DNA of 10,626 bases from a virus (lineage: Duplodnaviria > Heunggongvirae > Uroviricota > Caudoviricetes): the IMG/VR virus record IMGVR_UViG_3300023487_000117, positions 1-10,626 of that record; one strand, given 5' to 3'. The notes under the pieces were generated by a model. The model did not search any database and was not told the origin of the DNA. It worked only from the letters and a program-made list of their open reading frames with translations. Each line of letters opens with the position of its first letter. Position 1 is the first letter of the stretch. Below, piece by piece: positions 1 through 10,626 of this stretch. The position numbers were made by a program, and so were the translations under genes.

Positions 1-36
1 TTGAAAACAAGAACCTCGCTTAGGCCTGTGTCCATA

Positions 37-3000
37 TTACGTGGGTAGGATCAACTTCGCCTTAAAGTCGTCGTAACCGTTCTCCATGAAGTAGCCGGTA
101 CGCCCATCATTGCCGTTCGCGTTGTCCAGAATAACCATGATTTTTGGCTTAATACCAATGCTTGGACGGATTAGATCGTCTCCCAGCCCCATTTCGGCCG
201 CCATGCGCGTCATCAGTACATTTACTTCAGCAGAGCGCTTAGGGTTCATCTCGAACGGTCGAGAGGCTTTTACAGCGTCGATCACCAGATTGCCCATCAA
301 CTCTGCCTGGTCGCGCAGTCGTTCCGGATCTGTCGCTGGCAGACTGCCAGACTCAATCGATGCGAACGCACCTACTTTTTGCAGTGATTCGCGTACCCGG
401 CTGTTACATGCACGCTTCTCGACCGCTTCCTCAAATTGCTCAAGTGACTCGAATTTGCCGCCAACTTTCTCACGCGCTCTCATGATGGCCTGGCAATCAT
501 TCTCAGAGCAGCCTTTCACAGCAGAGAATGGTGCATACAGAACCTGACTGCCGTCTTCCAGCGTGCGGTTCTCAATTCGGTTAGATGACACGTTAACGTC
601 TGGTGGCAATACGCGAATGCCATAGGTCAGCGCATCCTTAACCAGCCCCTGGTGCTTATCCTCGCCCAGAATGGTGAGCGCAGCAGCGAAGAACTCAGCA
701 GGGTAATGTGTCTTTAACCACATAGACTGATAGCTGATTAAAGAATAAGCAACACTGTGTGATTTGTTGAAGGCATATCCACCGAACTTCTCAAAGGCGT
801 CCCATATTTCTTGGGCTTTTTCCTTACTGAGACCTTCTTGTTCAGAGACGATCTCCACGTAGTCTATGCCGTCACTAATAGCCTCGCTGTAGCTTCTACG
901 CTTACCGTCTGAGCAATCCAGTTTTGCGTGTTTGTGAACCTCTACAGTACCTCCATTTTTGAGTGACAGTGTCACCCAGCCTGCTTGTGCTCGTTCTACA
1001 AAATCGCTGCCGATCGCTTTCATCTTATCCATGTTCTTTTTACCGATAGCGGAACGCAGAGCGTCTGCTTCGGCCATAGAGAACCCGGCAAGTACTCGGG
1101 AACTTTGCATGATTTGTTCCTGATAGAGCAAAACACCATTAGTCTCCCGGGTGACTTCCTCAAGACGCGGATGAATTGAATGTGGAGCCATGAAGCCTTT
1201 GGCCACGGAGACATAGTCGTCCAACATGCCGGATTGGATCGGGCCAGGTCGGAAGAGTGCGGTCGTGGCGACAACGGTTTTGAAGCTCATTGGCTCAATG
1301 CCACCGCCCAGATCTTTAAGCAGCTTGCGCATGGGGCCGGACTCCAGCTGGAATACGCCCTGCGTGTACCCTGCAGCGAACCCATCCAGAACCTTACGAT
1401 CGTCCAGTGGAATAGCATCGAGATTGATGTCTTCCCCGGTACTCTCTTTGATGTAGCGTTTCGCGCTATCCAGCAGATCGAGCGTTGCCAGACCGAGAAC
1501 GTCCAGCTTAATCAGCCCCATTGCCTCGCAGTAACGTTTATCGAACGCAATACAGCGAGCGTTGCCACGCAGCTCGACGGGAGTGCGCTCTATCAATGGA
1601 ACGCCAGCGACGATCATCCCCGCAGCGTGACGACCAAAACCACGCATCAGGCTTTGCAGCTTACACGCCGCTTTGAACGCTTCCGGGTTTTTCGTGGCGT
1701 ATTTGTCCAGGCTGGCCAGTTGCTCGCGCAGCTCTTCCAGAGACAGGCTATCGTCTTCCAGATTCTTGAACTCTTTGGATACCGCCATATCCGCAGCGTC
1801 GACACCGTAAATACGCGCAGTGTCTCGCAGCGCAGAAGCGGCGCCCAGATAGGTGAAGTTTGGAATACCGGCAACGTAATCTTCGCCATAGCGTTCATTC
1901 AGATACTCGATCACCTCATGACGACGTGCCTGGCTGAAGTCCAGATCCGCATCCGGTAAGTCAAGACGTTCAGGGTTGATGAAACGCTCAAACAGAAGAC
2001 CGTGACGGATAGGATCGACGTTGGTTATGCCTATGCACCACGCTACCAGAGAACCCGCTGACGAACCACGCCCTGGCCCAACCGGTATTCCTGTTTCACG
2101 GCTGTGATTCATCAGATCGCGTACCATCAGGAAGTAGCCACAGAAGCCCAGACGGGTCAGTGTGTCCATTTCGTACTTCAGTCGCTCAACATACACTCGG
2201 TGCTCAGAAGCCGGTGGTGTGTAGCCAAACTCTTTAGTAGTTAGACGCTTGCGTAGCCCCGCGACAGCCAGCTTCATCAGCGTTGCAGGCTCGTCGTCTG
2301 CCATCTTGGGCAGTGCTGGTGGCAGTTCATGCCAGCGCCATGTGCAGGCTTCAATAATGGTGTCCTGCGTTGTTGAGGCCATTGCAGCTGTTACCGGTAC
2401 GCCCATGCGAACGGAGAAGGCTTTCAGCGCTTCAAGGAGATGGCGACGACCATTAACAGCGTTATCTCGCTGGTGGGGGATGCGCAGACGATGCGGCTGG
2501 TCGATTTTGATGTTGTTCGTAACCATGTGCGCAATGTCTTTAATGTCAGCGTCGTCGATCGCTTCGTAATAAGCGGGATAGAACGCCACTGGCTCTATTT
2601 TCAGTGCGCTCGCCACTTTCATCGCCCGGACGTTAATCTGGTCGTAGAATGGGGTAGGGTGCGGATAAACCACGCTGTAGAAGTTATCGCGACCGCCAGC
2701 TGTGACCAGCGTCCCGATAATTTTTGCGAAGTCCCGGCGCTGGAATACACTGCCAATGTCGGACGTCAGCAGGATGATGTTGCCTTTGGCATATGCGGCT
2801 GCCAGCTGCTCAAGCGCCAGACGCGGGACAAAGTAGAATTGCTCGCGCTTGTTCGCTAAGGTCATCAGTTCGCACACGTCGCGATAACCTTGTTCATTCT
2901 TTATCAGTGCCGTGAAGCAGTAGCTGCTATCACGAACTAATGATTCCATACATCTTCCTGACTCTTTCGCCAAGCGAGCGCGGTGCTCGTATGTCGGATC

Positions 3001-3204
3001 GTCGACCACATTCAGCTTAACACCACAAATAACCGCCATGTCGTCGCCAGCGGCACGCTGCAGGGGGATCACACTGGCAATGTTCATGCTGTCAGCGGAA
3101 ATGACAGCGGTGTAGCCAGCGTCTCTCGCGATTTTCACCGCGTTTTCTGCTTTTAGAGCTGACTCTCCCAGGGAGAAGTCAGTTCTGACCATCAGAGCCT
3201 TCAT
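37..3204 (-). CDS. DnaE-family DNA polymerase (Pol III alpha-like), 1055 aa, stand-alone
   Basis: Long uninterrupted ORF. Pol III alpha hallmark block GYFLMVRDLMNHSRETGIPVGPGRGSSAGSLVAWCIGITNVDPIRHGLLFERFINPERLDLPDADLDF, matching the E. coli DnaE region around the catalytic PDFDVDF as recalled. Third acidic residue context KLDVLGL and GRHAAGMIVAG also present. N-terminal PHP-like region lacks the HxH dyad. Start ATG at 3202-3204 preceded by AAAGG. Confidence 0.85.
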   Translation of the reverse strand: MKALMVRTDFSLGESALKAENAVKIARDAGYTAVISADSMNIASVIPLQRAAGDDMAVICGVKLNVVDDPTYEHRARLAKESGRCMESLVRDSSYCFTALIKNEQGYRDVCELMTLANKREQFYFVPRLALEQLAAAYAKGNIILLTSDIGSVFQRRDFAKIIGTLVTAGGRDNFYSVVYPHPTPFYDQINVRAMKVASALKIEPVAFYPAYYEAIDDADIKDIAHMVTNNIKIDQPHRLRIPHQRDNAVNGRRHLLEALKAFSVRMGVPVTAAMASTTQDTIIEACTWRWHELPPALPKMADDEPATLMKLAVAGLRKRLTTKEFGYTPPASEHRVYVERLKYEMDTLTRLGFCGYFLMVRDLMNHSRETGIPVGPGRGSSAGSLVAWCIGITNVDPIRHGLLFERFINPERLDLPDADLDFSQARRHEVIEYLNERYGEDYVAGIPNFTYLGAASALRDTARIYGVDAADMAVSKEFKNLEDDSLSLEELREQLASLDKYATKNPEAFKAACKLQSLMRGFGRHAAGMIVAGVPLIERTPVELRGNARCIAFDKRYCEAMGLIKLDVLGLATLDLLDSAKRYIKESTGEDINLDAIPLDDRKVLDGFAAGYTQGVFQLESGPMRKLLKDLGGGIEPMSFKTVVATTALFRPGPIQSGMLDDYVSVAKGFMAPHSIHPRLEEVTRETNGVLLYQEQIMQSSRVLAGFSMAEADALRSAIGKKNMDKMKAIGSDFVERAQAGWVTLSLKNGGTVEVHKHAKLDCSDGKRRSYSEAISDGIDYVEIVSEQEGLSKEKAQEIWDAFEKFGGYAFNKSHSVAYSLISYQSMWLKTHYPAEFFAAALTILGEDKHQGLVKDALTYGIRVLPPDVNVSSNRIENRTLEDGSQVLYAPFSAVKGCSENDCQAIMRAREKVGGKFESLEQFEEAVEKRACNSRVRESLQKVGAFASIESGSLPATDPERLRDQAELMGNLVIDAVKASRPFEMNPKRSAEVNVLMTRMAAEMGLGDDLIRPSIGIKPKIMVILDNANGNDGRTGYFMENGYDDFKAKLILPT

Positions 3205-3382
3205 GTGCTTTTACCTTTCTGGTTTTCTTGATTTTGTCATTGGGGAAGCCAACGAACTTCCCATACATCGAAATCGCAACCTCTTTGGCTGACTGGTGGC
3301 ACTCGGGTCTATCCGGACATGCCAAACAAGCACTGCCAGTTTCAGACGCTGCGATAAGAGAGCCGAAACATCCTTTACGCAC
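3179..3382 (-). CDS. Possible small Cys-rich protein (67 aa) in the cobS-like/dnaE-like gap; may be spurious
   Basis: ORF with GTG start 2 nt after the CobS-like stop, four Cys (C-x13-C-x2-C-x5-C), overlapping the DnaE-like start by 26 nt in another frame. No convincing RBS. Confidence 0.2.
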   Translation of the reverse strand: MRKGCFGSLIAASETGSACLACPDRPECHQSAKEVAISMYGKFVGFPNDKIKKTRKVKAHEGSDGQN

Positions 3383-3384
3383 GA

Positions 3385-4620
3385 TTAACCAAAGATCTTC
3401 TGAACCACTTCACGCGCTGCCTGTGCAGACGTGGATGGAAGTTTATTGATAAACGACTTTTCGATGCCGGCAGAGAAATCACCGCGCATCATTCCGATTT
3501 TGGCGGACAGCAGCAGCTCACGAGGCCCGATTGGCTGGCTAATCTGATGCTTTTCATAACCTTCACGGATAAGATTCGCGAACTTCACCATCTTCTCGGC
3601 GTATTCGCGGATGACGCCTGCTTCAGCCAGCATGTTGACTTCTGCCTTCGTACTCATGTACTTCACGTTTGAAACAATGCCAAAACGCGAGAAGTTCGCT
3701 GCGTTCTGGATGTTTGTGCCTTGATAGAGACCTGTTTCGTCGCCAGAGCCGTTAGTGTTGCCAGTGCCAATGAAGGCAAAGCGTTTATGCGGGGTGATGC
3801 GGCGCCAGTCCGCAGTTGCCTCTTTGATGATCAGCGGCTCTCCTTCAAGAACTGGCTGATACACACCCAGAATCTGCGGGAACGCGAAGTCATATTCATC
3901 AGCGAGGTAAACCCAACCATTTTTCATCGCCAGCGCTAGTAAACCCGGTTCGAAATAGGTGGAACCATCGCGAGCGAGGATCTGGCCTGTAACGTGCGCT
4001 TCCTCCATAGACGCCGTATGCTGGGCGCGGATCAGTGGTCGATTTAGCAGGGCACATAGCTGCGTAGGAAGAGAAGATTTACCGGTTCCTGCATGGCCCC
4101 AGAGATAACCCGGGATTCCGATTTCCAGCATCATAAAGATGTCCTTGATCAGGTCGAAGTCGCCATACACATAGTTTTTCTTCGCTTCAGGTACGAACTC
4201 CGGATAGGGCGTGTTGACGTTGACTGTCACCTGTAGTGGTTTTCCGCGTGGTGTACCCAGCTCTTTGATCGTTACGCCAAGCAGCTCGTGCGCGGCCACC
4301 AGTTCGGTCTTGTATTCGACCGTTCCTGCGTAGCCCGGATGTGCGCTAATCTCCGCTACTTTTCCTTCGCCTGAATGCTTTTCGGCACGCTTCTCATTGA
4401 GTTTGGCCAGTGCCGTGCGAGAGATCGTTGGTTCATCTGGAAACGCAGAGGTGTACATCTTCACCACTTCGTCCACGTCCAGACCCTTCGCAGACTCAGG
4501 AATATTCTCGCAACGGCCCATAGAGATATGGGATTTCAGGTAATGAAAGGATTTGCCACACCACTTGCAGACGATGGCTTCCGGCAAATGTTCTTCTTGC
4601 TGTAGTGCAGTAGCGGTCAT
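3385..4620 (-). CDS. CobS-like AAA+ ATPase (MoxR family), 411 aa
   Basis: Walker A GHAGTGKS (aa 175-182), Walker B-like VYLADEYD, overall CobS/MoxR-like layout. N-terminal C-x2-C-x4-H-x4-H-x5-C motif. Strong RBS AAGGAAAAAAC before ATG at 4618-4620. Confidence 0.8.
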   Translation of the reverse strand: MTATALQQEEHLPEAIVCKWCGKSFHYLKSHISMGRCENIPESAKGLDVDEVVKMYTSAFPDEPTISRTALAKLNEKRAEKHSGEGKVAEISAHPGYAGTVEYKTELVAAHELLGVTIKELGTPRGKPLQVTVNVNTPYPEFVPEAKKNYVYGDFDLIKDIFMMLEIGIPGYLWGHAGTGKSSLPTQLCALLNRPLIRAQHTASMEEAHVTGQILARDGSTYFEPGLLALAMKNGWVYLADEYDFAFPQILGVYQPVLEGEPLIIKEATADWRRITPHKRFAFIGTGNTNGSGDETGLYQGTNIQNAANFSRFGIVSNVKYMSTKAEVNMLAEAGVIREYAEKMVKFANLIREGYEKHQISQPIGPRELLLSAKIGMMRGDFSAGIEKSFINKLPSTSAQAAREVVQKIFG

Positions 4621-4715
4621 GTTTTTTCCTTACTGTTTGTCGTTTGTGGGGTATATCTTATAGAAATATATTAGGATGTATAGTAAGTAGTTACTTATTT
4701 TTAAGGGTAAAGCTA

Positions 4716-7019
4716 TTACCTAAGAATGATACGAGATAACTCAGTGACGACTGACGGCCCTAGCTCTTCAACACTGTTAACCAGTGCGTAATTTTTGTAG
4801 TAACGCCGTGGTTCGTCGGTCAGAATGCCGATAGCCATCAGTTCGATGTCGCTCAAGGTCTCAATTTCTTTGGTGACGGTTCGTAAATGCTGATGGAATC
4901 CACTACCTGTAGCACATGGCTCCCCATCACTCATAACCAGCATGATCTTTTTGTCCTCCATTCGCCCTGCAAACAGGGTAGCCAGTTGCGCGACACTCTC
5001 ACCATCGACGTTATTGAGCAGTGGGAACGTCTCACATACGCATCCCATGCGAGCACGGATCTCTGGAGAGTTTGCTTTCTCATTCCAGTTTTTGATAATG
5101 GGCAGCATGAGCGCCTCGAAGCGTGTAAACCCGCGCTTCGACCTGGTTTCATAATCTGGGCTACCGAACGTGGTAAAGCCGGTGATGATGTTGGGGACAT
5201 TGATACGATCTAAAGCATCCGCAATGGTATAGGCACTGGCTAGGGCCAGTTGAATCTTCACGCCATCCATTGAGCCGGACAAGTCGATGACCTGCTGGAC
5301 ACACGCGTTCACCGCTCTATGGTCTTCCTTCTTGCGGAACACTCGGTCGTCGTTCATTGCCAGACGATACAGGCTCGCGCCATGTATCCGCCCACGCCTC
5401 TGACCAGGTATAAACTGAACTCGGTTGCGGCTGGCGATGGCCCGCTCCAGGTCTTTGGCCAGCGTCGAAGAAACGCCTGCAGACAGATGTTTTTCGATTT
5501 TCAGTTCAAAGAGTTTTCTGCCTTCTGGCACCATACGGTAGCGGTCGACTGGTGAGTGCATTGGTATTGCACCGAACGTCTTTCTGGTGCGCTTCACATG
5601 CTCTTCGGCTCCATCAATCAACCCGATAAAGTCGTATGATCGATCGTATGGCCGATAATCAGAAGGTGAGACGCTCATAAGCTCTTTGCTGATGGTGGCC
5701 GACAGTGCGTCTTCGGTCATTTCACCGATTCCGTCTTCCATCTCGTCGAGCGCCTTTAGTGCCTCCTCCAGAGTCATTTCATCCGGCGCAGGAACAAAGC
5801 CAGACTCACTGTCTTTGGGCACTTCCGCACCATCTTTATTTTCTTTGCCTTCGACGTCTTCTTCTTCAGTTTCCCCACGATCAGTATCGGAGTCCTCACC
5901 GCCATCACCATCAGAATCATCGGTATCTTCGCGAATACCATCGCCAGGTCTTGGGGCGCCAGTGCCATTGCTGCCGTCATCATCGGTGTCAGAGTCACTT
6001 GATTTTATGCCGATAGCATCGGATTCTGGGGTGTCTCCTGACTCTTCGTGGCCTGCTTCTGTATATTTACTTTCTGTATCACTAATATCTTTAACGTGTG
6101 TAGGTAAGTCCTTATCTAATGAATCAGACAAATCGGAACCCCCAGAATCTTCCTCTTCTGATGCATCATCTTCTCGTTCTTCCTTGTCATCGCCTTCGCC
6201 TTTGGCAGGCTTAGATGCAGAGTCACCATGAGACGGTTCGTCACCTGATTCTGGCGTTTCCTCGGACTCGTCTTTGCTCTTCGACGGCTTTCTGGCAGAT
6301 GATTTAAGTTCTGGTAATTTGCCCTCTGGCTTGTCTTTCATATCCTGCATGATTTGGGCTATAGCAGCAGCGACCTTCACGCAATCCTCAGTGTTCGACA
6401 TATTGCGAACGGCCACGTCTATACCATGCTCCTTTAGTAAGGCTACCGGCCTCTCGATAAGGCGCCAGTGTTCTTCCATAAAATCGATGAAGGGGCTTTG
6501 TCCATCCCAGGCGCGGACGACCGGGCAAAGAAAGAATTTCAAAAACAATTCACGCTGGTCTCCGTGACAGGCTAAAACCGCTTCTGGTACTTTATTCCTG
6601 AAGTATTTGTCGATAACCAGACTCTGTGTTGCAAGTAAATTACGCCGGGTTCCGTTAAAGACCTGCCCCATTCTGCGTTCAATAAAAACGTCTTCCAGCG
6701 CATTCCAAAGCCCCGTAGACGGAGCCTTTCCTCTTTCGCGCATCTGCATTGCGACTTTCGGTTCAGTAAAGAGAATATGGGCCACCTCATGGTCGAGAAA
6801 ACCACGCACTGCGTTCATGAGGGTTGGCGACGCGTCGTCCGGTATAGATGGGATGTTTACCAGCACTGGTTCGCCGCGCCGGTTATAGCGGACATATGCT
6901 TCATTGCCTCGTTCTGCAACAGGTATCTGTTTACCTGAAAGCATCGCTACAACTCGTTTTACACAGTCGCGAAAATCTTGCACCTCTTTCAGTACAGCTT
7001 TGGTGGTTTTTTTGGACAT
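4716..7019 (-). CDS. CobT-like protein: N-terminal domain with HExxH motif, ~210-aa acidic D/E/S/G-rich linker, C-terminal vWA domain with MIDAS
   Basis: vWA MIDAS DLSGS (codons 5271-5285) and downstream MSDGEP. Acidic low-complexity centre encoded at about 5709-6338. Preferred start is ATG at 7017-7019 (MSKKTTKAV) with a perfect RBS AAGGAAATTCTA; the ORF-track start at 7088 lies inside a palindrome and has no RBS. Confidence 0.8.
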   Translation of the reverse strand: MSKKTTKAVLKEVQDFRDCVKRVVAMLSGKQIPVAERGNEAYVRYNRRGEPVLVNIPSIPDDASPTLMNAVRGFLDHEVAHILFTEPKVAMQMRERGKAPSTGLWNALEDVFIERRMGQVFNGTRRNLLATQSLVIDKYFRNKVPEAVLACHGDQRELFLKFFLCPVVRAWDGQSPFIDFMEEHWRLIERPVALLKEHGIDVAVRNMSNTEDCVKVAAAIAQIMQDMKDKPEGKLPELKSSARKPSKSKDESEETPESGDEPSHGDSASKPAKGEGDDKEEREDDASEEEDSGGSDLSDSLDKDLPTHVKDISDTESKYTEAGHEESGDTPESDAIGIKSSDSDTDDDGSNGTGAPRPGDGIREDTDDSDGDGGEDSDTDRGETEEEDVEGKENKDGAEVPKDSESGFVPAPDEMTLEEALKALDEMEDGIGEMTEDALSATISKELMSVSPSDYRPYDRSYDFIGLIDGAEEHVKRTRKTFGAIPMHSPVDRYRMVPEGRKLFELKIEKHLSAGVSSTLAKDLERAIASRNRVQFIPGQRRGRIHGASLYRLAMNDDRVFRKKEDHRAVNACVQQVIDLSGSMDGVKIQLALASAYTIADALDRINVPNIITGFTTFGSPDYETRSKRGFTRFEALMLPIIKNWNEKANSPEIRARMGCVCETFPLLNNVDGESVAQLATLFAGRMEDKKIMLVMSDGEPCATGSGFHQHLRTVTKEIETLSDIELMAIGILTDEPRRYYKNYALVNSVEELGPSVVTELSRIILR

Positions 7020-7072
7020 TAGAATTTCCTTGTTGTTAAAACAATTTGTTTTCTGATGTGCGTAATTTATCA

Positions 7073-7105
7073 CTGTACGAACAGGCATCTAATCTGTTCG
7101 TACAG
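7073..7105. promoter_or_regulatory. Perfect 12-bp inverted repeat pair (CTGTACGAACAG / CTGTTCGTACAG) with 9-bp spacer, upstream of the cobT-like start
   Basis: Arms at 7073-7084 and 7094-7105 are exact reverse complements. Located 54-86 bp upstream of the preferred start and 28 bp downstream of the 70-aa ORF stop. No U-tract follows on the minus strand. Confidence 0.4.
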
Positions 7106-7132
7106 GCGCTAGAGAGGATGGGAGGGGTGGTG

Positions 7133-7345
7133 TTAACTTGTGCGGACGGCTACTGAACCGCAGCCGGTATTGATGAGAGTGAAGCACTTGCCCTTTAGCT
7201 CAAAGATGTATGCGGTTGCGTCTTTCATGTCAAGTAACAAAGACTTTGTTGGCAGTTCAGTGAGTATGGCTGCTGCCCCATCATCGTCAATTGAAACCGT
7301 ATGTCCGACCTCAAGGGCGATCAAATTAGAAGTTATTTTTTTCAT
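7133..7345 (-). CDS. Hypothetical small protein (70 aa), possible first gene of the minus-strand operon
   Basis: ORF MKKITSNLIALEVGHTVSIDDDGAAAILTELPTKSLLLDMKDATAYIFELKGKCFTLINTGCGSVAVRTS with ATG start at 7343-7345, same strand as the operon, weak RBS. No recognisable family. Confidence 0.35.
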   Translation of the reverse strand: MKKITSNLIALEVGHTVSIDDDGAAAILTELPTKSLLLDMKDATAYIFELKGKCFTLINTGCGSVAVRTS

Positions 7346-7527
7346 TTCATATCATCCAACTGAACACGTAAATGCCTTGCAATACTACTACCTATTGTAT
7401 CAATACGGAATACTTATATATCAAATACAACTTAGTTTTAAGTTCTTAAATGAGTTATTTTTTAGATAGTTGTCTATTAATGAAGCCTTTTGCGGTCAGT
7501 AAACCTACGTAAAAAAATAGATAAGTC

Positions 7528-7555
7528 TTTACAACACTAACCTTTGATGTAATAT
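7528..7555 (+). promoter_or_regulatory. Candidate sigma70 promoter for the HTH regulator gene
   Basis: TTTACA (7528-7533), 16-bp spacer, TAATAT (7550-7555), about 45 bp upstream of ATG 7602. Pattern match by eye only. Confidence 0.25.
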
Positions 7556-7601
7556 CAGTAAGCACTTACCAAATAAAATCAAAACACGCAGGTTGATAAT
7601 T

Positions 7602-7991
7602 ATGGCTACCAACGAAACAACAGAAGCTAAAGTAGGTCGCTACGCTGCTTACATTGACGCTTTAATCGCGATTTCTCCGAAAAGCCAGGCGACCATCGCG
7701 AAAGAAGCAGGCTATAAAAACCCTAACAATCTTTCACTTATCAAGAGCGGCAAAATCCCGCTTCCGATCGACAAGGTCAGAGCGTTGGCTAAAGCATTGG
7801 ATGCCGATTCGGTCCGATTGATGCTAATGGTGCTGGAAGAGCGTCATCCAGAGCTGTTAGCGTTTTTTCGCGACGAAGGCACAGCCCCTCTGACTAAAGA
7901 TGAAAAACTAGTTCTGGAAGCCTTCCGTCGACGTTTCGGTGACCAACGTGGTGCGTCGGAGCGGGTTGTTGAGGCAATCAAGTCGCTATGA
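7602..7991 (+). CDS. XRE/Cro-CI-type helix-turn-helix transcriptional regulator (129 aa)
   Basis: HTH signature SQATIAKEAGYKNPNNLSLIKSGK. ATG at 7602 with AGG 9 nt upstream; the ORF-track start 7593 is an upstream TTG. Stop overlaps the integrase stop. Confidence 0.7.
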   Translation: MATNETTEAKVGRYAAYIDALIAISPKSQATIAKEAGYKNPNNLSLIKSGKIPLPIDKVRALAKALDADSVRLMLMVLEERHPELLAFFRDEGTAPLTKDEKLVLEAFRRRFGDQRGASERVVEAIKSL

Positions 7992-9089
7992 GAAATTTAC
8001 ACGGATTAGCTCAGTAGCGAGTCGATCTCCCTTGAACTTATGATCTATCTCCTCTAAATCCTGTTTCTCTACGATTGATGCGATGTACGCCGAAAAACTG
8101 TTTAAGGCGTCTCGCATCTCGTCTATATAATCGTGTCGATCGTATACTCGATCTATCCCCTCAAGACTGTGGTTCATAATTTTGCGGGATACCTCCTGAC
8201 TTATGCCTAACGCGGGGAAGTAACTACGCGCAGTACGACGCAAATCTCGGGGGGTAAATGGCTCAAGCTCCATCAACTCTGGACGTTCTAAAATCCTTCT
8301 CAACGCCTGTGATATGGCCACCTTAGACATTGGCACATCCTCACCCTGTTTCTTGTTTGAAGGAACAAGCCACTGGCTGCCTTTTCCGTATTTGATCAGC
8401 TCCTCAACACATTTGCGCATTAGCGGGCTTAATGGTAACGAGTGCTGGCGAGCCGATTTATTCCTCGTTCCTTGATTCCATAAATTATATTCGAGGTTGA
8501 ATTCTGATCTTTTAGCCCGGAGCACTTCATCTGGTCGTCTGGCCGCTACAAGGCATAATCTGGCCGCCCACTTTGTACCCTCACATACGTTGAAGTAGTC
8601 CCATACATTCCAAAAGACCCAGACCTCTGCGTCGGTCAGTTTGCGCTCACGCGGCGTGGGCTTCGCGCCACCGGCTACTCTGTTAAGCGACATATCGTTC
8701 AATGGGGATGTATCAATTAAGCCCTGAAATGCACACCAACTGAGAAACTGCTTCATCAGCGAGAACACACGTCTGCCCTGGACGATCTTGCCCTCAAGTA
8801 TTAATGGGTTCACCAGCTGGTTGACTAAAACCCTACTAATGTCACTTACTTTTACTTCACAGATATGCGGCATTACATGTATCAAAATACAATGAACAGC
8901 TATTTCAGGTCGACGTCTCGTTATCAGCAAAGATAAGCGAGTGAATAACATGAATGCGGAAGAAAACGACATGTCACCGTCGAAATTGGTGGTCGACACT
9001 GCTGACAAACCGGAAGCGCGTTCGAGATACTCGATGGCTTCTCTAGAGGTGTTTTCTGCTGCGCGTGCTTTATCAAAAGTGTTTTTCAT
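7986..9089 (-). CDS. int: Tyrosine site-specific recombinase / integrase (up to 367 aa)
   Basis: Catalytic signature box I LVAARRPDEV and C-terminal TPRDLRRTARSYFPALGIS...IMNHSLEGIDRVYDRHDY (R, H-x-x-R, Y). N-terminal ~90 aa do not resemble a P4-type arm-binding domain, so the true start may be internal. Confidence 0.85.
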   Translation of the reverse strand: MKNTFDKARAAENTSREAIEYLERASGLSAVSTTNFDGDMSFSSAFMLFTRLSLLITRRRPEIAVHCILIHVMPHICEVKVSDISRVLVNQLVNPLILEGKIVQGRRVFSLMKQFLSWCAFQGLIDTSPLNDMSLNRVAGGAKPTPRERKLTDAEVWVFWNVWDYFNVCEGTKWAARLCLVAARRPDEVLRAKRSEFNLEYNLWNQGTRNKSARQHSLPLSPLMRKCVEELIKYGKGSQWLVPSNKKQGEDVPMSKVAISQALRRILERPELMELEPFTPRDLRRTARSYFPALGISQEVSRKIMNHSLEGIDRVYDRHDYIDEMRDALNSFSAYIASIVEKQDLEEIDHKFKGDRLATELIRVNFS

Positions 9090-9117
9090 AGTCCACTCAC
9101 TGAGTTAAGCCTGTTTT

Positions 9118-9137
9118 TACTGTATTTATAAACAGTA
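9118..9137. promoter_or_regulatory. LexA (SOS) box, near consensus
   Basis: TACTGTATTTATAAACAGTA matches the E. coli consensus TACTG(TA)5CAGTA at 18/20 positions, with CTGT-N8-ACAG intact. It sits 29-48 bp upstream of the integrase ATG. Confidence 0.6.
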
Positions 9138-9187
9138 TGTTGGGCCTAAGTTTTTGTATGATCAACAGTAAAATAGACTGTTTTTGA

Positions 9188-9222
9188 AAATGATTCCATA
9201 CCTTACAAGTATGGAATCATTT
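9188..9222. terminator. Bidirectional intrinsic-terminator-like hairpin
   Basis: Perfect 11-bp stem TGATTCCATAC (9191-9201) / GTATGGAATCA (9209-9219), 7-nt loop CTTACAA, flanked by AAAA on the 5' side and TTTAT on the 3' side (U-tract in both orientations). Confidence 0.45.
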
Positions 9223-9389
9223 ATATAGCTTACGTAAATTCTGAATATATTATGTAGACAAACCATCTTAAACGCTAAATAGTAAAAAGCGCCTAATAAC
9301 GCCAACTTTGGAATGCCATCTGAGCCAGATTGATGAGAATGATTTGTTAGAAGAAAAAGAATGATGAAGAAGATGACGATCGCTAAAGT

Positions 9390-9737
9390 TCAGCTAGAAT
9401 GGAAACCTTCTGCGACTTCAGCGAAGTAGCTGAGCAACCTAGTATCTCTTGCTGGCATACGATCGTGAGCTGGAGTGACTAGCCCCATCAGCAAAAAACG
9501 CCCGCTATCCCACATGTGCTCGGTATAAACGAGATAGTGGTTTGAGGTTCGGTTGTAGTTCTCTTGCCTTGCGTTCCAGGTAAGCTGGAAATGCAAATTG
9601 ACGTGAATATGCTGGACATTAGCATCAACGGCGAACGGCGGGAAGTCAAATGGCGCATCTCGTCCAAGAAGATTAGATGGTGCGCCAGTTGATTTGTAAG
9701 TAATGGGGTCTGAGGGCCAATGGAACGAAAACGTACG
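9390..9737 (-). pseudogene. Start-less open frame (~116 codons), likely remnant of a truncated gene
   Basis: Frame open from the stop at 9738-9740 to the stop at 9390 with protein-like composition (...DAPFDFPPFAVDANVQHIHVNLHFQLTWNARQENYNRTSNHYLVYTEHMWDSGRFLLMGLVTPAHDRMPARDTRLLSYFAEVAEGFHSS). No ATG; the only start is a TTG at 9596. Family not recognised. Confidence 0.25.
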
Positions 9738-9904
9738 CTAAGGAAATAACCAATTGTTATAATTGATATTATTCATTCTTCTCTATGAACTGAAAGCCCG
9801 CACTAAGCAATGTTTTAGCCTCAAATGACTTTTTTACCTACCCAACTAACGTAACGATCGCACATCAGGTCGTTTTTCAACCGCATAGTGACACCTGCAC
9901 TCAC

Positions 9905-9960
9905 ATGCGAGAAAACACATATGATTTTGACTTCTTGTTTTGGTGGAGAGACAATACCCA
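9905..9960 (+). promoter_or_regulatory. ars promoter/operator region
   Basis: -35-like TTGACT at 9927-9932 inside CATATGATTTTGACTT, which resembles the R773 ars promoter/ArsR operator as recalled. -10-like GACAAT at 9950-9955. RBS GGAG 6 nt before the arsR ATG. Confidence 0.4.
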
Positions 9961-9979
9961 TTCATAGCAGGAGTACATA

Positions 9980-10333
9980 ATGCCAGAAATTGCATCCCTA
10001 CAACTTTTCAAAATACTATCTGATGAAACCCGCCTGGGTATCGTGCTACTGCTCAGGGAGATGGGGGAGCTGTGCGTATGCGATCTCTGCACAGCGCTGG
10101 AACAATCACAACCCAAGACCTCCCGCCATCTGGCGATGCTTCGGGAAAGTGGCCTGTTGCTGGATCGCAAGCAGGGGAAATGGGTTCATTATCGCTTATC
10201 CCCGCATATTCCTTCCTGGGCTGCCCTGGTGATTGAGCAGGCCTGGTTAAGTCAACAGGACGACGTACAGGCCATCGCCCGTAAGCTGGCATCCGCCAAC
10301 TGCTCTGGCAGCGGTAAGGCTGTTTGTATCTAA
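9980..10333 (+). CDS. arsR: ArsR arsenical-resistance operon repressor (117 aa)
   Basis: Near-identical by eye to R773-type ArsR: LQLFKILSDETRLGIVLLLREMGELCVCDLCTALEQSQPKTSRHLAMLRESGLLLDRKQGKWVHYRL, metal-binding ELCVCDLC and C-terminal CSGSGKAVCI. Confidence 0.95.
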   Translation: MPEIASLQLFKILSDETRLGIVLLLREMGELCVCDLCTALEQSQPKTSRHLAMLRESGLLLDRKQGKWVHYRLSPHIPSWAALVIEQAWLSQQDDVQAIARKLASANCSGSGKAVCI

Positions 10334-10380
10334 AAATTTTGCCTGTACATATATGTTTTTACGAATATGATGTGTTAAAG

Positions 10381-10626
10381 ATGAAAATGTTAACGGTGTT
10401 TGATCCGGCGATGTGCTGCAGTACCGGCGTTTGTGGTTCAGATGTCGATCAGGTTTTGGTCAATTTTTCTGCTGATGTGCAATGGCTGAAAGGGCGTGGG
10501 GTTCAGATCGAACGTTATAACCTGGCGCAGCAGCCTATGAGCTTCGTTGAGAACGAAAAAGCGAAAGCATTCCTTGAGGCTTCTGGAGCTGAAGGGCTTC
10601 CGCTGCTGTTGCTTGATGGTGAAACG
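10381..10626 (+). CDS. arsD: ArsD arsenic metallochaperone/repressor, 5' part (first 82 codons; truncated by window end)
   Basis: ATG at 10381 in frame to the window end: MKMLTVFDPAMCCSTGVCGSDVDQVLVNFSADVQWLKGRGVQIERYNLAQQPMSFVENEKAKAFLEASGAEGLPLLLLDGET, with the ArsD Cys12-Cys13-Cys18 motif. Confidence 0.9.
   Translation, partial: MKMLTVFDPAMCCSTGVCGSDVDQVLVNFSADVQWLKGRGVQIERYNLAQQPMSFVENEKAKAFLEASGAEGLPLLLLDGET

What the first reader, a model, noticed from the sequence alone, without database searches (positions are those of the whole stretch)
37..3204. DnaE-like polymerase with intact catalytic Asp triad but degenerate PHP and short C-terminus
Palm aspartates are retained (DADLD at codons ~1939-1953, plus KLDVLGL), so polymerase activity is plausible. 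The N-terminus reads MVRTDFSLGES where E. coli DnaE has the HxH metal dyad, and the protein is ~100 aa shorter than E. coli DnaE, which suggests the tau-binding tail is missing. No imuA/imuB neighbours, so it is not a classic DnaE2 mutasome cassette.
Basis: partly seen in the sequence, partly recalled or inferred. Interest (0 to 1): 0.5.

Follow-up and report, generated by a model that had tools for sequence, protein, structure and literature searches.

The report
IS3-truncated phage-plasmid DnaE polymerase gene
The ORF is the well-known DnaE-type DNA polymerase of an SSU5/pHCM2-type phage-plasmid, and it looks short only because an IS3 insertion sequence has cut off its last 117 codons, so the finding is ordinary.

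Summary
The ORF at 37..3204 (minus strand, 1055 aa) is real and is a C-family (DnaE-like) polymerase. The three palm aspartates are intact. None of the nine PHP metal ligands is kept.

The "short C-terminus" is not a native feature. Window 1-53 is the right end of a 1258-bp IS3 element with a 3-bp target duplication (ACT, 54-56). The ORF's last four codons and its stop lie in the IS3 inverted repeat. The missing 117 codons sit, still in frame, on the other side of IS3.

Intact relatives are 1168 aa, about the size of E. coli DnaE (1160 aa). They carry a degenerate family-4 uracil-DNA-glycosylase (UDG)-like domain in place of the OB and tau-binding domains. Timinskas et al. 2014 already described this architecture.

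The window matches E. coli plasmid pB379_2 (5 nt differences). This is a decayed SSU5-like phage-plasmid that keeps RepA but has lost most virion genes, so the disrupted polymerase is probably a dispensable relic. The gene is not a host dnaE duplicate (31% identity) and not DnaE2/ImuC.

One side observation may be worth more than the finding. UDG-tailed viral DnaE genes always follow a CobT-like VWA gene and a CobS-like AAA+ gene (115/115 loci). Viral DnaE genes without the UDG tail never do (0/25).

The parts
1..53 (+). Right end of a 1258-bp IS3 element. It holds the last codons of the transposase (to position 23) and the terminal inverted repeat ...GGGTAGGATCA.
   Evidence: The annotated IS3 transposase ends at L001 12023, which is window 23. 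The IS spans L001 10796-12053 with imperfect ~39-bp inverted repeats. Other SSU5-like plasmids match the window only from position 52 onward.
54..56 (.). ACT, one copy of the 3-bp target-site duplication made by the IS3 insertion.
   Evidence: The second copy is at L001 10793-10795. The uninterrupted gene in L002 reads AGCAACTTCGCC across the site.
37..3204 (-). Truncated dnaE-like ORF of 1055 aa. Residues 1-1051 are native. I-L-P-T and the stop come from IS3.
   Evidence: RefSeq annotates it as dnaE, with a separate 3' fragment marked as a pseudogene lacking its N-terminus.
2335..3195 (-). PHP domain (about aa 4-290) with 0 of 9 canonical metal ligands.
   Evidence: Pfam PHP, E=6e-12. Ligand positions read M5 R7 E14 S39 K63 C96 S148 P210 Y212. 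30 of the 37 related full-length proteins in the alignment also score 0/9.
1492..2280 (-). Palm and thumb (aa 309-571). Catalytic D418 and D420 lie at 1945-1953; the DADLD block through D422 spans 1939-1953. D568 lies at 1501-1503.
   Evidence: Pfam DNA_pol3_alpha, E=5e-73. These residues align to E. coli D401, D403 and D555 and are invariant in 40/40 members.
985..1485 (-). Fingers domain (aa 574-740).
   Evidence: Pfam DNA_pol3_finger, E=2e-46.
841..984 (-). 48-aa lineage-specific insertion in the fingers domain (aa 741-788). In relatives, this is the site where the gene is split.
   Evidence: It is absent from Taq (residues 788/789 are contiguous), Mtb and E. coli DnaE. Relatives are split here, with or without an HNH endonuclease gene.
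352..840 (-). End of the fingers domain plus the (HhH)2 domain (aa 789-951).
   Evidence: Pfam HHH_6 at 862-951. It aligns to Taq 789-947.
292..309 (-). QAELMG (aa 966-971), a conserved motif just after (HhH)2. It is a candidate beta-clamp-binding motif, not proven.
   Evidence: Q, L, M and G are invariant in 19 C-terminal pieces. Q966 is at least 90% conserved in 38 full-length members and present in 88/96 domain sequences. The AF2 model puts it inside a helix.
52..222 (-). Stub (about aa 995-1051) of the family-4 UDG-like domain. The other ~117 residues are cut off by IS3.
   Evidence: In intact relatives the domain runs to aa 1168. It matches TIGR00758 at E=3.8e-8. The model has a family-4 UDG fold, and the family profile hits PDB 4zbx at E=1.4e-22.
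3385..4620 (-). CobS/MoxR-like AAA+ ATPase, a conserved upstream neighbour of the polymerase.
   Evidence: Pfam AAA_5. The NCBIfam CobS model scores 85 bits against a cutoff of 558. Synteny is shown.
4716..7088 (-). CobT-like VWA protein with an acidic low-complexity middle, the second conserved upstream neighbour. RefSeq starts it at 7019.
   Evidence: Pfam CobT_C, E=2e-108. The NCBIfam CobT model scores 75 bits against a cutoff of 759. Synteny is shown.

Best explanation
**Shown**
- The ORF is the 5' 90% of the dnaE-like gene of an SSU5/pHCM2-type phage-plasmid.
- A 1258-bp IS3 element inserted after codon 1051, inside the C-terminal domain. This fused four IS-encoded codons and a stop to the gene and separated the last 117 codons.
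- The native protein (1168 aa) has these parts in order: a PHP domain with no metal site, the Pol III alpha palm, thumb and fingers with an intact Asp triad, (HhH)2, and a family-4 UDG-like domain in place of the OB and tau-binding domains.

**Inferred**
- In intact elements this protein is the polymerase of the phage's own replisome. That replisome includes a DnaB-like helicase, a primase, a gp32-like SSB, a ligase and a 5'-3' exonuclease. No clamp, clamp loader or DnaQ is annotated.
- The PHP domain is only structural, so the enzyme has no built-in proofreading.
- The UDG-like domain lacks the Fe-S cysteines, the uracil-specific Asn and the motif-B His. It more likely acts as a DNA-binding or processivity module than as a glycosylase.
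- In this plasmid the phage part has decayed, and maintenance runs on RepA and the host replisome. The IS3-disrupted polymerase is therefore most likely a dispensable, recently inactivated or crippled relic.
For: **Identity**
- The window matches E. coli plasmid pB379_2 over its full length, with 5 nt differences.
- The protein is 92-95% identical to the polymerases of phages SSU5 and Cyrano.
- It matches phrog_405 over its full length.

**IS3 insertion**
- The annotation shows an IS3 transposase flanked by dnaE and a 3' dnaE pseudogene fragment.
- The inverted repeats, the 1258-bp length, the ACT duplication and the intact in-frame 118-aa fragment were checked directly.
- The intact allele is 1168 aa.

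**Domains**
- Searches give the domain map.
- The PHP site scores 0/9 and the Asp triad is invariant.
- The C-terminal model has pLDDT 86.6. It superposes on family-4 UDGs (4zbx E=1.6e-10, TM 0.78).
- The family profile matches 4zbx at E=1.4e-22. That alignment shows GEAPG replaced by LDNAN, the uracil Asn by G1066, the motif-B His by N1141, and the Cys ligands by E1004, L1007, K1070 and F1086.

**Prior description**
- Timinskas et al. 2014 describe the variant in Y. pestis and S. enterica strains.

**Decay of the element**
- pB379_2 keeps RepA, portal and terminase. Its primase and ParB are truncated. It carries many IS copies and large cargo such as ars, ttr, bcs and dha. No capsid or tail genes are annotated.
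- The intact replication module is visible in phage Cyrano.
- The same truncated allele occurs in a Shigella flexneri plasmid.
Against: - No experiment shows that the truncated protein is inactive. It keeps the whole polymerase core, (HhH)2 and the conserved QAELMG motif.
- The 3' fragment differs from a relative at only one residue, so the insertion is recent and selection has not had time to act.
- The role of the polymerase in plasmid-state versus lytic replication of SSU5-like elements has not been tested.
- Non-catalytic status of the UDG-like domain is inferred from motif loss only. MUG/TDG-type glycosylases also lack the motif-B His.
- Loss of virion genes rests on RefSeq annotation, not on a dedicated search.
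Confidence: 0.88

Rival explanations
1. The truncated 1055-aa protein is still a working polymerase, the UDG-like tail is dispensable, and the plasmid still uses the enzyme.
For: - The complete PHP-to-(HhH)2 core and the Asp triad are retained.
- The same allele persists in two plasmids from different hosts.
- Relatives work as two separate polypeptides, so the enzyme tolerates rearrangement.
Against: - The UDG-like domain is fused or adjacent in every family member and has about ten near-invariant residues. That implies selection for it.
- The cut falls inside the domain, not at a domain border, and leaves a ~55-aa stub that cannot fold.
- Other replication genes of the element are also broken, for example the primase.
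Confidence: 0.2
2. One reading: a naturally short DnaE-like polymerase that has simply lost the tau-binding tail.
For: The ORF is 105 aa shorter than E. coli DnaE. The family does lack the OB and tau-binding domains.
Against: The stop codon lies in the IS3 inverted repeat, and the rest of the gene lies beyond the IS. All uninterrupted relatives are ~1080-1170 aa with a UDG-like tail.
Confidence: 0.02
3. A DnaE2/ImuC-type error-prone translesion polymerase carried by a plasmid.
For: DnaE2 also has a degenerate PHP site and lacks the tau-binding CTD (PMC3919608).
Against: - The NCBIfam DnaE2 model scores 410 bits against a cutoff of 939, and the DnaE1 model scores higher at 698.
- There are no imuA/imuB genes nearby. 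The neighbours are phage replication genes.
- The C-terminus is UDG-like, not OB.
Confidence: 0.03
4. In intact relatives the C-terminal domain is an active uracil (or other base) glycosylase. It would couple base excision or uracil sensing to replication.
For: - The domain has a family-4 UDG fold.
- The acidic residue of motif A is kept as Asp in 96/107 sequences, and the motif-B Pro in 106/107.
- About a third of the family keeps the Cys ligand pattern.
- Motif B reads N-P, as I recall for MUG-type enzymes (own knowledge).
Against: The SSU5 type lacks all four Fe-S ligands, the uracil-specific Asn and the motif-B His. NCBIfam scores are far below cutoff, 33 against 125 bits.
Confidence: 0.1

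Closest known systems
DNA polymerase of Salmonella phage SSU5, Escherichia phage Cyrano and pHCM2-type phage-plasmids. This is the 'DnaEX' variant with a UDG domain in Timinskas et al. 2014 (PMC3919608).
   Same: - 92-95% identical over residues 1-1052.
- Same neighbours: CobT-like gene, CobS-like gene, integrase and repressor.
- Same domain order up to the cut.
   Different: This copy is interrupted by IS3 after codon 1051, so it lacks two thirds of the UDG-like domain. The host element is a decayed plasmid rather than a complete phage.
E. coli / Taq DnaE1 (Pol III alpha)
   Same: The PHP, palm, thumb, fingers and (HhH)2 core aligns (31% identity to E. coli; Taq E=5e-125). The catalytic Asp triad is kept.
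   Different: - 0/9 PHP ligands, against 4/9 in E. coli and 9/9 in Taq.
- A 48-aa insertion in the fingers domain.
- No OB domain and no tau-binding CTD.
- Below the NCBIfam equivalog cutoff, 698 against 1002 bits.
Family-4 uracil-DNA glycosylases and UdgX (PDB 4zbx, 1ui0, 6ail)
   Same: The C-terminal domain of intact relatives has the same alpha/beta fold (TM 0.78). The relationship is also detectable by sequence profile (E=1.4e-22).
   Different: The SSU5 type has no Fe-S cysteines. Motif A reads LDNAN instead of GEAPG. The uracil Asn is replaced by Gly and the motif-B His by Asn. The domain is fused to a polymerase.
[quoted passage not shown]
   Same: In each case a UDG-fold module is attached to, or partnered with, a viral replicative polymerase that has no sliding clamp gene. 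Kazlauskas & Venclovas 2011 proposed it as an intrinsic processivity factor.
   Different: Those polymerases belong to different families (A or B, not C), and the domain is N-terminal in SPO1. No functional data exist for the DnaE fusion.
IS3 (IS3 family, 1258 bp)
   Same: It has the expected length, terminal inverted repeats starting TGATC, a two-ORF transposase with programmed frameshift, and a 3-bp target duplication.
   Different: Nothing unusual. Only its last 53 bp lie in the window.

Membership tests
C-family DNA polymerase (Pol III alpha superfamily, TIGR00594) | Score above the superfamily cutoff, and a PHP-Pol3-(HhH)2 core | tested here: met
   TIGR00594 scores 651 bits against a cutoff of 434. 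Pfam finds PHP, DNA_pol3_alpha, fingers and HHH_6.
C-family DNA polymerase (Pol III alpha superfamily, TIGR00594) | Three catalytic palm aspartates | tested here: met
   D418, D420 and D568 align to E. coli D401, D403 and D555. They are invariant in 40/40 members.
DnaE1 (replicative Pol III alpha) | C-terminal OB fold and tau-binding CTD | tested here: not met
   E. coli similarity ends at residue 947. Pfam finds no OB domain at E<=1. The model shows a UDG fold instead.
DnaE1 (replicative Pol III alpha) | NCBIfam equivalog score | tested here: not met
   PRK05673 scores 698 bits against a cutoff of 1002.
DnaE1 (replicative Pol III alpha) | Internal beta-clamp-binding motif after (HhH)2 | tested here: inconclusive
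   A conserved QAELMG lies at 966-971.
DnaE2 / ImuC | NCBIfam subfamily score and an imuA-imuB-dnaE2 cassette | tested here: not met
   PRK05672 scores 410 bits against a cutoff of 939. The neighbours are AAA+, VWA and integrase genes.
SSU5/pHCM2-type DnaE-UDG polymerase (phrog_405; DnaEX-UDG of Timinskas 2014) | High identity to the SSU5 polymerase and the same gene neighbourhood | tested here: met
   92% identity to SSU5. phrog_405 scores 1205 bits over residues 4-1167 of the intact allele. Synteny is shown.
SSU5/pHCM2-type DnaE-UDG polymerase (phrog_405; DnaEX-UDG of Timinskas 2014) | Complete C-terminal UDG-like domain | tested here: not met
   In this copy the domain is cut after residue 1051 by IS3. 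It is a disrupted allele of a family member.
Family-4 uracil-DNA glycosylase | Alpha/beta UDG fold | tested here: met
   Tested on the intact relative P0004: Foldseek hit to 4zbx, E=1.6e-10, TM 0.78.
Family-4 uracil-DNA glycosylase | Motif A GE(A/G)PG, motif B HP(S/A), a uracil-specific Asn, four Fe-S cysteines, and the NCBIfam cutoff | tested here: not met
   The corresponding residues are LDNAN, N1141-P, G1066, and E1004/L1007/K1070/F1086. TIGR00758 scores 33 bits against a cutoff of 125.
Cobaltochelatase CobS/CobT (the neighbouring genes) | NCBIfam equivalog scores | tested here: not met
   CobS scores 85 bits against 558, and CobT 75 bits against 759. They are related ATPase/VWA proteins, not true chelatase subunits.
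IS3 | Terminal inverted repeats, about 1.26 kb, 3-bp target duplication, frameshifted two-ORF transposase | tested here: met

The most novel reading that the evidence does not exclude
The CobT-like VWA protein and the CobS/MoxR-like AAA+ ATPase just upstream may not be cobalamin genes. They may be obligate partners of UDG-tailed DnaE polymerases, for example an assembly, loading or remodelling factor. With the UDG-like domain standing in for the OB and tau-binding domains, this would define a distinct clamp-less phage replisome type. It is shared by ~100-120 kb phages and phage-plasmids of Enterobacteria, Rhizobium, Pseudomonas syringae and many uncultured hosts. The evidence is perfect one-way co-occurrence: 115/115 UDG-tailed DnaE loci have both genes upstream on the same strand, against 0/25 viral DnaE loci without the tail. 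Against it, CobS-like ATPases also occur in T4-like cyanophages that have no DnaE, the loci are phylogenetically related, and there is no mechanistic precedent.
Probability: 0.2. Interest if true: 0.6.

Novelty: already known. Interest (0 to 1): 0.15.

Why it matters
The finding matters little. The gene, the IS3 element and the pseudogene fragment are all already annotated in RefSeq. The DnaE-UDG architecture was published in 2014.

It is a useful caution: an ORF that ends near a window edge can look like a short variant when a mobile element has truncated it. It is also a small example of a phage-plasmid decaying into a plain plasmid, with its replication genes broken by IS elements.

What remains unknown is the biochemistry of this polymerase family. 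Open questions are the role of the UDG-like tail, how the enzyme gets fidelity and processivity without a PHP site, DnaQ or a clamp gene, and why it always travels with an AAA+/VWA gene pair.

Tried and rejected
- **Group I intron in split-gene relatives.** Rfam at E<=1 found nothing in L003 3500-4900. The two pieces have their own stop and start codons. I conclude it is a free-standing HNH homing endonuclease gene, not an intron.
- **Intein at the 48-aa insertion.** Rejected by eye: it has no Cys/Ser start and no His-Asn end.
- **Aligning E. coli QADMF (920-924) to this protein by MSA.** The region after (HhH)2 is not homologous and the alignment was meaningless. I can only call QAELMG positionally analogous.
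- **The search for related loci with the UDG-domain alignment A2.** It failed because no stretch was conserved enough. I used full-length alignments and single distant proteins instead.
- **The search for homologous proteins with the C-terminal 227 aa.** It returned mostly 385-390-aa C-terminal pieces of split genes, not full-length proteins. The representative search gave the full picture.
- **Literature searches.** Searches for a DnaE-UDG fusion in phages, for pHCM2 polymerase, and for CobT/CobS together with SSU5 or Pol III found nothing specific. The only description found is one sentence in PMC3919608.
- **Not attempted.** I did not predict a full-length structure, because it would not change the verdict.
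Full report
**What is in the sequence.** The window has a 1055-codon ORF at 37..3204 on the minus strand. Pfam finds a PHP domain (6-156), the Pol III alpha catalytic domain (309-571), the fingers domain (574-740) and an (HhH)2 domain (862-951). KLDVLGL contains D568. In a BLASTP alignment to E. coli K-12 DnaE, these residues pair with the catalytic D401, D403 and D555. They are invariant in 40 of 40 related full-length proteins.

**PHP domain.** The nine metal-ligand positions are defined in Barros et al. 2013, Table 1 (PMC3666897). In E. coli they are R10, H12, D19, F44, D69, H83, G134, D201 and R203, and the consensus is H H D/H H E H C/H D/N H. Here they read M5, R7, E14, S39, K63, C96, S148, P210 and Y212, so none of nine is kept. 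E. coli keeps four. So the catalytic triad and the dead PHP site are both confirmed. E. coli itself has R-x-H at the first motif, not HxH.

**The short C-terminus is an insertion artefact.** The window matches E. coli plasmid pB379_2 (NZ_CP090457.1) over its full length, with 5 nt differences. All other SSU5-like plasmids match only from window position 52 onward. In pB379_2 the annotation reads, in order, a 3' "DNA polymerase III subunit alpha" pseudogene lacking its N-terminus, an IS3 transposase, then dnaE. I checked the junctions directly.
- The IS is 1258 bp (L001 10796-12053) and has imperfect terminal inverted repeats.
- It is flanked by a 3-bp duplication, ACT. The uninterrupted allele reads AGCAACTTCGCC across the site.
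- In window coordinates, IS3 occupies 1-53 and one ACT copy lies at 54-56.
- The ORF is identical to the intact allele through residue 1051. It then reads I-L-P-T-stop from the IS3 inverted repeat.
- The separated fragment still encodes 118 in-frame residues ending ...AETINK*. It differs from a relative at one residue, so the insertion is recent.
- The intact allele, for example in pEC21Z137-115K, is 1168 aa. E. coli DnaE is 1160 aa.

**What the native protein is.** The protein is 92-95% identical to the polymerases of Salmonella phage SSU5 and Escherichia phage Cyrano. The intact allele matches phrog_405 end to end. It is only 31% identical to host DnaE, and that similarity stops at residue 947, just after (HhH)2. 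It is therefore not a host duplicate. It clears the C-family superfamily cutoff (651 against 434 bits). It fails every equivalog, including DnaE1 (698 against 1002) and DnaE2 (410 against 939).

**The C-terminal domain.** The last ~170 residues of the intact protein hit family-4 UDG models weakly (TIGR00758, E=3.8e-8). An AlphaFold model of a 389-aa C-terminal piece has pLDDT 86.6. Its last ~190 residues superpose on family-4 UDGs and UdgX (4zbx E=1.6e-10, TM 0.78). A profile of 22 diverse domain sequences hits 4zbx at E=1.4e-22. That alignment, together with column counts over 107 sequences, shows four differences in the SSU5 type:
- The four Fe-S ligand positions are E1004, L1007, K1070 and F1086.
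- Motif A, GEAPG, reads LDNAN.
- The uracil-specific Asn is G1066.
- The motif-B His is N1141.

About a third of the wider family still has the Cys pattern. About ten positions are nearly invariant, among them Y1063, T1065, K1069, K1072, E1093, P1099, G1106, Y1128, D1133 and P1142. The domain is therefore under selection, but it is probably not a canonical glycosylase.

**Prior literature.** This architecture is already described. Timinskas et al. [quoted passage not shown] Kazlauskas & Venclovas 2011 noted that viral C-family polymerases diverge after the fingers domain. They also proposed that UDG-like domains on phage A-family polymerases act as intrinsic processivity factors, by analogy with vaccinia D4-A20.

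**Family-wide features.** A whole-library search with the UDG-like domain found 129 cluster representatives. Nearly all are ~1080-1170-aa DnaE fusions or ~385-390-aa C-terminal pieces. In 30 of the 37 related full-length proteins in the alignment the PHP site scores 0/9, with recurrent replacements (R, E, T, R, G, P at positions 2, 3, 4, 5, 7, 8). The dead PHP site is therefore ancient in this clade and not decay in this copy. A motif Q-x-E-L-[ML]-[PG] (QAELMG, residues 966-971) is conserved just after (HhH)2. It resembles a clamp-binding motif in sequence and position. However, the model places it in a helix, so I rate it only as a candidate.

**Context and likely function.** The intact phage Cyrano shows the full replication module: helicase, primase, ligase, integrase, repressor, CobT-like gene, CobS-like gene, the polymerase, UvsY, a gp32-like SSB, a 5'-3' exonuclease, RecA, RepA, SbcCD, RuvC and RNR. 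No clamp, clamp loader or DnaQ is annotated. I infer that the polymerase serves the phage's own replisome. pB379_2, by contrast, is decayed. It keeps RepA, portal and terminase, but its primase and ParB are truncated. IS26, IS1, IS3 and IS5 copies are scattered through it. It carries large cargo (ars, ttr, cellulose synthesis, propanediol and IncF fragments). No capsid or tail genes are annotated. The same truncated allele occurs in a 170-kb Shigella flexneri plasmid. The simplest reading is that the polymerase is no longer needed and has recently been knocked out or crippled. Whether the truncated protein keeps any activity has not been tested.

**Side observations.**
1. Residues 741-788 are a 48-aa insertion absent from Taq, Mtb and E. 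coli DnaE. In many relatives the gene is split exactly there. Some carry a NUMOD4-HNH endonuclease gene between the pieces (L003). Rfam finds no intron signature there. Others have only an ~80-nt spacer and a new ribosome-binding site and ATG (L089, L069). One cluster of C-terminal pieces has 1459 member sequences.
2. The CobT-like VWA gene and the CobS-like AAA+ gene upstream are far below the true cobaltochelatase cutoffs. Their association with this polymerase type is very tight. I took IMG/VR loci from four scans and kept those with at least 6 kb upstream of the polymerase. All 115 UDG-tailed DnaE loci have both genes upstream on the same strand. None of the 25 viral DnaE loci without the UDG tail has either. 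Excluding close SSU5 relatives, the counts are 51/51 against 0/25. Polymerase identity in these loci falls to about 32-40%. The link is one-way, because CobS-like ATPases also occur in T4-like cyanophages without DnaE.

**Verdict.** The polymerase, the Asp triad and the dead PHP site are real. The short tail is an IS3 truncation. The object is already known and annotated, so interest is low. The one lead worth following is the conserved VWA, AAA+ and DnaE-UDG module.

Noticed in passing
window 3385-7088 (minus strand); also L005, L085-L193: A CobT-like VWA gene and a CobS/MoxR-like AAA+ gene always precede UDG-tailed DnaE genes on the same strand. This holds in 115/115 viral loci with at least 6 kb upstream, and in 0/25 viral DnaE loci lacking the UDG tail. 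Both proteins score far below the true cobaltochelatase cutoffs. CobS-like ATPases also occur alone in cyanophages.
   Followed up: partly
window 841-984 (aa 741-788); L003 3867-4562; L089 12367-12460; L069 about 12358-12440: The 48-aa fingers insertion marks a recurrent gene-split site. Some relatives carry a free-standing NUMOD4-HNH homing endonuclease there (Rfam finds no intron signature). Others encode the polymerase as two ORFs with only an ~80-nt spacer. The 389-aa C-terminal pieces are often mis-annotated as 'uracil-DNA glycosylase'.
   Followed up: partly
window about 9289-10626: Homology to other SSU5-like plasmids ends at 9289, 9402 or 9705. The YafO-family toxin gene here is 315 nt, against 417 nt in a relative. 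An arsRDABC operon follows, with arsR at window 9980-10333. This is the edge of a cargo insertion into the phage-plasmid backbone.
   Followed up: partly
whole plasmid NZ_CP090457.1 (L001, L006-L009): pB379_2 looks like a phage-plasmid turning into a plain plasmid. RepA, portal and terminase remain. The primase, ParB and the polymerase are disrupted. There are many IS26, IS1, IS3 and IS5 copies, two group II introns, and metabolic cargo (ttr, bcs, dha, ars).
   Followed up: partly
L001 4558-6897 (outside the window); L010 28309-30648: A 779-aa protein is annotated as a 'LAGLIDADG family homing endonuclease' in plasmids and as RecA in phage Cyrano. It is probably a RecA interrupted by an intein.
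   Followed up: no
window about 5770-6340 (aa ~250-440 of the VWA protein): A long Asp/Glu/Ser-rich low-complexity stretch separates the CobT-like N-terminal region from the C-terminal VWA domain.
   Followed up: no
UDG-like domain family (alignment of 107 sequences): About a third of the UDG-tailed DnaE proteins keep a C-x2-C...H...C pattern at the Fe-S ligand positions of family-4 UDGs. The SSU5 type has lost all of them. The domain therefore seems to be at different stages of degeneration in different lineages.
   Followed up: partly
window 868, 4682, 5644, 6281, 7224: The window differs from the deposited pB379_2 sequence at five single bases. I did not examine their effect on the proteins.
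   Followed up: no

What the first reader, a model, noticed from the sequence alone, without database searches (positions are those of the whole stretch)
7073..7105. Perfect 12-bp inverted repeats immediately upstream of the operon's main gene
CTGTACGAACAG-N9-CTGTTCGTACAG lies between the 70-aa ORF and the cobT-like RBS. The CTGT/ACAG ends resemble LexA half-sites but the spacing is not canonical. With no U-tract it looks more like an operator, possibly for the adjacent HTH regulator, or a 5'-UTR RNA hairpin than an intrinsic terminator.
Basis: seen in the sequence. Interest (0 to 1): 0.45.

Follow-up and report, generated by a model that had tools for sequence, protein, structure and literature searches.

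The report
Conserved hairpin separating two phage-plasmid operons
The perfect 12-bp inverted repeat is real and conserved across SSU5/pHCM2/pMT1-type phage-plasmids, and it most likely encodes an RNA stem-loop that ends the upstream small-gene transcript just where the promoter of the replication operon begins: an ordinary but previously undescribed regulatory element.

Summary
In detail: CTGTACGAACAG-N9-CTGTTCGTACAG at 7073-7105 is perfect and non-random. The window is an SSU5/pHCM2/pMT1-like phage-plasmid, and the genes flanking the repeat are on the minus strand. The repeat lies 28 nt after the stop of a 70-aa ORF and 54 nt before the true cobT-like ATG (7019).

Across about 40 distinct relatives the two arms are nearly invariant while the loop and 5' flank are saturated. 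Pairing survives through four compensatory pair changes. Five one-sided changes are all G·U on the sense strand. Published RNA-seq of the relative Cyrano shows a roughly 30-fold drop between the two genes. The Klebsiella clade adds a U-rich tail.

The repeat is nested in a promoter of a family repeated about 17 times in the genome: the loop holds the -35, the 3' arm the spacer, the tail an extended -10. A dispersed palindrome, AAACAAnTTGTTT, follows.

Best reading (about 0.5): a transcribed stem-loop that terminates or insulates the upstream transcript. Main rival (about 0.25): a DNA operator at this promoter. The adjacent HTH is an unlikely reader of the arms, and LexA is excluded. A canonical LexA box sits at 9120-9135 instead.

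This is a new member of a known kind, of modest interest.

The parts
7133..7345 (-). 70-aa ORF (phrog_2627, unknown function), the gene whose transcript the hairpin follows
   Evidence: It is conserved next to the hairpin in all relatives except the SSU5 deletion variant.
7106..7132 (-). C-rich, G-poor spacer between the stop codon and the stem (16 C and 2 G in 27 nt). The sequence is not conserved but the composition is.
   Evidence: the C/G ratio is 4.7 over 10 lineages. This composition is rut-like; that reading is an inference.
7094..7105 (-). 5' arm of the stem-loop on the sense (minus) strand, read as CUGUACGAACAG. It lies upstream of the predicted -35.
   Evidence: 3 of 12 columns vary within the main clade, and all three changes give G·U pairs.
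7085..7093 (-). 9-nt loop (sense AUUAGAUGC). It contains the predicted -35 hexamer TTAGAT (7087-7092).
   Evidence: 9 of 9 columns vary, but TT is mostly kept; alignment with paralogous promoters (TTTGAC-GCC...).
7073..7084 (-). 3' arm (sense CUGUUCGUACAG). It corresponds to the -35/-10 spacer of the predicted cobT-operon promoter.
   Evidence: 0 of 12 columns vary in the main clade; it aligns with GCCTTATTCGTACAACGATAAT of a paralogous promoter.
7064..7072 (-). Predicted extended -10 (sense TGaTAAATT), immediately 3' of the stem. In the Klebsiella clade the same place is a U-rich tail.
   Evidence: This is a consensus inference; no TSS data exist.
7038..7052 (.). 15-bp palindrome AAAACAAATTGTTTT, one copy of a motif found at about 17 mostly intergenic sites in a related 106-kb genome. 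It is a candidate operator of a global regulator.
   Evidence: It is conserved even in Cronobacter JZ38 and Klebsiella.
7025..7031 (-). Shine-Dalgarno sequence AAGGAAA of the cobT-like gene
   Evidence: conserved.
4716..7019 (-). cobT-like VWA protein, first gene of the cobT-like / AAA(MoxR/CobS-like) / DnaE-like operon

Best explanation
The repeat encodes an RNA stem-loop (12 bp, 9-nt loop, about -18 kcal/mol) on the minus strand, at the 3' end of the transcript that carries the 70-aa ORF. It stops or marks the end of that transcript. The mechanism could be weak intrinsic termination, hairpin-assisted Rho-dependent termination, or 3'-end protection.

This keeps the immunity/recombination module transcriptionally separate from the cobT-like/AAA/DnaE-like replication operon. 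That operon has its own promoter, nested in the 3' half of the hairpin: the -35 is in the loop, the 3' arm is the spacer, and an extended -10 sits in the tail. A dispersed palindromic operator follows about 10 nt downstream.

Shown: the repeat, its conservation, the pairing-preserving substitutions, and the RNA-level step-down in a relative. Inferred: the termination mechanism, the promoter assignment, and the origin of the upstream transcript.
For: 1. The repeat is non-random and lies 28 nt after a stop codon on the coding strand.
2. It is conserved in Escherichia, Salmonella (pHCM2), Yersinia pestis (pMT1), Enterobacter, Citrobacter, Kluyvera, Buttiauxella, Cronobacter and Klebsiella elements.
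3. Within the main clade the arms vary at 3 of 24 columns. The loop varies at 9 of 9 and the 5' flank at 20 of 20.
4. Pairing is kept in 98.6% of cells, against 25-49% for slid registers. Two pairs changed on both sides (U-A to C-G, A-U to G-C) in the p09EL50/Cyrano clade.
5. Two more pairs run C-G to U·G to U-A and A-U to G·U to G-C through p09EL50 to Cronobacter JZ38, whose different sequence still folds into an 11-bp hairpin at the same place.
6. Five one-sided changes are all G·U on the sense strand and would be A·C mismatches on the other strand. The only two disruptive changes sit at the two loop-proximal pairs.
7. In Cyrano RNA-seq, log2(FPKM+5) is 10.8 for the 70-aa gene and 5.9, 5.1 and 4.5 for cobT, cobS and dnaE in macrophages at 6 h. 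The drop is seen in all five conditions (PMC9928086 S1 Table).
8. The Klebsiella clade has the tail UGUUAUUUU(C/U)UUAUAU after the same stem.
9. No other terminator-like site exists in the intergenic region or upstream as far as the int promoter. The hairpin is among the most stable local folds on that strand.
10. Other promoters of the same family in the relative are directly preceded by ordinary terminators, so a terminator-promoter module is the local style.
Against: - There is no U-tract in this lineage (3 U in the first 8 nt), and the 9-nt loop exceeds the usual 3-8 nt, so canonical intrinsic termination is unlikely to be efficient here.
- The arms are conserved at the sequence level far more than a purely structural stem needs.
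- The repeat brackets a predicted -35, which is classical operator geometry.
- The wobble bias is only suggestive: about p=0.06 for 5 of 7 events by my estimate, and weaker if only transitions are counted.
- Compensatory changes would also be expected for a symmetric operator co-evolving with its protein.
- The RNA-seq comes from a relative about 66% identical in this region, gives per-gene counts of unstated strandedness, and cannot distinguish termination from differential stability or roadblock.
- A 49%-identity Klebsiella clade lacks the hairpin.
Confidence: 0.5

Rival explanations
1. DNA operator. A dimeric (or dimer-of-dimers) regulator binds the two 12-bp arms, whose centres are 21 bp apart (two helical turns) on either side of the -35. 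It represses or activates the cobT-operon promoter. Bound protein could also act as a roadblock to read-through.
For: - The arms bracket the predicted -35 and occupy the spacer.
- The arms are conserved at the sequence level as strongly as the dispersed palindrome, while the loop is free to vary.
- Both arms changed symmetrically in the p09EL50 clade, as expected if a cognate protein changed specificity.
- cobT is silent in the plasmid state.
Against: - The arm motif is unique in the window and in a 106-kb relative, so there is no regulon and no copy at any regulator's own promoter.
- The adjacent HTH keeps an identical recognition helix in clades with different arms.
- In p09EL50, Klebsiella and JZ38 the two arms are no longer reverse complements as DNA but still pair as RNA.
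- The single-arm changes favour G·U on one strand.
Confidence: 0.25
2. Single-stranded DNA hairpin or cruciform used in replication or recombination, for example a priming or origin signal next to the replication genes, or a lox/dif-like core site for the nearby tyrosine recombinase.
For: - G·T tolerance would also fit a DNA hairpin on that strand.
- The 12-9-12 layout resembles recombinase core sites, and the spacer varies between lineages as lox-type spacers may.
- The integrase gene is 0.9 kb away.
- One metagenomic contig has a 21-nt duplication of arm plus loop.
Against: - A 9-bp spacer is outside the usual 6-8 bp.
- A better candidate site lies directly upstream of int: a 14-bp IR with a 7-bp spacer at 9188-9222, whose arms are conserved in Cyrano with a different spacer.
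- The SSU5 deletion that removed orf70, the HTH gene and int does not end at the repeat.
- SSU5 keeps the repeat although it lacks the integrase.
- Nothing else origin-like, such as iterons or an AT-rich unwinding stretch, was seen nearby.
Confidence: 0.06
3. LexA (SOS) operator controlling the DnaE-like polymerase operon.
For: The arms have CTGT...ACAG ends. The related element Cyrano is induced 39-fold by ciprofloxacin.
Against: - The spacing is N4 or N25, never the defining N8.
- A perfect canonical box, CTGTATTTATAAACAG, exists elsewhere, at 9120-9135 upstream of int. It is conserved in Cyrano and pGS04EC-1.
- In the p09EL50 clade the outer ends stay but the inner CTGT/ACAG are lost.
Confidence: 0.01

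Closest known systems
Rho-independent (intrinsic) terminators and terminator-promoter junctions of phage early regions
   Same: A stable stem-loop on the coding strand shortly after a stop codon. Transcript abundance steps down across it in a relative. In the Klebsiella clade a U-rich tail follows it. A promoter follows directly, as at other junctions in the same genome.
   Different: This lineage has no U-tract and the loop is 9 nt. The stem sequence is unusually conserved. The promoter is not merely adjacent but nested: the -35 is in the loop and the spacer in the 3' arm.
Rho-dependent terminators with a C-rich/G-poor rut region and a downstream pause hairpin (e.g. lambda tR1 after cro)
   Same: It sits directly after the first small gene of an immunity-region transcript and before the replication genes. 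A C-rich, G-poor untranslated tract precedes the hairpin in every lineage.
   Different: The C-rich tract is only 14-42 nt long. No boxA/boxB-like nut elements were recognised. Rho dependence is untested.
Phage repressor operators overlapping -35 (lambdoid OR/OL; P1 C1 operators dispersed over a phage-plasmid)
   Same: Dyad symmetry around a promoter element, in a phage-plasmid whose lytic genes are silent in the carrier state. The dispersed AAACAAnTTGTTT palindrome next to it resembles the multi-site P1 C1 regulon in layout.
   Different: The 12-bp arm sequence is single-copy. The arms lose DNA-level symmetry in several clades. The neighbouring HTH does not co-vary with it.
E. coli LexA box (CTGT-N8-ACAG)
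   Same: CTGT and ACAG tetranucleotides at the arm ends.
   Different: Wrong spacing. The genuine box of this element lies upstream of the integrase gene.

Membership tests
E. coli-type LexA/SOS box | 16-bp palindrome CTGT-N8-ACAG with an AT-rich centre | tested here: not met
   the spacing within an arm is N4 and across the arms N25. The only perfect box in the window is at 9120-9135.
Intrinsic (Rho-independent) terminator | Stable G+C-containing stem on the transcribed strand downstream of a stop codon | tested here: met
   a 12-bp stem with 6 G-C pairs lies 28 nt after the stop. The 55-nt fold is -19.2 kcal/mol with z = -4.7.
Intrinsic (Rho-independent) terminator | Short loop (3-8 nt) and a run of U (at least 5 in 8) directly after the stem | tested here: not met
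   the loop is 9 nt, the tail is UGAUAAAU, and the scan found no site. The feature is met only in the Klebsiella clade (UGUUAUUUUCUU).
Intrinsic (Rho-independent) terminator | Transcripts end at the site | tested here: inconclusive
   Cyrano per-gene RNA-seq shows a roughly 30-fold drop from the 70-aa gene to cobT. There is no 3'-end mapping, strandedness is not stated, and the data come from a relative, not this element.
Structured RNA element (pairing under selection) | Base pairs kept through compensatory and wobble substitutions on one strand | tested here: met
   98.6% of cells are paired. There are 2 double changes, 2 more via G·U intermediates in JZ38, and 5 G·U one-sided changes. Statistical support for the strand bias is modest.
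Operator of the adjacent XRE-type HTH regulator | Site sequence tracks the regulator's recognition helix and recurs at its own or other regulated promoters | tested here: not met
   the recognition helix is invariant while the arms differ between clades; there is no second copy with up to 2 mismatches in intergenic DNA of the window or of a 106-kb relative.
Operator of the adjacent XRE-type HTH regulator | Direct binding by the protein | not testable with these tools
   This needs EMSA or footprinting.
Tyrosine-recombinase core site (lox/FRT/dif-like) | 11-14 bp inverted arms around a 6-8 bp crossover spacer, used by a cognate recombinase | tested here: inconclusive
   the arms fit but the spacer is 9 bp. 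SSU5 keeps the site without an integrase. A 14-7-14 repeat directly upstream of int is the better candidate.
Any Rfam family | Match to a curated covariance model | tested here: not met
   nothing overlaps 7073-7105 even at E up to 10.

The most novel reading that the evidence does not exclude
The hairpin may be the stop signal of an SOS-triggered transcript that forms the induction switch of SSU5-type phage-plasmids.

On this reading, a LexA-controlled promoter (box at 9120-9135) drives int on the minus strand. Because int and the repressor gene converge and overlap, the transcript runs antisense through the repressor gene (7593-7991) and on into the 70-aa ORF. The hairpin then ends it exactly at the -35 of the replication-operon promoter. 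The site would therefore couple or insulate SOS-driven antisense silencing of the repressor and firing of the replication genes.

The data fit this. In Cyrano, int, repressor-locus and orf70 reads co-vary across five conditions and then drop about 30-fold at cobT. No terminator was found between the int promoter and the hairpin.
Probability: 0.15. Interest if true: 0.55.

Novelty: new member of a known kind. Interest (0 to 1): 0.3.

Why it matters
SSU5-type phage-plasmids include Y. pestis pMT1, S. Typhi pHCM2 and many resistance-carrying plasmids of E. coli, Klebsiella and Enterobacter. I found nothing in the searchable literature on how they control the switch from plasmid maintenance to lytic replication.

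This site marks the boundary between the immunity/recombination module and the replication operon. Together with the promoter family, the dispersed palindrome and the LexA box upstream of int, it gives a concrete, testable map of that control region. As an element type (a transcript-end hairpin or an operator) it is ordinary.

Tried and rejected
- **LexA operator:** rejected on spacing. A canonical box lies elsewhere.
- **Regulon motif:** rejected. The arm sequence is single-copy in the window and in the 106-kb pGS04EC-1.
- **Two independent palindromic 12-mers or 21-bp direct repeats (iteron-like):** each arm is a near-palindrome in the main clade, and the arms are 86% identical as direct repeats. 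In the p09EL50, Klebsiella and JZ38 clades direct similarity and self-symmetry are lost and only arm-to-arm complementarity survives.
- **Rfam:** no family matches.
- **Structure of the 70-aa protein:** the AlphaFold2 model on 5 sequences had pLDDT 53 and was unusable, so no fold search was run. Pfam gave nothing and PHROGs gave 'unknown function'.
- **HTH protein:** no hit against PDB sequences.
- **Genome-contig scan with the 70-aa alignment:** only 4 loci.
- **Metagenome scan:** only already-known stem variants plus one duplication.
- **Literature:** searches for SSU5 operators or promoters and for the motif strings found nothing relevant.
- **Acinetobacter relative:** the small ORF upstream of its cobT homologue is not detectably homologous to orf70, so its hairpin is only an analogy.

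Full report
**What the window is.** The 10.6-kb window matches 33 E. coli plasmids at 95-100% identity. It also has relatives among about 490 plasmids of Escherichia, Enterobacter, Yersinia (pMT1), Salmonella (pHCM2), Citrobacter, Cronobacter and Klebsiella, and in phages SSU5 and Cyrano. It is therefore an SSU5-type phage-plasmid.

The genes around the finding are as follows:

| Gene | Coordinates | Strand |
|---|---|---|
| Tyrosine integrase | 9089..7986 | minus |
| 132-aa XRE-type HTH ('putative repressor' in Cyrano) | 7593..7991 | plus |
| 70-aa ORF of unknown function (phrog_2627) | 7345..7133 | minus |
| cobT-like VWA protein | 7019..4716 | minus |
| CobS/MoxR-like AAA ATPase | 4620..3385 | minus |
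| DnaE-like polymerase | 3204..37 | minus |

The HTH gene converges on the integrase gene and overlaps it. The mechanical ORF list starts the cobT-like ORF at ATG 7088, inside the repeat's loop. The real start is ATG 7019, which has an AAGGAAA ribosome-binding site and is the start used by PGAP.

**Checking the observation.** The repeat is exactly as described: 7073-7084 CTGTACGAACAG and 7094-7105 CTGTTCGTACAG, 12 of 12 complementary, 9 nt apart. In 300 Markov simulations of the window, a perfect repeat of this size occurred in 1.7%. On the coding (minus) strand it lies 28 nt after the stop of the 70-aa ORF and 54 nt before the cobT-like ATG. Its tail is UGAUAAAUUACGC, so there is no U-tract, and the terminator scan reports nothing there.

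**Conservation.** I collected the intergenic region from annotated plasmids and phages, from IMG/VR and genome contigs found through the 70-aa protein, and from DNA-pattern scans. This gave about 40 distinct versions.

Variation among the 16 main-clade versions:

| Region | Variable columns |
|---|---|
| 20 nt 5' of the stem | 20 of 20 |
| Loop | 9 of 9 |
| 5' arm | 3 of 12 |
| 3' arm | 0 of 12 |

The repeat is therefore under strong purifying selection. SSU5 itself has lost the 70-aa ORF, the HTH gene and the integrase by deletion but keeps the repeat. The deletion endpoint lies inside the end of the 70-aa ORF, not at the repeat.

**Is it pairing that is conserved?** On an 18-sequence alignment the helix forms in 98.6% of cells, against 25-49% for registers slid by 1-3 columns.

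- In the p09EL50/Cyrano clade, two pairs changed on both sides (U-A to C-G and A-U to G-C), and two further pairs became U·G and G·U.
- In Cronobacter JZ38 and Enterobacter CP102, those same two positions are U-A and G-C. The series main clade, then p09EL50, then JZ38 reads as two compensatory replacements passing through wobble intermediates. JZ38 folds into an 11-bp hairpin with one bulge at the same place although the sequence differs.
- As direct repeats, or as two self-symmetric 12-mers, the arms lose their similarity in these clades. Only arm-to-arm complementarity survives.

There are seven one-sided changes. Five give G·U on the sense strand and would be A·C on the other strand:
- Cronobacter sakazakii clade, A9 to G;
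- E. ludwigii, C1 to U;
- Kluyvera L019/L085, A5 to G;
- p09EL50 clade, C10 to U and A11 to G.

The two that break a pair are at the two loop-proximal positions: a Klebsiella U·U, and a single contig with A·C. By my estimate this bias has a chance probability of about 0.06. It is suggestive, not decisive. Compensatory change alone cannot separate an RNA stem from a symmetric protein site.

**Promoter context.** Searching a complete relative (pGS04EC-1, 106 kb) showed that the arm sequence is single-copy. The palindrome that lies 20 nt downstream of the repeat, AAAACAAATTGTTTT (7038-7052), is different. It is one of about 17 copies of AAACAAnTTGTTT, nearly all intergenic and 10-25 nt upstream of a ribosome-binding site.

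About ten of these sites share a longer pattern: TTTGAC/TTTTAC, then GCC, then 13 nt, then GATAAT, then 13 nt, then the palindrome. That is a promoter family. The cobT-upstream region aligns with it, down to TTCGTACA in the spacer of one paralogue. The alignment places elements as follows:
- the -35 (TTAGAT) in the loop of the repeat;
- the 3' arm in the spacer;
- an extended -10 (TGaTAAATT; TGnTAnnTT across relatives) directly after the stem.

No other member of the family has a hairpin over its -35. Several are directly preceded by ordinary terminators. These assignments rest on consensus and paralogy. I found no TSS data.

**Expression evidence from a relative.** Cyrano is the SSU5-like phage-plasmid of E. 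coli LF82. It carries the p09EL50-type hairpin. The supplementary table of PMC9928086 gives log2(FPKM+5) for five conditions:

| Gene | LB | B1 | B6 | MB1 | MB6 |
|---|---|---|---|---|---|
| 70-aa gene (CYRAN_46) | 4.3 | 7.0 | 6.0 | 8.7 | 10.8 |
| cobT (CYRAN_47) | 2.9 | 3.3 | 4.0 | 5.2 | 5.9 |

cobS and dnaE are lower still. The drop across the 98-nt intergenic region reaches about 30-fold. Something there ends or destabilises the transcript, and the hairpin is the only strong structure present. Caveats: these are per-gene counts, strandedness is not stated, and the element is about 66% identical to the window in this region.

In the Klebsiella clade the same stem is followed by UGUUAUUUU(C/U)UUAUAU, a conventional U-rich tail. 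In every lineage the untranslated stretch between the stop codon and the stem is C-rich and G-poor (C/G 4.7). That composition would suit Rho loading.

**Who might bind it as DNA?** The HTH regulator is 82-87% identical within the main clade and 65% identical in p09EL50. Its predicted recognition helix region (YKNANNLSLIKSGK) is identical in both, although the arms differ at 4-6 positions. That helix conservation parallels the dispersed palindrome, which is kept in all clades, rather than the repeat. No arm-like sequence lies in the regulator's own promoter region. The 70-aa protein could not be characterised.

**LexA.** The arms do not form CTGT-N8-ACAG. A perfect box, CTGTATTTATAAACAG, lies at 9120-9135, 31 nt upstream of the integrase start. 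It is conserved in Cyrano (CTGTTTACTTATACAG) and in pGS04EC-1, which has a second box upstream of an S24-peptidase gene. Cyrano is induced 39-fold by ciprofloxacin.

The integrase, the antisense of the repressor gene, the 70-aa ORF and the hairpin are co-linear on the minus strand, and no terminator was found between them. In Cyrano the three loci co-vary across conditions. A single SOS-inducible transcript ending at the hairpin is therefore possible. This is the most novel reading I cannot exclude, and it is inference only.

**Verdict.** The repeat is real, conserved and functional.
- The best-supported mechanism (about 0.5) is a transcribed stem-loop that ends or insulates the upstream transcript at the doorstep of the replication-operon promoter, with which it physically overlaps.
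- A DNA operator read by an unidentified protein is the main rival (about 0.25). A dual role is conceivable.
- Recombination-site or ssDNA roles are unlikely.
- LexA is excluded.

The element is a new, undescribed instance of a familiar kind of regulatory signal. Its value lies mainly in helping to map the unstudied control region of a medically relevant phage-plasmid family.

Noticed in passing
window 9120-9135: A perfect canonical LexA box, CTGTATTTATAAACAG, lies 31 nt upstream of the integrase start codon. It is conserved in Cyrano and pGS04EC-1. This implies SOS control of int and possibly of a longer int / anti-repressor / orf70 transcript.
   Followed up: partly
window 9188-9222: A perfect 14-bp inverted repeat with a 7-nt spacer (AAATGATTCCATAC-N7-GTATGGAATCATTT) lies just upstream of the int promoter. 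Its arms are conserved in Cyrano with a different spacer, a lox/dif-like layout. It is a candidate site for the integrase or an operator.
   Followed up: partly
window 7038-7052; pGS04EC-1 (L014-L016) at about 17 sites, e.g. 31976, 34905, 74527, 76660, 79603, 84383, 85105: The palindrome AAACAAnTTGTTT is dispersed over the phage-plasmid, nearly always between a conserved -10 (GATAAT) and the RBS of early-type genes. Some promoters carry a second copy about 51 bp upstream. It looks like the operator set of a global repressor, similar in layout to P1 C1. I found no description of it in the searchable literature.
   Followed up: partly
window 7986-7991: The integrase and HTH-repressor genes converge and overlap by 6 nt, leaving no room for a terminator. 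Transcription of either gene must run antisense into the other.
   Followed up: no
L010 (phage SSU5, JQ965645.1 41633-43880): SSU5 lacks the 70-aa ORF, the HTH repressor and the integrase. A deletion joins the last few codons of the 70-aa ORF to the tRNA-Asn region. This fits SSU5 being a repressor-less derivative of a phage-plasmid.
   Followed up: partly
L090 (Cyrano) 1269-1823 = CYRAN_43: A hypothetical gene divergent from int is expressed about 720-fold above the prophage background in LB (PMC9928086 S1 Table). Its function is unknown.
   Followed up: no
L081 (metagenome contig OGTI01000033.1): One contig carries a 21-nt tandem duplication of 5' arm plus loop (arm1-loop-arm1-loop-arm2).
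   Followed up: no
L065 (K. pneumoniae NZ_CP032196.1), 40 nt before the cobT-like ATG: A distant clade (49% aa identity) has no hairpin upstream of the promoter. Instead it has a perfect 14-bp palindrome, ATACCCATAAATAA-N7-TTATTTATGGGTAT, abutting the start codon in place of the AAACAAnTTGTTT motif.
   Followed up: no
window 9980-10333: An ArsR-family regulator gene lies at the right end of the window. The closest plasmid (pHNAH968) has different content there (a hypothetical gene and tRNA-Asn), so this end of the window appears to be a variable cargo junction.
   Followed up: no

What the first reader, a model, noticed from the sequence alone, without database searches (positions are those of the whole stretch)
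9118..9137. Near-consensus LexA box 29 bp upstream of the integrase start
An 18/20 match to the E. coli SOS box is very unlikely by chance. Its position suggests the integrase, or a divergent short transcript, is repressed by LexA and induced by DNA damage. This would couple element excision/integration to the SOS response, alongside a polymerase-encoding cargo.
Basis: partly seen in the sequence, partly recalled or inferred. Interest (0 to 1): 0.65.

Follow-up and report, generated by a model that had tools for sequence, protein, structure and literature searches.

The report
SOS-controlled recombinase promoter on a phage-plasmid
A real, conserved LexA (DNA-damage) operator sits on the promoter of a recombinase gene in a plasmid-borne virus related to Yersinia pestis pMT1 and Salmonella Typhi pHCM2. 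The recombinase looks like a Cre/lox-type plasmid recombinase with its own target site next door, not a chromosomal integrase.

Summary
TACTGTATTTATAAACAGTA at 9118-9137 matches the E. coli SOS box at 18 of 20 positions and ends 28 nt before the recombinase ATG (9089, minus strand).

It is not chance. About 105 of 118 related loci carry a box at the same place, in more than 20 sequence variants that keep CTG-N10-CAG while the centre varies. The box abuts a conserved minus-strand promoter (-35 TTGATC 9160-9165; -10 9137-9142), so it covers the predicted transcription start.

The window is E. coli plasmid pB379_2, an SSU5/pHCM2/pMT1-type phage-plasmid. In a 115-kb relative this is the only LexA box above noise. 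In the relative Cyrano, published RNA-seq shows the int gene rising about 19-fold inside macrophages, in parallel with host dinI, umuD and sulA.

The excision/integration reading is not supported:
- All 255 copies in 5,426 complete E. coli genomes are on plasmids.
- The protein lacks an arm-binding domain.
- A 13-7-13 inverted repeat (9189-9221) lies 52 bp upstream of the box, and its arms co-vary with the recombinase in distant relatives.

Most likely, LexA gates a Cre/lox-like recombinase. The gene is also convergent with the putative prophage repressor gene, so it may contribute to SOS induction.

The parts
9118..9137 (.). LexA operator (SOS box) TACTGTATTTATAAACAGTA
   Evidence: It matches the consensus at 18 of 20 positions, and 0 of 200 shuffles gave a comparable site. 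The PSSM score is 26.8, the top of the known range. It is conserved at a fixed position in about 105 of 118 related loci, in more than 20 variants that keep CTG-N10-CAG.
9137..9142 (-). Predicted -10 hexamer of the int promoter. It reads CAACAT here and TAATAT in most relatives, and it shares its last base with the box.
   Evidence: This block is conserved (TATATTAGGC on the plus strand) in 71 unique sequences, with mean entropy 0.14 bits. The assignment is inferred, not mapped. In this window only 3 of 6 positions match TATAAT.
9160..9165 (-). Predicted -35 hexamer TTGATC, 17-nt spacer to the -10, containing a GATC Dam site
   Evidence: GATCAA is nearly invariant across lineages, with entropy 0.07 bits. 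The simple consensus scan did not report this promoter because the -10 in this window is degenerate.
9090..9131 (-). Predicted transcription start (about 9128-9131, inside the box) and the 5' UTR of int
   Evidence: The start is inferred from the -10 position. In three relatives a group II intron sits in the int-sense orientation directly after the promoter-distal end of the box. This is consistent with the stretch being transcribed toward int.
7986..9089 (-). Tyrosine recombinase gene ('integrase', 367 aa)
   Evidence: It matches Pfam PF00589 and not PF13356. The catalytic residues R185, K211, R284/R285, H307 and Y316/Y321 are conserved. The AlphaFold model (pLDDT 86.8) is closest to lambda Int residues 75-356, Tn1549 Int, Xer, IntI and Cre.
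9189..9221 (.). Putative recombinase core site: AATGATTCCATAC - CTTACAA - GTATGGAATCATT (13-bp inverted arms, 7-bp spacer)
   Evidence: The arms are identical in 11 blastn-selected relatives while the spacer differs by lineage, and sequence homology between plasmids stops just beyond the repeat. In relatives with 45-49% Int identity the arms change symmetrically to TGACTCCAGAC with the same 7-bp spacer. This includes megaplasmids that have no XRE neighbour.
7593..7991 (+). XRE/HTH regulator gene, convergent with int; the two 3' ends overlap by 6 bp
   Evidence: It matches PHROG 8 'transcriptional regulator' and gives weak HTH_3/HTH_31 hits. Its Cyrano orthologue CYRAN_45 is listed as the putative master repressor in PMC9928086. 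It has no S24 autocleavage domain.
7133..7345 (-). 70-aa ORF (PHROG 2627, function unknown). It is the first gene of the leftward CobT-like / AAA / DnaE block and lies downstream of int on the same strand.
   Evidence: The expression profile of its Cyrano orthologue CYRAN_46 tracks int across five conditions.
2939..2953 (+). Single, oriented copy of the repeat arm (AATGATTCCATACATC) inside the 5' part of dnaE, antisense to it
   Evidence: The exact 13-mer is present here. A copy lies about 6.0-6.3 kb from the repeat in every lineage. The overlapping dnaE codons C-M-E-S-L show no synonymous change across lineages.

Best explanation
The palindrome is a working LexA operator on the sigma-70 promoter of the recombinase gene of an SSU5/pHCM2/pMT1-type phage-plasmid.

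How it most likely works:
- On the minus strand the promoter is -35 TTGATC (9165-9160), a 17-nt spacer, then a -10 hexamer (9142-9137).
- The box starts at the last base of the -10 and covers roughly -7 to +13. Bound LexA would therefore block open-complex formation or promoter escape.
- DNA damage activates RecA, LexA cleaves itself, and the recombinase gene is transcribed.

The recombinase is not a chromosomal integrase. It is a two-domain 'simple' tyrosine recombinase with no arm-binding domain. Its cognate site is the 13-7-13 inverted repeat 52 bp upstream of the box.

Its most likely job is Cre/loxP-like recombination of the plasmid prophage with itself. That would mean resolving multimers made by RecA-dependent recombination, and possibly circularising incoming genomes. 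SOS control would then supply the enzyme when recombination and repair are active.

Shown: the sequence, its conservation, its position, plasmid-only location, domain content, arm/recombinase covariation, and SOS-like expression in a relative.

Inferred: LexA binding, the transcription start, the recombination reaction and its biological role.
For: 1. Box quality. It matches the consensus at 18 of 20 positions and no shuffle gave a comparable site. Its PSSM score of 26.8 equals the best E. coli sites.
2. Phylogenetic footprint. In 118 loci that carry the repeat, about 105 have a box scoring 13-28.7 at a fixed 50-53 bp from the repeat. More than 20 variants keep CTG-N10-CAG while the centre varies. 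Mean entropy is 0.11-0.30 bits in the half-sites, against 0.79 in the box centre and 0.82 in the 5' UTR. The -10 (0.14) and -35 (0.07) are also conserved.
3. Rarity of boxes. It is the only LexA-like site above noise in the complete 115.2-kb relative pEC21Z137-115K. In Cyrano it is one of two; the other precedes a UmuD-like S24 gene.
4. Expression in a relative. In RNA-seq tables of PMC9928086, Cyrano int (CYRAN_44) reads log2 5.6 / 7.9 / 6.1 / 8.9 / 10.3 in LB, medium 1 h, medium 6 h, macrophage 1 h and macrophage 6 h. This parallels host dinI, umuD and sulA, while the phage dnaE, primase, helicase and ligase genes stay flat. That paper describes macrophages as SOS-inducing and reports 39-fold induction of Cyrano by ciprofloxacin.
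5. Plasmid-only location. All 255 places are on plasmids and none is chromosomal.
6. Simple recombinase. PF13356 is absent, although it is present in the nearest outgroup at 26-33% identity. The catalytic residues are conserved. The fold is a two-domain tyrosine recombinase.
7. Site and enzyme linkage. The repeat arms co-vary with Int at 2 of 12 positions, changed symmetrically in both arms. The repeat persists upstream of int in Pantoea and Rahnella megaplasmids that lack the XRE neighbour.
8. No alternative system. Int is the only site-specific recombinase annotated in Cyrano, and Cyrano has no Xer-type site.
Against: - There is no binding, transcription-start or recombination data for this element. 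The PSSM rests on sites recalled from memory.
- In this particular plasmid the -10 has drifted to CAACAT (3 of 6), and the consensus promoter scan did not call the promoter. The element also looks degraded: dnaE is cut by IS3 and yafO by the ars insertion.
- The macrophage RNA-seq is not a clean SOS experiment. Toxin-antitoxin genes and some late genes also rise, and whether the data are strand-specific is unknown.
- Tight SOS repression is an odd fit for a housekeeping multimer resolvase, and resolving concatemers during lytic growth could hinder packaging.
- Relatives with 45-63% Int identity have the repeat but no LexA box, so SOS control is not intrinsic to the recombinase's function.
- Extra single arm copies spread over 9 kb are not explained by a simple lox model.
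Confidence: 0.62

Rival explanations
1. SOS sensor for prophage induction. The LexA-gated int promoter fires through int and head-on into the convergent, overlapping repressor gene (7593-7991). It may continue into the 70-aa ORF and the CobT-like / AAA / DnaE block. Repressor expression would fall through transcriptional interference or antisense RNA, or the repressor-controlled early promoter would be bypassed. The recombinase promoter would then double as the damage input of a phage whose repressor cannot cleave itself. This can coexist with the best explanation.
For: - Cyrano is induced 39-fold by ciprofloxacin.
- Its putative master repressor CYRAN_45 is the XRE gene convergent with int. 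That protein has 128-132 aa and no S24 domain.
- The int box is the only LexA site in the window's lineage.
- No intrinsic terminator is predicted on the minus strand between the int stop and the 70-aa ORF.
- The int/XRE 3' overlap is conserved across the SSU5-type relatives and in Xenorhabdus and Providencia relatives.
- CYRAN_46 tracks int across five conditions (4.3/7.0/6.0/8.65/10.8 against 5.6/7.9/6.1/8.9/10.3), whereas CYRAN_45 peaks earlier and then falls.
Against: - Everything here is inferred from gene arrangement.
- 'Putative repressor' is an annotation, not a tested function.
- About 640 nt of untranslated RNA follow int, which could trigger Rho-dependent termination.
- cobT rises only about 2 log2 and dnaE not at all in macrophages.
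- Relatives without a LexA box keep the same convergent layout.
- CYRAN_46 could simply have its own derepressed promoter.
Confidence: 0.2
2. The gene encodes an integrase that moves the element into and out of a chromosome, and LexA makes excision or integration damage-inducible.
For: - The gene is annotated 'site-specific integrase', and its nearest sequence relatives outside the family are P4-type integrases.
- Integration of pMT1/pFra into the Y. pestis chromosome has been reported by Protsenko et al. 1991. I saw that paper only as a citation title, and the mechanism is unknown to me.
Against: - None of the 255 copies in complete E. coli genomes is chromosomal.
- The 7 genome-contig hits to the repeat lie on contigs of 12-169 kb; those I inspected in any way match plasmids of this family.
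- The element has its own repA and par genes.
- There is no arm-binding domain and no excisionase gene nearby.
- The site is a symmetric 13-7-13 repeat, present as one full copy per element.
- No tRNA gene or att-like duplication is present in the window.
Confidence: 0.04
3. The recombinase-fold protein also, or mainly, acts as a DNA-binding regulator. It would bind the repeat and the dispersed single arm copies (ATGATTCCATACATC) to control transcription or replication around the early region. This would resemble the recombinase-like master repressors MrpR/YopR of phage SPbeta. LexA would then gate a regulator rather than a recombination reaction.
For: - There are five arm copies per element, all within about 9 kb, arranged -> -> [-> <-] <- around the repeat. 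Their positions are conserved in all lineages, including those without a LexA box.
- The copy inside dnaE shows no synonymous change, so the constraint is on the DNA or RNA sequence.
- In relatives without a LexA box the repeat lies 20-75 bp from the int ATG, where it could autoregulate.
- MrpR/YopR appear among the structural hits, though weakly, with TM about 0.3.
Against: - All catalytic residues are conserved, which argues for an active recombinase.
- The protein that binds the single copies is unknown.
- No single copies were seen within 3 kb of int in the relatives at 45-49% identity.
Confidence: 0.1
4. The box controls a short rightward (plus-strand) transcript that ends at the repeat hairpin, and int is not the target.
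For: - The conserved TATATT next to the box could also serve as a plus-strand -10 in relatives.
- On the plus strand, the repeat hairpin is followed by T-rich sequence in several lineages.
Against: - There is no conserved plus-strand -35 at the right distance.
- The 9166-9188 stretch is poorly conserved, at 0.95 bits.
- There is no Rfam match except a sub-threshold chance hit.
- There is no conserved small ORF.
Confidence: 0.04

Closest known systems
Integron integrase intI promoters repressed by LexA (Guerin et al. 2009, from my own knowledge; Cambray et al. 2011, PMC3108266)
   Same: In both, a tyrosine-recombinase gene on a mobile element has a canonical LexA box overlapping its promoter. 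The recombinase's primary site lies immediately upstream, and variable cargo lies beyond that site. In both, the box is conserved across many lineages and lost in some.
   Different: - This protein is not an IntI. Its sequence relatives are P4-type integrases, and IntI is only a mid-ranking structural neighbour.
- The site is a symmetric double-stranded 13-7-13 repeat, not attI/attC.
- The adjacent cargo genes mostly point toward int and are not attC-bounded cassettes.
- The host element is a phage-plasmid.
Cre/loxP of phage-plasmid P1, and other Cre-type pairs such as Dre/rox and VCre/VloxP
   Same: Both are simple two-domain tyrosine recombinases encoded by a plasmid prophage, with a single site of 13-bp inverted arms around a short asymmetric spacer close to the gene. 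The inferred roles are the same: multimer resolution and genome circularisation. From my own knowledge (Sternberg 1986), cre expression is modulated by Dam methylation; here the -35 hexamer contains a conserved GATC.
   Different: - The spacer is 7 bp, not 8 bp.
- There is no detectable sequence similarity to Cre, and Cre ranks below lambda Int, Tn1549 Int, Xer and IntI structurally.
- To my knowledge cre has no LexA box.
- Recombination at this repeat has not been shown.
- The extra single arm copies have no Cre/lox counterpart.
LexA-controlled induction modules of other phage-plasmids and prophages: N15 antC, coliphage 186 tum, GIL01 (cited in PMC11652158)
   Same: In each, host LexA rather than repressor self-cleavage provides the DNA-damage input to a temperate phage whose repressor lacks an S24 domain.
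   Different: In those systems the LexA-controlled gene is an antirepressor, or LexA acts directly at the lytic promoter. Here the controlled gene is a recombinase convergent with the repressor gene, and no antirepressor has been identified.
Rci/sfx shufflon sites and TnpI/IRS of Tn4430 (from my own knowledge)
   Same: Both use tyrosine recombinases whose sites have one conserved 12-14-bp arm plus a 7-bp spacer (sfx), or several copies of a single binding motif (TnpI). This resembles the single ATGATTCCATAC+ATC copies seen here.
   Different: - Those motifs cluster within about 0.1-2 kb and take part in inversion or resolution.
- Here the single copies are 1.6-6.3 kb away and have different spacers within one plasmid.
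- No inverted arrangements were seen in about 65 loci.

Membership tests
LexA (SOS) operator of Gammaproteobacteria | A 20-bp palindrome matching TACTGT-(AT)4-ACAGTA, with CTG-N10-CAG intact | tested here: met
   It matches at 18 of 20 positions with CTGT-N8-ACAG exact. The PSSM score is 26.8, the top of the known-site range of 12.5-26.8.
LexA (SOS) operator of Gammaproteobacteria | The site overlaps or abuts a promoter so that bound LexA blocks RNA polymerase | tested here: inconclusive
   A conserved -35 TTGATC / 17 nt / -10 TAATAT (CAACAT in this window) lies immediately upstream on the int strand, and the box starts at the last base of the -10. The promoter is inferred from conservation only. 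No transcription-start data exist, and the consensus scan did not call it in this window.
LexA (SOS) operator of Gammaproteobacteria | Half-sites conserved across orthologous promoters while the spacer is free to vary | tested here: met
   More than 20 variants in about 105 loci keep CTG-N10-CAG. Half-site entropy is 0.11-0.30 bits against 0.79 in the centre.
LexA (SOS) operator of Gammaproteobacteria | LexA binds, and the downstream gene is damage-inducible in a recA- and lexA-dependent way | not testable with these tools
   Only indirect evidence is available. The orthologous int in Cyrano rises 4.2 log2 in macrophages, in step with dinI, umuD and sulA. No lexA or recA mutant data exist.
Tyrosine recombinase (Phage_integrase, PF00589) | Catalytic domain with the R-K-(H/x)xxR-H/W-Y residues | tested here: met
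   PF00589 matches at E = 6.5e-9. R185, K211, R284/R285 and Y316/Y321 are invariant and H307 is at least 90% conserved in 38 sequences. The fold matches lambda Int, Tn1549 Int, Xer, IntI and Cre.
Arm-binding ('complex') integrases of the P4/lambda type that integrate into chromosomes | An N-terminal arm-type DNA-binding domain (PF13356/DUF4102 or equivalent) with arm sites flanking the core | tested here: not met
   There is no PF13356 hit in the protein or in its family of 360-380 aa, although outgroup integrases at 26-33% identity carry it. The NCBIfam P4-type profile aligns only from profile position 137.
Arm-binding ('complex') integrases of the P4/lambda type that integrate into chromosomes | Found integrated in chromosomes next to an attachment site, often a tRNA gene | tested here: not met
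   None of 255 places is chromosomal in complete E. coli genomes. There is no tRNA gene in the window. Every fetched context that could be classified is a plasmid, megaplasmid or phage-plasmid.
Cre/lox-type simple recombinase with a plasmid resolution site | A single site near the gene with two inverted 11-14-bp recombinase-binding arms around a 6-8-bp asymmetric spacer | tested here: met
   The site is AATGATTCCATAC-N7-GTATGGAATCATT at 9189-9221. There is one full site per element. The arms co-vary with Int in distant relatives, which carry TGACTCCAGAC-N7-GTCTGGAGTCA.
Cre/lox-type simple recombinase with a plasmid resolution site | The recombinase catalyses recombination between two copies of the site without accessory factors, and resolves plasmid multimers | not testable with these tools
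   No experimental data exist. Indirect support is that Int is the only site-specific recombinase annotated in Cyrano and that Cyrano has no Xer-type site.
Integron (IntI / attI / attC cassettes) | An IntI-specific extra domain and attC-bounded cassettes next to attI | tested here: not met
   No closer similarity to IntI than to other tyrosine recombinases was found. The neighbouring cargo consists of ordinary operons such as the yafO toxin-antitoxin pair, caf1, a colicin-immunity gene and grxA, mostly pointing toward int. attC sites were not searched for formally.

The most novel reading that the evidence does not exclude
In the SSU5/pHCM2/pMT1/pKpn/pSLy3 phage-plasmids, the LexA-gated recombinase promoter is the element's DNA-damage sensor. 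On SOS induction it would drive transcription head-on through the overlapping gene for a repressor that cannot cleave itself, and on toward the early replication block. This would flip the lysis-lysogeny switch by convergent transcription rather than through an antirepressor or repressor cleavage. At the same time it would supply a recombinase that acts on a lox-like site and on a polar set of dispersed half-sites.
Probability: 0.15. Interest if true: 0.8.

Novelty: new member of a known kind. Interest (0 to 1): 0.5.

Why it matters
SSU5-type phage-plasmids are common in Enterobacterales. The module matched 794 plasmids in PLSDB and occurs in 252 of 5,426 complete E. coli genomes. The family includes Y. 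pestis pMT1 and S. Typhi pHCM2-like plasmids, and its members can carry resistance genes (PMC9600943).

How these elements sense DNA damage is not described in the papers I could search, although at least one member is strongly induced by ciprofloxacin. A conserved LexA operator on the recombinase promoter gives a concrete, testable entry point. It is the only such operator in some lineages, and the gene faces the putative repressor gene.

The result also corrects the 'integrase' annotation toward a Cre/lox-like system with a defined 33-bp candidate site. That site could be useful as a new recombinase/site pair.

Finally, it adds a second family of SOS-controlled tyrosine recombinases on mobile elements, alongside the integron integrases.

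Tried and rejected
- My first CTGT-N8-CAG pattern was mis-specified and missed the box. I corrected it.
- The sigma-70 consensus scan did not report the int promoter in this window. The promoter was recovered only from cross-lineage conservation.
- There is no tRNA or tmRNA gene in the window.
- A sequence search of PDB with Int found nothing useful. The fold search was needed.
- Rfam gave only a sub-threshold GAIT hit on the hairpin, which I dismissed as chance.
- I considered the repeat as an intrinsic terminator. I rejected that as the main role because the arms are sequence-invariant while the loop varies, and the downstream T-run is not conserved on either strand.
- I considered the repeat as the operator of the XRE protein. 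I rejected that because the repeat persists with int in megaplasmids that lack the XRE gene.
- I looked for inversions or deletions between the single arm copies. All of about 65 loci have the same layout, and spacers differ within a plasmid.
- A Xer-site scan found nothing convincing.
- Searches for 'SSU5 + LexA', 'pMT1 + integrase + LexA', 'LexA + multimer resolution + tyrosine recombinase' and 'SSU5 + tyrosine recombinase' found no prior description.
- Gilcrease and Casjens 2018 could not be retrieved.
Full report
**1. The observation**

Window 9118-9137 reads TACTGTATTTATAAACAGTA. It differs from the E. coli SOS-box consensus TACTGTATATATATACAGTA at two central positions. It is the only site in the window within 3 mismatches, and none of 200 dinucleotide-preserving shuffles produced one.

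CTGT-N8-ACAG is exact, whereas one-mismatch versions of that short core occur at chance frequency. A position-weight matrix built from 28 E. coli LexA sites, which I recalled from the literature and which is therefore approximate, scores the site at 26.8 bits. That is as high as the best known operators.

The neighbouring ORF (7986-9089, minus strand, 367 aa) starts at the ATG at 9089, 28 nt from the box.

**2. Where the window comes from**

The window is 100% identical to E. coli plasmid pB379_2 (152 kb). It is 99.3-99.6% identical, up to about 9705, to many E. coli plasmids, most of 105-116 kb and a few up to about 240 kb. These plasmids carry repA and par genes, a full set of siphovirus structural and lysis genes, and a large replication and recombination gene set.

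They belong to the SSU5 / pHCM2 / pMT1 / pKpn / pSLy3 phage-plasmid supergroup (PMC7969092, PMC11652158).

The local gene order is conserved: DnaE (37-3204), AAA ATPase (3385-4620), CobT-like (4716-7088), a 70-aa ORF (7133-7345), an oppositely oriented XRE/HTH gene (7593-7991, plus strand), then the recombinase (7986-9089). The same order is seen in E. coli, Klebsiella, Enterobacter, Salmonella Typhi, Y. pestis pMT1, and in Xenorhabdus and Providencia relatives. DnaE is therefore backbone, not cargo.

In this plasmid the backbone is damaged. An IS3 element truncates dnaE at about residue 1051 of 1168. An arsRDABC segment replaces everything beyond a 5'-truncated yafO-like toxin gene.

**3. Is the box functional? 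Comparative evidence**

DNA similarity between lineages that are otherwise only about 75% identical covers the 5' end of int, the box, and a perfect inverted repeat. It stops right after that repeat.

I collected 118 occurrences of the repeat from GTDB genomes, IMG/VR contigs and annotated records. About 105 of them have a LexA-like site scoring 13-28.7 bits at a fixed 50-53 bp from the repeat. These fall into more than 20 sequence variants, for example:
- TACTGTATGCATGAACAGTA in pMT1
- TACTGTATTTATATACAGTA in Klebsiella
- ACCTGTATAAGTAACCAGTA in p09EL50
- CACTGTATAAGTAAACAGTA in Cyrano-like elements

All variants keep CTG-N10-CAG. Column entropies in 71 unique sequences are 0.30 and 0.11 bits for the two half-sites, against 0.79 for the box centre and 0.82 for the 5' UTR. 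This is the pattern expected of a protein-binding palindrome under selection.

One caveat applies. These loci were fetched with the exact repeat arms as the search pattern, so the invariance of the arms in that set is by construction. The 11 blastn-selected sequences show the same invariance independently.

**4. The promoter**

On the int strand, two further conserved blocks flank the box. TTGATC lies at 9165-9160 (entropy 0.07). Exactly 17 nt downstream lies a hexamer that is TAATAT in most lineages, TAACAT in the closest relatives and CAACAT in this window (9142-9137; entropy 0.14).

Read as -35 and -10, these elements put the transcription start inside the box, with the box spanning about -7 to +13. 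That is a common geometry for LexA repression, from my own knowledge of the lexA and sulA promoters.

Three relatives carry a group II intron in the int-sense orientation. Its 5' GTGCG directly follows the promoter-distal end of the box. This is consistent with the stretch being transcribed toward int.

No comparably conserved -35 exists for a rightward promoter, and the 9166-9188 stretch is poorly conserved. I therefore reject the 'divergent short transcript' alternative as unsupported.

The promoter assignment remains an inference. The generic promoter scan did not call it here, and the degenerate -10 suggests the promoter may be weakened in pB379_2.

**5. Element-wide view and expression**

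A whole-replicon scan of the 115.2-kb relative pEC21Z137-115K finds this box at 26.8 bits. Nothing else exceeds 11.3 bits, which is within the range reached by shuffled sequence.

In phage-plasmid Cyrano (pLF82), which has the same int / box / repeat layout, there are two strong boxes. One is upstream of int. The other lies 17 bp upstream of a UmuD/HumD-like S24 peptidase gene that the window's lineage lacks.

Published data for Cyrano (PMC9928086) are informative:
- Virion production rises 39-fold with ciprofloxacin.
- In their re-analysis of GSE154648, int (CYRAN_44) has log2 values 5.6 / 7.9 / 6.1 / 8.9 / 10.3 in LB, medium 1 h, medium 6 h, macrophage 1 h and macrophage 6 h.
- Host dinI reads 7.3 / 7.5 / 5.8 / 9.1 / 10.2, umuD reads 5.4 / 4.8 / 4.1 / 8.2 / 8.9, and sulA reads 7.2 / 6.1 / 7.3 / 8.4 / 9.85.
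- The phage dnaE, primase, helicase and ligase genes stay flat.
- The authors describe the macrophage as an SOS-inducing environment.

This is correlative and comes from a relative, but it is what LexA control predicts.

**6. What the 'integrase' is**

The protein has a PF00589 catalytic domain and a weak central-domain hit. It has no arm-binding domain. Its family is 360-380 aa long and found across Enterobacterales. The family lacks PF13356, which is present in the nearest outgroup, the P4-type integrases at 26-33% identity (NCBIfam alignment from profile position 137).

The catalytic residues R185, K211, R284/R285, H307 and Y316/Y321 are conserved. An AlphaFold model (pLDDT 86.8) is closest to lambda Int residues 75-356, followed by Tn1549 Int, Xer recombinases, IntI and Cre.

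In 5,426 complete E. coli genomes the module occurs in 252 genomes at 255 places, all on plasmids.

**7. The inverted repeat**

The repeat is AATGATTCCATAC-CTTACAA-GTATGGAATCATT at 9189-9221. It has 13-bp arms and a 7-bp spacer, which is the geometry of a tyrosine-recombinase core site.

The arms are identical across lineages while the spacer differs: CTTACAA, TTAATAG, CTACCAA, ATAGTAG and CTAAAGA.

Relatives with 58-63% Int identity keep the exact arms about 45 bp from the ATG, with no LexA box. These are Chimaeribacter plasmids and several IMG/VR contigs.

Relatives with 45-49% Int identity have (A)TGACTCCAGAC-N7-GTCTGGAGTCA(T) 20-75 bp upstream of int. These are Xenorhabdus and Providencia phage-plasmids and the Pantoea and Rahnella megaplasmids. 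Their arms differ from ours at the same two positions in both arms, and the spacer is again 7 bp.

The two megaplasmids have no XRE neighbour. The repeat therefore travels and co-varies with the recombinase, not with the regulator.

Only one full site exists per element. No other site-specific recombinase is annotated in Cyrano, and no Xer-type site is evident there.

The best reading is a Cre/loxP-like pair acting on the plasmid itself. The LexA box plus a new promoter would then be an insertion between site and gene, specific to the SSU5/pHCM2/pMT1/pKpn/pSLy3 clade.

**8. Mechanism I commit to**

In undamaged cells LexA occupies 9118-9137 and keeps the recombinase promoter off. After DNA damage, LexA cleavage releases it. 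The recombinase then acts at the 33-bp site, most plausibly to resolve multimers generated by RecA-dependent (and phage-encoded) recombination and to circularise genomes.

My confidence that the box is a functional LexA operator controlling int is about 0.85. My confidence that the enzyme's role is lox-like self-recombination is about 0.55. For the combined statement it is 0.62.

**9. What does not fit, and the more interesting alternative**

Tight SOS control is an odd choice for a housekeeping resolvase. Two features suggest an added role.

First, int is convergent with, and overlaps by 6 bp, the XRE gene that the LF82 study lists as the putative master repressor. That protein has no self-cleavage domain, yet the phage is damage-inducible. 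No intrinsic terminator is predicted between the int stop and the 70-aa ORF that heads the early block. In Cyrano that ORF's expression tracks int, while repressor RNA peaks earlier. SOS-driven read-through could therefore interfere with repressor expression or bypass it. I give this about 0.2, and it is compatible with the main model.

Second, the arm sequence is part of a dispersed 15-mer, ATGATTCCATACATC. Each element has exactly five arm copies within about 9 kb, arranged -> -> [-> <-] <-. One lies inside dnaE (window 2939-2953), where the overlapping codons show no synonymous change. Two lie on the cargo side, near the tRNA genes. They have no second arm, their spacers differ, and no rearrangements between them were seen. 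I cannot explain them.

**10. Comparison with known systems and novelty**

The closest precedent for the regulation is LexA control of the integron integrases (PMC3108266). The closest precedent for the enzyme/site pair is Cre/loxP of P1. The closest precedent for LexA as the damage input of a phage-plasmid is N15 antC (PMC11652158).

None of my literature searches found the SSU5-family box described. The library is limited, however, and one relevant paper could not be read.

I rate it a new member of a known kind: an SOS-regulated tyrosine recombinase on a mobile element. The open possibility of a new induction mechanism is scored separately.

**11.

The excision/integration coupling, the 'polymerase cargo' and the divergent transcript are not supported.

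Noticed in passing
window 2939-2953 (+); pEC21Z137-115K 21722, 29639, 30659; Cyrano 37802, 38814, 47010: There are single, oriented copies of the repeat arm extended by ATC (ATGATTCCATACATC). Each element has five arm copies in total, all within about 9 kb and pointing toward the full repeat. Their positions are conserved in every lineage. The copy inside dnaE shows no synonymous variation. Function unknown.
   Followed up: partly
window 1-37 and 37-3204: dnaE is truncated at about residue 1051 of 1168 by an IS3 element that abuts the start of the window. The protein tail diverges from the full-length relatives, so this copy of the phage-plasmid is probably defective.
   Followed up: yes
window 9390-9705 and 9980-10333: The yafO-like toxin gene has lost its 5' end and its upstream partner gene. 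Backbone homology stops at about 9705, where an arsRDABC segment begins. In intact relatives a 175-aa ORF plus yafO lie here.
   Followed up: partly
L009 (K. variicola) 650-2600; IMG/VR L081, L096: A group II intron (ltrA, same strand as int) is inserted in the int 5' UTR. Its 5' GTGCGCC directly follows the promoter-distal end of the LexA box, which stays intact.
   Followed up: partly
window 7073-7105: A perfect 12-bp inverted repeat, CTGTACGAACAG-N9-CTGTTCGTACAG, straddles the start codon of the CobT-like gene (7088). It could be an RNA hairpin that occludes the start, or an operator. It is not a LexA box.
   Followed up: no
repeat spacer, window 9202-9208; L011 (PhiR41_1), L020 (Buttiauxella): The 7-bp spacer occurs in both orientations relative to int (ATAGTAG 37 times against CTACTAT once; TTAATAG 31 times against CTATTAA twice). 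This suggests occasional loop flips of the palindrome.
   Followed up: partly
Cyrano OV696614.1 89275-89294 (L125): A second near-consensus LexA box, TACTGTATGTGTATACAGTA, lies 17 bp upstream of CYRAN_98, a 129-aa UmuD/HumD-like S24 peptidase. That gene also rises in macrophages. The gene is absent from the window's lineage.
   Followed up: yes
Cyrano CYRAN_43 (L123 6345-6899), just beyond the repeat: This gene lies immediately on the cargo side of the repeat and is transcribed away from it. It is by far the most highly expressed Cyrano gene in lysogens (723 times background in PMC9928086). It has no homologue at this position in the window.
   Followed up: no
window 9160-9165: The predicted -35 hexamer TTGATC contains a GATC Dam site that is conserved in most lineages. 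This is reminiscent of the Dam-sensitive cre promoters of P1, which I cite from my own knowledge.
   Followed up: no
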